Assembly: GCA_018238155.1 (NCBI GenBank)
Contig: JABCTZ010000022.1
Span: forward strand, 32,001-96,000
Direction of reading: 5' to 3'
Source of the DNA: Candidatus Heimdallarchaeota archaeon
GTDB taxonomy: Archaea > Asgardarchaeota > Heimdallarchaeia > JABLTI01
DNA length: 64,000 nucleotides
A program made the position numbers and the translations under genes. The notes under the pieces are model-generated. The model was not told the DNA's origin and ran no database searches. It was given only the letters and a program-made list of their open reading frames with translations. Positions within the stretch are counted from its first letter, which is position 1. Each line of letters begins with the position of its first letter. Below are positions 1 through 64,000 of the stretch, piece after piece.

Positions 1-1
1 A

Positions 2-1648
2 ATTAAAGAGTTAATTACTCAGCTTAATTCTCATTCTTGGTCAAGTAAAAGAGAAGATGCTGCTTGGGAACTAGGAGAATATAAAAAAGAAGCACTCATA
101 GCTGTTCCTAGTTTAATAGAAGCTTTAAAAGACAAATCAAGTGATGTTCAATTTTATGCTGCTGAAGCATTAGGAAAAATAGGTTCAGAGAAAGGGCTAA
201 AACCTCTACAGAAGCTTATTTTTGAAGAAGAATACAATATGGTTTTACAAACTCAATGTTTACTTTCTATTGCTATGATTAGAACTGATAAAGCAAGAGA
301 TTTTTTGATGAGCATAATAAGAAATACTGATTATTGCCCAGTTTTAAGGAGCGATGCTACAATAGCTTTGGGAAGGATGCGCTCAAAAGTTAAAAATGAA
401 AGGTTAAAACTAATTAAAATTTTTAATATCGAAGAAGAAGATTTGGTAAAAGAAGAAATAATTACAACTATTGGAAAAAGCTGTACTAGAGATAAAAGAG
501 TAATTAATTTTTTGATTGAAATCATTCTAAATTCGAACCTAAGATGGCAATTTAGAAATAGAGCTGTTGAAGCACTTGGTAGACTATATGCAATAAATGC
601 ATATAAAGAAATATGTCAGGTGCTTGTTTTTGATCAAAGCGATTATGCTCGAAATACCGCAGCTAAAACAATTAAACGATTGAGTCTACACTTCTGGGAG
701 AAGCATGATGATATAGTTCTTAAATTAATTTTAAGCACTTTTCTAGCTTATGCATTAGAAGCTACTAAATTAGAAAAAAGTAACCTTGTATTTAACCAAC
801 TCGAGAAAACAATTACTAAATTTGCAGAAAGATTGGATGACGAAACTTTTGAAGAATTAGATGAAATTACCAAGAATATTTTGGATGAAGTAAATGAATT
901 AACAGAAGAAGATTTGAATGAAATATTATCAATATATTTTGAATTAGATGAGATACCTGAAGAAGATGTTTATGACGAACAAGATGATAATACTGACTAT
1001 GATGACCTCGAGATAGAGAGAAAAATCATCACTAATAAATTTCCAATTAAAGTACTATTCTTAGGAGCTGCTCCGAGTGATCAAAATAATTTATATCATA
1101 AGAGGGAACTAAATTTAATTAAAAACCGTATACAATCAAAACCTGGTTTTCTAATTCTCCCTAAATTTGGAGTCTCCATTGGAGAATTCATTAATATTCT
1201 TCAAAATGAACTACCAATAATTCTACATTTCTCTGCTCATGGTTCATATGGTGAATTAATACTAGAGGATGAAGAAACAAGACAATCGGATAGCATTTCT
1301 ATAAATAAAATTGCTTCTGTAATAAAAGTCCACAATCAAAAGAAATCAGAAAATAGAATTTCTATTGTTGTTTTTAGCTCATGTGATTCAGATTTTGATG
1401 CAACAGAAATAGCTAATCATGTAGATTGTGTAGTGACAATGACCGATTCCATTAAAATTGTTGATGCAAATAATTTTGCAGTTGGTTTTTATGAATCAAT
1501 CTGTAATGGCGAAGATATTGAATCAGCATTTAAAATTGGACTAGCATTGATAGATGAGGATGAAAAACCTATACCGAAATTATTGCCTGAAAACAAAGAC
1601 TTTGGTCTAGTACATCTTGTTGATAAAGAAGATGTTAATGGGATTTAA
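2..1648 (+). CDS. HEAT-repeat protein with C-terminal CHAT (caspase-fold) domain; 5'-partial
   Basis: Frame is open from base 2, upstream of the ORF-track ATG at 239, and encodes REDAAWELG and AAEALGKIG HEAT repeats. An acidic linker is followed by KVLFLGAAP...ILHFSAHG...VVFSSCDS, the CHAT His/Cys dyad motifs. Confidence 0.8.
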   Translation: MKELITQLNSHSWSSKREDAAWELGEYKKEALIAVPSLIEALKDKSSDVQFYAAEALGKIGSEKGLKPLQKLIFEEEYNMVLQTQCLLSIAMIRTDKARDFLMSIIRNTDYCPVLRSDATIALGRMRSKVKNERLKLIKIFNIEEEDLVKEEIITTIGKSCTRDKRVINFLIEIILNSNLRWQFRNRAVEALGRLYAINAYKEICQVLVFDQSDYARNTAAKTIKRLSLHFWEKHDDIVLKLILSTFLAYALEATKLEKSNLVFNQLEKTITKFAERLDDETFEELDEITKNILDEVNELTEEDLNEILSIYFELDEIPEEDVYDEQDDNTDYDDLEIERKIITNKFPIKVLFLGAAPSDQNNLYHKRELNLIKNRIQSKPGFLILPKFGVSIGEFINILQNELPIILHFSAHGSYGELILEDEETRQSDSISINKIASVIKVHNQKKSENRISIVVFSSCDSDFDATEIANHVDCVVTMTDSIKIVDANNFAVGFYESICNGEDIESAFKIGLALIDEDEKPIPKLLPENKDFGLVHLVDKEDVNGI

Positions 1649-1772
1649 AAAAAATTAACCCATGCTCCAAATAGGATCTATTAGTCATCAAAAAAAGTAT
1701 TAGTTCAACTAAATTTTACAAAGGAAAATTAGAAGTTTATTAAGGTAAAAAACTACAATAATATGGTTAATT

Positions 1773-3140
1773 ATGACTCAACCATTAAACTGGAAGACAG
1801 ACGCATTATTACGAGAAGATACTCTAAATACCCTCCTAGAGAATGGTGAGACTAAGGATGAAAAAGAACGACTGAATGATCAACCCCTGGCGAATTTTTA
1901 CGGAATACTCATAAAAAAGCTAGAGTTTAGCCAAAATAACACTCTCCTTACAACTGCTAGAATCCTCCCACGAATGCCATATCTGCCTTTGAATCACTAT
2001 CCCTTCCTTAAAGAAGAATTAACAGACCATAATTGGCTAATAGCTGAAAAGGTTCGAGACTATTTCTATGGGTCAGCAATGATGGATAATTCGATTAGGG
2101 GTTGGAAGCAGAGGATAGATCGCTATGTGGAGAAAGGAGCTATCCCCTTACCAATGCTACGAGGAGATGAAACGCTCTGGCAACAACTGATAGAGCAAGT
2201 ATTACAAAAACAACAGATAACCATACAATCAGCAAAAGGAGAAAGGTCGATCATACCACTAGCGCTGAGAGAAAAGCTGGTCTACCTCCTTGGAATAATA
2301 GATGGGGACGGACACCTGTCAAAACACCAAGTGCATATCGTGGACTATTCGAAGAAACAGATAGAACAGCTGCAAAGTTTCTTTCAAGAACTGTTCGGGA
2401 TTACAGGAGACATCCGGAAGGGAAACAATGGAAACTATTACATCCTCCTAGTCAATGGGAAATGGATCGTCCGACTAGTTAGTTTCATTACCGGACACAC
2501 CCTCGGACGAAAATATGAGTCCCTACGGGAACCGCTCATCTTGCAAAGACCACCTTTCCAGCACATCCGAGGTGCCTATTGGCGAGGGATGTTTGATGCG
2601 GATGCGAGCTATAAACAAGCATTGGTTTTTTGTACAATCTCCGAAAAATTGGCAGATGATTTAAATAAATATCTGATTTCGTTAGGGGTTAATTGTGTGA
2701 AAAATGAAAATATCCATGGTTATACCATTTATGTCAATGCTGATTCCAGACAGATTGTTTATGATATAGTTAGTAGCTGGCATCCAGAAAAACTAGTAGA
2801 GTTTCAACAATTAGTGACTAGAAATTGGTACGGATCACTTTCTCTTTTTCATGGTCTTCAATTTGAAAATATGATTGATTCAGATTACTTTAACTTTTGT
2901 AAGCTTCCAGGAAGAATCAGACTTATTAATGGAGGAAAAGTAATTAAAAAATTACGGGAACAAATGTGTTGGACACAAAATGAATTAGCTGATGAATTAG
3001 CAGTCAGTTTGTCATCAATAAGTAAGTATGAGCAACTAAAGATAAATCCGAGAATGGCTTTGTTAACAAAGCTTTTTACTATTTGTGGAATCCTTTCTGC
3101 ATTGGAAAGAATGCGATACTTTGAAAGAAATAGTTTGTAG
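1773..3140 (+). CDS. Free-standing double-LAGLIDADG protein with XRE-type HTH; frame continues past the TAG to 3386
   Basis: YLLGIIDGDGH and YWRGMFDADAS motifs; IKKLREQMCWTQNELADELAVSLSSISKYE is an HTH_3-like motif. No intein splice motifs seen. Confidence 0.75.
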   Translation: MTQPLNWKTDALLREDTLNTLLENGETKDEKERLNDQPLANFYGILIKKLEFSQNNTLLTTARILPRMPYLPLNHYPFLKEELTDHNWLIAEKVRDYFYGSAMMDNSIRGWKQRIDRYVEKGAIPLPMLRGDETLWQQLIEQVLQKQQITIQSAKGERSIIPLALREKLVYLLGIIDGDGHLSKHQVHIVDYSKKQIEQLQSFFQELFGITGDIRKGNNGNYYILLVNGKWIVRLVSFITGHTLGRKYESLREPLILQRPPFQHIRGAYWRGMFDADASYKQALVFCTISEKLADDLNKYLISLGVNCVKNENIHGYTIYVNADSRQIVYDIVSSWHPEKLVEFQQLVTRNWYGSLSLFHGLQFENMIDSDYFNFCKLPGRIRLINGGKVIKKLREQMCWTQNELADELAVSLSSISKYEQLKINPRMALLTKLFTICGILSALERMRYFERNSL

Positions 3141-3391
3141 CATTTTACTTTTCAAAAAAAAGCTGCTAGATTACCTTATCAAGCCTCTACAGAGGTTTAT
3201 GAAGTAATGGCTTTTGTGCACCCTCGAGCAAATAATATTGTTGTTTCATTATCAAACAAAAAAGAAATTGATCAATTAATTATGACTCACTTCAACGTTA
3301 CATTTCCAAAAGATACTAATTATTTGAAAAATTTGACTCTTAATTCTTTCTTAATGACTTTTGGCCATTACTCTTCACGCAGATAGTTTTG

Positions 3392-3688
3392 TTAATCCTT
3401 TTCATTGAAAAGATCATTTTTTATTGCTAGTATATGTTGCGAGACTTTTTTACCAAGAATAGTTAATGTGATAATCCTTTGATTGTAGTTTTTCTCTCTT
3501 TTATCAGTAACTAAGCCATTTAGTACTAAACACATTATTCCATTGCTTATAGCAAGTTGACCAATTGAGGGTATTTCTTTTATAATTTGGGAAATATTCA
3601 GACCTTTTTCTTTAGTTAATAAAAGGATTAGAATTGCTGGAACTCCTTTTGTTGATATACAGCTAAGTACTTCTTGCCATGTTGTCAT
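3392..3688 (-). CDS. Small winged-helix (HxlR/MarR-like) regulator
   Basis: 98 aa with ILILLL...LNISQI...LVLNGLV...ITLTILGKKV wHTH pattern; divergent from the large nuclease-like gene. Confidence 0.6.
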   Translation of the reverse strand: MTTWQEVLSCISTKGVPAILILLLTKEKGLNISQIIKEIPSIGQLAISNGIMCLVLNGLVTDKREKNYNQRIITLTILGKKVSQHILAIKNDLFNEKD

Positions 3689-3748
3689 TTAGATCTTCCT
3701 GTTCTTTAATTAAACATCTAAATCCCCCTTAATAAAGTCGCTGTCAAG

Positions 3749-6430
3749 ATGTTTCTGACTTTTACAAAAGTCAAGGAGTTTATATACTCCAAGAGATACT
3801 ATTTTATGATAAAAATGGTTAGTCTCTTAAAAAATCGTACAGAACCCTGTAGTAATCAAACAATTGAAGAAAAGAAACTTGAAGGAAGCTCCAAAGTGGA
3901 CTTTTCTAAAGGAGCATCAATTACAATAAGCATAACAAGTACTGGTTATATAATTATCAATTCAGCAATAAATTCATCGGGAACAATACAGTCTAAGCGA
4001 TTAAGCCAACTTCTTGATTTGTCATCATTTTATGGAGACTACTACAAAATAAAAGCACGTTTAACAAATTTGAGTAATGAACAAGATCAAGAAACAATAG
4101 ACATTAAATTACGAGAAATTATTAAACAATCTCGAGGCAAAAAGCGACCAACGATAGCTATCACAGGGAAGAGAATTTTTCAAGCACAGTCAAAAAGCAT
4201 TGCTTTAGAGTTTAAACCAACGACTGAAATTCAATCACAACTTTTTAAATGGATTTTCAAAATAGGTTCATTAGGCTATGATCTTAGTAAGTTAGACTCT
4301 TTTCTTAGTTATCAAAACAAATATTTAACGTTACAAACAAAAGTGGACTTTATCCAAAAATTTTATCTCTTTTTAAAGAACAAGTCTTCCATCAAACCTC
4401 TAATAATCGTCCCTTCAGTAAAAAAAGAAAACTATTCTATAGAATTCTATGATTGTCCATGGTTGAGTTTTGCGTTTAGTGTTGGTGAGAGTATATCACG
4501 GTACATCTCTATTCCAAAGCTTGTTAGCGAGTTTCTCCCTGAAAAAAATCTTTACCAAGCGATTATTAGAGATGAGAAATTAGGTATAGTTAAAATTCGT
4601 CGAAATAAAAAGCAAATGGTTTTTAATGCTCCAACAAAAATAGCTACTGGAAATAAGATCTACCTTTTAACCACTCACTCTACAAACACTCTCTATCAAC
4701 ATTTTGTGCAATTTATACAACAGGGTGGTGACTATCGAACTTTTCTAGCTTATATCTCTTATAGAAACATCATGGAAAATGACAAGGATTTACTAGAAAA
4801 TCATTCAAATATAATTTCTCAAGTATTTACTGATATCTTCAACTCAAAAACAATAATCCCCTTCCGTGAATGTTTTGCTAAAAGTAATCCACACGCAAAT
4901 CAGTCGTTCCATTATTTCCTTCAGCGATTGTTCCATTCTGTCCAAAAACGAAACACTTCGGAAGAAGCTTTTTTCTTTTTTCCAGAAGCCTTAATTATCA
5001 ATCACAGTGGTTCCTCCCAAAAAGTAGTTGATTGGTTAATGATTCATTACAAACGACACTTTTTTATTAGAACACACGTGATTGAATTAAAAAGCTCAAA
5101 TAGTAATGAACAAACTCGCTTTTTACAATCAGCAATAGCAGAATATGCTGTTCTCCAAAGTAAGTTCCCTTCTTTACATTCAGGCTTTATTATCGTCAGC
5201 TGGTTATTGGACAAAGATAAATGGGATTTGTATGCTCAAAAATTTTCAATAAAGTTACTTGATTCAGCAGATATTTATCAAGCAATCATAAACCAACAAA
5301 TCAATTCATTTTTTCCCCTTGAAGATACTGGCATTCTTCCTCAATCAACTCTTACACCAGCAGAAATTGTTGACCAATGGATTGCTTCCGGTATCATCAA
5401 AAAATGCGAACTCGATTCATATGTTTTTCAAACTGCTATTCAAACCCAACATTTGTTAAACCTTTTGAGCTATTTAGCTATTACTGTGAATAATCCCAGT
5501 TCGGAATTGTACAGGAAAAAATACATTACATTATCTACTCCAGCTAAATTATCACTGTTACATTCTTCACTTCAACAAAGCACTATACTTATCCTTCAAG
5601 AGGAATTATCCCATTGCACTGCTCGTTTAAAACAATTGACTCAATTATCTGGTTTTCCTTCTAATGACTCCCAAAAGCATTCCCATTCCAAAGTTTGTGA
5701 TCGTCGAAGAGACACCACAAATATTACATATTTACAACGTATTAAACATGAGCTTCAAAAATTAATCTCATGTGAACCTTACTGGCGAGACCATTTCCGT
5801 CCTGTTTGTATAAAAATGCTTTTTGATGATAACAATCTAGGTTACGAATTTGAAGAATTCGTCGCGCAATATTTCTCACAGAACAACTATGTTACTATCC
5901 AACACGCTTCAGTTATGGTTGGTAATTATCCTCGAGAAATAGATTTACTAGCTTTTGGACAAAAGGCTGATTTGTCTGTGGAGCGAATGGTAATCTCTTG
6001 TTCAGATAATTCTCACTATGAGTCAAAATTTAGCTATGCAAAAAAGACTATTCTTTCTCGATTGAATGAAGTAGAACAATTTAAGAGAATTTGTTCATTT
6101 ACGAAGTGTTATCTCTTTGTGCGAGTTGCCAATAAAGTTCAACAGCAAGTGGTGGAAGAGTGGACAAAAGAGAGTGAAGAAGTAACAGTAGTAATAGTCA
6201 TAAAAGATGAAATAGTAAACAGTGAGGAAATCTTAAAGAAATGTCATAGGGAGGTCTCTTTCGAATCTATATATATAGTAAGACTATTTTTCGGAGGATT
6301 TATTTTATATGTTTACAGAAAAGTATCCATTAAGATAGAGACTATCGAAAAGAAAAAAGAAGAGAAAAAAGACTCACAAAAGAGTCTTTACAGATATTAT
6401 TTACGGCTACCATTGTTGATAACTGCTTGA
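3749..6430 (+). CDS. Large hypothetical protein with PD-(D/E)XK restriction-endonuclease-like domains
   Basis: VVDWL...HVIELKS centrally and GYEFEEFVAQYF...REIDLLA (Mrr-cat-like) near the C-terminus. The last ~70 aa run into the ppdK 3' end and may be spurious. Confidence 0.5.
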   Translation: MFLTFTKVKEFIYSKRYYFMIKMVSLLKNRTEPCSNQTIEEKKLEGSSKVDFSKGASITISITSTGYIIINSAINSSGTIQSKRLSQLLDLSSFYGDYYKIKARLTNLSNEQDQETIDIKLREIIKQSRGKKRPTIAITGKRIFQAQSKSIALEFKPTTEIQSQLFKWIFKIGSLGYDLSKLDSFLSYQNKYLTLQTKVDFIQKFYLFLKNKSSIKPLIIVPSVKKENYSIEFYDCPWLSFAFSVGESISRYISIPKLVSEFLPEKNLYQAIIRDEKLGIVKIRRNKKQMVFNAPTKIATGNKIYLLTTHSTNTLYQHFVQFIQQGGDYRTFLAYISYRNIMENDKDLLENHSNIISQVFTDIFNSKTIIPFRECFAKSNPHANQSFHYFLQRLFHSVQKRNTSEEAFFFFPEALIINHSGSSQKVVDWLMIHYKRHFFIRTHVIELKSSNSNEQTRFLQSAIAEYAVLQSKFPSLHSGFIIVSWLLDKDKWDLYAQKFSIKLLDSADIYQAIINQQINSFFPLEDTGILPQSTLTPAEIVDQWIASGIIKKCELDSYVFQTAIQTQHLLNLLSYLAITVNNPSSELYRKKYITLSTPAKLSLLHSSLQQSTILILQEELSHCTARLKQLTQLSGFPSNDSQKHSHSKVCDRRRDTTNITYLQRIKHELQKLISCEPYWRDHFRPVCIKMLFDDNNLGYEFEEFVAQYFSQNNYVTIQHASVMVGNYPREIDLLAFGQKADLSVERMVISCSDNSHYESKFSYAKKTILSRLNEVEQFKRICSFTKCYLFVRVANKVQQQVVEEWTKESEEVTVVIVIKDEIVNSEEILKKCHREVSFESIYIVRLFFGGFILYVYRKVSIKIETIEKKKEEKKDSQKSLYRYYLRLPLLITA

Positions 6431-9099
6431 GCAGCAGCTAATCGAGCAACGGGAACTCGTAGAGGAGAGCAGGAAACATAGTCTAAGTTGGATCGATAGC
6501 AGAAATCAATGGATTTAGGATCACCGCCATGCTCACCGCATATACCAAACTCAATATCAGGATTGACAGACTTAGCACTAGAACAAGACATAGCGAGGAG
6601 CTTACCAACACCTGCTTGATCAATAGTAACAAATGGATCTTCGTCAAAAATACCCAACTCAATATAGAGAGGAATGAATTTACCAGCATCATCTCTTGAA
6701 AAGCCAATCGAGGTCTGGGTTAAATCATTAGTTCCAGCCGATGCAAAGGAAATTCCCGCTTTAGCAAGTTCATCAGACAGGAGTGCAGCTCGTGGCAATT
6801 CTATCATTGTACCTACTTTGAATTTTTCTAGTATTACCTTTGTTTCTTTCTCTACGTCTGCTTTCACTTTCATGATCATGTCTCTGGCAATTTCGAATTC
6901 TTTTACGAAAGCTACCACTGGAATCATGATTTCAGGATAGACTGAGACACCTTCTTTCTGCACATTAGTAGCTGCTTCGAGAATGGCTCTTGCCTGCATT
7001 TCAATAAGTTCAGGAATGCCTAAACAAAGGCGTACACCACGGTAGCCAAGCATAGGATTTTGTTCGCGCAGTTTTATTAGCTCGGCAAGTAGCTTCACTT
7101 TTTCAGATTCTTTTGGTAGTTTTTCTTTCCAGATTTCTTCTCTTAGTTCGATTTCATTTGGTAAGAATTCGTGTAGTGGTGGATCGATTAGCCTGATTAT
7201 TACCGGGAATCCTTTTGCTTCTCTGAATATCCCTTCAAAGTCTTCTCTTTGGAATGGTAGTAGGTCGAAGACATGTTTTCTTCTTTCTTCTGGGTTGTCT
7301 CTTGCGAGGATCATTTTTTGAACTATTGGCAGTCTATCTTTTTCCATGAACATATGTTCTGTTCTTGTTAGCCCAATTCCTAGTGCTCCGTAATCGATTG
7401 CTACTTTTGTTTGATCTGGTGTATCAGCGTTTGCTCTTACATGGAATCCTTTTCCTTCTTTCAGTGCTATTTCGTCTGCCCATTTTAGTATTGTTTTCAT
7501 TTCTTCGGACAATTTAGATTTCTTTAGCGGTAGTTTTCCTATGTAAGCTAAAGCATCAAATCCGTCTAGTGTCATCCACTCTCCTTCTTTGATGGTTAGG
7601 CCATTCATTCCTTCTAGCGCTGTTTTTGTTATGTGTATTCCTGACACATCTCCTGCTCCTGCTATGCAAGTTGTTCCTATTTGTCTTGAAACTACTGCTG
7701 CGTGTGATGTCATTCCTCCGCGAGCGGTAATTATTCCTTCACTTGCTGCCATCCCATGGAAATCTTCTGGCGTTGTTTCTTCGCTTACGAGTATTATTTT
7801 GTTTCCTTTTTCTGCTTCCTCTTTTGCTCTATCTGCAGTGAACATTGCTATTCCTGCTGCTGCTCCTGGGCTTGCCGGTAACCCTTTCGCCAATATTTTC
7901 GTTTGTACTTCTTTCCCATCGATCATAACTGTTTTTTCTTTTGGATTTTTCCATTCTATTTGTGGGAATAGCGAATTTTCTACATCTCTTGGTGTTACTC
8001 TGCTTACTGCTGTTCTCTTGTCAATCATGCCTTCTTTCTCGAGGTCAAAAGCAATCTTTGCTGCAGCTATACCTGTTCTCTTTCCGGTTCTTGTTTGCAG
8101 AATGTAGAATACTCCTTGTTGAATTGTGAATTCAATGTCTTGAATATCAGCATAATGTTTCTCCAATTTTTCACATATTTCATCGAAGATTTTGTACATT
8201 TCAGGCATTTCATCTTTCAATTTTGAAATTGGGTTTGGTGTTCTAACCCCTGCAACGACGTCCTCTCCTTGTGCTTGAATGAGGTATTCACCGTATCTGA
8301 CATCCTTTCCATTGGCTGGGTCTCTTGTGAAAGCAACACCTGTTGCGCTTGTCTCTCCTAAATTACCATAAACCATTGTTTGAATGTTTACTGCTGTGCC
8401 AATATCGTGTGGAATTCCTTCGTGATTCCTATAATTGACTGCTCTTTGTGTGTTCCATGATGAGAATACAGCATGAATAGATGCTTCTAGTTGTTCCATT
8501 GGATCTTGTGGGAAATCTTCTCCCAGTGTGTCTTTGTATATTTTCTTGAATTCATTGACAAGTGTTTTTAGGTCATCCGTTGTTAGATCGACGTCTTCTT
8601 TGACTCCTTTCTTCTCTTTCATTTTATCGAGAGCTTCATCGAATTTCTTCTTGCCCACGCCTTTGACGACATCGCCAAACATCATAATGAATCGTCTATA
8701 AGAATCATAAGCAAATCGTTCATCTTCTGAAACTTTTGCTAATCCTTTTACAGCTTTATCATTTAAACCAAGGTTCAGAACGGTATCCATCATTCCAGGC
8801 ATGGATATTCTTGCACCACTTCTTACACTAACTAAGAGTGGGTCTTTTGGGTCACCTAATTTTTTACCCATTTGCTTTTCTAAGTATACTAAAGCTTTCT
8901 TAGTTTCATCCATCATACCCTTTGGAAAAGTATTCTTATTTTCTAGGTAAGCAATACATGTTTCTGTTGTAATCGTAAAACCAGGGGGTATTGGAATTCC
9001 TAAACCAGTCATTTCTGAAAGATTTGCACCTTTTCCTCCGAGAAGATTTTTCATTTCTTTTTTGCCTTCTTCAAAGGAGTAAACATATTTAGTAGCCAT
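6397..9099 (-). CDS. ppdK: Pyruvate phosphate dikinase
   Basis: LLGGKGANL, VSVRSGARISMPGMMDTVLN, GGMTSHAAVV (phospho-His), GICGEHGGDP; 900 aa. Confidence 0.98.
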   Translation of the reverse strand: MATKYVYSFEEGKKEMKNLLGGKGANLSEMTGLGIPIPPGFTITTETCIAYLENKNTFPKGMMDETKKALVYLEKQMGKKLGDPKDPLLVSVRSGARISMPGMMDTVLNLGLNDKAVKGLAKVSEDERFAYDSYRRFIMMFGDVVKGVGKKKFDEALDKMKEKKGVKEDVDLTTDDLKTLVNEFKKIYKDTLGEDFPQDPMEQLEASIHAVFSSWNTQRAVNYRNHEGIPHDIGTAVNIQTMVYGNLGETSATGVAFTRDPANGKDVRYGEYLIQAQGEDVVAGVRTPNPISKLKDEMPEMYKIFDEICEKLEKHYADIQDIEFTIQQGVFYILQTRTGKRTGIAAAKIAFDLEKEGMIDKRTAVSRVTPRDVENSLFPQIEWKNPKEKTVMIDGKEVQTKILAKGLPASPGAAAGIAMFTADRAKEEAEKGNKIILVSEETTPEDFHGMAASEGIITARGGMTSHAAVVSRQIGTTCIAGAGDVSGIHITKTALEGMNGLTIKEGEWMTLDGFDALAYIGKLPLKKSKLSEEMKTILKWADEIALKEGKGFHVRANADTPDQTKVAIDYGALGIGLTRTEHMFMEKDRLPIVQKMILARDNPEERRKHVFDLLPFQREDFEGIFREAKGFPVIIRLIDPPLHEFLPNEIELREEIWKEKLPKESEKVKLLAELIKLREQNPMLGYRGVRLCLGIPELIEMQARAILEAATNVQKEGVSVYPEIMIPVVAFVKEFEIARDMIMKVKADVEKETKVILEKFKVGTMIELPRAALLSDELAKAGISFASAGTNDLTQTSIGFSRDDAGKFIPLYIELGIFDEDPFVTIDQAGVGKLLAMSCSSAKSVNPDIEFGICGEHGGDPKSIDFCYRSNLDYVSCSPLRVPVARLAAAQAVINNGSRK

Positions 9100-9412
9100 T
9101 GTTTCAATTTCTCCTATTAGTATTATTCAATAGTATTTTTTTGGGGGTTCTTTTTGTTCTTTCTTATGTTAACTTTCTTTTCGTGACAACAGTTTTATTG
9201 CCCAAAAGTTTCCAAGCTAATTCCTTACTTATTTTATCTTGAATTAGTTGCAAGTCAGCTATTCGGCAAATTCACTGTGAATAAAAGATTTGTTATTTCA
9301 TTGTTTAATGCCTCTTTCAGTTTAGAAAGTGAATGTTTCTCCACTCTTTTTACTCTTAAAGGTAATTAATGTCCTAACTTTTTAAAAGTATTAATGAAGA
9401 GTATCTATCTAG

Positions 9413-9691
9413 GTGAAAAATATGCCCTATAAAAGATTAGTAGTTGAAGTCGTTTCTCAGGAAGGAAATTGTGCAGCAGGACATAAAGTTGGAGATAAAA
9501 TCATTTTCGAGGATGATGAAATAAAGGGTAAAATCTGTATTACTGCCCTCTATTCTATAATGCCAAAGATATTTGCTATGAAATTTGAAGCAAAATTTCC
9601 TTGGTTAGAAGATAAGGATATTGCCCCCCATGCTTGTCCTGATGGAAATAATCCTGTTATCTTCAAAATAACTCGAGAAGAACTCGAATGA
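9413..9691 (+). CDS. TIGR04076-like small Cys-containing protein
   Basis: GNCAAGHKVGD...KICITAL...ACPDG...VIFKI pattern. Confidence 0.7.
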   Translation: MKNMPYKRLVVEVVSQEGNCAAGHKVGDKIIFEDDEIKGKICITALYSIMPKIFAMKFEAKFPWLEDKDIAPHACPDGNNPVIFKITREELE

Positions 9692-9803
9692 TTTAGTGTT
9701 CTGACAGGCATTATTTTTTTTTCTTTCGAAAAAAATTGAACGAAGAAAAAATAGTGATAATAAAAAAGAAAGAGTGAAAAAGTAACTAATAGTTACTTTT
9801 ATT

Positions 9804-12620
9804 TCACATTTCTAGTGCGAATTTTGTTTTCGTTGGAGGGGTTACTATGGCAATTGGATCAAATATTGGTCCATTTGATAATGGTGTTAAAATATTAGTA
9901 TCCATATCAACAACCAATTTATCTACACTACCATCAAACAAACCAGAATGATATACATCTGAACCATTTGTGAATCTGAAGTAATAGTTGTATGTACTAA
10001 GAACACCATTGAATTGAGCATAGCCAGTACTATTCGTCAGAGCACTCAACCCTGAGTAGGACCCTCCTTCTCTATACAGATAAACTAGAATCCCGGAATC
10101 GGGGACACCGTCATCATTAACGAAGCAGAATACTCTTGCACCAATATTGATATCGTGAGTATATTCTGGCAATGCACCATTGAATTCAGTTGACCAGAAT
10201 TGTCCACCAGCATAATCCACTCTGAATTTGTATTGCGTAGTAGATAAGACACCATTGAATTGTGCATGACCAGTCACATTTGTTCTGACACTAAATCCAG
10301 AGTAAGAACCACTAGCTGTAAAGAGGTAAACTCTAACATTATTTAGAGGGTTATCTTCTACTCCATAGACAACATGAGCATAGACAATACCACCAATATT
10401 GGTCTCAACAACACTTTCAGGTTGTGTTCCATTAAATTCTGTGGACCAGAAGCGTCCAGCGGCATAATCAACTCTGAATTTGTATTGTGTAGTTGCTAGG
10501 ACTCCGTTGAATTGTGCATAGCCTGTTGAATTGGTTCGTGTGCTAATACCTGAGTAAGAACCACTTGCAGTAAAGAGATACACTCGAACATTGTTGAGGG
10601 GAGCATCATCAGGACCATAGACAACATGGGCGTAAACAACACCACCAATATTAATTTCTACAACAAAGTCATCGATACTTCCATTGAATTCTGTGGACCA
10701 GAAGCGTCCGGCGGCATAGTCAACTCTGAATTTATATTGTGTAGTTGCTAGGACTCCATCAAATCGAGCATAACCTGTACTATTAGTTCGTGCGCTTATA
10801 CCTGAGTAGGAGCCACTTGCAGTAAAGAGATACGCTCTGACATTGCTTAATGGTAAATTGCCGGCACCATAAGTAACATGTGCATAAACCGTTCCGCCAA
10901 TATTAATATCAACAACAATAAATGATGCTGAACCATTGAAAACATCAGACCAGAAGCGACCACCAGCAAAGTCAACTCTAAATTTGTAATCGGTGCTCTT
11001 TAAGACTCCATTGAATCGTGCATAGCCGGTTGAATTTGTTCTCGCAGATATTCCTGAATAGGAACCACTTGCAGTAAAGAGATATACTCTAACATTGCTC
11101 AATGGATTTCCTTCTGAACCATAGATTACATGTGCATAGGCTTCTGCACCAACATTAATTTCAACGATCAATACTGCTTGGGAGCCATTGAATTCACCAC
11201 TCCATTCTCGACCGCCTGCGTAATCCACTCTGAATTTAAACATAGAATCTTTCTCAATTGGGCTAAACAGAACATAGCCTGTTGAATTTGTTCTTGCACT
11301 CCTACCCGTATAGGAGCCACTTGCAGTAAAGAGATACACTCGAACATTATTGAGTGGTAGTTCATCTGGACCGTAAATTACATGACCGTATACTTTTCCA
11401 CCAATATAAATTGTAATTACTGCTCCATCTGAAGCACCAAATACATCACTCCAAGTTCTGGCTGCGCCATAATCAACTCTAAATTTGTAGGCACCAGCAG
11501 AAAGTGCGAAAGCAGCATAACCAGTTGAATTAGTTCGTGTACTTACTCCTAAATAGGATCCAGTGCTACTGAATAGATAAACTCGTAAATTATTTTGACC
11601 AATTTCATCAGCATCAACAACATGAGCATAAACAACTCCACCACCAATATCGATGGTAGTTTCACTCACTGTTGGATAGTTAACTTGTGGACTTGAATAG
11701 TTCAATCCTAAGTAGAATACTTTGAAGACATATACACCTGGACTTATAGTTAGGAAAGCATCGCCTTCACTATTGGTGACTGCATATTCGCCATTGTAGC
11801 GACCTAAACTATCGAAACTAAATACAGTTAAACCGTTAATTCCACCTGCTTGGTTTTGAACGTGAACTTTCATTAAATCGCCAGTTGCACCTACTTGAAC
11901 TGTAACCGAAGATACTGAAGGATGATAGAATGCTTCTGACCAGTAGATCTGACCTAAGTAACTTACTCGAGCTTTGTACTCACCGATTCTCAAAAATTGT
12001 TCTACTTTTCCTGAGGACGCGGTTGTTTGTGTTGGGACACCTGTGAAAGCATCATTTGAATGATAAAAATCAACATTTGCTCCACTTACGGGATCTGAAT
12101 CCTGATCAATAACATTTACAGTAAATAGTGAGCCAAAAGTAGTACCACTTGGTGTAAAAGCTTTCGTTTCTACGGAAGCTCCAAATGACACTGTTAATGT
12201 ATAGGATGTTCCTTCTTCAAGTTGCCCTACGAGACTTGTTGCAGAAAGAATAACATTTCCCGCTTTTCCGTCTAGTATTTGAGAGGCACCTGCTTGTGTA
12301 TGAGCCCAATCATAGCTATTGGTTCCATCAGTGATTGCATAAGAAAATTCAGTCATGTTTGCAATTCCAACACCATTCGTTGTTACAATAATGATGTTAA
12401 CCTTAATTGCATCAATAGAACCATCGTGATCATAATCTTTGAATTCAGATACAGTGCTAATTCCAAAAGTTATTTCTGTCTCTTGATTAAGAAGAGGGAC
12501 AACAACAAAGTAAACGACTGCAGCAGCTGAAACAGTTAAAGCTATTAGTAAAATGGTTGCTATCACCGGACTAACTGCTCTCTTGTTTCTAAATATATTT
12601 CTCATTGTATTTCGTTCCAC
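9804..12620 (-). CDS. Giant type IV pilin/archaellin-like surface protein with tandem ~84-aa beta-sandwich repeats
   Basis: Class III signal peptide NKRA|VSPVIATILLIALTV. Repeats VYAHV...NVRVYLFTASGSYSG.S.RTNSTGYA.F...YKFRVDYA.GRFWS..FNG carry many N-x-S/T sequons. Confidence 0.85.
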   Translation of the reverse strand: MERNTMRNIFRNKRAVSPVIATILLIALTVSAAAVVYFVVVPLLNQETEITFGISTVSEFKDYDHDGSIDAIKVNIIIVTTNGVGIANMTEFSYAITDGTNSYDWAHTQAGASQILDGKAGNVILSATSLVGQLEEGTSYTLTVSFGASVETKAFTPSGTTFGSLFTVNVIDQDSDPVSGANVDFYHSNDAFTGVPTQTTASSGKVEQFLRIGEYKARVSYLGQIYWSEAFYHPSVSSVTVQVGATGDLMKVHVQNQAGGINGLTVFSFDSLGRYNGEYAVTNSEGDAFLTISPGVYVFKVFYLGLNYSSPQVNYPTVSETTIDIGGGVVYAHVVDADEIGQNNLRVYLFSSTGSYLGVSTRTNSTGYAAFALSAGAYKFRVDYGAARTWSDVFGASDGAVITIYIGGKVYGHVIYGPDELPLNNVRVYLFTASGSYTGRSARTNSTGYVLFSPIEKDSMFKFRVDYAGGREWSGEFNGSQAVLIVEINVGAEAYAHVIYGSEGNPLSNVRVYLFTASGSYSGISARTNSTGYARFNGVLKSTDYKFRVDFAGGRFWSDVFNGSASFIVVDINIGGTVYAHVTYGAGNLPLSNVRAYLFTASGSYSGISARTNSTGYARFDGVLATTQYKFRVDYAAGRFWSTEFNGSIDDFVVEINIGGVVYAHVVYGPDDAPLNNVRVYLFTASGSYSGISTRTNSTGYAQFNGVLATTQYKFRVDYAAGRFWSTEFNGTQPESVVETNIGGIVYAHVVYGVEDNPLNNVRVYLFTASGSYSGFSVRTNVTGHAQFNGVLSTTQYKFRVDYAGGQFWSTEFNGALPEYTHDINIGARVFCFVNDDGVPDSGILVYLYREGGSYSGLSALTNSTGYAQFNGVLSTYNYYFRFTNGSDVYHSGLFDGSVDKLVVDMDTNILTPLSNGPIFDPIAIVTPPTKTKFALEM
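10140..11650 (-). repeat. Intragenic tandem repeat, 252-bp period, about 6 units
   Basis: gcagtaaagagata recurs at about 10567, 10819, 11071 and 11323; gaccagaagcg at about 10444, 10696 and 10948. Confidence 0.9.
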
Positions 12621-12836
12621 CAGAATATAGATAATAAAATAATAATTGATAGATTAAACATAAATTAGTGATAATCAATAACTACAAAGATAAAATATAA
12701 GTATTAGGAAATAGGCATCCGCGTTTATAGTAGGGTTATCCGCAGATAAATGAATCAAAATTCATTAAGAAAAGTAAAAAAATAGAAAATGACAGCAATT
12801 TTCAATGAAAACTACTGTTTTAGTAAACACTTTGAT

Positions 12837-14072
12837 TTAAATAATATCCAGATTTTTGGCATGTTTTGTGATAATTTCAACTGCCTCATCAATTGTTTCA
12901 AAATCAAATGATGATTGACATGAAGTACGTAACAATTCTCTACCAACGGGTGTTGCTGGAGTTCTTACTGGATTTGTATAAACACTTCTTGGTGTTTCTG
13001 CAAGTAAATCCTTGAACATCTGGAAAGTTTTCATTTCATCACATATTAGCAATGGAATAATTGGTGATGCAGAATGACCAATATCGAAACCGGCATCTAA
13101 ATATCCTTTCTTTAATCGCTTAGCATTTGCCCATAATTTTTGGCGATGAGAGTCATCTTTTTCAATTATGTCAAGTACTGCTAGTACTGTAGCAACAGCT
13201 GAGGGAGGGGAACTTGCACTGAAAATCATGCTTCTTGCTCTGTGTTTAACCCATTTACAGACTGATTCTGAGGCAGCAATATAACCACCAATAGAAGCGA
13301 AGCTTTTAGAGAATGTGCCCATAACAATATCTACTTTGTCTTGAACGCCAAAATGAGCTGCAGTTCCACGTCCATTTGGACCCAAAACACCTACAGCATG
13401 AGCATCATCAACATAAACTCCTGCACCATAAGTTTCAGCAAGTTCTGTTATCTCATCTAGCTTTGCGATATCGCCTTCCATTGAGAATATTCCGTCAGTC
13501 ACAATAAGAGCATACTCACCTTTAGGAATCTTTTTCAAAGATTTTTCTAATGAGTCCATATCGTTGTGTTTGTAGATGATCTTATTCTTTTTATCAAGAC
13601 TGCTTAATCGAATGCCATCTATAATTGATGCATGATTCTGTTCATCTGAAACAACCCAATCACCTTTTCTTAGAAAACATGAAAGAGTTCCTAGATTCGC
13701 TTGCATACCTGTTGAGAAGATTACAGCGCTTTCTGTCCCTATGAATTCTGCGAGTCGATTCTCTAATCTTGTATGGATATCCATTGTACCATTCAATAAT
13801 CTTGAGCCGGTAGAGCCAGTACCGTACTCTTCAATTGCATTACATGCAGCTTCTTTGACTTTTGGATTGGTTGTCATTGAAAGGTAATTATTGCTTCCAA
13901 ACATAATTGTTTCTCGATCGCCGAATTTCACTATTGGACCTTGTTCGCTGGAAAGTTCCATAAAATATGGGTATAAACCTAGTTGTTTGGCAAAATCCAT
14001 TTGATCAAATAACTCTGCTTGTGCCCGTTCCTCATATTTTTGGAAAAATGTCATAGTAACAACTTCATTCAT
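12837..14072 (-). CDS. PLP-dependent alpha-oxoamine synthase, serine palmitoyltransferase-like (AONS/KBL/SPT family)
   Basis: GLYPYF, MFGSNNYL, GSRLLNGT, NHASIIDG, DDAHAVG, GTFSKSFASIGG (PLP Lys). Confidence 0.85.
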   Translation of the reverse strand: MNEVVTMTFFQKYEERAQAELFDQMDFAKQLGLYPYFMELSSEQGPIVKFGDRETIMFGSNNYLSMTTNPKVKEAACNAIEEYGTGSTGSRLLNGTMDIHTRLENRLAEFIGTESAVIFSTGMQANLGTLSCFLRKGDWVVSDEQNHASIIDGIRLSSLDKKNKIIYKHNDMDSLEKSLKKIPKGEYALIVTDGIFSMEGDIAKLDEITELAETYGAGVYVDDAHAVGVLGPNGRGTAAHFGVQDKVDIVMGTFSKSFASIGGYIAASESVCKWVKHRARSMIFSASSPPSAVATVLAVLDIIEKDDSHRQKLWANAKRLKKGYLDAGFDIGHSASPIIPLLICDEMKTFQMFKDLLAETPRSVYTNPVRTPATPVGRELLRTSCQSSFDFETIDEAVEIITKHAKNLDII

Positions 14073-14223
14073 TGACGTTCATTATGTGTTTTTAAAATTT
14101 ACTTGAATACTCATTATCAATTGCCTTTAATAAGTAACCACATTTTATCGAGAAAAGTTAAAGTAAGAAAAACAATGTTTAGTTTCTAGTGGGAAACACT
14201 ACTAAAGAAATGATTGATTTAAA

Positions 14224-14844
14224 ATGTCGAAAATTGTCATCAAAAAATGTACAGAAAAACATCTTTACAGCTATACCAAAATAATGGTGCAAGCATTTAA
14301 TGACAAATATCCACATTTTTTCTCAGGAGTTCCCGAAAAGGAATATATTGAAATTTTACAACAACTCAATTTATTAGAACTCCAATCAAATAAGTTCATT
14401 GGAAAATATGTTATAATTTATAATGAGAGCGTAGCAGGTGCAATTAATTTCTACATCAGCAGACAAAAAATACTCCTAGCTGAGTTTTATAAGATCCTAG
14501 GGAAAAATATTGGTTATCTTAAAGCAATTAAAGTAGGAATTATGCTCTTAGGGTTTGGTCCACCTTTCAATTTTCCCATGAATACTCTATATATAGATCA
14601 AATAGGTATAAGTGCTGATTTCAGAAGAAAGGGCCTCGGAAAAAAATTAATGCATTTTGCTGTTAAAAAAGCAATGAAAACAGGTTGCAAAAAAGTTAAG
14701 CTGGATGTTATAGCTAAAAATGAAGGAGCTATTGCACTTTACAATAAGCTAGGGTTTGTTATAACCAAAACCAATGAAACATCACTGGGTGAAGTTTTTC
14801 TTGGTATAAGAAAATACTATTCGATGGAGAAAAAATTATCGTAA
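14224..14844 (+). CDS. GNAT-family acetyltransferase
   Basis: YIDQIGISADFRRKGLGKKL...N..AIALYNKLGF. Confidence 0.9.
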   Translation: MSKIVIKKCTEKHLYSYTKIMVQAFNDKYPHFFSGVPEKEYIEILQQLNLLELQSNKFIGKYVIIYNESVAGAINFYISRQKILLAEFYKILGKNIGYLKAIKVGIMLLGFGPPFNFPMNTLYIDQIGISADFRRKGLGKKLMHFAVKKAMKTGCKKVKLDVIAKNEGAIALYNKLGFVITKTNETSLGEVFLGIRKYYSMEKKLS

Positions 14845-14935
14845 TTAGTCCTTTTTCTTATCTGTATGTGGTATCAGAATGCTTATCAAACTTTTTTGTC
14901 TATTATGATAAGAGATACTTGGATGAAATACTATA

Positions 14936-15316
14936 ATGACTCGAGAGAAAGCAATATTGGTTATGGATGATGATGATTCTTTTCAGAAAGTCATGAAAGA
15001 GGTTCTAGATTGTTTAGGATATTCAAGTTTTTTTGTTAAAAATGGCGAGGAAGCATTTTTTTTGTATAAAAAAGCTAAAGAATCAAACAAACCTTTCGAT
15101 GCTGTTATTCTGGATTTACATATTGAAGAAGGAATAAATGGTGAAGAAGGGACAAAGCTTTTGCTTACTTACGATCCCAAAGTCAAAATAATCATTTCAA
15201 GTGGAATGGGTAATCATCCTATGATGGATAAACCTCAAGATTATGGGTTACAAGGAACTTTGCTAAAACCATTTGGTATGCCTACTTTGAAAGCACTATT
15301 GGAAAAATTATTGTGA
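14936..15316 (+). CDS. Stand-alone response regulator receiver domain
   Basis: ILVMDDD, VILDL (phospho-Asp), ISSG, LLKPF. Confidence 0.9.
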   Translation: MTREKAILVMDDDDSFQKVMKEVLDCLGYSSFFVKNGEEAFFLYKKAKESNKPFDAVILDLHIEEGINGEEGTKLLLTYDPKVKIIISSGMGNHPMMDKPQDYGLQGTLLKPFGMPTLKALLEKLL

Positions 15317-15380
15317 AAATAATTTATTGATTCATTTCTATTTCCGAAAGAGTCTAAAGTTCTATCATCCAATTATCGTT

Positions 15381-16130
15381 ATGAATAAAAAAATCATCTC
15401 AGTAGAGGGCAAACTCTACTATGGTCGATTTGTTGATAGACCAAATCGCTTTTTAGTCAATATTAAATTGGAGGGAACAGATGAAATCCACGCTGCATTT
15501 CTACATGACCCTGGTAGAATGAAGGAATTACTGTTACCAGATGTACGATTACTAATTAGAAAACCTTTGAAAATGAGTGACAGGAAAACTAATTGGGATG
15601 TTTTAGCAGTTTATCATAACAATTTCTGGATTACGATTAAATCTAGCTTGCCAAATTTAGTTGCAAAAACAGCATTAAGTAATGGTTGGATATCGGAATT
15701 AGTAGAATATCCTAATCTGAAACCAGAAATTAAATACGGTCACAGTCGCTTAGACTTTCTTCTAACAAATGGATCAAGTGAATGTTATGTTGAGGTAAAA
15801 GGTGTTACTCTTGTTGAGAGTGGAGTTGCTTTGTTTCCAGATGCACCTACTTCACGAGGAACACGACATCTACAGGAATTAATTAAATTAAAAGCCGAAG
15901 GAAAGAGAGCAGTAGTACTTTTTATTTGTATGAGAAATGACCCTGAAGCTTTTTCACCAAATTGGATAACTGATCCTGTGTTCAGTAAACAATTAGAAAC
16001 AGCAGTAAATGAGGGAGTAGAAGTTTTGGTGTATAAGGTACAACCCGCAGTTAAAAATAACAAATTGGTTCTTTTTTTCACTGAAAACATTGAAAACATA
16101 ATTATAGAAGAAACTAAATCCTTTCAATAA
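15381..16130 (+). CDS. sfsA: SfsA family nuclease
   Basis: RPNRF, DPGRMKEL, SRLDF, YVEVKGVTL, FPDAPTSRGTRHL; ATG at 15381 preferred over the upstream TTG. Confidence 0.92.
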   Translation: MNKKIISVEGKLYYGRFVDRPNRFLVNIKLEGTDEIHAAFLHDPGRMKELLLPDVRLLIRKPLKMSDRKTNWDVLAVYHNNFWITIKSSLPNLVAKTALSNGWISELVEYPNLKPEIKYGHSRLDFLLTNGSSECYVEVKGVTLVESGVALFPDAPTSRGTRHLQELIKLKAEGKRAVVLFICMRNDPEAFSPNWITDPVFSKQLETAVNEGVEVLVYKVQPAVKNNKLVLFFTENIENIIIEETKSFQ

Positions 16131-16153
16131 AGACTTCTTTTCATCACGATTTT

Positions 16154-16441
16154 GTGGGAATAACCTTGGAAGAATTAAAACTCGTTGGGAAAATTGCTGC
16201 GGATAAAGAAAGTAAGAAATTAGGAAGAATAATAAAAATCGAAAATATTGAAGATCAGAAAACAAAGATACCAAAACCGAATGTTCTTGTTTTAGTAAGC
16301 AAACCATTCAGAAAAGATATTGTAATTTTAATTGAAGTTTCAAAATTATTAAGAGAAGAAGCTGAATATGTTTGGTTTGATATTTTCAAGAAGGATTTCG
16401 ACCAAGAAGTAAGAGAAACCAGAGCTTTGATTAATTTATAA
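16154..16441 (+). CDS. Small hypothetical protein (PRC-barrel-like)
   Basis: LVGKIAADKESKKLGRIIKI pattern; similar to the N-terminus of 17687..18010. Confidence 0.45.
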   Translation: MGITLEELKLVGKIAADKESKKLGRIIKIENIEDQKTKIPKPNVLVLVSKPFRKDIVILIEVSKLLREEAEYVWFDIFKKDFDQEVRETRALINL

Positions 16442-16570
16442 GATTTTAGAATTTCTTTGAAAAATAGACTCAATAGAAATAACCAGCTATTTTTGTTCAT
16501 ATAATGAGTATGAGAGCTATATTTAAATTCAAGTCTATTGATTGAAAATTGGCATTCAGAGGAATTCATT

Positions 16571-17554
16571 ATGAGCTTTCTAGTGGAATATGGTTGGTTA
16601 GCTATAGTAATAATAATTGTACTAGCATTCCTTTGCGAATTTATGGACGCATCTCTAGGAATGGGTTATGGTACAACTTTGACACCTGTATTACTTTTCT
16701 TTGTAGATGATATTGCAATGATAGTTCCAGCCGTGCTTTTATCTGAATTCATTACAGGTTTGGTCTCTGCGACGTTTCATATAATTTTCAAAAATGTTAA
16801 ATTAGGACAAAAAGATAAAGTCAACAATTCCTTAGGTGAATTAAGTCCAAATATTATTGATACACAAACAGCTAGTGCTATTTCAATCCCTATTAGTAAC
16901 AATTTAAAAATCACTGAAAACGGAAATGGATTTACTGAATCTATTGGGAATTTGACTCGTGATACGAAAATTGTCATGATTCTCGCTTTCTTTGGAATAT
17001 TAGGAGCAATTTGCTCTTCAGTTATTTCAGTTATTTGTCATTCAAATGAGGTATTTAATTTTGGTGCAAAAATCTACATAGGACTAATGGTTATTGCTAT
17101 GGGGATTGTTATTATCGTTTTACGAAATAAGGTGCAAAAGTTCTCTTACAAGAAAATAGTATCCTTGGGTGTATTGGCAGGCTTTAATAAAGGGCTATCA
17201 GGAGGAGGATATGGCCCAATTACTGTTTCAGGTCAAATTCTAGCAGGACGGGAAGGGAAAAGCGCTATTGCATCAACTTCAGTTTCTGAAACACTTGTCT
17301 GCTTTGTTGGAGTAGCAGCTTATATTATTACGAACTTAATAATTATGAATCGTGGGGATTTAGATATTAGTTGGGAATATCTTGAGTATGCACCATATTT
17401 GATAGCTGGTGCGGTTGTCTCTGCACCGTTAGCTGCATTAACAACAAAAAAGGTTAAAGCAAAATGGTTGAAAATAGCAGTGGGATGGGGAACAATTGTA
17501 CTCGGTGTGTTCAGTATTATTAGATATACCTTGCATTTTGCAGGCATTTGGTAA
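16571..17554 (+). CDS. TauE/SafE (TSUP) family transporter
   Basis: DASLGMGYGTTLTP and GLSGGGYGP repeats; multiple TM helices. Confidence 0.88.
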   Translation: MSFLVEYGWLAIVIIIVLAFLCEFMDASLGMGYGTTLTPVLLFFVDDIAMIVPAVLLSEFITGLVSATFHIIFKNVKLGQKDKVNNSLGELSPNIIDTQTASAISIPISNNLKITENGNGFTESIGNLTRDTKIVMILAFFGILGAICSSVISVICHSNEVFNFGAKIYIGLMVIAMGIVIIVLRNKVQKFSYKKIVSLGVLAGFNKGLSGGGYGPITVSGQILAGREGKSAIASTSVSETLVCFVGVAAYIITNLIIMNRGDLDISWEYLEYAPYLIAGAVVSAPLAALTTKKVKAKWLKIAVGWGTIVLGVFSIIRYTLHFAGIW

Positions 17555-17686
17555 TTCAAGAAATAAATTAAATTCTAAGCAAAAATTCTCTGATTATCAT
17601 TTGAAAAACTTATATGTTTGATACCCATAATTAATTTGGCATAATTACATGTTAATGAAAAATAATCTAAACTAGGAGTGTAGAAT

Positions 17687-18010
17687 TTGAGCTCGGAAAA
17701 AAAATTCACTGTTCTTGAGATGATTGGAAAAGCAGCCTTTGCAAATAATGAAGATACCAGTATTGGAAGAGTAACAAAGATAATTGATCAGAAAGATAGC
17801 GATGAGGATAATGAATGTCTCCTTGGAGACATAAAATCAGATTTATTCCAAATTGTTGTTAAAATTGATTCGAAGAAATTTGCAATGTTATCAGAACCAA
17901 CAGAAATATTATTTTCAAGTCAAACTATTGAAAGTGTTTCAAAAAGAGGGTTTAAACTTCTTTTAACAAAAGAAGCTATTGAATCATATTTAGAAAAAGA
18001 CCTTCATTAA
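17687..18010 (+). CDS. Small hypothetical protein (PRC-barrel-like)
   Basis: MIGKAAFANNEDTSIGRVTKI; GGAG upstream of the TTG start. Confidence 0.45.
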   Translation: MSSEKKFTVLEMIGKAAFANNEDTSIGRVTKIIDQKDSDEDNECLLGDIKSDLFQIVVKIDSKKFAMLSEPTEILFSSQTIESVSKRGFKLLLTKEAIESYLEKDLH

Positions 18011-19068
18011 ATTCCAAGTGGTCTTTCAATCTCAATTATCTCACCATTTTCTTGAATGAAATAATTTATTTCCGTTGTTACATTATAGTGATAATGAGCA
18101 AGTTGAAAGCTTTTTTCAGCAGCTCTGATTGGTGCTGTCCAAGAAATTATCCATATGCTGTCTTCTTCAAAAGGATTTTCTTGATAAGCAACCCCTGTTA
18201 AAAATGGATACTTTTGACGTAAACGTAAATAGTGACCATCTTGTTTTGTTATATTAAGTAAATAATACCCTAAATCTTTGTCTCCAGAAGAGGATATTAT
18301 TACTAATTCCGGGATAATTCTTTCTTCTAGAAATTCCTTCTTCATACCATCTATAATTGCAAGAATTAGAGTTCGGTTGTCTGCTTTAGATCCTTCAATT
18401 ATTTTATAATTGATATTATGAGTAAATATAAACTCATTACTTGAGTAGGCTCCAGAACCATATTTTTCATTAAATAGATTAGTTGCTCTTATATTGGTAA
18501 CAATTCTAATCGTTGCAAATAAGGAGAAAACTATCATGAAAAAAGCTAAGCTTGTTGTTTTTCTTCGTTTATCCCATTTCAATGGCCAGACTGTTGTTAC
18601 AAACATTAATGCTGCTATTGTATGAATATTATTTGAAGAAAGTAATTTTATTCCATACCATTTTAAGCTGATTGGAAAGAAGATCATCATTCCTGTTGGG
18701 ACGATAATATCAACTGAGAAATGGAGCAGTGTTCCAATATAGAGAGAGAGAATGCCCCCAACAGACCAGAAATTAAGATCAGAATATTTCTCATGTTTCC
18801 ATATTTTATCCTTCAATTTTGGTATGTTAAGAATAGCAGCAAAAATAACTACAAAAGGAATTATCCCCAATAAACTATGAGTAATCGCTCTATGTTCTAA
18901 CCAAAACAACTTCGGAAAGAAATAAACTATAAAATTAAACAGCATATCAATATCAGGTAAAATAGACCCAATGATAATTGGAACAACAAATTTAGTAGGT
19001 ACTTTCTTGATTTTGTCAACCCAAAATATCAGAGAATAAGCAACTAAAGCATGTGTTATCGGATCCAA
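18007..19068 (-). CDS. Membrane-bound metal-dependent hydrolase (YdjM-like)
   Basis: MDPITH, LPDID, HRAITHS, LHFSVD motifs. Confidence 0.85.
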   Translation of the reverse strand: MDPITHALVAYSLIFWVDKIKKVPTKFVVPIIIGSILPDIDMLFNFIVYFFPKLFWLEHRAITHSLLGIIPFVVIFAAILNIPKLKDKIWKHEKYSDLNFWSVGGILSLYIGTLLHFSVDIIVPTGMMIFFPISLKWYGIKLLSSNNIHTIAALMFVTTVWPLKWDKRRKTTSLAFFMIVFSLFATIRIVTNIRATNLFNEKYGSGAYSSNEFIFTHNINYKIIEGSKADNRTLILAIIDGMKKEFLEERIIPELVIISSSGDKDLGYYLLNITKQDGHYLRLRQKYPFLTGVAYQENPFEEDSIWIISWTAPIRAAEKSFQLAHYHYNVTTEINYFIQENGEIIEIERPLGI

Positions 19069-19152
19069 TTATACATCCCTCCGGGATGAACTTTTGCAGA
19101 TACTTCTATTTTACTAAGAAGTTCTTTTTCCATAAGTGTTTTCTTGTTCATG

Positions 19153-19914
19153 CTATTTCTTCTCTAATTTTTGTAGTTGATTGATTGCTGTACCAGGCCT
19201 AACTCCTTTAGGGCAAACAGCATTACATGCAAATAGTTTCTCACAAGCAGGAGCAGCATCGTTCTTTTGTACTCTATTCAGAATTTCATTCCGATGAGAA
19301 TCGGATACTCGAGTGTCATCTATAAAGCGATATGCTTTTGCTAAGGCAGAAGGACCTAAATAGTTTTTATTTTTACCAGATACAGGGCAAGTCCAACAAA
19401 CACCACACAAAATACAATAAACCAATCGTTCAATTCTACGAGCATCCTCAAAAGCTTGAGAAGATTCAGGAGAAACATCTGTAATTTCCCGGTCAAAATA
19501 TGGTTGTATTTCTCGATAGAATTTCCAGAATGGTTCCATATCAACAATTAAATCTTTTATTACAGCCATATTAGGTAATGGTTCTATTAGAATTTCGTTT
19601 TCTTGATTCCAATTTGAAACATCACCAAATATTAGTTCTGGTACTTGCCGATGTTTCTTGATTTCTATAGGGTGTACTTGTGTTTTACAAGCTAACTGGG
19701 GGAACTTGTTGATTGTCAGACCACATGATCCACAAATTGCTCCTCTACATGAATATCGGAATGCAAGAGTTGAATCATAATGATCTTGTATATAGAATAG
19801 CGCTTCTAAAATTGTCATTCCAGGTTTAAGAGGAACTTGATATCGTTCATATCTCGGATCTTCATTTGGTCCGGCTTGTCTGAAAATGAGAAATGTTTGT
19901 TCGTTTTCAACCAT
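19153..19914 (-). CDS. sdhB: Succinate dehydrogenase/fumarate reductase Fe-S subunit
   Basis: SCRGAICGSC...LAC, CILCGVCWTCP, CEKLFACNAVCPKG. Confidence 0.93.
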   Translation of the reverse strand: MVENEQTFLIFRQAGPNEDPRYERYQVPLKPGMTILEALFYIQDHYDSTLAFRYSCRGAICGSCGLTINKFPQLACKTQVHPIEIKKHRQVPELIFGDVSNWNQENEILIEPLPNMAVIKDLIVDMEPFWKFYREIQPYFDREITDVSPESSQAFEDARRIERLVYCILCGVCWTCPVSGKNKNYLGPSALAKAYRFIDDTRVSDSHRNEILNRVQKNDAAPACEKLFACNAVCPKGVRPGTAINQLQKLEKK

Positions 19915-21627
19915 TTAGTATGCACGCTCCTTAAGCTCGAAGAGACCTAGTGTTACAGGCTTTGTCTTCATTACTAGATTCTCTTTGTCTCGAGAGACCA
20001 GAGAATGTACAAGATACTTTTCATCATTTCTTTTAGGAAAATCTGTTCGATAGTGTGCCCCTCTGCTTTCTTCTCGCCAAAGAGCACTAAAAGCTGTTAC
20101 CTCTGCTATATCGATCATATTTCGTAATTCAAGCAATCGTATTAAGCCAAAGTTGAATACTCTATCATCTGTATCAAATTGCACGGATTTGAATTCTTTT
20201 TGTAATTTTTGGAGAGTGGTAACTGCATATTGCAATTTACTCACCTCTCTATACACGCCCACATTTTTATCCAATGTTTCTTTCATAACCAATCGAATCT
20301 CAACTGGTTTATTTCCGGTATTCTCTTTCCATTGCTTGAACAGGTTTTCTACCATATCCAAGGTTTGTTCTTCAGCTTTTAAGACAACTTCAGAAGATAA
20401 TTTCTTTTTCTTACCTCCTTTCAAAATAACTCTGGAAACGTATCGCCCAAAAACAACTGTTTCCAAAAGGGAGTTTCCTCCCAATCTATTTGCTCCATGT
20501 ACTGAAATACAGGAAGTTTCACCAATTGAATATAACCCATTCATTGGAGTTTCACCAAAATCTCCTTTGTATTTAGAAGCTATACCACCCATTGAATAGT
20601 GTTGAGCGGGTTGAACAGGAATTGGTTTTTCAATGGGGTCAACACCGGCAAAAAACATCGATATTTCTCTAATACCTGGCAACCGTTCCATGATTTTCTC
20701 TTTTCCAAGGCGAGTAAGATCAAGATGAACATAACCATCTTCAAATGCTCTACCTTCTATTATTTCAGTTTCAATTGCTCGTGAAACAATATCTCTTGGT
20801 GCTAATTCCATTGCTTTAGCAGCAACTTTACTCATGAAGCGTTCTCCATCCTTATTGAAGAGCAAACCACCTTCACCTCGGGCACCTTCAGTCATTAGAA
20901 TATTTGTTCCTAAGAGTGTTGTTGGATGAAATTGAACAAACTCACAATCTTGCATTGGAATTCCTGCACGAAAAGCAGCACCTAACCCATCACCAGTATT
21001 TATAATTGCATTTGTTGATCGTTTGTAAATGCGACCAAAACCACCAGTAGCTAAAACAACAATCTCGGATCTAAAAATAACCAATTCACCAGTAGCCATA
21101 TTCATTGTAATTATACCGGCAATTTGATTATCGACTTTAATAAGATCAATCAAAAAAAACTCATCGTAAAATTTTACTTCCTTACGAACACATTGTTCGT
21201 ATAAAGTATGTAATAAAACATGACCTGTTCGATCTCCTGCATAACAAGTCCTTGGAAAACCCGCCCCACCAAATGGACGCTGTGCAATAAGTCCGGAATC
21301 TAATCTAGAAAACGGTGCACCCATACTTTCAAGCTCGATGACAATTTTCGGAGCTTCTTCTGCGAGAAACATTGCAGCATCTTGGTCAGCTAAGTAGTCC
21401 GAACCGTAAACAGTATCATAAGCATGACGTTTTGGCTCATCATCTTTACCTGTAGGAGTATTAGCTAATGCAGCATTTATCCCCCCTTGAGCCGCTCCAG
21501 AATGACTTCTTAGTGGATGAACCTTGCTGATAACAGCTGCATTCCACTTGCCTGCTAGCTCAAAGGCAACTCTCAAACCGCTAAGACCACCTCCAACGAT
21601 TACAACATCAAATTCTTGTACATTCAA
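19915..21627 (-). CDS. sdhA: Succinate dehydrogenase/fumarate reductase flavoprotein
   Basis: [16 protein letters not shown] (covalent FAD His), [28 protein letters not shown]. Confidence 0.96.
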
Positions 21628-21760
21628 GTATTTAACCTTCCTTCAAAACTTCAGACCTAGTAAAATATTGTCAAACATAGATATAGGTTTACTCTCTCAA
21701 AAAGTAAAGTGTACTAATAACTATGAGTAATTTATTATTTAATTACTGTTCATCTCGAGT

Positions 21761-22015
21761 GTGATTAAATTGTCCAAAGAAATTATTTTTATTTCAGCGC
21801 CATTATGTGCAAAATGCATTCGAATAAAACGTTGGCTAAAAGAAGTCAAAGAAAATCACCCAGAAATTGAAATCACCAAACTCAATATTGCTTTCAAAGC
21901 TAAGGAAGTGAAAAAATATAACATTAAAACTATTCCAACAGTCATTGTTGGTAAAACAATGCTTGGTGGTTGGATTAAAGAAGAAGAATTTAAAGCTGCC
22001 TTAGAAAAAATGTGA
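21761..22015 (+). CDS. Thioredoxin/glutaredoxin-like protein
   Basis: CAKC motif and TIPTV cis-Pro loop. Confidence 0.8.
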   Translation: MIKLSKEIIFISAPLCAKCIRIKRWLKEVKENHPEIEITKLNIAFKAKEVKKYNIKTIPTVIVGKTMLGGWIKEEEFKAALEKM

Positions 22016-22038
22016 ATAAAAATAAAGAAGAGAAAGTA

Positions 22039-23004
22039 TCAGTATCTATCAGCAGATCCTAAAACTTCTTTGTTTTTATAGATTAATAATTTTTTAAGCT
22101 CTTCTCTTGCTGGTCCGAGATATTTTCTGGGGTCAAATACTCCTGGTGTTTCAGCGAGAACTTTTCTTATCATTGCAGTAATCACTAAGCGACCATCTGA
22201 GTCAATGTTTATTTTACAAACATTCTTTGCAGCAGCTTTTCGTAATTGTTCTTCTGGAACGCCTACTGCACCTGCTAAATCACCTCCAAATTGGTTTACC
22301 ATTTCTACATATTCTTGTGGTACAGATGAGCTGCCATGTAGAACAATTGGGAATCCTGGTAGTCTCTTCTGAATTTCATCGAGAATATCAAATCTAAGAG
22401 GAGGAATTGGTTTTCCAGGTTTGAATTTGAAGGCACCATGTGATGTACCAATAGAAATTGCCAAACTATCACAACCAGTTCGATTAACGAAGTCTTCAAC
22501 TTCCTCTGGTTTCGTATAGTGAGACACTTCAGATGAAACATGTTCTTCTATACCCGCAAGAACACCTAATTCAGCTTCAACAGTAACATCGAATTTCTTG
22601 GCATATTCAACAACTTGTTTAGTAATCTTGATGTTCTCTTCAAATGGATGGTGAGAACCGTCGTACATTACTGATGAGAAGCCCATATCAATACAAGATT
22701 TTGCTATCTCAAAGGAATCTCCGTGATCTAAATGAAGCGCCATTGGAATTTTTCCCCCGAGTTCTTTCATATATTCAACAGCACCTTCAGCCATAAACCT
22801 CAGGAGAGTTTGATTTGCATATTTTCTTGCTCCTTTTGAGACTTGTAGGATCACTGGTGAACGAGATTCAACACACGCCATAACAATTGCTTGTAATTGT
22901 TCCATATTATTGAAATTATAGGCTGGAATAGCATAGCTGTTTTCCATTGCATGCTTAAACATTTCTCGGGTATTAACAAAACCCAATTCTTTGTAATTGA
23001 CCAT
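22039..23004 (-). CDS. fba: Class II fructose-1,6-bisphosphate aldolase (bacterial type)
   Basis: LHLDHG, MYDGS, EAELG, GTSHGAFK, VLHGSS, KINIDSD, DPRKYL. Confidence 0.95.
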   Translation of the reverse strand: MVNYKELGFVNTREMFKHAMENSYAIPAYNFNNMEQLQAIVMACVESRSPVILQVSKGARKYANQTLLRFMAEGAVEYMKELGGKIPMALHLDHGDSFEIAKSCIDMGFSSVMYDGSHHPFEENIKITKQVVEYAKKFDVTVEAELGVLAGIEEHVSSEVSHYTKPEEVEDFVNRTGCDSLAISIGTSHGAFKFKPGKPIPPLRFDILDEIQKRLPGFPIVLHGSSSVPQEYVEMVNQFGGDLAGAVGVPEEQLRKAAAKNVCKINIDSDGRLVITAMIRKVLAETPGVFDPRKYLGPAREELKKLLIYKNKEVLGSADRY

Positions 23005-23020
23005 TTTTTTCCTTCCTATC

Positions 23021-24847
23021 TTAATCTACTGTGAGTGTTTTAGAAAGGTTTCTAGGATAATCAGGATTTATCCCTCTTTCAATTGACATATATAACGCAA
23101 GTAGCTGTAGTGGTATAACAGCTAAGATTGGAGATATTAATTGTGAAGATTTAGGTATCTCGAAGTAATCTTCTTCTTGAACATATTTATCTAATCCATC
23201 TATATGTTCAGCAATAACAATTGGTCTTCCTTCACGACATTCCACTTCGGAAATATGTGAAATAACATAGTACTTGTCATTGGGTGCAACAACATAAATT
23301 ACAGGATAACCATCACTTACAATACTTAAAGGACCATGTTTAAATTCAGATGAATACATTGCTTCTGCAGCAATATAATTTATTTCTCTAATTTTCAGTG
23401 CTCCTTCTAAAGCAACACCATGTGTAACACCATAGCCAAGGAGAGACATAGCATTTATTTTACTGAGCTCCTTAGCAATTTTCTTTGCGCGTTCATCACT
23501 GTTTTTCACTGTCACCTCAACCAATTTAGAGAGATTATGGATTTCATCCTTAAGTGATTCAAAATCCTTATCAGATAATTTCCCTTTGGCATGTCCAACT
23601 CTTGCTGCAAGTATCAGAAAGAGTAATACTTGATTTGTATAGGTTTTTGTTGCAGGAACACTTCGTTCAATTCCGGCACCAATATAAGCATAAGCTTCTG
23701 ACATTCTTTCTACAGTTGAACCTGGAACGTTAACCATTCCAAGAATGTGATATCCTTTTGGTTTAGCAAAATTAATAGTATTAATGATGTCCTTAGTTTC
23801 CCCACTTTGGGAGACGCAAAGCATTGCAGTTGTATCTCCTGGGTCATAGTCTTTGTATTCTTCAAAGAACCGTCCCCCAATTACAGGGATAGCTAAAACA
23901 CCTGCTACGTTATTCAAATAATAAGAACCAACATTGCAAGCATTCAAACTTGACCCACAACCAATTAGAAAGACTTTATCAGCTTTAGCTAACTTCTCTA
24001 CTAAACTATCCAAAACATCACTTTCTAAACCATAAGCAAGTTTCTCTGTTGCATCTACTTGTTCATATATTTCTTTTGTAAGAAAATAGTCGAAATCTCC
24101 TTTGACAGCATCCTCTGCAGATAAGTCAGAAATTCTTGATTCTCTTGTTATTTCTGAGCCGTCTTTTACACTAAAAATTCTGTAAGAATCTGCTGTTAGC
24201 TCAACGATTTCGCCATCATTCAAAGGTACGAATTTCTTAGTTAGAGGTAATATTGAAGGTAAATCTGAGGCAATATATGTTTCCTCTTCACCCAAACCAA
24301 TAACTAATGAAGAACCCATTTTCACTGCGTATAATTTCTCAGGACTGTCTTTATGATAAGTAACAAAAGCGAATGCACCCTCCATTTCAGCTATTCCCCC
24401 AATAATTGCTTTTATCATGTCTTGTTCTTTATCATAATGTTTCTCTATGGCATGAACACAAATTTCCCCATCATTCTGGCTAATGATATTGTGTCCTTCT
24501 TTTTCGAGATTTTCTTTGGTTTCATAATAGCTAATGATATTCCCGTTGTGAGCTCCGATCATATCTCCATCGCAATCAAAGTGTGGTTGAGCATTTATTT
24601 TGCTTGGCTTGCCAAAAGTTGACCAACGCAATTGACCGATACCAATATTTCCTTTCATTTCTGCTAGCTTTAATGATTCAATCACATAATCGATTGTTCC
24701 AACATCTTTTCTGAGATCGATCACTCCATCCTTATAAACTGCTAAACCGGCGCTATCATACCCACGATAGGCTAATCGTTTACCAATAATCAAAAGCTTC
24801 TTTGCAACATCACTTTTTTTTGCTATTATACCAAAAATACCACACAC
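23021..24847 (-). CDS. glmS: Glutamine--fructose-6-phosphate aminotransferase
   Basis: MCGIFG, YRGYDSAG, HNGNI, SQSGET, PRNLSKTLTVD. Confidence 0.95.
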   Translation of the reverse strand: MCGIFGIIAKKSDVAKKLLIIGKRLAYRGYDSAGLAVYKDGVIDLRKDVGTIDYVIESLKLAEMKGNIGIGQLRWSTFGKPSKINAQPHFDCDGDMIGAHNGNIISYYETKENLEKEGHNIISQNDGEICVHAIEKHYDKEQDMIKAIIGGIAEMEGAFAFVTYHKDSPEKLYAVKMGSSLVIGLGEEETYIASDLPSILPLTKKFVPLNDGEIVELTADSYRIFSVKDGSEITRESRISDLSAEDAVKGDFDYFLTKEIYEQVDATEKLAYGLESDVLDSLVEKLAKADKVFLIGCGSSLNACNVGSYYLNNVAGVLAIPVIGGRFFEEYKDYDPGDTTAMLCVSQSGETKDIINTINFAKPKGYHILGMVNVPGSTVERMSEAYAYIGAGIERSVPATKTYTNQVLLFLILAARVGHAKGKLSDKDFESLKDEIHNLSKLVEVTVKNSDERAKKIAKELSKINAMSLLGYGVTHGVALEGALKIREINYIAAEAMYSSEFKHGPLSIVSDGYPVIYVVAPNDKYYVISHISEVECREGRPIVIAEHIDGLDKYVQEEDYFEIPKSSQLISPILAVIPLQLLALYMSIERGINPDYPRNLSKTLTVD

Positions 24848-25057
24848 TTTCTATATACCATCCTTAAATTGAGCCAAAAGTACAGATAATTCAACATCTA
24901 ACTGTAAATTCAAGTTTGGGAAAAATCTACCTAAATTTAATTTTTAGCTTAGTTTTGTAATCTCGTGCAAATAAACACCTCAATATTTGCTTACGGATTT
25001 AAAATTGTGGTTGTATTCTTCTTTAGTGCTTTTGTTTTTTTTCTTTTTGTTTTATTT

Positions 25058-25132
25058 TTATTCTAATCCTGTTCGTTTCTTCTTGTTGATTGTCTTTGCT
25101 TTCTTGTAGTTCTTGTGGTAATTTTTGCCCAT
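25058..25132 (-). CDS. Unannotated 24-aa Lys-rich peptide MGKNYHKNYKKAKTINKKKRTGLE
   Basis: Hand-translated ATG..TAA. C/G-ending codons (TAC, CAC, AAC, AAG, ATC) stand out in an AT-rich intergenic region. Confidence 0.5.
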   Translation of the reverse strand: MGKNYHKNYKKAKTINKKKRTGLE

Positions 25133-25372
25133 AAGTTTCTTGATTCTTAGACCGATAATGAGTGCTAATTATTGAAAGTTCATTCTACCAATGTTAGTAC
25201 TTACTTAGGTTAAGAGTCTTGGAGAATGCTTAACATTGTGTCAATGGTCACCTTAATAGAATTATTTCTTTCCACAATCTTCTTTCCTCGTATCTACCAA
25301 CAACTCAACCACACTTTCGAAGAATTTAGTTTAAAAAGAGTTAAAAAAAAGGAATATTATTTGTACACTCTT

Positions 25373-26059
25373 TTAAACTTCATCAACAAAAGCACCAAAT
25401 CCTCCACCATATGTTCCTTGGAGGATGAACGCTAAAATGAGTAAAAGAAGGCCGTTTACAATTAAAATTGAAAAAATACCTCCTCTAAATATTAGAGACT
25501 TCATTTTATAGTATTTGTCTTCAGAGTCCTCCTCATCATCCAATTCATACACATATTCATCAATTTCATCAGCTTCACTAATGTCTTCTTCAAATTCAAC
25601 TTCATCGTCGTCTTCATCTTCTTCATATTGGTATTCATCATCATCTAAATACTCATGTTTAGTTGATCGATCTTTTTTCTGTTGCTTGTCCTTGATGATT
25701 TCTTTGTATATTTTAGACTTCGTATTTTCTCTTCTAACCATTTTATAAACGAAGAAATTTCGATAAGCCATATCACCAAGTACAGCAAAACCAAAAAACA
25801 CCATACCAACAAGACCAATAACTGCTACTGGATTGACATTTTCAGGGAAGCCAACATAATAATCTATGAGAATAATCGTTCCGGCAATAAGAAAGGATGG
25901 AATGGTCATTAACAGAATTAGAGCCCACTTTGGTAATTTAATTTCAGGTAATTTGAATTTTCTGTTTTCTTGTTCAAAATCATTTTCAACAAGAATATCA
26001 TCATCATTTTCAATTGCAGTTTCCTCTATAATTTCGTTTTCCGCAGACACTAAAATCAC
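25373..26059 (-). CDS. Hypothetical membrane protein with a highly acidic loop
   Basis: Three hydrophobic helices and an Asp/Glu-rich tract. Confidence 0.65.
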   Translation of the reverse strand: MILVSAENEIIEETAIENDDDILVENDFEQENRKFKLPEIKLPKWALILLMTIPSFLIAGTIILIDYYVGFPENVNPVAVIGLVGMVFFGFAVLGDMAYRNFFVYKMVRRENTKSKIYKEIIKDKQQKKDRSTKHEYLDDDEYQYEEDEDDDEVEFEEDISEADEIDEYVYELDDEEDSEDKYYKMKSLIFRGGIFSILIVNGLLLLILAFILQGTYGGGFGAFVDEV

Positions 26060-26253
26060 CTGTTAATAGGATTAATAATAATAATTTATTCTAAAAGGAT
26101 TGTCAATAGTTTGTATAATACTATTTCACAATTGTTAGAGCTACAATCGCATTTATGACACAAAAAGAATATTTATGAAGTGGTATCATTTTACCATAAT
26201 ACGAACTTAAACTCAGACCAATTATTATAGTTAAATTTGTCGGTGCATACTTA

Positions 26254-27264
26254 ATGTTTACTATCGGATTTGTAGGAATTGATAATGCCGGAAAAACAAC
26301 TATTATTGATATTTTTTCCAAGCAAAAATTATCACAAACTATTCCTACAGTTGGAGTAAATCTTGAACAAATCGGTTTTTCTGAAATAGATTTTGAAGTA
26401 AATATTTTGGATATGGGCGGTCAAAAGCACTTTAGGTTATTATGGGTTGATTATCTCAATACTGTTGATGCAATTATCTACGTTATAGATTCTGGCGATC
26501 ACGAACGTTTAGATGAAACTTTAAACGAATTCAGAAAAATGCTTGTTTTAACTGAAGTTAATGCTGTTCCAATTTTGGTTTTACTTAATAAAACGGATTT
26601 ACCCGATTCTATGAATGCTATGGATATTGGTGATAAATTATCTGTTTTCCCAGAATTAGCGAATAGAAATTGGAACATCATCGAAACAAGTGCAGTCACA
26701 ACAAAAGGGCTCATTGAGATGTTTAAGTGGACCTACTCAAAGGTCACTACAAAAACAATTGAATTTGATGTTGAATACAGAGAAAGTGATGACAAAAAAT
26801 ACTATACTCCTTGCCCTCTTTTGCTGAAACTCAATGATGGTAATTATTGTATAAATCATGACGAGTTCACTCAAATAAAATTAGTCCCGTTAGACTCACT
26901 CTTTAATTCAGAAATACTTGAAACAGAGGACATAATTAAAGATACCAAAGAAGAATTTAAGAAAACAGGGGATAAAGTTTGTTTCAATAGTATTTTTGTT
27001 TCTGATGCAGACGAAATAATCCACTGTGCAACAGACAATTCAGATATTGAAGTCGAAAGTGTCAATGCAAGTAAAGAAGAATATATTGATTCTTATAATA
27101 TGATGCATTTAACTGGTGGAGTGATTTGTTCAGAATGTTTGTATAAAATACTCTTCTCAGTGCTTAAACGTAAAATAAAAGCAGGAATTGAACTGCACAA
27201 TGATGAAATAGAAAGTGTTAAGGAAGCCGAACAAAGACGCTCTACAGATTTAAGTAAATGTTAG
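26254..27264 (+). CDS. Arf/Sar-family small GTPase with Cys-rich C-terminal extension
   Basis: GIDNAGKTT, TIPTVG, DMGGQ..FR.LW..Y, NKTD, TSA; C-terminal CP...YC...C...HC...CSEC. Confidence 0.9.
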   Translation: MFTIGFVGIDNAGKTTIIDIFSKQKLSQTIPTVGVNLEQIGFSEIDFEVNILDMGGQKHFRLLWVDYLNTVDAIIYVIDSGDHERLDETLNEFRKMLVLTEVNAVPILVLLNKTDLPDSMNAMDIGDKLSVFPELANRNWNIIETSAVTTKGLIEMFKWTYSKVTTKTIEFDVEYRESDDKKYYTPCPLLLKLNDGNYCINHDEFTQIKLVPLDSLFNSEILETEDIIKDTKEEFKKTGDKVCFNSIFVSDADEIIHCATDNSDIEVESVNASKEEYIDSYNMMHLTGGVICSECLYKILFSVLKRKIKAGIELHNDEIESVKEAEQRRSTDLSKC

Positions 27265-27270
27265 TAGTAA

Positions 27271-27462
27271 TTATTGTTTGTATTTTATAATTACAGTATC
27301 ATATACCTCTTTGCAGTCTTTGTTGATATTTCTCTGGTTAAATAATTCAGATATCTCTCTAGCTACTTGGATTGCAATAACGATATATTTTCCATCAATT
27401 GTATTAGCTATCTCATTTGAAATTTCAAAAACTATTTGATATTATTTTATTAAAGCAGACAT
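27271..27462 (-). pseudogene. Possible small ORF broken by an in-frame TAA at codon 7
   Basis: GGTGA upstream, MSALIK*YQIVFEISNEIANT...KYKQ*; 56 open codons follow the internal stop. Confidence 0.3.
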
Positions 27463-27686
27463 GGTTTCACCACTCATTTCTGATTCATTGACAGAGGAGT
27501 CCCCTTTGTAAGCATAGATTTCTTGTTTTAAACAGAATCACTACTAGGCATATTTCTAATGGATTTGAAGTGAGTGTTATTTTTAGTTTTTTGGGATAAA
27601 ATTTTAAGGAGAATATACTAGTTTGTTCTCAATTACAAATTAAACCTTTGTAGAAATAAAAGAAAAAAATTGTTGAGGAACGCAAG

Positions 27687-29027
27687 TTGAATGGTAAAGA
27701 AATAATCCAAAAAGTTCGCCAAAAAATGAAAGATCATCATGATTTATTCGCTCGAGCTATCCCTTTGATTGCTTCTGAAAATATTACTAGTAAAGAAGTA
27801 AGAGAAGCAACATTATCTGATTTCAGTCATAGATATGCAGAAGGATGGCCTGGAGAGCGTGTTTATGCCGGATGTCAGCATCTAGATGAAGTAGAGTTTA
27901 TTTGTATGGATTTAGCCAAAGAAGTATTTGGTGCAAAATTCGCAGATGTTCGACCAATATCTGGAGTAGTAGCTAATTTAGTTCTTTATTCTGCATTCAC
28001 TAACCCAGGAGATATTAGTATGTCTATCAGCATTCCTTGTGGTGGTCATATATCAACGGGACCTTTACACACAAGTAAGGGTGCATATATGGGTGGAACT
28101 GCAGGAGCAGTTCGAGGATTAAATGTTAAATACATCCCATTCGATAGACGCGGATTAGTTATTGACGTAGAAAAAGCAGAAGAAGCAATAAAAGAATTGA
28201 AACCAAAATTACTCCATTTTGGAGCTTCAGTATTCCTATTTCCACATCCTGTTAAAGAACTCGCTCCAGTTGCTAAGGATTTAGGTGCAAAAGTTACTTA
28301 TGATGCTGCACATGTTTCAGGTTTAATTGCATGTGGGCATTTCCAAGATCCTTTAGCTGAAGGCGCAGAAGCTATGGCTTTTTCAACCCACAAAACAATG
28401 TTTGGACCACAACATGGTTGTGTAGTCTCATCAAGTGATGATGAAGAAACTACTAATAAAATTAAGAGAGCTACCTTCCCAGGTATGACCAGCAATCATC
28501 ATTTACACAATGTTGCAGGATTAGCAATTGCCCTTGCTGAAATCAAAGAATTTGGCAAAGAATATGGTGGGCAAGTTATTAAGAATTCACAAGCATTAGC
28601 AAAATACCTTGAAGCAGAAGGATTCTTCGTTTGCGCAAAAGATAAAGGCTATACTAAATCACATACCTTATTAGTCGATGTCAGTCCATTACAAGAAAAA
28701 TCAGGATTAGGAAAAGACATCGAAGAAGACCTTGAGAAAGCAGATATTATTCTCAATAGAAATTTACTACCATGGGACATGTATGAAGGAAGAAATTACC
28801 TAAACCCAGGTGGAATTAGAATGGGCACTTCTGAAATTACAAGACTAGGTATGAAAGAATCTGAAATGAAAGAAATTGCAAACTTTATGCGTAGAGTAGT
28901 CATTGATCGTGAAGAGCCTACAAAAGTTGCTAAAGATGTCAATACTTTCAGAAGCGCTTTCCAAAAACTTCACTATTGCTTCAGCTCCAATGAAGATGCT
29001 TACAAATTCATAGAGATAGTAAAATAA
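27687..29027 (+). CDS. glyA: Serine hydroxymethyltransferase (archaeal type)
   Basis: LIASEN, RYAEG, YDAAHVSGL, STHKT (PLP Lys), SNHH, GIRMGT. Confidence 0.96.
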   Translation: MNGKEIIQKVRQKMKDHHDLFARAIPLIASENITSKEVREATLSDFSHRYAEGWPGERVYAGCQHLDEVEFICMDLAKEVFGAKFADVRPISGVVANLVLYSAFTNPGDISMSISIPCGGHISTGPLHTSKGAYMGGTAGAVRGLNVKYIPFDRRGLVIDVEKAEEAIKELKPKLLHFGASVFLFPHPVKELAPVAKDLGAKVTYDAAHVSGLIACGHFQDPLAEGAEAMAFSTHKTMFGPQHGCVVSSSDDEETTNKIKRATFPGMTSNHHLHNVAGLAIALAEIKEFGKEYGGQVIKNSQALAKYLEAEGFFVCAKDKGYTKSHTLLVDVSPLQEKSGLGKDIEEDLEKADIILNRNLLPWDMYEGRNYLNPGGIRMGTSEITRLGMKESEMKEIANFMRRVVIDREEPTKVAKDVNTFRSAFQKLHYCFSSNEDAYKFIEIVK

Positions 29028-29089
29028 CAAAATTATGCTCTATATTAGAGCTAAAAACAGCTGGAAAAGACTATAATAAACAATAGTGC

Positions 29090-29110
29090 TTTTCTTTTAT
29101 TTTTCTTTTT
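29090..29110 (+). terminator. Oligo-T tract downstream of glyA
   Basis: ttttcttttatttttcttttt, about 60 nt after the stop; archaeal U-rich terminator pattern. Confidence 0.45.
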
Positions 29111-29125
29111 GTAAATTCAAATTAT

Positions 29126-29686
29126 TCAAGGATGTAAGTAGCCAGTTTTTCTCCTCACTTCTTTACCATCTTTATTGATATATGAATAATCAATTCTTAA
29201 ATAATATTTCTTTATATTGTATTTTTCCAACTTGCAATTCTCAAGTGTGTATGTTACTTTATCTTTTGGTGCAAGCTCAAATACTTTTGTGCCTTTAATA
29301 GATTTGATTTCATCAAAATAATTGTAACTCCATCCTACAGTTTTTAATACGTAAAATTCGATTTTATGTAAAGTAACAATTGTATCAAAATCACCCATAT
29401 TACGAACAATAAATTGTAAATTAATTATAAAATCAAATGAATAAGAGAAATATCTACGTTTTTGAGGTTTAAATGCTATTTTGATAAATTGTATTTTTGC
29501 ATCCTTTGGTATTTTTGATTCTATTTCCTTTATCCTTAATTCTTCCATTTTCTCGTCATAACGTTTTTTTCTTACAACTTCAAAAATTTTGAATATAGCT
29601 AGTATTATTCCAAAACCTAGAGAAACAATTGTTAAAATTTCCCAACCACTATCTATTGACCAATCAACTGCCATAATAAATCCCAA
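29126..29686 (-). CDS. Hypothetical protein with N-terminal TM anchor
   Basis: WEILTIVSLGFGIILAIF followed by a basic beta-rich domain. Confidence 0.6.
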   Translation of the reverse strand: MGFIMAVDWSIDSGWEILTIVSLGFGIILAIFKIFEVVRKKRYDEKMEELRIKEIESKIPKDAKIQFIKIAFKPQKRRYFSYSFDFIINLQFIVRNMGDFDTIVTLHKIEFYVLKTVGWSYNYFDEIKSIKGTKVFELAPKDKVTYTLENCKLEKYNIKKYYLRIDYSYINKDGKEVRRKTGYLHP

Positions 29687-29732
29687 TTGAAATTTAACAA
29701 TGAATTATATGAATCTTTTCAATGAAGGAACA

Positions 29733-30047
29733 TCAAGCAAAATACAAAATTACTGTAACAACAATTGAAATTATTGCTAAACCTAAAGCTACAAAGGAAA
29801 TTTTATTAGCTCTACTAGCTTTTCTATTTGCTTCCTTGTTTTCTGCTAAACTATCTTGGTCATAGCGTAACTTAATTCTCACATCTGGGTTATTAACAGT
29901 AATCATTACTAACTCGAGTAATCCACCACTTTCATATTCATATTTTTCAATAACTTTACGGCTAGTAAGACCGATTATAGCTGAAGTTGCATGTTTAAGC
30001 TTTCGTTTGATTCCTTTGAGAAAAGAATAAAAACTTTTTATCTTCAT
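29733..30047 (-). CDS. Small hypothetical protein with C-terminal TM helix
   Basis: ANRKASRANKISFVALGLAIISIVVTVILYFA; ATGA-coupled to the upstream ORF. Confidence 0.6.
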   Translation of the reverse strand: MKIKSFYSFLKGIKRKLKHATSAIIGLTSRKVIEKYEYESGGLLELVMITVNNPDVRIKLRYDQDSLAENKEANRKASRANKISFVALGLAIISIVVTVILYFA

Positions 30048-30223
30048 TTAACTCTACCCCTAATCGCTTGTAGAATCGTTCTACCAGTTCTTTGTGCTGA
30101 CATTTTTTTGAACCCGTTTTTCCTTTGTTGTATTTTGCCTTTCAAGACAGCAAAATTGTGCATAATTGACACAATCGGTTTGTCTAGTTGAAAAGTAAAA
30201 TTATCTAATATTCTTTTTTTCAT
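30044..30223 (-). CDS. Unannotated 59-aa basic protein (MKKRILDNF...AIRGRVK)
   Basis: ATGA overlaps with both neighbours (30220 stop and 30047 start); GGAG upstream. Confidence 0.6.
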   Translation of the reverse strand: MKKRILDNFTFQLDKPIVSIMHNFAVLKGKIQQRKNGFKKMSAQRTGRTILQAIRGRVK

Positions 30224-30564
30224 AATTCTCCCTCGATAACCATAAACAAAGTATCAACTACTTCGCTAATATCCTTACAAGCATACACTCTGTCATAACT
30301 GCTCATATCCACAAATTCATCGTGGAGAATTTTGTAATGAATTACTTCGGTAGTAAAATCATCATCAATATATGCGGTAAATCCTTCACTCTGCATTGAT
30401 CCAGCGAATGAATGGTCATATAATTCGTAATGGAATTTTACTTGTCCATTGCGAATGCTTATTTTTGCTGTATCATTGAATCGGAATTCTTCCTCAAGAC
30501 TTTGTTTAATAAAAAGCAAATTGCTTTCTTTTCTAAATCTTCTACGTTTTAATATCTGTAACAT
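30220..30564 (-). CDS. Hypothetical protein
   Basis: 114-aa ORF with a purine-rich RBS-like leader, within the coupled operon. Confidence 0.55.
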   Translation of the reverse strand: MLQILKRRRFRKESNLLFIKQSLEEEFRFNDTAKISIRNGQVKFHYELYDHSFAGSMQSEGFTAYIDDDFTTEVIHYKILHDEFVDMSSYDRVYACKDISEVVDTLFMVIEGEL

Positions 30565-30820
30565 TTTTTTCCCCTACCCTTTTCTTTTTTATCCATGTCC
30601 TTGACTAACATCAGCATCAATTTTATAATCACTGAAATCTGTCTTTTTCTTTTTATTTCGCCCCTTCTTTAACGGATTTTCTCCATAGGAAGAAAAATCA
30701 AAAATTATTTCTTTTTTACATCAATTTCTGTCATTTCTATTTAACCCACCCCAGATTTTTCCATCATCCCCAAAGATGTTCTCAATCTTTTACCACCTTT
30801 TTTTATGAAGTTATTATGGT

Positions 30821-31693
30821 CTATTGGTTTTGCAATAAAATCTCGATAATCTGATTGTCCTTTTGTTGCAATATATTCACTATAATCATCTTGAACTGTT
30901 TGTGAATCTCGATAAGCATCAATATCATTTTTTTTGTTGGTGGAATTGTTTGTGTATAATCTTGTTGAACTTGTGTAGCTTCTTCTGGATTGCGTCTAAG
31001 TAATCCAGTTGCTTGAATACCAAGCCAGGGTCTCGCTCTACTCTTCAATGAAAAATTTCTCATCGGTTTAACAACTAAGTTCCCGATACGAACTTTAGCA
31101 TCTATTTTTGATTTATTTGATTTGGCAATAATTTTATCGTTCAGGATCATCTCTACATGCCATTTTTCTCTGTCATCATTCTCGTATTGAAAATTAACAA
31201 TCTGTTTTGTATCAAATTGTATTTGTGTTTCAAAAGACCATTCATTTTTATCTTCTGCAGTGAATTCAACGATTTGGCTTTCATTGATTATAAAAGTATG
31301 ATTTACTCCGTTTTCTTCTTGCTTTGATTGAACGAAAACATTATCATCTCGTGCTGTGAAAATCTTTTCTATCCATTGACCGCCTTGTGGTCTAACTGAA
31401 AATGTGTAAGTTTCATCTTGGAACAAATTAGTTAATTGATATGTTTTTGCTTGAATTTTTTCCGCAATATTCAAATTGAACCCTTTTACTAGAACATCAA
31501 AACTATCAACAATATTTGATTTCCAAGTTATTAGTGCTGAATCACTTGTTGGTTTGATTTGTAGATTAGTGATTGCACTTTCTTCTTGTTGATTTTTGAA
31601 AAATCGTCCTGTAAATCTATTATTTTTTAAATTTTGAAATTTCTCTTTTTTACTCGCAACTATTTTTATTTTTGCATTTATCCTTTCTGTCAT
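30821..31693 (-). pseudogene. Fibronectin type III-domain protein, probably frameshifted near the 3' end
   Basis: ITNLQIKPTSDSALITW...YQLTNL..DETYTFSVRP is FN3-like. After the A8 run (30928-30935) the alternative frame NDIDAYRDSQTVQDDYSEYIA looks like the true continuation. Confidence 0.55.
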
Positions 31694-31807
31694 TTTTTGT
31701 TTTACCTCTCATATAAATTTGAAAGGGATAGAAAGAAAGCACATTTTGGAGGAATGTTTAAAAAATTATTTAAGCGAAATCTCCCTACCCCAAATCAGCA
31801 TAATTAT

Positions 31808-32107
31808 TTAAATTGCAATATCCAACAAATGAATTGTTGCACTTTTTGGTCGCCCATCTCCAATAGCGAATGTCTTTTCCGCTTGCGTTATCTGTTTTGT
31901 ATGACCAAAATTCATTGTTCTTGTTTCGGCAATTCCTGAACGAATTTTGTTAATGATCTGACCTTGACCGATTTGCATCTGTCCAACTTGCATTCTTCTA
32001 CTTCTCTTTATTCCAACAACATTTTTTACGTTTTGAATGATTGCTTTTCCTCTTGTTCTAACATTAGATAATATAGTATTTGAAATTATGATTACCCCCA
32101 ATTTCAT
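31808..32107 (-). CDS. Hypothetical protein, possibly a fragment
   Basis: 99-aa ORF; an in-frame TGA lies shortly upstream. Confidence 0.35.
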   Translation of the reverse strand: MKLGVIIISNTILSNVRTRGKAIIQNVKNVVGIKRSRRMQVGQMQIGQGQIINKIRSGIAETRTMNFGHTKQITQAEKTFAIGDGRPKSATIHLLDIAI

Positions 32108-32238
32108 CGGTTGATTTGTTTTTAAAGCAGTTAATCATCTGCTATACGAAAAGTGATTTGTATTATATCTTACTTTGCGTTCTTTAGATTAATTAGTCTT
32201 TTGTTTGTTTAAACGTTTCTTTTAACTATTCTGTAACA

Positions 32239-32370
32239 TTAACTCAAAAAGAACCCACCAAAATCAATACTTATTTTTTCTTTTTTACATTCTAAGCATT
32301 TTCGTTTATTGTTTTCTACTATTTGATTAGTTTTTTTACCACAATTTGAGCAGTAGACATATACTTTCAT
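32239..32370 (-). CDS. Unannotated 43-aa zinc-ribbon protein
   Basis: MKVYVYCSNCGKKTNQIVENNKRKCLECKKEKISIDFGGFFLS; CxxC...CxxC; GGGGTGA upstream. Confidence 0.7.
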   Translation of the reverse strand: MKVYVYCSNCGKKTNQIVENNKRKCLECKKEKISIDFGGFFLS

Positions 32371-32474
32371 TCATCTATCACCCCTTTTTCATTCTTCATT
32401 CTTTTTTCTCACCTATGCGGTTTTCTCATTTTTTTCATATTGTATTGAATAGTATTATATTTAATAGTATTATT

Positions 32475-32502
32475 TTTACGAACAATAGTAAATGTTCGTA
32501 AA
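32475..32502. promoter_or_regulatory. Perfect 10-8-10 inverted repeat; candidate recombination site or operator
   Basis: TTTACGAACA-ATAGTAAA-TGTTCGTAAA, 9 bp downstream of the integrase stop codon. Confidence 0.55.
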
Positions 32503-32511
32503 GTATGCTGT

Positions 32512-33096
32512 TCATAAATCTGCATAACTCATATCTTCTCCTAGTCCTTCTATTGGTCTTGCATACAGTTTTGTAGTAGATGGTGACTTGTGCCTCGCTA
32601 ATCGAGAAGCATTAATTGAATCACGATATTTATCTAAAACTTGTGAAATATAATATCGCCTGAGTTGATGAGCAGTCAAAACCTTTCGTTTTGGATACTC
32701 TTTTGGTAAAAATTTGTTGATTTTTGTTATCTGATATGCTAAAGTATCATAACTACCAACAAGATGTTTAATTTTTGTTATGCCTTGCTTCCGTAAATTT
32801 GTAATCAAATCGTGTAATGGTTTATTGATTGCAATTGCTCTCATAGATTCCTCAGATTTTGGTGTCCAAAAACCAGCATAACGTTTCTTATGTCGTTTTT
32901 TTGCTTGTTTTTGATTGTCTTTGTATTCATATTCTTGCCAATAGTAACATTTTCTTCGTTTACAATGACTACAAGAACACTTCACAGGCGATAGTTTAAT
33001 TGAACCATATTTGCCCCCACCATCAATAATATGTTTGTCAAAATCAAAGTGGTACATCTCAGATAATCTTAAACCTGAAAATGCAAACATCTTCAA
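32512..33096 (-). CDS. Short tyrosine recombinase (catalytic domain) with CxCxxC insertion, SNJ2-like; N-terminus uncertain
   Basis: SGLRLSE, WTPKS..R, AHQLRR, LARH, TTKLY give the full R-K-H-R-H-Y set. The frame stays open upstream to about 33186 (KELEELVEEQPK). Confidence 0.85.
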   Translation of the reverse strand: MKMFAFSGLRLSEMYHFDFDKHIIDGGGKYGSIKLSPVKCSCSHCKRRKCYYWQEYEYKDNQKQAKKRHKKRYAGFWTPKSEESMRAIAINKPLHDLITNLRKQGITKIKHLVGSYDTLAYQITKINKFLPKEYPKRKVLTAHQLRRYYISQVLDKYRDSINASRLARHKSPSTTKLYARPIEGLGEDMSYADL

Positions 33097-33112
33097 AAAT
33101 AGTAAACTCTTT

Positions 33113-33593
33113 TCAAATCGTTTTGGTTGTTCTTCTACTAACTCTTCTAATTCTTTTATTACTAAATGTAATTTGCCAAATTGAACCTAAACCAGCTGGT
33201 GCATCAAAAATTACATACTCTGCTGTTAATTCTGAATGGTTGATAATATCAGCAACAAATTGCGACATACTTTCCCCAACGACTGACTTAACTGAACCCA
33301 CCAACATTGAAGTACATATTACTTCAATCGGATTTGCTTCTGTATTATGCACCCAAATGAAAGGTAATATTTTTCCGCCATCAGAAATTTGCATAAAATT
33401 TTCCTTGAAGGAATTCCCAGAAAATTCTGAATAACTTGAACTTGAAATATCTAAATCTATGTAAGCTACCCTATGTGTTTTTGATAATTCTTTGGCAAGT
33501 AACATCGCAAAAGTGGTTTATCAAGTGAATTAACTCAAGAGTTAATACAATACCTGAACCACCTTTGATAGATGCGTTTATCACTGATTTCAT
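33113..33593 (-). CDS. ParA/MinD-family ATPase, intron-split: join(33593..33551, 33519..33113); C-terminally truncated
   Basis: Spliced product MKSVINASIKGGSGKTTFAMLLAKELSKTHRVAYIDLD...YVIFDAPAGLG (149 aa). The start ATG overlaps the upstream gene's stop (TAATG). Confidence 0.8.
33520..33550 (-). other. 31-nt bulge-helix-bulge (BHB) intron candidate in the parA mRNA
   Basis: mRNA AAAGGUGGUU-CAGG-UA^U-UGUAUUAACUC-UU-GAGUUAAUUCA-CUUG-AU^A-AACCACUUUU: 10-bp exon helix, 4-bp central helix, two 3-nt bulges. Canonical cuts restore GGT AAA ACC. Confidence 0.85.
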
Positions 33594-34861
33594 TACTCAT
33601 CCTCTTCCACTATCAAATCTTCATAATTGATTTGTTGTTGAAATATTTCCCGCGTTTCATTATGAACTGGTGGTGGTGGTATATCTACATGCGGTCGTGG
33701 ATTTGTCAACACCTCAAATTCACGTGTCTTAGCATCTTGATTGACATTAGATTGACCAATTCTACTATCCTTGGGCATAGGTCTATCAGTTATCGTCTGT
33801 ATTAGTTGAGTCCCTACCCCTCGGTCAATGGCTTTATCTAAGAGCTTCATACCATCAGTTGAAAATGATTGACTTGCTTGAACCTTTACTTCAGCTAAAC
33901 GTGCATCAAAAAGCCTATTTTCGAGAGCTTTAATCTCCGCATCTTTTTCTTTAAGTTCAGATTTATGCTCTCGTTTAATATCTTTTAATTCCTCTTCGAT
34001 ACGTTCAACTTTCTTTTTGTATTCTTCTGCTTGATACTGTGCTACGTCGATTTGTCCATCTTTATCATCTAATTGCTCATCAAATCGTTCTTGTATTTTT
34101 TCCCATTCTCTTTCTTTTTCTTTATATTCCATATCCAGTTCGTATTTTTTATAAAATTCTGTAAAGTTTTGTGGTTTTGTTTCTTGAACAGAATGTCTAG
34201 AGAATCTTCTATCATCTACTGAATGTTTATTATCACCATAGTAATTAAATAACGCATCATCATATGCATCAATGATTTGTCTTATTTTACCCTTACTTTT
34301 CGTTCCTGCATCCCAGATTTCAAAATAATGCCTCACTTCTTTACTATCCAATAGTTCTCTATTTTGTTCAGATTTTCTACTGACATCTTGAATGAATTTC
34401 TTATTACACCCATAATCAGTTAAAACTTCTCGAAGAATTTCTGTGTGGATTTGGTATTTTTGTAATACAGGTGGTTCTTTTCTCTGTGTGTAAACAGGTT
34501 CCTCATCATCATATTCATCTTCATGATCATCTTCAAAATAATTTTCAACTTCTCGACGAGTTTGTGGTCGTTCTTTTTCCAGTAATGGCACTTTATCTTC
34601 TATATCTTCGTTTAATTCCTCTTCCAATTCAGCAATTCTTTCCGCTTTTTTCACTTGTGAATCAAAACTTTGTTCTTGTTCTTCTTCTTGGTCAAAAGAA
34701 AGAATAATCATTTCATCAGTTATTTGTGGGCTAAAACGATGGTTGGCAATTTTTGTAAATTTCTTCCCACAGGATAAACATTCTGCCCAAGTTTCAGAAC
34801 TTGTAGTCCATTGAAACTTTGTTTCTTCATTACATTCAGTACATATTGAATTTGTTGTCAT
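33593..34861 (-). CDS. Zinc-ribbon + acidic + coiled-coil hypothetical protein
   Basis: CTEC...CLSC N-terminus and a long heptad-like EYKKKVERIEEELKDIKREHKSELKEKDAEIKALENRL segment; GAGGAG RBS. Confidence 0.75.
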   Translation of the reverse strand: MTTNSICTECNEETKFQWTTSSETWAECLSCGKKFTKIANHRFSPQITDEMIILSFDQEEEQEQSFDSQVKKAERIAELEEELNEDIEDKVPLLEKERPQTRREVENYFEDDHEDEYDDEEPVYTQRKEPPVLQKYQIHTEILREVLTDYGCNKKFIQDVSRKSEQNRELLDSKEVRHYFEIWDAGTKSKGKIRQIIDAYDDALFNYYGDNKHSVDDRRFSRHSVQETKPQNFTEFYKKYELDMEYKEKEREWEKIQERFDEQLDDKDGQIDVAQYQAEEYKKKVERIEEELKDIKREHKSELKEKDAEIKALENRLFDARLAEVKVQASQSFSTDGMKLLDKAIDRGVGTQLIQTITDRPMPKDSRIGQSNVNQDAKTREFEVLTNPRPHVDIPPPPVHNETREIFQQQINYEDLIVEEDE

Positions 34862-35037
34862 ATCATAAACTCCTCTTCAAATATATTGGGTGTTGGATTA
34901 TAAGCTCCCAAAGCACTCCGAAAGAGCTAGAAAAGCATTATATTAATGTACAGAAAAACAAAGATATTCTTAACTGTTGCGTACATCATATATGATTTTA
35001 TTATGGAAAATATGAAAAAAGTATACAAATTGATTTC

Positions 35038-35212
35038 TTCATAATGGAATGAAAATCCATTCATAATGAACTCATATTCAATTCATTATGAGCCATAATG
35101 GAAAACTTTCATAATGAAACAACATCAAAAGTATTATACTTTCATTATGTTTTTAATTAAGTATGAATGAGCATAGTGGAAAATTGTATGAGAAAGGAAA
35201 TTCCCATAATGG
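35038..35212. repeat. Array of CATWATG near-palindromes (iteron- or parS-like)
   Basis: Exact copies start at 35040, 35062, 35084, 35094, 35110, 35143 and 35205, with a CATAGTG variant at 35172. Confidence 0.75.
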
Positions 35213-35453
35213 TTTAGAGTATGAGAATCTACTCAATACCCTCCCCCCTATACTCTATGATATTACTCATAAATCACGTAAACAAGATTATCTATAATTT
35301 GAGAAATTAGATTTGATTCCTCTAAAACATTCTAGAAAAAGTTTCCTTCAATGATTTTCTGAAATCAACCATAAATATATTCCATGCTTGAACTTCTCGA
35401 ACATATTTTTTATGTTAAATGTATGAAGAAGAAAAAAAAGTTGAATGGCATAT

Positions 35454-36593
35454 TCATGCCATATAAAATAATGCGGAAGTATTTCCGTCGAATTCTTGGG
35501 GTTTATCAAAATTTCCATCAAAAGGAGGGGACGTATATGGAAAGGCTTTAAAAGCAAAAGTGAAAACAGTTTCCATTGAAGTAGTTGCACTGCTCTTGTA
35601 CTGTAAAAGCCAAGCAAATTCTAAGAAGTAATATGTCCAAAAACCATTTTGTTTATCAGGAAAACCATATCCAACACCCTTTTCAGTACATGTGGTAGTG
35701 CAATAAACACGAGCATTATTACCCATATTCATCAAGTCAGATCCAAAGCCACCTGAACGGCAATGGTCCAGAAAGACGAAAATTCTTGCTGCTAATGCAT
35801 TCTCAAGTATTGCTGTAAGTTCCGTATCATAAAAATTACCATTTTCACCATTTTCTCCAGAATCACAGTCCCAAGCACATATGTAGGATGACCCTATACC
35901 ATCACCACTACCATGTCCAGAGGATATAAAAGCAATAATGTCATTGTCATCAGCCATGTTGACCATATTGGTTAGAGCTTGTTTGATATTGTATTCAGTT
36001 GCTTTACCATCATATTTTGGATAGTTTGACGCGTTACTATCACCATAGACCCAAATGTGATCATAATCCATCTGAGCTCCTGACAGGTGATTATACCAAT
36101 CTGTAGCATCTTCATCACAGAAACTAAGATCCCCGCCAACTTTATAATCGGAGATTCCAACAATGACTGCAAATCTCATACTATGACCTACAACGTTAAC
36201 AGTAACTTGATTAACAGCATAATTACCAGCAGCATCAAACGCAATAGCTGTTAGAAGGTGGGTTCCATCATTGACCGAAAAACCGGCATTCATAATATCG
36301 TATGATTTTTCATAAGGAGCAGTATTGTCATAGCCGAGATTAAAACTACCTAAAGCAAAAGACACTCTTGTTACGCCAACGTTATCATTTGCATTTGCTC
36401 GAACAGTAAATGCACCAGATATTGTTGCACCCGTAGAATGGCTAGTAATTGCTACTGTTGGAGGAGTAGTATCAGCGGGAGGAGGATCTGGACCTGGAAC
36501 AAATCCAAAACCCAGAGCGTTTGATATTGGCATCAAGAAAAAGCTCAATCCAAAAAATATCAATAATAATTTTTTTAAAAATCGTTTTTTCAT
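35454..36593 (-). CDS. Secreted Ig-like domain + caspase-fold (C14/C13-like) cysteine peptidase
   Basis: Signal peptide; DTTPPTVAIT...NDNVGVTRV...DAAGN (Big domain); FAVIVGISDY, SSGHG, FLDHCRSGG. Confidence 0.85.
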   Translation of the reverse strand: MKKRFLKKLLLIFFGLSFFLMPISNALGFGFVPGPDPPPADTTPPTVAITSHSTGATISGAFTVRANANDNVGVTRVSFALGSFNLGYDNTAPYEKSYDIMNAGFSVNDGTHLLTAIAFDAAGNYAVNQVTVNVVGHSMRFAVIVGISDYKVGGDLSFCDEDATDWYNHLSGAQMDYDHIWVYGDSNASNYPKYDGKATEYNIKQALTNMVNMADDNDIIAFISSGHGSGDGIGSSYICAWDCDSGENGENGNFYDTELTAILENALAARIFVFLDHCRSGGFGSDLMNMGNNARVYCTTTCTEKGVGYGFPDKQNGFWTYYFLEFAWLLQYKSSATTSMETVFTFAFKAFPYTSPPFDGNFDKPQEFDGNTSALFYMA

Positions 36594-36705
36594 TTATCAT
36601 TTCACCTATTAATTTTACCTTTTCATAACTTCTTCCCCTAAAAAAGGGTTAAATTTATAACTATTCTATCAATTTATAAATTTACTTTGAAGCTTATTCA
36701 ACTCT

Positions 36706-37659
36706 TCATTTAAAATCATCCAATGTGATACTATCCAGAAGATTGGCTATCACTTCGATTTTTGATTCAATTTGCCTTTGTTTTTCCATATTGGAAGAAT
36801 CTTTAAAGTACATTAACGCTTCATTTAACTCAGTTTTAAACTGAAAGAGCTTACTATAATGTTCAAGTGTAAGTTGATTATGTGGTAACCGAAAGAAGTT
36901 ATTCAACTGTTCTTCAATCTGGGAGATACTTTTTGAATAGATCAAATCCTTAAATTGAATGTATTCATCGGTAATTTGTAAACCAAGGTCTTCTTTCAGT
37001 TTTTTCTTCTCTATCAATCCCTCTAGTCGTTTTTGTTTCAAATTTACTTTCTGTGAGAGCTGAGCAAAGGAGATTTCCCCTTGAGTTTCCTTAGCAATCA
37101 ATAGTACTCCTTTTGTCTTTTCATATTGTTTTTGCATTTTGTTTGTGAACATCAAATACAAACTGAAAGTTATTATTGATACAATGGATACTATCAGATC
37201 AATAACTAATGCAATCATTCCAGCGTATTTACAATTAAAAAATCTTATAGACTCTATTCTAATAACTGTCATCATAGATAAATGCCATTCCAAGTTATTT
37301 CTAATTTCTATAATAGTCCGAGGTGGCATCCGTATATAATTAGTTTTACAAGCAAATACTGTTGAAGGTTCTAATCGAAACTGCCATGAGTTATCATACG
37401 ATACAACAATTCCATATATAAATATGTGAGAACTAAGATTTGTCTCATAAACTTTTCGTATCTGTTCCCAAATACTACTATTGGACATATCAACTGCTAG
37501 CTGATTTCCATCAATGTCTTCTATAATTGCCCATCTGTTGGTCTCATGTTTAATATCTTCTGAATTATTAATAATGAGAAAGTAAGTCGGAAACCCAAAA
37601 AGTAATACCAAAATTACAAACAAGGAAAATAACGCTATTATTTTTCTTCGCTCTTTCAT
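36706..37659 (-). CDS. Membrane protein (two TM helices) with a helical/wHTH-like C-terminal domain
   Basis: N-terminal and central TM helices; GEISFAQLSQKVNL. Confidence 0.6.
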   Translation of the reverse strand: MKERRKIIALFSLFVILVLLFGFPTYFLIINNSEDIKHETNRWAIIEDIDGNQLAVDMSNSSIWEQIRKVYETNLSSHIFIYGIVVSYDNSWQFRLEPSTVFACKTNYIRMPPRTIIEIRNNLEWHLSMMTVIRIESIRFFNCKYAGMIALVIDLIVSIVSIITFSLYLMFTNKMQKQYEKTKGVLLIAKETQGEISFAQLSQKVNLKQKRLEGLIEKKKLKEDLGLQITDEYIQFKDLIYSKSISQIEEQLNNFFRLPHNQLTLEHYSKLFQFKTELNEALMYFKDSSNMEKQRQIESKIEVIANLLDSITLDDFK

Positions 37660-38140
37660 TCTGTATCCCTTCTCTAATTATACAATTACCATTTTTCAAA
37701 CTCTTCTTTAGTAAATCTACTTTAATAAAAATCTTCTCTGCTTAATTTGGTGAAAATTAAATGTTATTAAAAAACTATTCACCACATGAAAGATTGGAGC
37801 TCTAGCAGATTCATATATTTTTCTATGAGAACTGTGAAAGAGCTCTGTGCAAAGCAACAGCTAACAGTAACAGCGTTGTATTGAAACAAAGGGATTTCCA
37901 GGAAGTTTCTTCTATCATTTACATAAACCTGATTTCAACAATAGATAACGATTGCTCTCTATCAAGTGCTTCATAAATTAATTCTCAACTATTCATTCTT
38001 TTTCTTCACCTTTAGTGAATTAATTACTTCATTTGTTTCAACAACAAAAGCAACAAATCTACAAATATCCCTAATACCTTCTTTACGTTCTTCACTCATC
38101 AAAACGCCTTCTTCACCTTTCATGATCCGTTTCAAATTGA

Positions 38141-38935
38141 TTATTCTGTGTTGAATTCTTTCTTAGGATTGAACCAACCACCATCTTTTTCGATTTTAAA
38201 ACTATCTGTGCCAATTTTAATTTCATGTTGTCCTACACCATAATACTTGGAGATTTCAACGTCACCATTCCAAGTGACAGAAGCACTGTTACCAATAGTT
38301 TCGATAGATTCAAGATGCCCATAAGAACCATCATCAATATTCAAATAAGTTCCTAATCTAATTTCGTAATCTGTTCCACCATTTACAGTTACAGAAACTG
38401 TGTGACTGAAAATTACAGAATCCTGTTCGTATGGGAATGATGCGTGATTTTGAGGATCAAGTAAATCTATAGAAATGTCAATGTTGGTAAATTCGTATGT
38501 ATTAAAAATGGCAACATTAGTTTGTTTTGTTCCTAATGTCAAAATTACAACATAAATATCTTGTTTCAATGTTATGATAAAATAGAAGGTATGCATACCA
38601 AAAGTGAATCCAGCATAATCAGCAGATACTGGTATAATGAAAGGATCTGCAGTATGCCAAGTATTCGTTGTTCCATTAACTACACTTGTTCCATCGATTA
38701 CTAAAACCCACTCGACGTATAAACTTGACATTTCCATAGGATCAATTTGAACATGTGCACAAAAATGCTGAACATTAGATTCGTCGCATCCGAAAAATGT
38801 CTCTCCATCGCCAACTGAATTTGAATAATTAACATTATAAGCACTCCAACTATCAACGTCAGGAGCAACATAATGTACTGTAGGTAAACCAACAATTATT
38901 ACAACTACTAAAGATACTAATAATTTCCTTTTCAT
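38141..38935 (-). CDS. Secreted beta-rich hypothetical protein, possibly 3'-truncated
   Basis: MKRKLLVSLVVVIIVGL signal-like N-terminus (ATG at 38935). Confidence 0.6.
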   Translation of the reverse strand: MKRKLLVSLVVVIIVGLPTVHYVAPDVDSWSAYNVNYSNSVGDGETFFGCDESNVQHFCAHVQIDPMEMSSLYVEWVLVIDGTSVVNGTTNTWHTADPFIIPVSADYAGFTFGMHTFYFIITLKQDIYVVILTLGTKQTNVAIFNTYEFTNIDISIDLLDPQNHASFPYEQDSVIFSHTVSVTVNGGTDYEIRLGTYLNIDDGSYGHLESIETIGNSASVTWNGDVEISKYYGVGQHEIKIGTDSFKIEKDGGWFNPKKEFNTE

Positions 38936-39084
38936 TTTTTTACTTCCTAAGTTCTGGTCTTTCAACACCGACAAGAGGCATCTTATCGAAATGAGATTAT
39001 TAATAAAACCTTTATCCTTTTCTTACAATTCTAAAGATGAAAGAAAAAACATAAATCTTGTGGTTGAGTAAAAAAAGAAAAACA

Positions 39085-40659
39085 TTAAGCTTTTTCTGCT
39101 AATGCTTCTTTGTATTTCTCAAGTCTTTGAATCATTGAATTAATTTCTTTACGAGATAATTCAGGTTCAATTTCTATTTCTTTTCTTTCCTCGATTAATT
39201 GGTCATCTGCTTCTCTTTGTATGGAATACACTTCTTTCATTTCTTCAACTTCAGATTTAAGTTCAATGAAAGTTTTCTCCATTTTGATGTTTTCGTTGAG
39301 CAGTTCGTTGTAAGACTTTTCTAGTTGCATATATTTTGCATCATCTTTTTCGAGGTCAAATAATCGCATATCAACACATTTTTGCATTTCAGAAATAATT
39401 TTAGATTTAAGTTTTTGATAGAAAGATTTTCTATCTCCATAGTGATAATCACTCATAACCGAAGAATCTTCTCCAGAACCATTTCCTCGCCAATGTCCCA
39501 TCAATATCTCGACAATTGTGCTGTCCATTTGTGCTTCTTCACGACATTTTCGATAGAAGGTTTTGCGGAAGTGTGAGGGAGTTATATTGTTTTCAATTTC
39601 AGCTAGCTTAACTAACTTGGTGGTGATTCTTCTGATACTGCCAGGATAAATTCGTTTCTTTGAATAAAAGCTTGTAAAGATGAATGTTTCACCATCTATT
39701 GAATCAGTATAATGATATTGTTTCCGTAAATGTGATTGAATTAACTCAAGTGCTTTCTTTGATATCACGCCATAAAAACCGATTCTCGTTTTGCTCCTTA
39801 CGTGATGAAAAAGATAGAATTCTTCTGTTAGTTCTTGAGGATTGAATGGATCAATGAGATGTTTAATTGACTTGTATTGTAATCGGCACACATCAATATT
39901 TGATAGTCCTGAGCTCCAGAGAGTATGTAAAACTGCTCGTTCAAATAAATCAGCGTGATAAAGCATTGCTCTAAAATCTTCTTTCTGTATTGATTCCTTA
40001 AAATTCTCTAGTTCAAAATCCTCTTCACTCATTATCCCTTTTGTGACTGTTGGGAAATCTTGTTTTCGCCATTGAAATTCAATATCAAGAAATTCTCTAA
40101 AGAAAATTTTCACATAGTTTACTTCTGTCCAAGCGACTTTGTGCTTTACTTTTTGCACTCGCTTATCATAGAAATTTTTTAACATACTTTTGATTATTCC
40201 TTTGCTCAAGAGATTTTTCTCAGAATTTTTCTTCAACTTTGTTGGCGTTGTATCGTGAAAAACACAAAAGTTAGTTAGTGCTCTTGTAACATTATCGGTT
40301 GTTCCTTTGTTCGAGTAATAATTCTTCCAACTTTGCATTAACACATCATCATTAAAGCGATTCTTCTTTTTCTTTGGGTTTCTTTCAATTTTTATCTTTG
40401 CTCCATAGAATCTTAGAAAACGTCTTACGTGTGAGGCAGATATTTTTGTTGATTTAGTTTTTAGTTGATATTCAAGCAGAAAAGGAATTTCTTTTTCAGC
40501 AGATTTGAGCAATTCTTCAACCGTAGAAATTTTACGATAGTTCATATAATTTATTACCGAATAAATATGACTTCGTTTTGTGTTACTGTTTTTTATTTCA
40601 CTTTCTACGAACTTGACTAATTTTTCATTTTCTGTTAAGGGATTTTTAGGTTTTGGCAT
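39085..40659 (-). CDS. Large tyrosine recombinase/integrase with C-terminal coiled coil
   Basis: WSSGLSNIDV, VRSKT, TPSHFRKTF, ILMGH, SDYHY; duplicated helical N-terminal domains. Confidence 0.8.
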   Translation of the reverse strand: MPKPKNPLTENEKLVKFVESEIKNSNTKRSHIYSVINYMNYRKISTVEELLKSAEKEIPFLLEYQLKTKSTKISASHVRRFLRFYGAKIKIERNPKKKKNRFNDDVLMQSWKNYYSNKGTTDNVTRALTNFCVFHDTTPTKLKKNSEKNLLSKGIIKSMLKNFYDKRVQKVKHKVAWTEVNYVKIFFREFLDIEFQWRKQDFPTVTKGIMSEEDFELENFKESIQKEDFRAMLYHADLFERAVLHTLWSSGLSNIDVCRLQYKSIKHLIDPFNPQELTEEFYLFHHVRSKTRIGFYGVISKKALELIQSHLRKQYHYTDSIDGETFIFTSFYSKKRIYPGSIRRITTKLVKLAEIENNITPSHFRKTFYRKCREEAQMDSTIVEILMGHWRGNGSGEDSSVMSDYHYGDRKSFYQKLKSKIISEMQKCVDMRLFDLEKDDAKYMQLEKSYNELLNENIKMEKTFIELKSEVEEMKEVYSIQREADDQLIEERKEIEIEPELSRKEINSMIQRLEKYKEALAEKA

Positions 40660-40873
40660 TTTTTATCACCGACAAATTGTTTATAGTCCTAATATAAAAA
40701 ATGTACTTTATTAATGTTTTTGTATCACAATTCAAATTTATTGAAATTTATTAGTGCAACCATTCTTAATACAAAATACAAGAGGAATAAATCCTCTTTT
40801 TCTCTTTTCTTATGATGTCCCCAAAAGAAATCCATAAATACCATATCAATTATTTTATCTTTATAATTTAAAA

Positions 40874-42625
40874 GTGAGAGTTATTTTAATGAAAAAGAGT
40901 ATAAAATTAATATTACTTCTAGAGGTTCTTTTGATATTTTCTGGAATTTCTAGCCTTATAATTTCGAGTAGTGTTGCTATTCCCGTACAAGAAACGGGTA
41001 CTTTTTCAGCACAAGATTTCCTAACGCCTACAATAACAAGTTGGGAACACTATAGCAGTAATTCATATGTGAAGTTTACTGCAGTAGATATTGATAGTAC
41101 AGGAAACGTATATGTAACTGGAATGATGATAAACGCAACAAACACCTATTCAATTGTAGTTAAATTCGACTCAAATATGAATGAGGTTTGGAATACTACA
41201 GAGATCCTAATAGGCAATGGTCATATAACTGATATTTCTGTGGATTCTGAAGGTTATATTTACACTGTTGGTTACAGAGAAAATACTGCTCCTCCCAATG
41301 AGTATTTTGGTTTTTATTATAAATATAATAACACTGGTTTTCAGCAGTCTGGCTCCACTTATTATAGTTCATACACAAGTCTAGTAACTAGTGCTATTGA
41401 TGATTTGGGCTATCAAGAAATTGTTTTTTGTGGGTATCTACAAAATTATGATGGTTCATATAATGCAACAATAGTTGAAAGAGTAGATCATGGATTGAAT
41501 GGAACTTCTTGGTCGAATACTTTTACTCCAACTAACAAAGAACTTTATCTTTTTGATATAGAAGCAAGCAGTCTTGGAGATATATTAGTTACAGGTTGGG
41601 TGAATTCGTCAACAAACCATAAAGATATTTTTATTGGAAAATTTAGTGGAACAATGGGAGGCCAAATTTGGAACAACACTTGTTTTTCGGGTCCAAAAAA
41701 TGATCTTGCTAACGAAATAGAGTTAACTGGAAATAACATCTATGTTGCAGGTGAAAAAGAATCATATTCTAGTGATATATTTTCAGATGCTTATTTAGCT
41801 AAACTCGATTTGAATGGTGATGTTGTTTGGAATGCAAGTTTCGATTGTAAACCTAACGAAAATCAAGGTGAAAGTGTTTATGGTTTAGCGATAACCGACA
41901 ATGACAATGCAATAATCTGTGGCTATGACTTAGGTACGTATAGCTTTATAGCTGAATTCTCAAGTGCAGGTTCTCTTCTATGGAATTATACAATAGATTT
42001 TAGTGCAATGTATTTTGAAGATGTCGAATATAGAGCTACTGATGGAAAAATATTTGCTGTAGGAACTAAAGATAGTTCAGGCAACTATGCGGGTGGGATA
42101 TATGTTTTTGATTATCACCCTCCTCAGAATGACGCCAACTCTGGTGACGATGCTGGTGATAATTTCAGTTCAGCATTACTCATTTCAGCTGGAACACATC
42201 AAGGTTCACTCTATCTTGATGATATCAATGATTGGTATCAGTTTTCAGTTACTATTGGAGATCGAATAGACGTGTCATTAACTGGTGATGTTGGAACCGA
42301 TTTTGATATTTGGTTAAATGATCCAATAGGTACTAGTAAAGCTTCAAGTGCTGCATTAACCTATCCTGATGCATTCTCCTTTGTTGCAGATTCAAGTGGC
42401 AATTGGCGTGTATTAGTAAACAAAATTACAGGTGAAGGCGATTATTCTTTAACTATAACAATAACTTCTCCGTCTACTTCACCAACACCAACTTCTCCCT
42501 CTCCAACACCAAGCCCAAGTGGTAATTTCTTTGCCGATAATTGGTATTGGTTTGCAATTGGAGGTGGTGGTTTATTGGTGCTTGTAATAGTCATTGTAAT
42601 TGTCAAAATTGCAAGAAGGAAATAA
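40874..42625 (+). CDS. Cell-surface protein: beta-propeller repeats + PPC-like domain + P/S/T linker + C-terminal TM anchor
   Basis: DIDSTGNVYVTG / VDSEGYIYTVG repeats, NDANSGDDAG...DWYQF...DFDIWL, TSPSTSPTPTSPSPTPSP, TM helix then KIARRK. Confidence 0.8.
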   Translation: MRVILMKKSIKLILLLEVLLIFSGISSLIISSSVAIPVQETGTFSAQDFLTPTITSWEHYSSNSYVKFTAVDIDSTGNVYVTGMMINATNTYSIVVKFDSNMNEVWNTTEILIGNGHITDISVDSEGYIYTVGYRENTAPPNEYFGFYYKYNNTGFQQSGSTYYSSYTSLVTSAIDDLGYQEIVFCGYLQNYDGSYNATIVERVDHGLNGTSWSNTFTPTNKELYLFDIEASSLGDILVTGWVNSSTNHKDIFIGKFSGTMGGQIWNNTCFSGPKNDLANEIELTGNNIYVAGEKESYSSDIFSDAYLAKLDLNGDVVWNASFDCKPNENQGESVYGLAITDNDNAIICGYDLGTYSFIAEFSSAGSLLWNYTIDFSAMYFEDVEYRATDGKIFAVGTKDSSGNYAGGIYVFDYHPPQNDANSGDDAGDNFSSALLISAGTHQGSLYLDDINDWYQFSVTIGDRIDVSLTGDVGTDFDIWLNDPIGTSKASSAALTYPDAFSFVADSSGNWRVLVNKITGEGDYSLTITITSPSTSPTPTSPSPTPSPSGNFFADNWYWFAIGGGGLLVLVIVIVIVKIARRK

Positions 42626-42846
42626 GTGAATACCATGTTGAGAAAGAGCTTTGTTTTTTCTCTTCCAATTTATTTTTTTTATCTAAAACATCAGAGAAGC
42701 ACCTATAATACTATTTTTGGAGACGACAAAAAACGTGCTCTTCAAGAAAAGGTTTAAATTCAAGTCAAAATATTTTAAGAACTACTTAGAATCAATCATT
42801 TATTATTTTTCTTAGAAACAAGATACAATATTCTGGTGCTAAAGAT

Positions 42847-43083
42847 ATGTCCATTAAACGAACTAAATCCGAATTACCGTTGGCGCCCATCGAAAGGATG
42901 ATCAAAGAAACGACTAATTTACTTGTCTCAGAGAGTGCTTCTCTTGAATTACGAAAAGTTATCACTGAGATTATTGAAGAGCTCTCTTTAGATGCTGCAG
43001 ATCTAGCTATTTTTTCCAAAAGGAAAACAATTAAGGATAGAGATATTGCTTTAGCCTATAAAAATAGAAAGAAAGTTCGCTGA
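42847..43083 (+). CDS. Archaeal histone, variant
   Basis: ELPLAPIERMIK...VSESA...LA..SKRKTIKDRDIALA aligns with the HMf fold. Confidence 0.9.
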   Translation: MSIKRTKSELPLAPIERMIKETTNLLVSESASLELRKVITEIIEELSLDAADLAIFSKRKTIKDRDIALAYKNRKKVR

Positions 43084-43233
43084 CTGAGCTTTTTCTATTC
43101 ACTCTTTTTTGTCAATAGCATTTTTCATATAAAGTTAAGCTTTTAAACAACGACGTATGTTTATAGTAAAACGGTATGAATGAAATATTCACATCTTATC
43201 TGATGAACAAACTCGACCGTTCACTAAGGCGAA

Positions 43234-44841
43234 GTGATTATGTCAAAACGAATAACTATCGATGATTTAGTTTTAATTTTTGGTGAAAACTTTATCCCTC
43301 CTGAAATTGATAAAAAAATAGTTATGAAACATTTTGAGGTAAGTTCAAATCGTATTATTGGTGAAAAGACAATTGACAAATTAAAAAAAGCTCTATTAAC
43401 TTCTATTGAAGCAGCAAAAGCAGAACAATTCAAAGTTCGGGGAGGAGTAATTAATTCTCCATTTGATCAATTAAAGCCCGAATCTATCACATCAATGCAA
43501 CAATCACCAACCTCACTCGAAAAAAAGCCTGTGGAAAAAGAAGTTGTTAAAAAAGACAAATATGGGCTGAGTTCTATTAAATCAGGCTTAGTATCGAAAC
43601 GAATAGAAAAAAGAACAAATGGGCAAAACGATTTAACTGAAAAGAACAGAGCAAATGAACAAAATAGTACTGCTAAAATTGATGATTCTTTACTGCCATC
43701 TATTGAGGATTTAACTATACTTTCAGGTGGTCAATTGGTTCGAAAAGAAGGAGAAGCAATACAGCAGGTGCAAAAAGAAGTTGCCATACGAGAATATCAA
43801 GCTCAAGAAGAATCCAGAAGTGTTCGTTGGGGTCAAGAATTTACTAAAAATCGCGAAGGAAAAACACAAGAAATTAATAATCCATCGTATATTTTTCACT
43901 CAAATTTGTGGCAATTTGAAGAAGCACGAGAACAATCTAAAAAGAGTAGATGTGATATTCTCCAACATGCCGTTTTAGATATGTTAGCAAACAACATCAA
44001 TGTAGTAATGCTTGAAAATGAGACAGAACCATTTTTTGTAGTTGAAGGATACGGTTTAATAAAATCTAAGGATTCATTAAAGGATAAAATTAGTATTCAT
44101 GAGCAGATTCAGTTGATTGTTATTTCAAGTGATGCTTGGCAAATTGCTCTAAAGAAACCTGAAGCAATGATTCGGGGAATAGATCGTTCGAATATTAATA
44201 GATCTCATTCAATTGATATGACTAGTGTTATCCCTTTAGCCAACGTGAGAACAAAGATAGTTGAATTGGATAACAAATTCAAAATAGAATTTCAAGAGCC
44301 AAACCCCATAATGGATAAAACTTTGCTTGCTTTGCAGAAACATAGAAAAAATGTCGTATGGACTTGTGGAGCATCTACCATTACAAATTTACGTGAAGCT
44401 GTAAATGGACACAGAGCATTTATTGATAGACCTCATAATTCTCTAAACATGGTAGTAATAGGTACTAATCAAGCATTTCATCCCATAAAAATCAAATTCG
44501 ATCAAAGTGGTAATTTTTCTGTTGAAGAACTATTACCGGGATATTGTACAAAACATTCTATTTTATCAACCGCTGCAATCAAAGACATTTTTGGTTGCAT
44601 TCCAGCAATATATGATTCAAGTAGTTTGGGGACACCAGAAAGCGAAGTAGTGAAAATTGCTGAATCAGTATATAAAAGATTAGGATATAGTGCAATCGAA
44701 ACAACATTTGATTTAGGATATGTTTTGGGAAACGCAAATGATGTTGCTCCAATTAGCAAATTAGATATTATTCTTCCATTACCACATCAAGAAATGCAAG
44801 AAAAAATGGAACGAAAAGGATTTAACTTTATCTTTTTATAG
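43234..44841 (+). CDS. Hypothetical protein
   Basis: 535-aa ORF; no motif recognised. Confidence 0.6.
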   Translation: MIMSKRITIDDLVLIFGENFIPPEIDKKIVMKHFEVSSNRIIGEKTIDKLKKALLTSIEAAKAEQFKVRGGVINSPFDQLKPESITSMQQSPTSLEKKPVEKEVVKKDKYGLSSIKSGLVSKRIEKRTNGQNDLTEKNRANEQNSTAKIDDSLLPSIEDLTILSGGQLVRKEGEAIQQVQKEVAIREYQAQEESRSVRWGQEFTKNREGKTQEINNPSYIFHSNLWQFEEAREQSKKSRCDILQHAVLDMLANNINVVMLENETEPFFVVEGYGLIKSKDSLKDKISIHEQIQLIVISSDAWQIALKKPEAMIRGIDRSNINRSHSIDMTSVIPLANVRTKIVELDNKFKIEFQEPNPIMDKTLLALQKHRKNVVWTCGASTITNLREAVNGHRAFIDRPHNSLNMVVIGTNQAFHPIKIKFDQSGNFSVEELLPGYCTKHSILSTAAIKDIFGCIPAIYDSSSLGTPESEVVKIAESVYKRLGYSAIETTFDLGYVLGNANDVAPISKLDIILPLPHQEMQEKMERKGFNFIFL

Positions 44842-44876
44842 AGAATGGTCTTGAATTCTTCTAGGTCTTGTAAATT

Positions 44877-46220
44877 ATGAAGAATGTGCTGCATATTGGA
44901 TTTGATGATACAGATTCTCTCAAAGGCTCTTGTACAACTCATCTAGCTACTTTGATCATTCAAGAGATATTTGATCAAATAACATTCCTTGATTTTCCAA
45001 ATTTAATCAGATTGAATCCCAATATACCGTACAAGACACGAGGAAATGGCGCAGTTGCACTCAGAATCAAAGGAGAAGAAAAAGATCTCGAGTATTGTAA
45101 AGAGATTGTCATCAATAAAGTAAAGAATCTTTCTGAAGTTGATGATGAAAATACAAATCCGGGAATAGCTTTTGTTGAAAATGAGGTACCAAAAGAAATT
45201 GTTGCTCATTCAAAAAGGGCAATGTGGGATGTCATTTCAATAAAAGAAGCAGAGGAATTTAGCTCTTTTTCAAATGTTGAAGTTATCAAATTTAAACTAG
45301 GGAGAGGTATTATCGGTGCACTTGGAGCCATTGGAAATCCATTGAAAGATGATTTTACATATGAGCATTTGAGTTATCGAGAACCTAAAAATTTCGGTAC
45401 AAAACGTCTTGTCGATAGTGAAAGTATTTATTTTGCAGATAAGGAAACACCTCTAACTTTCAACAACATTGATTATGAGTACAATTCCATTATGATTCTT
45501 CCCAGAGGTGCGGACCCGGTATTCACGGGCATACGTGGAGAAACAGTTGAAGCGGTTAGAAAAGCATACAGTCTAATTAGCCCCTTAGAAGAACTTCCAA
45601 TGCAAATGGTTTTTCGAACGAATCAACATACAAACCAACACTTTACCAAGCAATTTTCAATAAATGAATTGAAACCATATATCTCAGCCATTGTTGATGC
45701 TGATGTTACAAATAAACCACACTATATTGAAGGGAGTCATCTAATATTTTCTGTTGAGGATTCTACTGGAAAAATCGATTGTGCTGCCTACGAACCCACA
45801 AAACGATTTCGTGGTCAATTAAGTAAATTGCTTATTGGAGATAAGATCACTGTTTTTGGAGGAATCAGACCAGCAGAAGAAAAACATCAAATGACAATTA
45901 ACATTGAACGTCTGAAAATAAATGAACTTGTTAAGAAAAACAAATTCGAGAACCCATTCTGCTCCAATTGTCAATCTAGATTAAAATCAGCAGGGAAAAA
46001 CAAGGGATACAAGTGTCCCAAATGCTCAACCAAATATCGAGAATTACAACCAAATGAAATCGAGATACCAAGAGAATTAACAATTGGAGAATATTTACCT
46101 CCAATGATAGCCCAAAGACATCTAACAAAACCGAAAGTGAGAGGGAACAGAGATAATTCATCTACACAGAAGCAGATAAAAGAAATCAATACTATTCTAG
46201 CTGCTTTGGTGGAAAATTAG
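44877..46220 (+). CDS. tiaS: tRNA(Ile2) agmatinylcytidine synthetase
   Basis: IGFDDTDS..GSCTTH, RLNPNIPYKTRGNGA, PVFTGIRG, TNQHT, AAYEPTK, CxxC...CxxC, RHLTKP. Confidence 0.95.
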   Translation: MKNVLHIGFDDTDSLKGSCTTHLATLIIQEIFDQITFLDFPNLIRLNPNIPYKTRGNGAVALRIKGEEKDLEYCKEIVINKVKNLSEVDDENTNPGIAFVENEVPKEIVAHSKRAMWDVISIKEAEEFSSFSNVEVIKFKLGRGIIGALGAIGNPLKDDFTYEHLSYREPKNFGTKRLVDSESIYFADKETPLTFNNIDYEYNSIMILPRGADPVFTGIRGETVEAVRKAYSLISPLEELPMQMVFRTNQHTNQHFTKQFSINELKPYISAIVDADVTNKPHYIEGSHLIFSVEDSTGKIDCAAYEPTKRFRGQLSKLLIGDKITVFGGIRPAEEKHQMTINIERLKINELVKKNKFENPFCSNCQSRLKSAGKNKGYKCPKCSTKYRELQPNEIEIPRELTIGEYLPPMIAQRHLTKPKVRGNRDNSSTQKQIKEINTILAALVEN

Positions 46221-46321
46221 TTTTTTCAAGTATAAAGCATCAAAAAAATGATATACGGAATATTTTAATAGTATCTTTAAAATCTCTCTTTTAGAGACTC
46301 TAGCAAGAGGAGAAATAGATC

Positions 46322-46762
46322 ATGATTTCTATTGACAAATATGAATTTGATGAAAATCTGTATTATTACACTAAAGGAGATGGGCACGTATGGGTTAAGA
46401 AACTCGACGATGGAAAAATACGTGTTGGTTTTGATGACTTTGGTCAACAACTCGCGGGGAAAATCCTATTTGTCAGAACGGTCTCTCCTGGAAAAGAAAG
46501 ACCAAAAGGTAAAAGCTTAGGAACAATTGAAACAGGTAAATATGTTGGTGCAATTAAATGTCCGGTCAATGGAACCGTTGTTGAAGTAAATCCGGCAATA
46601 AAAGAATCCCCATCACTCATTAATGATGACCCATATGATAAAGGTTGGATTGCGATTATTGACCCCAGTAATCTTGAAGAAGATCTAAAAGAAGATTTCG
46701 TATTTGGTGAATCCGAGTTAAAAGAATGGATGGAAAAAGAAATCGAGTCTCATGTTAAATAA
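46322..46762 (+). CDS. gcvH: Glycine cleavage system H protein
   Basis: HVWV, GTIETGKYV (lipoyl Lys), INDDPYDKGW. Confidence 0.92.
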   Translation: MISIDKYEFDENLYYYTKGDGHVWVKKLDDGKIRVGFDDFGQQLAGKILFVRTVSPGKERPKGKSLGTIETGKYVGAIKCPVNGTVVEVNPAIKESPSLINDDPYDKGWIAIIDPSNLEEDLKEDFVFGESELKEWMEKEIESHVK

Positions 46763-46907
46763 GAACGCTAATACTAAATTCTTTTTTCCCTTTCTCTTTT
46801 TATTTTCGTTTCTAATTTTGTTTCTTTGACATAATAGTTTTAAATGGAATACTGTAATACCTTGTTGTTTATTTTAAACTGAACAGATACGCGAGGAAAT
46901 ATTACCA

Positions 46908-47795
46908 ATGGAATTCGCACCAATTATTGAGAAGGTTGCATTCAACTTAATGAAATATTCCGCTACTGTTTTACCAGATAACGCTATCAAAGCAATAAAA
47001 ACTGCTTATGAAAAAGAAAAAAGCACTACTGGAAAAGCACAACTAGGAGCAATCATTAGGAATTTTGAATCTGGAGCCGAGAAGAGCACTCCAATGTGTC
47101 AAGATACAGGTATTCATATTTACTATGTTGAAATTGGGGCAGATTGCCCAATTGATGACCTTGGAAAATTTAGGGAAGCATTTACTAATGCTTCCAAAAA
47201 AACTACTACTGAAGTACCAATGAGACCAAATGCGGTCGATCCTTTTGGCAGTAATTCAGGTGATAATACAGGAAGATATATCCCTTGGATTAACTGGGAG
47301 ATTGTTTCAGGTGACAAAATCAAAATCACTGCTTTTCCAAAAGGTGGTGGAAGCGAAAATATGAGTACAGTCAAAATGCTCAAACCTGGTGTTGGACTCA
47401 AAGGTGTTATGAAAGAAGTGGTTGATTGGATGATTAGTGCAGGTGGTCAACCTTGTCCCCCAACTATTGTTGGTGTTGCAATAGGAGGAGGAGCTGATAT
47501 TGCCATCAAAATAGCTAAGAAGCAACTAATGAGACCAATTGGTGAACCACATCCACAAAAAGAAGTTGCAGAAATGGAACAGAAACTGTTGAAAGCAATA
47601 AATAACTCAGGAATTGGTCCAATGGGACTTGGTGGAAATATCACCTCATTAGCAGTTCATATGGACTATGCTATGAGACACCCTGCATCTTTACCCTTGG
47701 GAATTGCTGTACAATGTTGGGCTGCAAGACAATCAGCTGCTGAAATAAGCGCAGATGGTAAGGTAAAATACCTTCATCATGACATTAAGGATTGA
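46908..47795 (+). CDS. Fe-S fumarate/tartrate hydratase, alpha subunit
   Basis: PMCQDTG, KGGGSEN, PCPP, GIGPMGLGG, HPASLP, QCWA. Confidence 0.93.
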   Translation: MEFAPIIEKVAFNLMKYSATVLPDNAIKAIKTAYEKEKSTTGKAQLGAIIRNFESGAEKSTPMCQDTGIHIYYVEIGADCPIDDLGKFREAFTNASKKTTTEVPMRPNAVDPFGSNSGDNTGRYIPWINWEIVSGDKIKITAFPKGGGSENMSTVKMLKPGVGLKGVMKEVVDWMISAGGQPCPPTIVGVAIGGGADIAIKIAKKQLMRPIGEPHPQKEVAEMEQKLLKAINNSGIGPMGLGGNITSLAVHMDYAMRHPASLPLGIAVQCWAARQSAAEISADGKVKYLHHDIKD

Positions 47796-47800
47796 GGAAA

Positions 47801-48412
47801 ATGGCAGAAGTAAAATTAACAACTCCAATATCAGAAGAAGATATTCGAAAACTCAAAGCAGGAGATACATTGTATATCAGTGGTAAGATGTTCCTTGCAA
47901 GAGATGAAGCACACCTTCGAGCAATTGAATTATTTGATGAAGGAAAAGAGCTTCCTTTTGATTTCAAAGGATTAGCTGTTTTTCATTGTGGACCTATTGT
48001 AAAACAAGATGACACAGGTCAATGGCATGTTATTGCTGCAGGACCAACGACTTCATCGAGAATGGAAATTTTCCAAGATGAATTCATAAAAAGGTTCAGA
48101 GTAAGTGTTGTTATCGGTAAAGGTGGAATGTTTGAACGCACCACAGCAGCAATGAAAAAATATGGTTGTGTATATGCTGCTTTCACTGGTGGTGCTGCAG
48201 TTCTTGCTGCAGATGGAGTCAAAAGAGTGGAGGGTGTCGAATGGTTAGATTTAGGCACTCCAGAAGCTTTATGGGTTTTCGAAGCAGAGAATTTCGGTCC
48301 TTTGACAATTGCAATTGATAGTCATGGAAATAATTTATTCAAAGATATTGCTGACAAAGCTGATAAGAATAGAGCAAAATCTTATGAAATTATTGGTGTT
48401 TCAAAAGATTAA
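47801..48412 (+). CDS. Fe-S fumarate/tartrate hydratase, beta subunit
   Basis: ARDEAH, HCGP, GPTTSSRM, IGKGGM, DLGTPEA, IDSHGN. Confidence 0.93.
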   Translation: MAEVKLTTPISEEDIRKLKAGDTLYISGKMFLARDEAHLRAIELFDEGKELPFDFKGLAVFHCGPIVKQDDTGQWHVIAAGPTTSSRMEIFQDEFIKRFRVSVVIGKGGMFERTTAAMKKYGCVYAAFTGGAAVLAADGVKRVEGVEWLDLGTPEALWVFEAENFGPLTIAIDSHGNNLFKDIADKADKNRAKSYEIIGVSKD

Positions 48413-48987
48413 TTATCTTCTTTTGAAATCCTATTTTCCTTTTTTTCCAAGTCTTTAGAATAATAAACCCAAAAATAACCATTTTTCTTAGTTTTCTCCC
48501 CATCTTCAAAACCCAGTTTTTGAGCTAGTTTTTTCATCCCAAAATTATCTATCCGTGTACATAATCTCGCTCGTTTGAATTTTAATTCATGCCCTCTTTT
48601 TAAGATGTATTTCATTAATTCTTTCCCAATCCCTTTTCGTTGAAAACCTTCAGCTACAGTTATTCCTATATCAAAATCTCCTTCCACTAAATCTTCCTCT
48701 TCTTGCCAATCACCAAAGAGAGTAACCAACCCAACTATCCCACTTGGATTGTCTCTAAGTCGCTTCCAGGGCAATACTTTGCGAATAAATCTTCTTCCCT
48801 CTTCCTCTATCTCCTCTTTGGATAATACTGCTACATAAACTTCCCATAATCCCATAACTATATTATTAACCCAGTCCTCAACAAGTTCTTCAGTATCACT
48901 CATCATACCTACTAATTGTTTATCAATTGGTTCGATGAGATCATATAATCCTTGCCAATCATCTGATTGAATGAGACGAATTTCCAT
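48409..48987 (-). CDS. GNAT-family acetyltransferase
   Basis: GITVAEGFQRKGIGKEL...N..MKKLAQKLGF. Confidence 0.88.
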   Translation of the reverse strand: MEIRLIQSDDWQGLYDLIEPIDKQLVGMMSDTEELVEDWVNNIVMGLWEVYVAVLSKEEIEEEGRRFIRKVLPWKRLRDNPSGIVGLVTLFGDWQEEEDLVEGDFDIGITVAEGFQRKGIGKELMKYILKRGHELKFKRARLCTRIDNFGMKKLAQKLGFEDGEKTKKNGYFWVYYSKDLEKKENRISKEDN

Positions 48988-49110
48988 GTATTGTTCACTG
49001 GTAAATAACTGTAAATTTGATATTTAAAAAAGTAATTTTCATGAGGAAAATTCATTTGAATTGCCTTATAACACCAAAACTTTTTGAGGTGCAAATTATA
49101 AGCAAGACAC

Positions 49111-50142
49111 ATGGCAGATTTGAACCTTCTTTGGGCTATTATTGCTCAATTATGTGCAACTTCTCTGAATTTCATTGGTATGACCATTCAGAAGAAAGCA
49201 GCAAATGAACTACCAAAAATCGGTTTAGAAGCAGGTTTACTAAAGTCAGTGAAAAATTTTCTACTTAATAAAGAATGGATAATTGGTTATGGATTGAATG
49301 GTGTTAGTGTTCTATTAAATTCTCTAGCGCTAGCATTGGCAGCAATTTCCATTATCCAACCACTATTTGGTTTCGGTTTAATTGTTTTAGTTGTATTCTC
49401 ACACTTTTACTTAAAAGAGAAAATAACTCAAATTGATATTATAGGTGTTTTAATTGGTATTACTGGGTTGATTGTCATTGGACTTACAGCAGTTCAACCA
49501 GATCAACTTCTTTACACAGACTTATTGATAAAATTCTTTGATTTACGCGGAATAATTTTCCTAGGTGTATCTCTATGTTTAGCAATTATTTTGTATTTAA
49601 CAAGTGAAAAAATAACTAAAAATGTTTCAGTTATTCTCTTAACTGTATCCTCTGCAATCTGGACTGCAACTTCTTTTCTGTTTTACAAAGCAATAGCAAC
49701 GGCAGTTAGAGATCTAGGATTTGTCTCAGCGTTTTTTGGAGAAGGTTGGCTTTATACTTGGTCTTTTATTGGATTAATTGCACTGGTAAGTTCTATTGGT
49801 CTAGTTATGTTAAATATTGCTTATCAAAATGGACAATGCGTAATTGTTGTTCCAATTTGGTCATCTCTTCAAGTTGTATTACCAATTCTTGCAGGAATCA
49901 TAATATTCGAGGAATGGTTAAATTTCTCTGCAAAAACAATTATTTGGCAAACAATTGGAATAGTAGTTATGCTAGTTTCGCTAGTTATCCTATCAATTAG
50001 CAATGGAAAGAAGGAAGATTCTTGTGTTTTAATACAAAAAGAAAACAAGAATATCAAAGAATCTGCTGAATCAACGCCTATCAAACCAAGTATGGAGAAA
50101 TCTTTGGACCAAAACGAATTGCTTGTTGATAGTCACAAATAG
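49111..50142 (+). CDS. DMT-superfamily (NIPA-like) transporter
   Basis: About nine TM helices, QKKA...ISIIQPL...LKEKI...GIIIFEE. Confidence 0.75.
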   Translation: MADLNLLWAIIAQLCATSLNFIGMTIQKKAANELPKIGLEAGLLKSVKNFLLNKEWIIGYGLNGVSVLLNSLALALAAISIIQPLFGFGLIVLVVFSHFYLKEKITQIDIIGVLIGITGLIVIGLTAVQPDQLLYTDLLIKFFDLRGIIFLGVSLCLAIILYLTSEKITKNVSVILLTVSSAIWTATSFLFYKAIATAVRDLGFVSAFFGEGWLYTWSFIGLIALVSSIGLVMLNIAYQNGQCVIVVPIWSSLQVVLPILAGIIIFEEWLNFSAKTIIWQTIGIVVMLVSLVILSISNGKKEDSCVLIQKENKNIKESAESTPIKPSMEKSLDQNELLVDSHK

Positions 50143-50200
50143 TAAATATTAAATGGTCTAAAGGCTAATTATTGTTACTATTACTAAAATGTGATATAGC

Positions 50201-51079
50201 ATGAAAAAAGAATCACTACGTTGTGCTTCAAGTGATGGAGCCTTTTTGTTTCAAGTACCACATGATGAAACAATGTTTTCACTTGAAACAAGCATCCTCT
50301 TATCAAGTAGCCTTTATGCTATCTCGGTTTTCTTAGAAAGAGGAGACCTCTCCTTTGGAGGCGAAAAACTTTCAATAATTCGGTTGAATTTTCATCCACC
50401 TATACCAGATAATGAAGATGATGAAGAAGAAGCTTCTGATGAGGAAAATGAAGAAGGATATGTCATTCATAGTATATACAAAAATGGTTTTGGATTTCAA
50501 AGTATATTTCATACAAGTGAAATCACCAATGAACTTAGTGAATTTGAAAAAGCTTTTCTGGAATCAGTTGTAAATCATGTTCTGGAAAAATTAGCGAAAG
50601 CAGGATTTCAAGTTTCAGATATTCCCTTCTTACAAGATAATGTCGTTATTAATGATGTTGAACAAATGCTAAATGAAATTGATGTAAAATATAAATCTCT
50701 AGCTGCAAGTTGGGCGCTTGCTGCTGACTCTAATTGCGAAGATAATCGTTATGATTTTTCCAATGTATACTATCATGGAAAAATTAATGTGAAAGATCTT
50801 TTCTATGATTTGGCTGAGCATGCAGATGAATCAATAGACAAGCTATTACTTAGTAAAGAAGGAAAAATGACCCTCTTCAGAATTGCTAAGAGTTTAGTTG
50901 GATTATCAGGACTTTTGTATAGCGATGAAAATACAGAAAAGATTAGTGATGAAGAGCTTAATTTCGCTCATTCTGAAATCATTTTAGAAACCTCTCAAAG
51001 TAAAAGATTATTCCGATTAGATGTTCGAGCATATAATATTATTGAAGAGCAATATTGTGATATTACTATAATGGGATAA
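50201..51079 (+). CDS. Hypothetical acidic protein
   Basis: 292-aa ORF with an acidic insert. Confidence 0.6.
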   Translation: MKKESLRCASSDGAFLFQVPHDETMFSLETSILLSSSLYAISVFLERGDLSFGGEKLSIIRLNFHPPIPDNEDDEEEASDEENEEGYVIHSIYKNGFGFQSIFHTSEITNELSEFEKAFLESVVNHVLEKLAKAGFQVSDIPFLQDNVVINDVEQMLNEIDVKYKSLAASWALAADSNCEDNRYDFSNVYYHGKINVKDLFYDLAEHADESIDKLLLSKEGKMTLFRIAKSLVGLSGLLYSDENTEKISDEELNFAHSEIILETSQSKRLFRLDVRAYNIIEEQYCDITIMG

Positions 51080-51087
51080 TTCAATGA

Positions 51088-52002
51088 TTATTTTTTCTGG
51101 CTTGACCGCATATAATCAAATAGATATAATTGAGCCAAACCCGCCCATTTTCCATACTGACTGACCATCTTTTCTCTGCACTCTTCAAGGGATTTTTCTT
51201 TCCCTCTGAAAAACATTTTACTAACTCCCCTCTGAATCCAAATATCTGTTGGTGGGGCATCAATCTTGCCCAGACCATATAAGAGAAACATATCTGCAAC
51301 TTTTGGTCCTATTCCTCGAAGTTTTATTAGCATTTTCTTTGCTTTATCAGTAGGGATTTCATAGAAATTCTCGAGTCTTACTTGAAAATTTGCTATTTCT
51401 TCAGTAGTAGTAATAATATAATCTTCACGATATCCAAGACGAGCTTCTTTCAAGAGATGCTTATTTCGAAATAACGTTTTTGGGTTAGGAAAAGAGTACA
51501 CCATGAAATGATCTGTAGGAAATTTTTCTCCAGCCAATTCTTTTATTTTTCTAATTTGAGTATTGAATTTCCAGACAGAATTATTTTGAGTCATAATTGA
51601 ACAAATAAGGCTCTCGAATAAATCATGTGCTCGAGTTAAGCGTAATCCTTGCCTATCATTAAACGCTTTAGCTAGAGGGTCACTCTTGAATTCTTCATAG
51701 AACTGAAGTAAATTCATATCCAGACCGAAAATAGTTCGAAGATATTTTTTCAGTTTTTTTACATTATTCTCAGAAAGAGACCCAGATGGGTCTGCAAGTT
51801 CAGCTTGTATTTTTGTTTTTTTCTGACCTATTCGGCAAACAATAGTTTTTGTTGTTCCTGGAACATTTATTACAAAATAGTATTTCTCTAATTTATCACT
51901 CATGGGAATCGGAAATGAACTATGTCCAGATTCTATCGTTCTCCTTAAATTAATTGGTCCTTTTGTAGGTAGACTGAGAGGAACCCATTCATTCATTGCC
52001 AT
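51088..52002 (-). CDS. HhH-GPD DNA glycosylase (OGG1/AlkA-like)
   Basis: LICSIMTQNN, LGYR, LRGIGPKVAD (Lys), PTDIW (Asp), WAGLAQLYLF. Confidence 0.88.
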   Translation of the reverse strand: MAMNEWVPLSLPTKGPINLRRTIESGHSSFPIPMSDKLEKYYFVINVPGTTKTIVCRIGQKKTKIQAELADPSGSLSENNVKKLKKYLRTIFGLDMNLLQFYEEFKSDPLAKAFNDRQGLRLTRAHDLFESLICSIMTQNNSVWKFNTQIRKIKELAGEKFPTDHFMVYSFPNPKTLFRNKHLLKEARLGYREDYIITTTEEIANFQVRLENFYEIPTDKAKKMLIKLRGIGPKVADMFLLYGLGKIDAPPTDIWIQRGVSKMFFRGKEKSLEECREKMVSQYGKWAGLAQLYLFDYMRSSQKK

Positions 52003-52092
52003 TAGTATTTAACCTTCTAAGCTCTTATCTCGCAGAGATTTTATCTGTCAAAAAGTCTTTTGCTTGTTTTCAAAACAAATTTGAGCATTAAG

Positions 52093-53139
52093 TCAATGAC
52101 GAGAACTAGTTATTGCATTGCGAACTTTTTCCTCGTACTTGAAGAAGGCTTCTTGTATTTTTCCAAGGAATTCACCACTTTCTTTGAACTTCTCAGAAGA
52201 GTAGTCTCTAGCACTTACAGCAAAAGCCATCATTCTTGTTGCAGTATAAACTTCATAAAAGAATATCCGGTTTCCAATATCTGGTAATTTAACCTTGGAA
52301 TAATAGGTATTATAAAAATGGTGTCTATATCCATCCAGCTCAGGATATAAAGAGAAAAAGAACAATGTCCACCCTGCATCTAATGCGGGGTCGCCCAAAC
52401 GTGAATATTCCCAATCAATCAAGCCGGTTACTTTTGCCCCATTAACCATAATATTTCTTGGTTGAGGATCTCCATGTAGAAGAGAGAACCTATCTAACTT
52501 GAGTTGTTTCTTGAAAGACATGAACCATTTTCCAAGTGGATCAATATAATATCCTGCTTTTTTTAAGAAGCTCAGAGACCGATTAATATCATTTAAAATA
52601 TATTTGTCATAAGGTATTTCTTCTTTGATGATTCCTTTTGGTGTCTCCATTCCATAATTCTTAAAACGGTAATTATGTAGATTAACTAAATATTGTACAA
52701 ATCCTGAAATTACTTTGTCAAAATCTGCCGGAGTATATGTTTTGATGGCTTGTTCAAGCGTTACTCCCGGAATTCGTTCTATAATTGAAAATGGATAACC
52801 CAATAATCTTGTATCAACTTCTAGCAAATAGGGTTTTGGTACGGGTATGGGTGCACCTTGTAATCTACCTAATTTATTGAACTCTCTTTGAGGTTTTAAT
52901 GAATCGTGTTTTTCAGGATATATTCTTAATACAACACTCTTTCGGATTTCTTGTCCTGAAAGTATAAAATTGATATCAAAGAAGAATACTTTGTTTGACA
53001 TTCCAGATTGAATTCGTTCAGGAGTATCTATAGAAACTAATTGTGCTGTTTTAGGAATAAGTAACCAAATCTTACCTGATTCTAAAAGGTAATTCTTTAA
53101 TCTTTGTTGGATTTCAACAACAGATAATAATGGTTTCAT
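52093..53139 (-). CDS. Aminoglycoside/choline-kinase-like phosphotransferase (APH family)
   Basis: VLRIYP, PVPK, LLHGDPQPRNIM, LIDWE..LGDPALD. Confidence 0.88.
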   Translation of the reverse strand: MKPLLSVVEIQQRLKNYLLESGKIWLLIPKTAQLVSIDTPERIQSGMSNKVFFFDINFILSGQEIRKSVVLRIYPEKHDSLKPQREFNKLGRLQGAPIPVPKPYLLEVDTRLLGYPFSIIERIPGVTLEQAIKTYTPADFDKVISGFVQYLVNLHNYRFKNYGMETPKGIIKEEIPYDKYILNDINRSLSFLKKAGYYIDPLGKWFMSFKKQLKLDRFSLLHGDPQPRNIMVNGAKVTGLIDWEYSRLGDPALDAGWTLFFFSLYPELDGYRHHFYNTYYSKVKLPDIGNRIFFYEVYTATRMMAFAVSARDYSSEKFKESGEFLGKIQEAFFKYEEKVRNAITSSRH

Positions 53140-53270
53140 AATCCTTGTTCTCCTGAGTAATGTCTTAAGCTAGTTGTCTTATTATAGCTACTCTTGATTA
53201 ATGGAATAATTCTTCTTCTTACATTTATTTTATACTTGTTATTTGAAGTTTAGGGTTGAGTAAAAAATCT

Positions 53271-54164
53271 TTAGAGAGCGTCAAATAACGAAAAAATCAC
53301 ATTAGCAACTGTTTTTGAAGTAATATCATTGACATCTAGTAGAGGGTTTACTTCTACAACTTCTAAACAACGAATTCTTTTTGCTAATTTTGCAGTGATT
53401 TCAAAAAGCTCTCGAGTGGTCAATCCACCAGGTTCAGGCACACTAACACCTGGAGCAAAGGCAGGATCAAGAACATCAATATCTAAAGAAACATAGAGAT
53501 TCTTATGTTTCTCCAAAATTTCATCAATAAATTTATTTCTTTTTAAACCATCTTTGACATCAGAAGCAGATAAGATTTTCATCTTATTTTGTCTTGCAAA
53601 CATTACTTCTTCCCAACCAAAGTTATGACCATGTTGACCAATGAAATAAACGTTTTCGGGTAGGATTAATTTCTGGTCAATAATCCTTTTCAATACTGTT
53701 GCCCGTGAATGCAAATTACCTTCAGGATATTCATTCATCAAATCAAGATGAGCATCTATCCAAATAATGGCATCTAATTTTTGATTGCTAGAAACAAATC
53801 CCTTTGTCGTACCCAAAGCAATTGAATGATCTCCACCCAAAATTATTGGTATAGCATTTTTATTGATAATTGTTTTAACTCGAGCTGAGAGTTGATTTTG
53901 TATCCCATCATAAGTAAGTCCTAGATCAATGTCACCATAATCTAAAACATTGAATTGATGAATTGATTGCTTCAGAAGCCCTTGCCCCGAATAAAACTGG
54001 GAGCTTTTACGGATGTTTTTTGGTGCGAGTATTGAACCTTTAGTATAAAAATCAATATCACCTTCAAATGGTGCGCCAACAATAACAGCATCAACATCAA
54101 TAGCAGATTCAATTTCTTCAACTAAGAACGTTCCACAGAATTCTTCAGTCATCTTTCTCAACAC
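53271..54164 (-). CDS. speB: Agmatinase/ureohydrolase family enzyme
   Basis: GGDHS, IDAHLD, SLDIDVLDPAFAPG..PEPGG, VEVNP. Confidence 0.82.
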   Translation of the reverse strand: MLRKMTEEFCGTFLVEEIESAIDVDAVIVGAPFEGDIDFYTKGSILAPKNIRKSSQFYSGQGLLKQSIHQFNVLDYGDIDLGLTYDGIQNQLSARVKTIINKNAIPIILGGDHSIALGTTKGFVSSNQKLDAIIWIDAHLDLMNEYPEGNLHSRATVLKRIIDQKLILPENVYFIGQHGHNFGWEEVMFARQNKMKILSASDVKDGLKRNKFIDEILEKHKNLYVSLDIDVLDPAFAPGVSVPEPGGLTTRELFEITAKLAKRIRCLEVVEVNPLLDVNDITSKTVANVIFSLFDAL

Positions 54165-54331
54165 AAAATTGGTTACTAGATATTTTAATTATTTCTTTGA
54201 TAAAGAATTATTTCATATAACCTATTTTATCTATTATTACATAATAAAAGAACTTTTAACCTCAGAGTATTGAGCTTTATTTAGATAAACAAATCTCCAA
54301 AAATATCTATCCAAACAAGATAGGCAGTTAT

Positions 54332-55606
54332 TTGATTATTCATCTTGATGTGTTTCTGATGGCTAAAGAAGTACAAAAACAAAAAGAATCTGATTTTGGA
54401 CCAAATTTAAAAGATTTCAGTGGATTGATCAGGGCAAGTAATATCTTTCTCTCACAATCGAATAGAACTCGAAAAGCTATGTTAAACCAAAGCGAAACAC
54501 TTCTTGAATTCCGTGATTTGCTCATTAAAACCAAAAAGAAGAGAAAAATTGTTCATGTTACTGGTATGGGTCGCTCTGGCAGAGCAGCACAATTCTTTGC
54601 TGAACTTTTAAAAGATCTTGGTTACAAGATATCAATAATTGGGAAAACCCTTGCGTTACCTGTTTCAGTAGATGATGTTGTAATAAGTTTCTCAGGTTCA
54701 GGAAAAACTACAACCACTGTAGCAAATGTAGGTGTTTGTGTAGATGGAGGAGCGAAAATCGTGACCTTGACTCAAAATGAAAACTCACGACTGGGTAGGT
54801 TAGCAGATATCTGTCTTTTAGTACCAAAACCTAAGAAATTACAGAGAGCAGAAGAACCACTTGAGATTGAAACAGATAAGGGATTTGTTGTAGCTGTTAG
54901 TCAAATTCCAGATGATATGAAAAGCTCACTCTCTCCAATGGGTACTTTATTTGAATTGTCAGCTCTATTAGTATCAATATGTATAACCGGAATGCTTCAT
55001 AGTGAAGATGAATCAATTAAAGCATTTCAGAGTACTATGGATTCAGTAATTGACAATGCAGAAAAAACTGTTCAAAAAATCATTAAAAAAGAAAAGACAC
55101 AAGATGAGATTATTAGAGTAATGAAATTCTTCATTGACCTTAGTCCATCATCAACAAAGAAAGTATTTTGGGTTGGTGCAGGTCTAAGTGGTATTGTTGC
55201 TTCAATGCATGCTATGAGATTTCAGCATTTGGGTTTCAATATTCATTTACAAGATGATTGGAGATTCAGAAAGAAAAACGACATCATTGTGGCAATCAGT
55301 GGGAGTGGTAGTACTCCGTTTACAAATAGCTTCATCAAAGAAGCTAAGAAAAAAGGCATGGCAACTATAGGATTCACTTCTTTAGTTGATTCAGAATTTG
55401 GTAAACACACAGATATAACAGTAAAAGTAACGGGTAGATTAGACCCGGATAGCTGGTATAATAGACTGTCTGAATCTAAACCATTTATTGAAACGCAATT
55501 TGAATATGCTGCCGCAATAGTCATTGAAAGTATAATTGCTCAATTAGCAATCCATAAAGGAATTACAGAAACAGAAATGAAAGGTCGGCATGCAAACATT
55601 GAATGA
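54332..55606 (+). CDS. Tandem double-SIS protein (hexulose-6-phosphate isomerase-like)
   Basis: GMGRSG...SGSGKT...PMGTLFE followed by GAGLSG...SGSGST...HANIE. Confidence 0.8.
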   Translation: MIIHLDVFLMAKEVQKQKESDFGPNLKDFSGLIRASNIFLSQSNRTRKAMLNQSETLLEFRDLLIKTKKKRKIVHVTGMGRSGRAAQFFAELLKDLGYKISIIGKTLALPVSVDDVVISFSGSGKTTTTVANVGVCVDGGAKIVTLTQNENSRLGRLADICLLVPKPKKLQRAEEPLEIETDKGFVVAVSQIPDDMKSSLSPMGTLFELSALLVSICITGMLHSEDESIKAFQSTMDSVIDNAEKTVQKIIKKEKTQDEIIRVMKFFIDLSPSSTKKVFWVGAGLSGIVASMHAMRFQHLGFNIHLQDDWRFRKKNDIIVAISGSGSTPFTNSFIKEAKKKGMATIGFTSLVDSEFGKHTDITVKVTGRLDPDSWYNRLSESKPFIETQFEYAAAIVIESIIAQLAIHKGITETEMKGRHANIE

Positions 55607-55651
55607 AAAATAGAAAAGAACCTCAAATTGCATAATTGACAACACATTTAT

Positions 55652-56095
55652 TTGAGAAAAATTGAAACAGAAAATATCACAAAGAACGTGAGAATATTGA
55701 CTGATCGCGAACTAGAAAGTCTACGAGAAAAGCGTAAAAGAGAATTATTGTCACAATCACTCAAAAAAGATCTTGCACAGAAAAATCAAGATGATGCAGT
55801 TCGCAAGGAACAAGAACGAGTGATACGATCAACAATGATCGTCAATCAATTTTTAGAAATTGATGCACGAGAATACATGGAGTGGCTATCTCGCGCTAAA
55901 CCAGTTGTTGCCCAAACAATAAAAGATACGATTATTTTAATTGTACAAAAGAAAATGCTTCAAAAACCGTTAACAAAAATTGAGCTGAGAAAAATCGAAA
56001 GGGAAATTACCGGAGAAGAATCTAAAATAAGAGTTAAAAGAAGAGGGAAAGATGCAACAGATTTGAATGAAGTTATAAAAGGAAATGAGGAATAA
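55652..56095 (+). CDS. PDCD5-like DNA-binding protein
   Basis: ELESLREKRKREL...LEIDARE.....KPVVA...SKIRVKRR. Confidence 0.7.
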   Translation: MRKIETENITKNVRILTDRELESLREKRKRELLSQSLKKDLAQKNQDDAVRKEQERVIRSTMIVNQFLEIDAREYMEWLSRAKPVVAQTIKDTIILIVQKKMLQKPLTKIELRKIEREITGEESKIRVKRRGKDATDLNEVIKGNEE

Positions 56096-56135
56096 TTAAA
56101 AATTAATTGCTTATTTTTCTTTGTTCATTCTTTTT

Positions 56136-57119
56136 TCAAACTTTAATTTCGTAGATTATTCTCTCAATTTCTTTTAGTATTCCTTTAATTGTTGGTGTGG
56201 CAGTACCCACACCTTTCTTAGCTTTGGATTCAAAAAGGAAAAGACTGATGTATGCTAATTGTCTTTTTGATTTTCGATTTCTAATAGCTTCTATCCAAAC
56301 AATGTGTTGTTGAGCAGAAATCCATCCATATTCATCGCGCTCTTCTAACGACAAGCTAATTTTCCAAATGAGGGATGAAATGCTTTCATGAATAATATCC
56401 AATGTTTGTTGTGCATGTTTATCAGTAGAAAAGCTGTAAATACCTTCTCCTCTTTTATTATAAATTGAAAATCCCGTACATGCAGGGAAAACCGTCATGA
56501 ATTGTTGTATGATTTTTTGGATTACTTTCTTTTGTTCCTGGGATATGACAAATTCTGCAGAAGGAAAATTGATTGTATCGTGAATTTTCTGTACGGAAAT
56601 TTCGACTATTTCTTTCAATTTATGGTTTTGTTCAAGTCTATCAAGTTGACCAAGATAATGTGATATTTCTTTATCTAAATCATCAATTAAATCATCAGAG
56701 GTAACAACAAAATCTTCTTTTTTCACAGATAATTCCATAGCATAAAGAGCTAAATCACCGGCATTTTCTAGATTTATCTTCAAAGCTCTTGCAATAATAG
56801 TTGGATTTGCCTCAGCTAATTCTTGTATAGTCATGTAACCCATTGTAGTTAATGCTTTATTTATCCCCAAAGGAGGATCCCCTTGAAATTCCTTTTGTAC
56901 CATTAGCATATGCGATTTTATCGCAGCAATAAATAGCTGTTCAGCAATAGTTATAGTCGAATCGATAATATTCATAATTGTAGGAGGTAGAATTTCTACA
57001 AGTTCAGGTATGGTATTATAGCCAGCTGATTTTAAACGCTGCAAATATAGTTGTTTTAATTCTTGCTCTTTATCTGCGGTCATAAGGCTCCCATCCATTA
57101 GTGAAGTTACAAACTGCAC
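56136..57119 (-). CDS. Hypothetical protein with two HhH-like repeats and a C-terminal alpha/beta domain
   Basis: LKSAGYNTIPEL and LTTMGYMTIQELAEA repeats. Confidence 0.6.
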   Translation of the reverse strand: MQFVTSLMDGSLMTADKEQELKQLYLQRLKSAGYNTIPELVEILPPTIMNIIDSTITIAEQLFIAAIKSHMLMVQKEFQGDPPLGINKALTTMGYMTIQELAEANPTIIARALKINLENAGDLALYAMELSVKKEDFVVTSDDLIDDLDKEISHYLGQLDRLEQNHKLKEIVEISVQKIHDTINFPSAEFVISQEQKKVIQKIIQQFMTVFPACTGFSIYNKRGEGIYSFSTDKHAQQTLDIIHESISSLIWKISLSLEERDEYGWISAQQHIVWIEAIRNRKSKRQLAYISLFLFESKAKKGVGTATPTIKGILKEIERIIYEIKV

Positions 57120-57287
57120 ATTTTACAAGTTAATTTAACGTCATTCATTCTTATTGGTTTTGTTATTAACATTATCTTCAAAAAACACTAGTAATAACAT
57201 TAGATTAGAACTTTTCATACTAGAAAATTCAAACAAAATGAATGTAAGATATTATATATTTGAAACATTATAATTCAACATGGAAGG

Positions 57288-58070
57288 TTGCAAATGAATT
57301 TATATTCAGATGATTTTTATAAATTAGAAGCCCCTCCGGCAGTAGAAATTAATGTTCGTCCAAATATTCTCTATACAGAAGAATATTCGTATTTAACTAG
57401 AGATGAACTTGAGGTGCTTTTTCTATTGGCTACAACTGAAATGTCTGCAGAAGGTATGACATCTTTTTCGTTCTCAGGTATTAAAAGACAATTAGGAAAG
57501 CATCAACAAAAAATCACCAAAGCAATTAATAGATTAGTCTCAAAAGGACTCATCAGTAAAAACAACACGGGTTATTCCATTTCCCATAAAGGCACTTCAG
57601 TATTATCCCAGGTAATAAAATTACAAAATACCGTAGATATGCATAAAGCATCAGATAAATATCTTGAGCAAAGGATTGTTTTTAACACTAAAATTTCTCT
57701 CGAAGAAATTACTATTCGTCTGGTAGGTAAATGGTTTGGATCTTTCAGATATATTTCTCATACAGAAGGAAAGCAGCTCATTGTTCGATGGCAATTAGTA
57801 AATACTAAATCATCAGCTACTTTGAAACTCTTACCTGATGAGGTAATATTAAACATCATTCCAGATAGTAATGATTTATTGCAATTTTCTTATGAAGAAG
57901 CATTAGAAGATCTATCACAATATATTATATCTATAGTTACTGATCTTGGAGTACAATCAACAATTGAAAGTGAAGGGTGGCGAAATAGCTCTATCTCAGA
58001 AATTGAATATGCACAGAGATTATCCTCTTGGTTAGGGAACTATAATGCGGCATCTCTTTCTGAAAACTAG
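57288..58070 (+). CDS. Winged-helix domain protein
   Basis: FSFSGIKRQLGKHQQKITKAINRLVSKGLISK..GYSIS.KG. Confidence 0.7.
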   Translation: MQMNLYSDDFYKLEAPPAVEINVRPNILYTEEYSYLTRDELEVLFLLATTEMSAEGMTSFSFSGIKRQLGKHQQKITKAINRLVSKGLISKNNTGYSISHKGTSVLSQVIKLQNTVDMHKASDKYLEQRIVFNTKISLEEITIRLVGKWFGSFRYISHTEGKQLIVRWQLVNTKSSATLKLLPDEVILNIIPDSNDLLQFSYEEALEDLSQYIISIVTDLGVQSTIESEGWRNSSISEIEYAQRLSSWLGNYNAASLSEN

Positions 58071-58220
58071 TTATTCTTTGAATAATGGAAATATTTTTTC
58101 AAGCTATTTTTAACGGCGAATGAGTTATTTTTTGATATAAAATAGACATTATTAGACCTAGTCATTTTATATAATAATATAACAAGGTATCATAGGATAA
58201 AATAATGTGAGGTTGATAAA

Positions 58221-58868
58221 ATGCAACCAACTAAGAATTTTGAAGAACAACTTTCTAAAGGAACAACAACTGTTGGAATAAAATGCAAAGATTGTGCAAT
58301 CCTTGTTGCGGATATGCGAGCAAGCATGGGAACATTAGTTGCTTCAGATCACGCCAAAAAAGTTCATTCATTAAATGAATTTACAGCAATAACTATTGCA
58401 GGGTTAGTATCTGATGCACAATATATCATAGATATTATGCAAGCACAAATTCGACTCTTTGAGTTGGATCGCAAACGTTTACCAAAAACGTCTATGATTG
58501 CTAATCTAGTGAAGAACATGCTCTACGGTCAATATCGAGCCTATTTCCCATATTACGTCCAATTAATTATTGGCGGTTGGGATAAAACTGGACCACACAT
58601 CTTTTCATTTGATATGGCAGGATCCCTATCTGAAGATGACTGGTTTTCATCTGGTTCTGGATCACCTGTTGCTTTTGGTGTTTTAGAAGCATTATACAAA
58701 GAAGGTATGACCGAAAAAGAAGGCATGAAAGTTGCCCTCAAAGCATTGAAAGCCGCAATAAAGCGTGACACTGCAACTGGCGATGGTATTCGCGCAGTGG
58801 TAATTGATAGCAAAGGATTCAGAGAGCTATCAAAACAAGAAGTAATTGAACATGGAGGAGACCTCTAA
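58221..58868 (+). CDS. psmB: Proteasome beta subunit
   Basis: Propeptide ...SKG|TTTVG, ADMRAS, AGLVSDAQ, SGSGS, KRDTATGDG. Confidence 0.95.
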   Translation: MQPTKNFEEQLSKGTTTVGIKCKDCAILVADMRASMGTLVASDHAKKVHSLNEFTAITIAGLVSDAQYIIDIMQAQIRLFELDRKRLPKTSMIANLVKNMLYGQYRAYFPYYVQLIIGGWDKTGPHIFSFDMAGSLSEDDWFSSGSGSPVAFGVLEALYKEGMTEKEGMKVALKALKAAIKRDTATGDGIRAVVIDSKGFRELSKQEVIEHGGDL

Positions 58869-58869
58869 A

Positions 58870-59577
58870 ATGTTTTCACAACCAAGTCAATTCGGATATG
58901 ACAAAGCAACGGTTATCTTCTCACCAGATGGTAGAATTATCCAAGTAGAATATGCACGAGAAGCAGTTAAAATGGGTAGTACTGCTGTTGGTCTTAAAAC
59001 AAATAATTGTGTAGTACTAGCAGGTCAGAAACGAGCTTTTGAACTAATTGAATCAGCTGACAAAGTATTCAAAATTGATGAGCATATTGCCTCTACTTTT
59101 TCAGGTTACTCTGCAGATGGCAGAGCTCTTTTATCTCGTGCTCGTGTTGAGTCCCAAATTGAAAGAATAACTTATGGAGAAGTAATTGATCCAGAAGTTC
59201 TCTCTGAAAAGATAGGTGATTACTTACAATCCTTCACTCAATATGGAGGTGTAAGACCATTTGGAATCGCTGTTCTGTTTGGTAGTGTGTATGAAAGTGA
59301 CACTTTCCTTTACTTCGTTGATCCTGGTGGAGCAATCTTCAGTTGTTTAGCAACAGCTATTGGTGCAAATGAAGGTGCAGCAAAAGAAGTTTTGAAAGCT
59401 GGTTATAAGAAAACTCTTAGCAATAAAGCAGCTATTAAACTTGCTTTAGATGCCCTCAAAGCTGCAGCAGATGAAGAGGAAGGAAAGATCACTGCTGAAT
59501 TAGCTCTCATAGATACTAAAACAGGTAAAGTACAAATTTTAAATCAAAAACAACTTGATGAGTTATTGAAAGCTTAA
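58870..59577 (+). CDS. psmA: Proteasome alpha subunit
   Basis: GYDKATVIFSPDGRIIQVEYA, TQYGGVRPFG, DPGG, AIGA; ATG at 58870 immediately after the psmB stop. Confidence 0.95.
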   Translation: MFSQPSQFGYDKATVIFSPDGRIIQVEYAREAVKMGSTAVGLKTNNCVVLAGQKRAFELIESADKVFKIDEHIASTFSGYSADGRALLSRARVESQIERITYGEVIDPEVLSEKIGDYLQSFTQYGGVRPFGIAVLFGSVYESDTFLYFVDPGGAIFSCLATAIGANEGAAKEVLKAGYKKTLSNKAAIKLALDALKAAADEEEGKITAELALIDTKTGKVQILNQKQLDELLKA

Positions 59578-59611
59578 ATTCTTTCAATTCTCTATCTTTA
59601 TTTTTCTAATT

Positions 59612-60334
59612 TTATGATAAATTGCCATTTATTTTTAAAAGTAATTCAGGTAAATCCTTCAATAATGGAATGATATATGTTGGGTTATATTCAGCTAATC
59701 TTGCACCATAAATTGGACCGAATTCACCTAGAATACTTACCATTCGAACATTAGCTCTTTGTGCTGCAACGATATCAGTTGGAAGATCACCAATGTAAAG
59801 GCATTCACTTGATTTCAAACCTAGCCCTTTGACTCCTTTAAGTATGCTTTCTGGATGAGGTTTTGCATGATTACAATCATCTCGAGTAATAATTACATCA
59901 AAATCTCTCAAACTTGGTATCTTCTTTAAAGCTCTCTCAATAACATTTCTCTCAGCAGAAGTTACTAAACCCATTTTGTATTGAGTAGCTAATTGTTCGA
60001 GTGTTTCATTTGCATAAGGTAAAGGTACAATATTCATTTTACTTTTATAGTACATAACACTACCAGTGATCATAAATTTTAATCTTTGAAAAGCATTCAA
60101 AGTTCTAACATTACTTATCTCTAAAAATTTCATCAATGCATAAAGTGGACTAACCTTCTCACCTGACAATAATCGCTTCAATGTCTGATGCAAAGTTTTA
60201 ATAACCAGATCTTGTTTAATATCTGGTTTTGCTTTTTTTAATGCCCAGAGATATGGCCAACCTATTCGAGCCATCAACGAGGAAATCACGCCATCAAAAT
60301 CAAACAGTATTCCAGTAACAGGTGTTTCCTTCAT
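59612..60334 (-). CDS. HAD-superfamily hydrolase
   Basis: FDFDGV, VTSA, KPHP, YIGDLPTD. Confidence 0.9.
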   Translation of the reverse strand: MKETPVTGILFDFDGVISSLMARIGWPYLWALKKAKPDIKQDLVIKTLHQTLKRLLSGEKVSPLYALMKFLEISNVRTLNAFQRLKFMITGSVMYYKSKMNIVPLPYANETLEQLATQYKMGLVTSAERNVIERALKKIPSLRDFDVIITRDDCNHAKPHPESILKGVKGLGLKSSECLYIGDLPTDIVAAQRANVRMVSILGEFGPIYGARLAEYNPTYIIPLLKDLPELLLKINGNLS

Positions 60335-60529
60335 TATTATTAGTCCTATGAATTTCTACCATAAAGTTATCTCTCGACATTAAAGTTTATTGATGTAGAA
60401 GTAAATCCATTTTTCATAAAAAACACACTTGAATTGAGATATTCAGAAATATTCATTTAATTAAAGAAGGAAATATTTACAAGAATATAAATTATCATTC
60501 GGGATGTGAATTGTACATTGCCTAAACAC

Positions 60530-61375
60530 ATGAAAACTCTAACAGAATATATTCGAGACTTACATAGTGATGAAACCAAAGTGCAAATTCAGGCAGCAAT
60601 CGCTTTAGGAGAATGGGACAATGACCGAGCAGTTACACCACTTATTAAAGCTCTCTCTGCAAAGAATGATGATTTTAGGAGAGAAACCGCTCGAGCACTA
60701 AAAGAGATAGGAAATAAAAGAGCGATTAAACCACTATTAGATGTTATTTATAATGACCCTTCTCCCGAAGTGCGAGCTGAAGCGGCATATGCTCTCGGTT
60801 ATTTTGCCCTATCTAGCAAACAAGTTGATGTGCTCATAGATTCGCTCAATGATGAACATTATTTAGTTAGACAAAACATAGTCTTTGCTCTAGGAAAGAT
60901 AAAAAGAAGAAAGAGTGTATTGCCACTATTAAAATTGCTTGTTAGTGAAGAAAATTATAATGTAAGGGAATTAATTGCTTGGTCTCTAGGAGAACTAAAA
61001 GATAAAAGAGCAATTCAACCTTTAATTATAGCTTTAAGTGATACACATATTGCAGTGAGAAAGAATGCTGCTTTTGCTCTTGGTAGATTAGCGGACTCTT
61101 CAGCAACTACTGCACTAAAAAATAATCTCCTTCGAGATGGAGAAGCAAAAGAGAACGCTTGGGCTCTAAGTAAAATTTTAAAGAAACGTTCTGTTGTAAA
61201 ATTGCTAAAACAGAGTTTTAAGAAGAAGAAGAAAGAGAAAGTATATGAGGATTGTGTGGAAATTTGTAGAGTATTATTTGAAATAGAACGTAAAAGTGCA
61301 GAGAAGCTCATTAAAGAAATGCTAAATGAAATAGATTTCGCTCACTATCACGATGAAATTAAAGCTATAATCTGA
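60530..61375 (+). CDS. HEAT/PBS-lyase repeat protein
   Basis: Repeated VR..AA.ALG...D.RA..PLI.AL units. Confidence 0.88.
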   Translation: MKTLTEYIRDLHSDETKVQIQAAIALGEWDNDRAVTPLIKALSAKNDDFRRETARALKEIGNKRAIKPLLDVIYNDPSPEVRAEAAYALGYFALSSKQVDVLIDSLNDEHYLVRQNIVFALGKIKRRKSVLPLLKLLVSEENYNVRELIAWSLGELKDKRAIQPLIIALSDTHIAVRKNAAFALGRLADSSATTALKNNLLRDGEAKENAWALSKILKKRSVVKLLKQSFKKKKKEKVYEDCVEICRVLFEIERKSAEKLIKEMLNEIDFAHYHDEIKAII

Positions 61376-61389
61376 AGAAATTCTAAAGT

Positions 61390-62103
61390 CTAATCTTCAT
61401 CAGTTGAAACAATGACTGCCTCTAAAACATCATCTAACAATGGTCGATCTTGATCAAGTGGAGGTCCTTCTATTGCTTGCGCCTTACCAATTTTGGGTGC
61501 TTCGCCTAAATCACGTAAACCACTACTTCTTCGCACACTCGTAGTTGCGGGTCCAACTGCAACCCTTGATTGAGAAATTGCTCGAGTTAGCTTTGATTCC
61601 ATTTGGTCGATCCTTTTTATTAATTGCAAAACCTCTTCATTACTCATTTCAGCTGTAACTGGTTTCTTTTTCCCTTTTGGAGACTTTTCTTCTTTAGGCA
61701 TAATCTTGCTGAACTTCATTCCCAAGTCTTCAATTTTCTCAAGTATTTTTTCATTTGCTTCATCTGATAATTGAAATTGATCTGTTTGATTGATTGTTCC
61801 AGCTTCAACAGGAACTAAATGACCAATATCTTCTTTCAAAGTTTGAATGAAAGAATGTAATTCATCTAATCGCTTAGAAGTGTTAGGATCAGTTGTGCTG
61901 AGCGTTTCGGAATATTTGGGTGGAGGACTTTTGGTAGATGCAGAACCAAAATATTGCTCATGAAGTGCAGAAATAGCATTAGTAATAACTTCTTCCACAG
62001 AAGAATACTTAGTTAGAAGGTCTTCAATTTCATCTTTGGTATCAGATTCATATATATAGTCCAAATTGAATCTTGGTCCTCTGATTTTTCTACCACTCAA
62101 CAA
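61390..62103 (-). CDS. Hypothetical coiled-coil protein
   Basis: 237-aa ORF, TTG start with GGAG upstream. Confidence 0.6.
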   Translation of the reverse strand: MLSGRKIRGPRFNLDYIYESDTKDEIEDLLTKYSSVEEVITNAISALHEQYFGSASTKSPPPKYSETLSTTDPNTSKRLDELHSFIQTLKEDIGHLVPVEAGTINQTDQFQLSDEANEKILEKIEDLGMKFSKIMPKEEKSPKGKKKPVTAEMSNEEVLQLIKRIDQMESKLTRAISQSRVAVGPATTSVRRSSGLRDLGEAPKIGKAQAIEGPPLDQDRPLLDDVLEAVIVSTDED

Positions 62104-62256
62104 TCTTTAGCTCCATCAACAAAACAATAATTTCTATTTATAGTCTTTTGTTCCTCATCCATTTTTATTTTTTTGTTTAACTGATAAAAAGTGACCGTTC
62201 ATTACTATTCATTTTTTTCATTATATTATTTTAATCTTGTTCCTATTAAGACCACC

Positions 62257-63057
62257 TTAACGTTTAAACAACCATTTTTCATCTTTAAAGAGTTCTTGTC
62301 CAATTCTCACAGCGTCTGTCTTTTCTTTTTCAGAAAGCTTGCCAGGAACAAGTGATACTTTCAAAGCATTTCCAAGTCCTTCTATCAAAGCATTACCTAT
62401 TTCATCAAAGGATGGAGTAGTACCTAATTCTAATTCAAGACTTGAGACTCTTTCTTTCGCGTGGGAAATCAATTTTGCTTTTATCTTTTCATCAGGTACG
62501 ATCAACAATGAGAACATCTTCTCTACGTTAACTTGTCTCAAAATGGTGCCATGCTGTAATACAACTCCATTACGACGTGTTAAAGCACTTCCAGAAATCT
62601 TCTTGCCAGATTTTTTGAGAATAATATCATTTATAGGTTTAAATTCTGATTCAACATTTAGCTTTGCTAATCCATCAACGACTCCCCCACAAATCAATGC
62701 ATAAATTTTCATAATATCTTGTGGTATACGTTTATCTGAAGTCAAACAGTTGACGGAATAAGTTAATTCCCCATCAATATCATGATATACTGCTCCACCA
62801 CCAGTAATTCGACGAATGTAATCTACTCCCATTTTCTTACAATTGTCAATATTGATGACCTTTCTCATTGATTGAAAATAGCCAATGGAAACTGATGAGG
62901 GGTTCCAACGATACAGACGAATAGTATTAGGTGATTCGCCTGCAGCAACAGCTTCAAGTACAGCTTTATCTAATCCCATATTAAAATAACAATCGCCGGG
63001 TGTTTTTTCCCAAATTAAGCGCCATTCTGAATCGTTCATAAGTATCAACACAAACAC
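62257..63057 (-). CDS. lplA: Lipoate-protein ligase A, catalytic domain
   Basis: NMGLD, RLYRW...SIGYFQ, RRITGGGAVYHD, NDI...KKISGSA...LQHGT. Confidence 0.9.
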   Translation of the reverse strand: MFVLILMNDSEWRLIWEKTPGDCYFNMGLDKAVLEAVAAGESPNTIRLYRWNPSSVSIGYFQSMRKVINIDNCKKMGVDYIRRITGGGAVYHDIDGELTYSVNCLTSDKRIPQDIMKIYALICGGVVDGLAKLNVESEFKPINDIILKKSGKKISGSALTRRNGVVLQHGTILRQVNVEKMFSLLIVPDEKIKAKLISHAKERVSSLELELGTTPSFDEIGNALIEGLGNALKVSLVPGKLSEKEKTDAVRIGQELFKDEKWLFKR

Positions 63058-63105
63058 TAGAAGAAAAGCATTTCTAAAAAATGAATAATTAAAGAGCAGC
63101 TCCTC

Positions 63106-63633
63106 TCAAAAACCATATAGAGATTGAAGAAATGGTATATAGACGAATATTGAAAATATTGTTTTGAATATTATATGTAAAACTGCTCCAACAGCAGCGA
63201 TTATTATTGAATTTCTTATTTTGTGATCAGTACTACCAAGATTCTTGGCCTCAAAAGCATAAAAGATTGTTAAAATTAACCACTTTGTTCCACCCATACA
63301 TAATGTAAGCCAAGCAAATAACCAAGCAAATTTGAGTTTATTCTCAATTTGTTCTTGAGCATAAGATTCCCGTTGATCATAAATTGTTTGTTGACCATAC
63401 ATTTGTGAGGGTGAGCAATCACCAAGCTGTCTCAAATTATCGGATTGACAACTATCTCGCGGACTTGGAGGGGATGTATTTGATGATTTAAAAGGACCCA
63501 TCTTCTGTTCTTTTAAAGCTCCTCCACATGTTCCACAAAAAAGATCATTTTTATTGACAATTGCTCCACAATGAGAGCAAATAACAAATTTTTCTGATGA
63601 CATTTTCTCCTCTTTCCTAAAGTAAAAGTTCAT
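63106..63633 (-). CDS. Zinc-ribbon membrane protein
   Basis: CSHCG...FCGTCG plus C-terminal TM helices. Confidence 0.7.
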   Translation of the reverse strand: MNFYFRKEEKMSSEKFVICSHCGAIVNKNDLFCGTCGGALKEQKMGPFKSSNTSPPSPRDSCQSDNLRQLGDCSPSQMYGQQTIYDQRESYAQEQIENKLKFAWLFAWLTLCMGGTKWLILTIFYAFEAKNLGSTDHKIRNSIIIAAVGAVLHIIFKTIFSIFVYIPFLQSLYGF

Positions 63634-63702
63634 TAGACTTTAGAATCTTATTTGTAATCACTATATTAAAACTTGTTCAAATTATTTTATGCTATTACAG
63701 CA

Positions 63703-64000
63703 CTAATTCAAAAATTCAACAAAGTATTGTTCAACCTCTAACAATTCTTTGGAGAGTAAATCCCTTGGAAAATTATACAGTTCTTTGCCAGGAGATTCAT
63801 TATAAAATGGTCTATTACAATGGGGGCAACCTGATGTTTTGAATGGTTTTCCTAAAACAAGTGCATTTTTAATTTCAGCAGTTGATGTTCCAAAATCAAT
63901 AATAACCCCTTCTTCTTTTGAAAAGGACATATTTGAAGAGGAGCTTTTCCCTTTGAAGATCAAGTGTCTTGCAAGTTGGATTCTTCTATATGAAGCCATC
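63703..64000 (-). CDS. C-terminus of a LipS2-like radical SAM protein (5'-partial)
   Basis: TSGCPHCNRPFYNE matches the TxGCPxC(N/D)RP motif of archaeal lipoyl synthase subunit LipS2; lies near lplA. Confidence 0.7.
   Translation of the reverse strand, partial: MASYRRIQLARHLIFKGKSSSSNMSFSKEEGVIIDFGTSTAEIKNALVLGKPFKTSGCPHCNRPFYNESPGKELYNFPRDLLSKELLEVEQYFVEFLN

What the first reader, a model, noticed from the sequence alone, without database searches (positions are those of the whole stretch)
33509..33566. Canonical bulge-helix-bulge intron inside the Walker A codon of a mobile-element parA/minD gene
Seen: the minus strand reads ATG AAA TCA GTG ATA AAC GCA TCT ATC AAA GGT GGT TCA GGT A|31 nt|AA ACC ACT TTT GCG ATG. 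Removing 33550-33520 gives MKSVINASIKGGSGKTTFAMLLAKEL...IDLD...DAPAG; unspliced, the frame stops after 40 codons. The start ATG overlaps the upstream stop (TAATG at 33593), supporting it as the real start. The RNA folds as exon helix AAAGGUGGUU/AACCACUUUU (10 bp, one G-U), central helix CAGG/CUUG, bulges UAU and AUA, and intron stem UGUAUUAACUC/GAGUUAAUUCA. Known: archaeal splicing endonuclease (EndA) cuts after the second base of each 3-nt bulge and RtcB ligates; such mRNA introns are rare and best known from cbf5 in Thermoproteota. Those cut positions give exactly the 31 nt that protein homology independently requires. Inference: this is host-EndA-dependent mRNA splicing in an Asgard mobile element. 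It could be a switch tying the ATPase to host RNA processing, or evidence that BHB introns spread into mRNAs. It is conceptually close to eukaryotic tRNA-ligase-dependent HAC1/XBP1 splicing. I know of no description in Asgard elements but cannot search.
Basis: partly seen in the sequence, partly recalled or inferred. Interest (0 to 1): 0.95.

Follow-up and report, generated by a model that had tools for sequence, protein, structure and literature searches.

The report
tRNA-type intron in ParA-like ATPase gene
A 31-base insert shaped like the introns archaea cut out of tRNAs sits in the ATP-binding-loop codons of a mobile-element ATPase gene of an Asgard archaeon. Intact relatives carry such inserts at the same and nearby spots, so the message very probably has to be spliced, although this particular copy is a truncated dead gene.

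Summary
On the minus strand, 33550-33520 is a 31-nt insert after the first base of the Walker A lysine codon. It folds as a canonical bulge-helix-bulge (BHB). Removing it restores KGGSGKTT.

(1) This copy is dead. A ~1.4 kb deletion (junction 33134-33186) removed the last two thirds of the Mrp/ParA-like gene and the start of the next integrase gene.

(2) The insert is not unique.
- Three otherwise intact relatives (L031, L032, L033) carry 31-32 nt inserts at the same codon phase. Six of ten inner-helix pairs show compensatory changes.
- Four more family members (L038-L041) carry 22-32 nt BHB inserts at three other places within the same 21-nt P-loop coding stretch.
- L031 and L032 show strong purifying selection (pN 0.18, pS saturated).
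- In five of the eight inserts, a perfect 4-bp helix with two 3-nt bulges falls exactly on the junction that homology requires.

The host is an Asgard archaeon with two EndA paralogues and RtcB. Its commonest tRNA-intron length is 31 nt.

No RNA data could be obtained, so splicing is inferred. Published coding-sequence precedent is cbf5 only. This scan has noted similar mRNA introns on other DNA.

The parts
33551..33593 (-). 5' exon: ATG to the first base of the Walker A Lys codon (MKSVINASIKGGSG + A)
   Evidence: The ATG overlaps the upstream stop (TAATG). The exon is collinear with the N-termini of P0002, P0003, L023, L031 and L032.
33520..33550 (-). 31-nt BHB intron (inner hairpin 33549-33526, CUUG loop)
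   Evidence: It is unique in the own genome and absent from 11 related genomes at up to 3 mismatches.
33557..33567 (-). Outer (exon) helix, 5' strand, made of the K-G-G codons
   Evidence: It pairs with 33508-33518 (11 bp, one G-U).
33508..33518 (-). Outer (exon) helix, 3' strand, made of the (K)-T-T-F-A codons
33553..33556 (-). Central 4-bp helix, exon strand CAGG. It is followed by the 5' bulge UAU (33552-33550), cut after 33551.
33519..33525 (-). Central helix, intron strand CUUG (33525-33522), and the 3' bulge AUA (33521-33519), cut after 33520
33113..33519 (-). 3' exon remnant. It is homologous to the Mrp/ParA-like ATPase only as far as about 33170 (DAPAGLGSIWQIT), then runs into unrelated codons and a stop.
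33134..33186 (.). Deletion junction. About 1.4 kb is missing relative to L023: ATPase residues ~150-413, a 159-aa Zn-ribbon gene and the first ~17 integrase codons.
   Evidence: window 33496-33186 = L023 1165-1472; window 33134-32472 = L023 2875-3532..
32512..33168 (-). Tyrosine integrase, N-terminally truncated
   Evidence: (phrog_1).
33593..34861 (-). Upstream operon partner: a 422-aa Zn-ribbon and coiled-coil protein, conserved ahead of the ATPase in all relatives
29100..39290 (-). Integrated mobile element between glyA (SHMT) and a host gene. A same-genus genome (G010) carries a 20-kb related element at the same site.
   Evidence: synteny with G010. (collinear with L031).

Best explanation
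The 31 nt at 33550-33520 are a tRNA-type (bulge-helix-bulge) intron in a pre-mRNA. In a transcript of the coiled-coil/ATPase operon, the K-G-G and T-T-F codons pair to form the outer helix. Exon CAGG pairs with intron CUUG to form the 4-bp central helix. The intron's own hairpin forms the inner helix. The host's two-subunit splicing endonuclease (EndA) would cut after the second base of each 3-nt bulge, and RtcB would join the exons. That creates the AAA lysine codon of KGGSGKT (inferred, not observed). The intron belongs to a lineage of introns kept at this codon in intact relatives, where splicing is needed to make the ATPase. In the window itself a later (or earlier) 1.4-kb deletion killed the gene. 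Here the intron is therefore a relic, and splicing would yield only a 149-aa fragment. Across the wider family, such introns were gained several times within the 21-nt Walker A coding stretch.
For: (1) Geometry matches homology. The only deletion that restores GKT is the one set by canonical BHB cut sites. Only 2 of 625 local alternatives are as good.

(2) Same-site inserts occur in independent assemblies. L031 (JGI) and L032 (Logan) have 32 nt; L033 (Logan, 33% aa identity) has 31 nt. All lie after base 1 of the GKT Lys codon. Gene callers started all three at the same internal Met as in the window.

(3) These genes are otherwise intact and full length. Between L031 and L032, pN = 0.18 while pS = 0.75, which is saturated.

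(4) Covariation in the four same-site introns: 81% of cells are paired against 30-43% in slid controls. Six of ten inner-helix pairs and one central pair change on both sides. 0 of 500 shuffles reach this.

(5) Four further family members have 22-32 nt inserts in the K1, G3 or G5 codons of KGGxGKT. L039, L040 and L041 have perfect 4-bp central helices and 3-nt bulges at the coding-consistent cuts. Each has an intron-less relative at 75-77% identity.

(6) The host has two EndA paralogues and RtcB. Asgard EndA is reported as (alpha-beta)2 with the L1 loop, the type linked to pre-mRNA splicing (PMC5829648).

(7) 31 nt is this genome's commonest tRNA-intron length. It is the length of 7 of 12 ARAGORN introns. 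Thirteen of 36 Rfam tRNA hits are 102-108 nt long.

(8) The 5' exon plus intron are 93% identical between L031 and L032, against 71% for the rest of the gene.
Against: No RNA evidence exists: no RNA run was listed and no reads cover the site.

The window's own gene is truncated, so nothing selects for splicing here.

Nine relatives lack any insert, including the closest full-length one, L023.

The BHB of L031, L032 and L038 is relaxed: 3 of 4 central pairs. For L031 and L032 the best thermodynamic register would remove 34 nt rather than 32.

L033 lacks an outer helix next to the bulge and starts with ATT instead of ATG.

The canonical conformer is only about 4% of the window's computed ensemble.

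A genome-wide scan found no other convincing mRNA intron in this genome.
Confidence: 0.8

Rival explanations
1. A DNA-level insertion (a small palindromic element or repair product) in a decaying gene. It is never removed from RNA, and the BHB look is a coincidence of a hairpin landing in self-complementary P-loop codons.
For: The window's gene is a pseudogene. The K-G-G and T-T-F codons are inherently complementary, so the outer helix comes for free: the intron-less G010 allele has the same exon DNA but for one base. The insert is a near-perfect palindrome.
Against: There is no second copy of the 31-mer in the genome, in 11 relatives or in viral contigs. There is no target-site duplication beyond a TA. 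Same-site inserts occur in intact genes under purifying selection. The helices show compensatory changes. Cut sites coincide with the coding junction in five independent inserts.
Confidence: 0.07
2. The intron is a regulated switch. Splicing by host EndA/RtcB is rate-limiting or conditional, so that the element's partition/maintenance ATPase is made only in certain host states, analogous in logic to HAC1/XBP1.
For: Every insert found sits in the Walker A codons, where the unspliced message cannot give an active ATPase. The 5' exon and intron are unusually conserved between L031 and L032.
Against: There is no evidence of conditional splicing. Most family members (115 of 128 proteins in hand) have an uninterrupted P-loop, and close intron-less relatives exist for each intron, so the intron is dispensable. 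The search was biased towards N-terminal interruptions. This copy is dead.
Confidence: 0.1
3. Assembly artefact: the 31 nt (a common k-mer size) were introduced by the assembler.
For: 31 is a usual k. The source reads could not be examined.
Against: The insert is not a copy of neighbouring sequence. Analogous inserts stand at the same codon in contigs from different samples and assemblers (JGI 3300033149; Logan SRR13394437, two contigs).
Confidence: 0.02
4. Translational bypassing: the ribosome hops over the hairpin, as in phage T4 gene 60.
For: A stable hairpin lies within a coding gap.
Against: There is no matching take-off/landing codon pair: GGU has no GGU landing site before AAACC. The gap ends inside a codon. 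BHB geometry and its covariation are unexplained by hopping.
Confidence: 0.01

Closest known systems
BHB intron of the cbf5 (pseudouridine synthase) pre-mRNA in Crenarchaeota (Watanabe 2002; Yokobori 2009, PMC2738675)
   Same: A short ORF-less BHB intron inside a protein-coding sequence. It occurs in archaea with hetero-oligomeric EndA, is patchily present among relatives (gain and loss), and is removed by the tRNA-splicing machinery.
   Different: A different gene (Mrp/ParA-like ATPase), a different phylum (Asgard host; the wider family sits on contigs labelled Bathyarchaeia, Thermoproteota or Hadarchaeales), and a mobile element rather than a housekeeping gene. There are several insertion positions within one 21-nt motif. 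Splicing has not been shown experimentally here. cbf5 of this genome is uninterrupted.
tRNA introns of Asgard archaea (bioRxiv 10.64898/2026.10.13.758758)
   Same: Repeated recent gains that sit at BHB-forming sites, with the arrival route unknown. This genome's tRNA introns are mostly 31 nt, with hairpins closed by stable tetraloops.
   Different: The target is an mRNA hairpin made of codons, not a tRNA. That preprint does not mention mRNA (0 occurrences of the term in its text).
BHB intron in the 5' UTR of Haloferax HVO_1309 (PMC7714728)
   Same: An EndA substrate in an mRNA.
   Different: That intron lies in an untranslated leader. Here the intron interrupts a codon of a catalytic motif.
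HAC1/XBP1 unconventional splicing
   Same: Endonuclease plus RtcB-type ligation of an mRNA that changes the reading frame.
   Different: It uses Ire1 rather than EndA, and stem-loop sites rather than a BHB. It is regulated by stress. No regulation is shown here.
Inteins and homing introns in P-loops of ATPases
   Same: Selfish insertions concentrated in the most conserved nucleotide-binding motif.
   Different: Those spread through homing endonucleases at the DNA level. No endonuclease gene is associated here, and removal would be at the RNA level by host enzymes.

Membership tests
Archaeal BHB (EndA-type) intron | Two 3-nt bulges on opposite strands separated by a 4-bp helix, with the correct handedness | tested here: met
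   Handedness and register were calibrated on this genome's tRNA-Pro, Arg and Tyr introns.
Archaeal BHB (EndA-type) intron | Flanking helices h (exon) and h' (intron) | tested here: met
   h is 11 bp. h' is 2 bp + a U.U mismatch + 7-8 bp.
Archaeal BHB (EndA-type) intron | Cutting after base 2 of each bulge yields the functional mature sequence | tested here: met
   It restores KGGSGKTT collinear with intron-less homologues. The solution is unique.
Archaeal BHB (EndA-type) intron | Structure kept by compensatory changes among homologous introns | tested here: met
   Four same-site introns: 7 pairs change on both sides, and 0 of 500 shuffles reach this. Only four sequences were available.
Archaeal BHB (EndA-type) intron | Host encodes the splicing endonuclease and RtcB ligase | tested here: met
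   Two PF01974 genes and one PF01139 gene.
Archaeal BHB (EndA-type) intron | Spliced RNA or excised (circular) intron observed | not testable with these tools
   No RNA holder was listed, and the two DNA runs do not cover the site.
Mrp/NBP35 (PF10609) branch of ParA/MinD-type P-loop ATPases | Deviant Walker A KGGxGK[ST], Walker A' and Walker B | tested here: met
   After removing the insert: KGGSGKT, IDLD, DAPAG.
Mrp/NBP35 (PF10609) branch of ParA/MinD-type P-loop ATPases | Profile match over the whole ATPase domain | tested here: not met
   The window fragment gives no Pfam hit and only a weak phrog_164 ParA-like hit. The full-length relative L023 matches PF10609 at 6e-28. The window lacks residues ~150-413.
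HAC1/XBP1-type regulated mRNA splicing | Conditional, signal-dependent cleavage | not tested
   No expression data.

The most novel reading that the evidence does not exclude
The Walker A coding sequence of a widespread family of archaeal mobile-element Mrp/ParA-like ATPases is a hot spot for repeated gain of tRNA-type introns. At least five independent gains fall at four positions within 21 nt, in elements of Asgard and other archaea. One possible cause is that the Gly-Gly and Thr/Ser codons are self-complementary and mimic an anticodon stem that makes any inserted hairpin spliceable. Another is that the introns home there. In intact elements the partition ATPase can then only be made with the host's tRNA-splicing enzymes.
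Probability: 0.45. Interest if true: 0.85.

Novelty: new variant of a known kind. Interest (0 to 1): 0.75.

Why it matters
In print, the only coding sequence known to need the archaeal tRNA-splicing pathway is cbf5 of Crenarchaeota (stated as such in PMC7714728). This case adds three things. It is in a second gene family. It is in mobile elements, including those of Asgard archaea, the closest prokaryotic relatives of eukaryotes. And there were several independent gains in one catalytic motif. Together these give a concrete system for asking how BHB introns arrive at new sites, which the recent Asgard tRNA census (bioRxiv 10.64898/2026.10.13.758758) leaves open, and whether mobile elements exploit or merely tolerate host RNA splicing. 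It also shows that gene callers systematically truncate such genes: all intron-bearing copies were called from an internal start.

Tried and rejected
- RNA evidence: no RNA holder was listed. The two sediment DNA runs laid on 31000-36000 give no cover at the intron.
- MITE or repeat: the 31-mer has no other copy in the own genome, in 11 genomes of the order at up to 3 mismatches, or in viral contigs. The partial 14-16 nt matches have no BHB context.
- Other mRNA introns in this genome: a strict BHB scan of both strands (34,098 hits) was compared with a mirror-handed control (34,176 hits). It showed no excess of frame-restoring hits in any length class. The best 31-nt candidate, C11:129468, is better read as an ordinary signal-peptide start. 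cbf5 is uninterrupted.
- No length-31 peak stands out of the noise in that scan.
- First homology searches: the 50%-cluster representative search showed only intron-less or fragmentary relatives. I therefore first thought the insert was a singleton in a pseudogene. The 90%-cluster search for longer proteins overturned this.
- The rest of the ATPase gene was sought by tblastn in the whole genome and not found.
- The exact 130-aa product is not on record elsewhere.
- The family was sought in IMG/VR twice. Only distant generic ParA genes were found, so an unbiased census of intron positions along the gene could not be made.
- Rfam: no hit in the window. ARAGORN: no tRNA in the window.

Full report
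**Observation.**
- The ATG at 33593 overlaps the stop of a 422-aa upstream ORF.
- The frame closes after 40 codons.
- Removing exactly 33550-33520 (31 nt) gives MKSVINASIKGGSGKTTFAMLLAKEL...IDLD...DAPAG.

The RNA folds locally at -20.5 kcal/mol (z -4.3). The canonical bulge-helix-bulge (BHB) conformer has an 11-bp exon helix, the central helix CAGG/CUUG, bulges UAU and AUA, and an inner hairpin. It lies 1.3 kcal above a register variant.

I wrote a BHB scanner and calibrated its handedness and cut register on this genome's own tRNA-Pro, Arg and Tyr introns. The insert fits the same rule. Of 625 neighbouring cut/length combinations, two have a full central helix plus an inner helix. One of these is the pair that protein homology requires.

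**Host and machinery.** The window lies on contig C19 of a 4.08-Mb, 33% GC assembly. The genome encodes:
- an Arf-family GTPase;
- two EAP30 proteins and one Vps25 ESCRT-II protein;
- an actin scoring 446 bits.

It is therefore an Asgard archaeon. A same-genus record is nevertheless titled Bathyarchaeia. The genome has two EndA paralogues and RtcB. This matches the (alpha-beta)2 EndA with L1 loop reported for Asgard (PMC5829648).

Its tRNA genes are rich in introns. Seven of 12 short ARAGORN introns are exactly 31 nt. Thirteen of 36 Rfam tRNA hits are 102-108 nt long. tRNA-Lys at C19:14023-14158 carries two 31-nt introns that are 24/31 identical. The insert thus has the commonest length of this genome's genuine EndA substrates.

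**The gene and its state in the window.** Homologues are ~410-aa proteins. They have an Mrp/NBP35-type ATPase domain (PF10609, 6e-28 for L023) and a conserved C-terminal domain. The gene always follows a Zn-ribbon/coiled-coil gene and stands near a short tyrosine integrase.

The locus lies in a ~10-kb integrated element between glyA and a host gene. A same-genus genome, G010, has a 20-kb related element at the same site. An intact 13-kb relative, L031, is collinear with the window's element.

In the window, homology to the ATPase stops at about residue 148 and the integrase begins without its first ~17-25 codons. DNA alignment to L023 places a ~1.4-kb deletion between 33186 and 33134. The missing part is nowhere in the assembly. 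This copy is therefore a pseudogene. The idea that the intron acts as a switch for this ATPase cannot hold here.

**The turn.** The first searches showed only intron-less relatives (L003, L023/L002, L024, G010, L026, L027, L008/L029). At that point I rated the insert a singleton in a dead gene.

A search of the 90%-identity clusters for longer proteins then found P0005 and P0006. Both are 392 aa, and both were called from the same internal Met (MLLAKAL...) as the window's ORF. Their DNA (L031, L032) reads ATG...GGT A, then a 32-nt insert, then AA TCC ACC. This is the same codon and the same phase.

A distant member, P0011/L033 (33% identity), has a 31-nt insert at the same phase. It has a 10-bp inner stem closed by a UGCG loop and a central helix CUGG/CUGG. 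Its 5' exon matches the N-terminus of the intron-less P0012 residue for residue.

These contigs come from different samples and assemblers, which disposes of an assembly artefact as a general explanation.

**Evidence that the inserts are removed.**
- L031 and L032 are intact over 392 codons, with pN 0.18 while pS is saturated at 0.75. The genes are alive, yet cannot encode a P-loop unless the insert is removed.
- On an alignment of the four same-site introns, the BHB model pairs 81% of cells, against 30-43% when partners are slid. Six of ten inner-helix pairs and one central pair change on both sides. No shuffle of 500 reaches this.
- Between L031 and L032, the 5' exon (41/42) and intron (28/32) are far more alike than the rest of the gene (71%). 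This points to constraint on RNA structure or to co-conversion.

**Further introns in the same motif.** Among 128 family proteins in hand, 13 lack a P-loop at the N-terminus. DNA for four of these shows inserts at other positions of KGGxGKT:

| Locus | Insert | Position | Central helix | Other features |
|---|---|---|---|---|
| L039 | 30 nt | first Lys codon | CCCU/GGGG | inner stem 10 bp |
| L038 | 32 nt | first Lys codon | relaxed, 3 of 4 pairs | – |
| L040 | 22 nt | second Gly codon | GCGG/CCGC | bulges AAA/AAC |
| L041 | 30 nt | Gly codon before Lys | GCGU/GCGC | contains an in-frame stop |

In L033, L039, L040 and L041, as in the window, the coding-consistent cuts are the only or nearly the only local solution with a perfect central helix.

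On a tree of 121 family members, the eight intron-bearing genes are scattered. Well-supported branches force at least six changes of state. Each intron-bearing gene has an intron-less relative at 75-77% identity. The K6-site intron (K6 = the Lys of GKT, the sixth residue of KGGxGKT) occurs in the window, in L031/L032 and in the deeper L033, but not in L023, P0002/7/9, P0008 or L008. It is either old with several losses, or it was gained twice at one bond.

**Weak points.**
- Nothing shows RNA.
- L031, L032 and L038 have only 3 of 4 central pairs. For L031 and L032 the most stable register would remove 34 nt, not 32.
- L033 has no exon helix abutting the 3' bulge and has ATT where its relative has ATG.
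- My way of finding introns (gene calls lacking the P-loop) is biased towards the N-terminus, so the hot-spot claim is provisional. The hits with partial coverage all sit on short contigs, which is consistent with contig ends, but I could not inspect them.
- A strict genome-wide scan with a mirror-handed control found no other mRNA intron in this genome.

**Comparison with what is known.** The mechanism proposed is that of the cbf5 pre-mRNA intron of Crenarchaeota. As of 2020 that was the only coding-sequence case in print (PMC7714728, PMC2738675). The Haloferax HVO_1309 intron lies in a leader.

A 2026 preprint documents repeated gains of tRNA introns at BHB-forming sites in Asgard archaea and leaves their route of arrival open. 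The term mRNA does not occur in its text.

The new elements here are the gene family, its residence in mobile elements, and several independent insertions within one 21-nt catalytic motif. The Gly-Gly and Thr/Ser-Thr codons of that motif are self-complementary. The intron-less G010 allele has the same exon DNA as the window but for one base, and that base change completes the outer helix in the window.

Earlier notes of this scan report BHB introns in other protein genes on other DNA, some in Asgard archaea. I did not test those.

**Verdict.** The reading as an EndA-type mRNA intron is well supported by comparison (0.8) but unproven by RNA. This copy is a relic in a truncated gene. The family-level pattern is the more interesting result.

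Noticed in passing
own genome C19:14023-14158 (minus strand; 17.8 kb before the window): tRNA-Lys(CUU) carries two 31-nt introns, at 37/38 and about 43/44. They are 24/31 identical and separated by a 6-nt exon. This suggests intron duplication within one gene.
   Followed up: partly
L028 / G010 (same genus as the window's genome): The public record is titled 'Candidatus Bathyarchaeia archaeon'. The window's genome carries Arf, ESCRT-II (EAP30, Vps25) and a 446-bit actin, so the genus looks like Asgard and the label seems wrong.
   Followed up: partly
L031:5912-6030 versus L032:173-290: The 5' exon, the intron and the first ~30 nt of the 3' exon are 87-97% identical between two genes that are otherwise 71% identical with saturated synonymous sites. 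This points either to RNA-structure constraint or to recent co-conversion of the intron with its flanks.
   Followed up: partly
L002:1130-1236: In a variant of the L023 element, the same ATPase gene is cut off after codon 62 by unrelated DNA that ends an ORF on the other strand. A different insertion has broken this gene.
   Followed up: no
L033:4916-4965: The intron-bearing gene of L033 has ATT where its intron-less relative P0012 has the ATG start codon. This is either a non-canonical start or early decay.
   Followed up: no
window 29100-39290 versus L020/L021 (G010:C32:91826-111825): Two related but diverged elements (10 kb and 20 kb, proteins 26-56% identical) occupy the same chromosomal site between glyA and a 524-aa gene in two species of one genus.
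   Followed up: partly
own genome C11:129468-129498 (+): A 31-nt stretch has a 9-bp outer helix and a BHB-like fold at the start of a >1000-aa secreted-protein ORF. Removing it would extend the ORF by 43 codons, but the unspliced reading gives a normal signal peptide. Probably chance.
   Followed up: partly
window 32512-33168 (-): The integrase next to the ATPase remnant lacks its first ~17-25 codons relative to L023 and G010 and has no in-frame start before the catalytic Arg region. It is probably inactive.
   Followed up: partly
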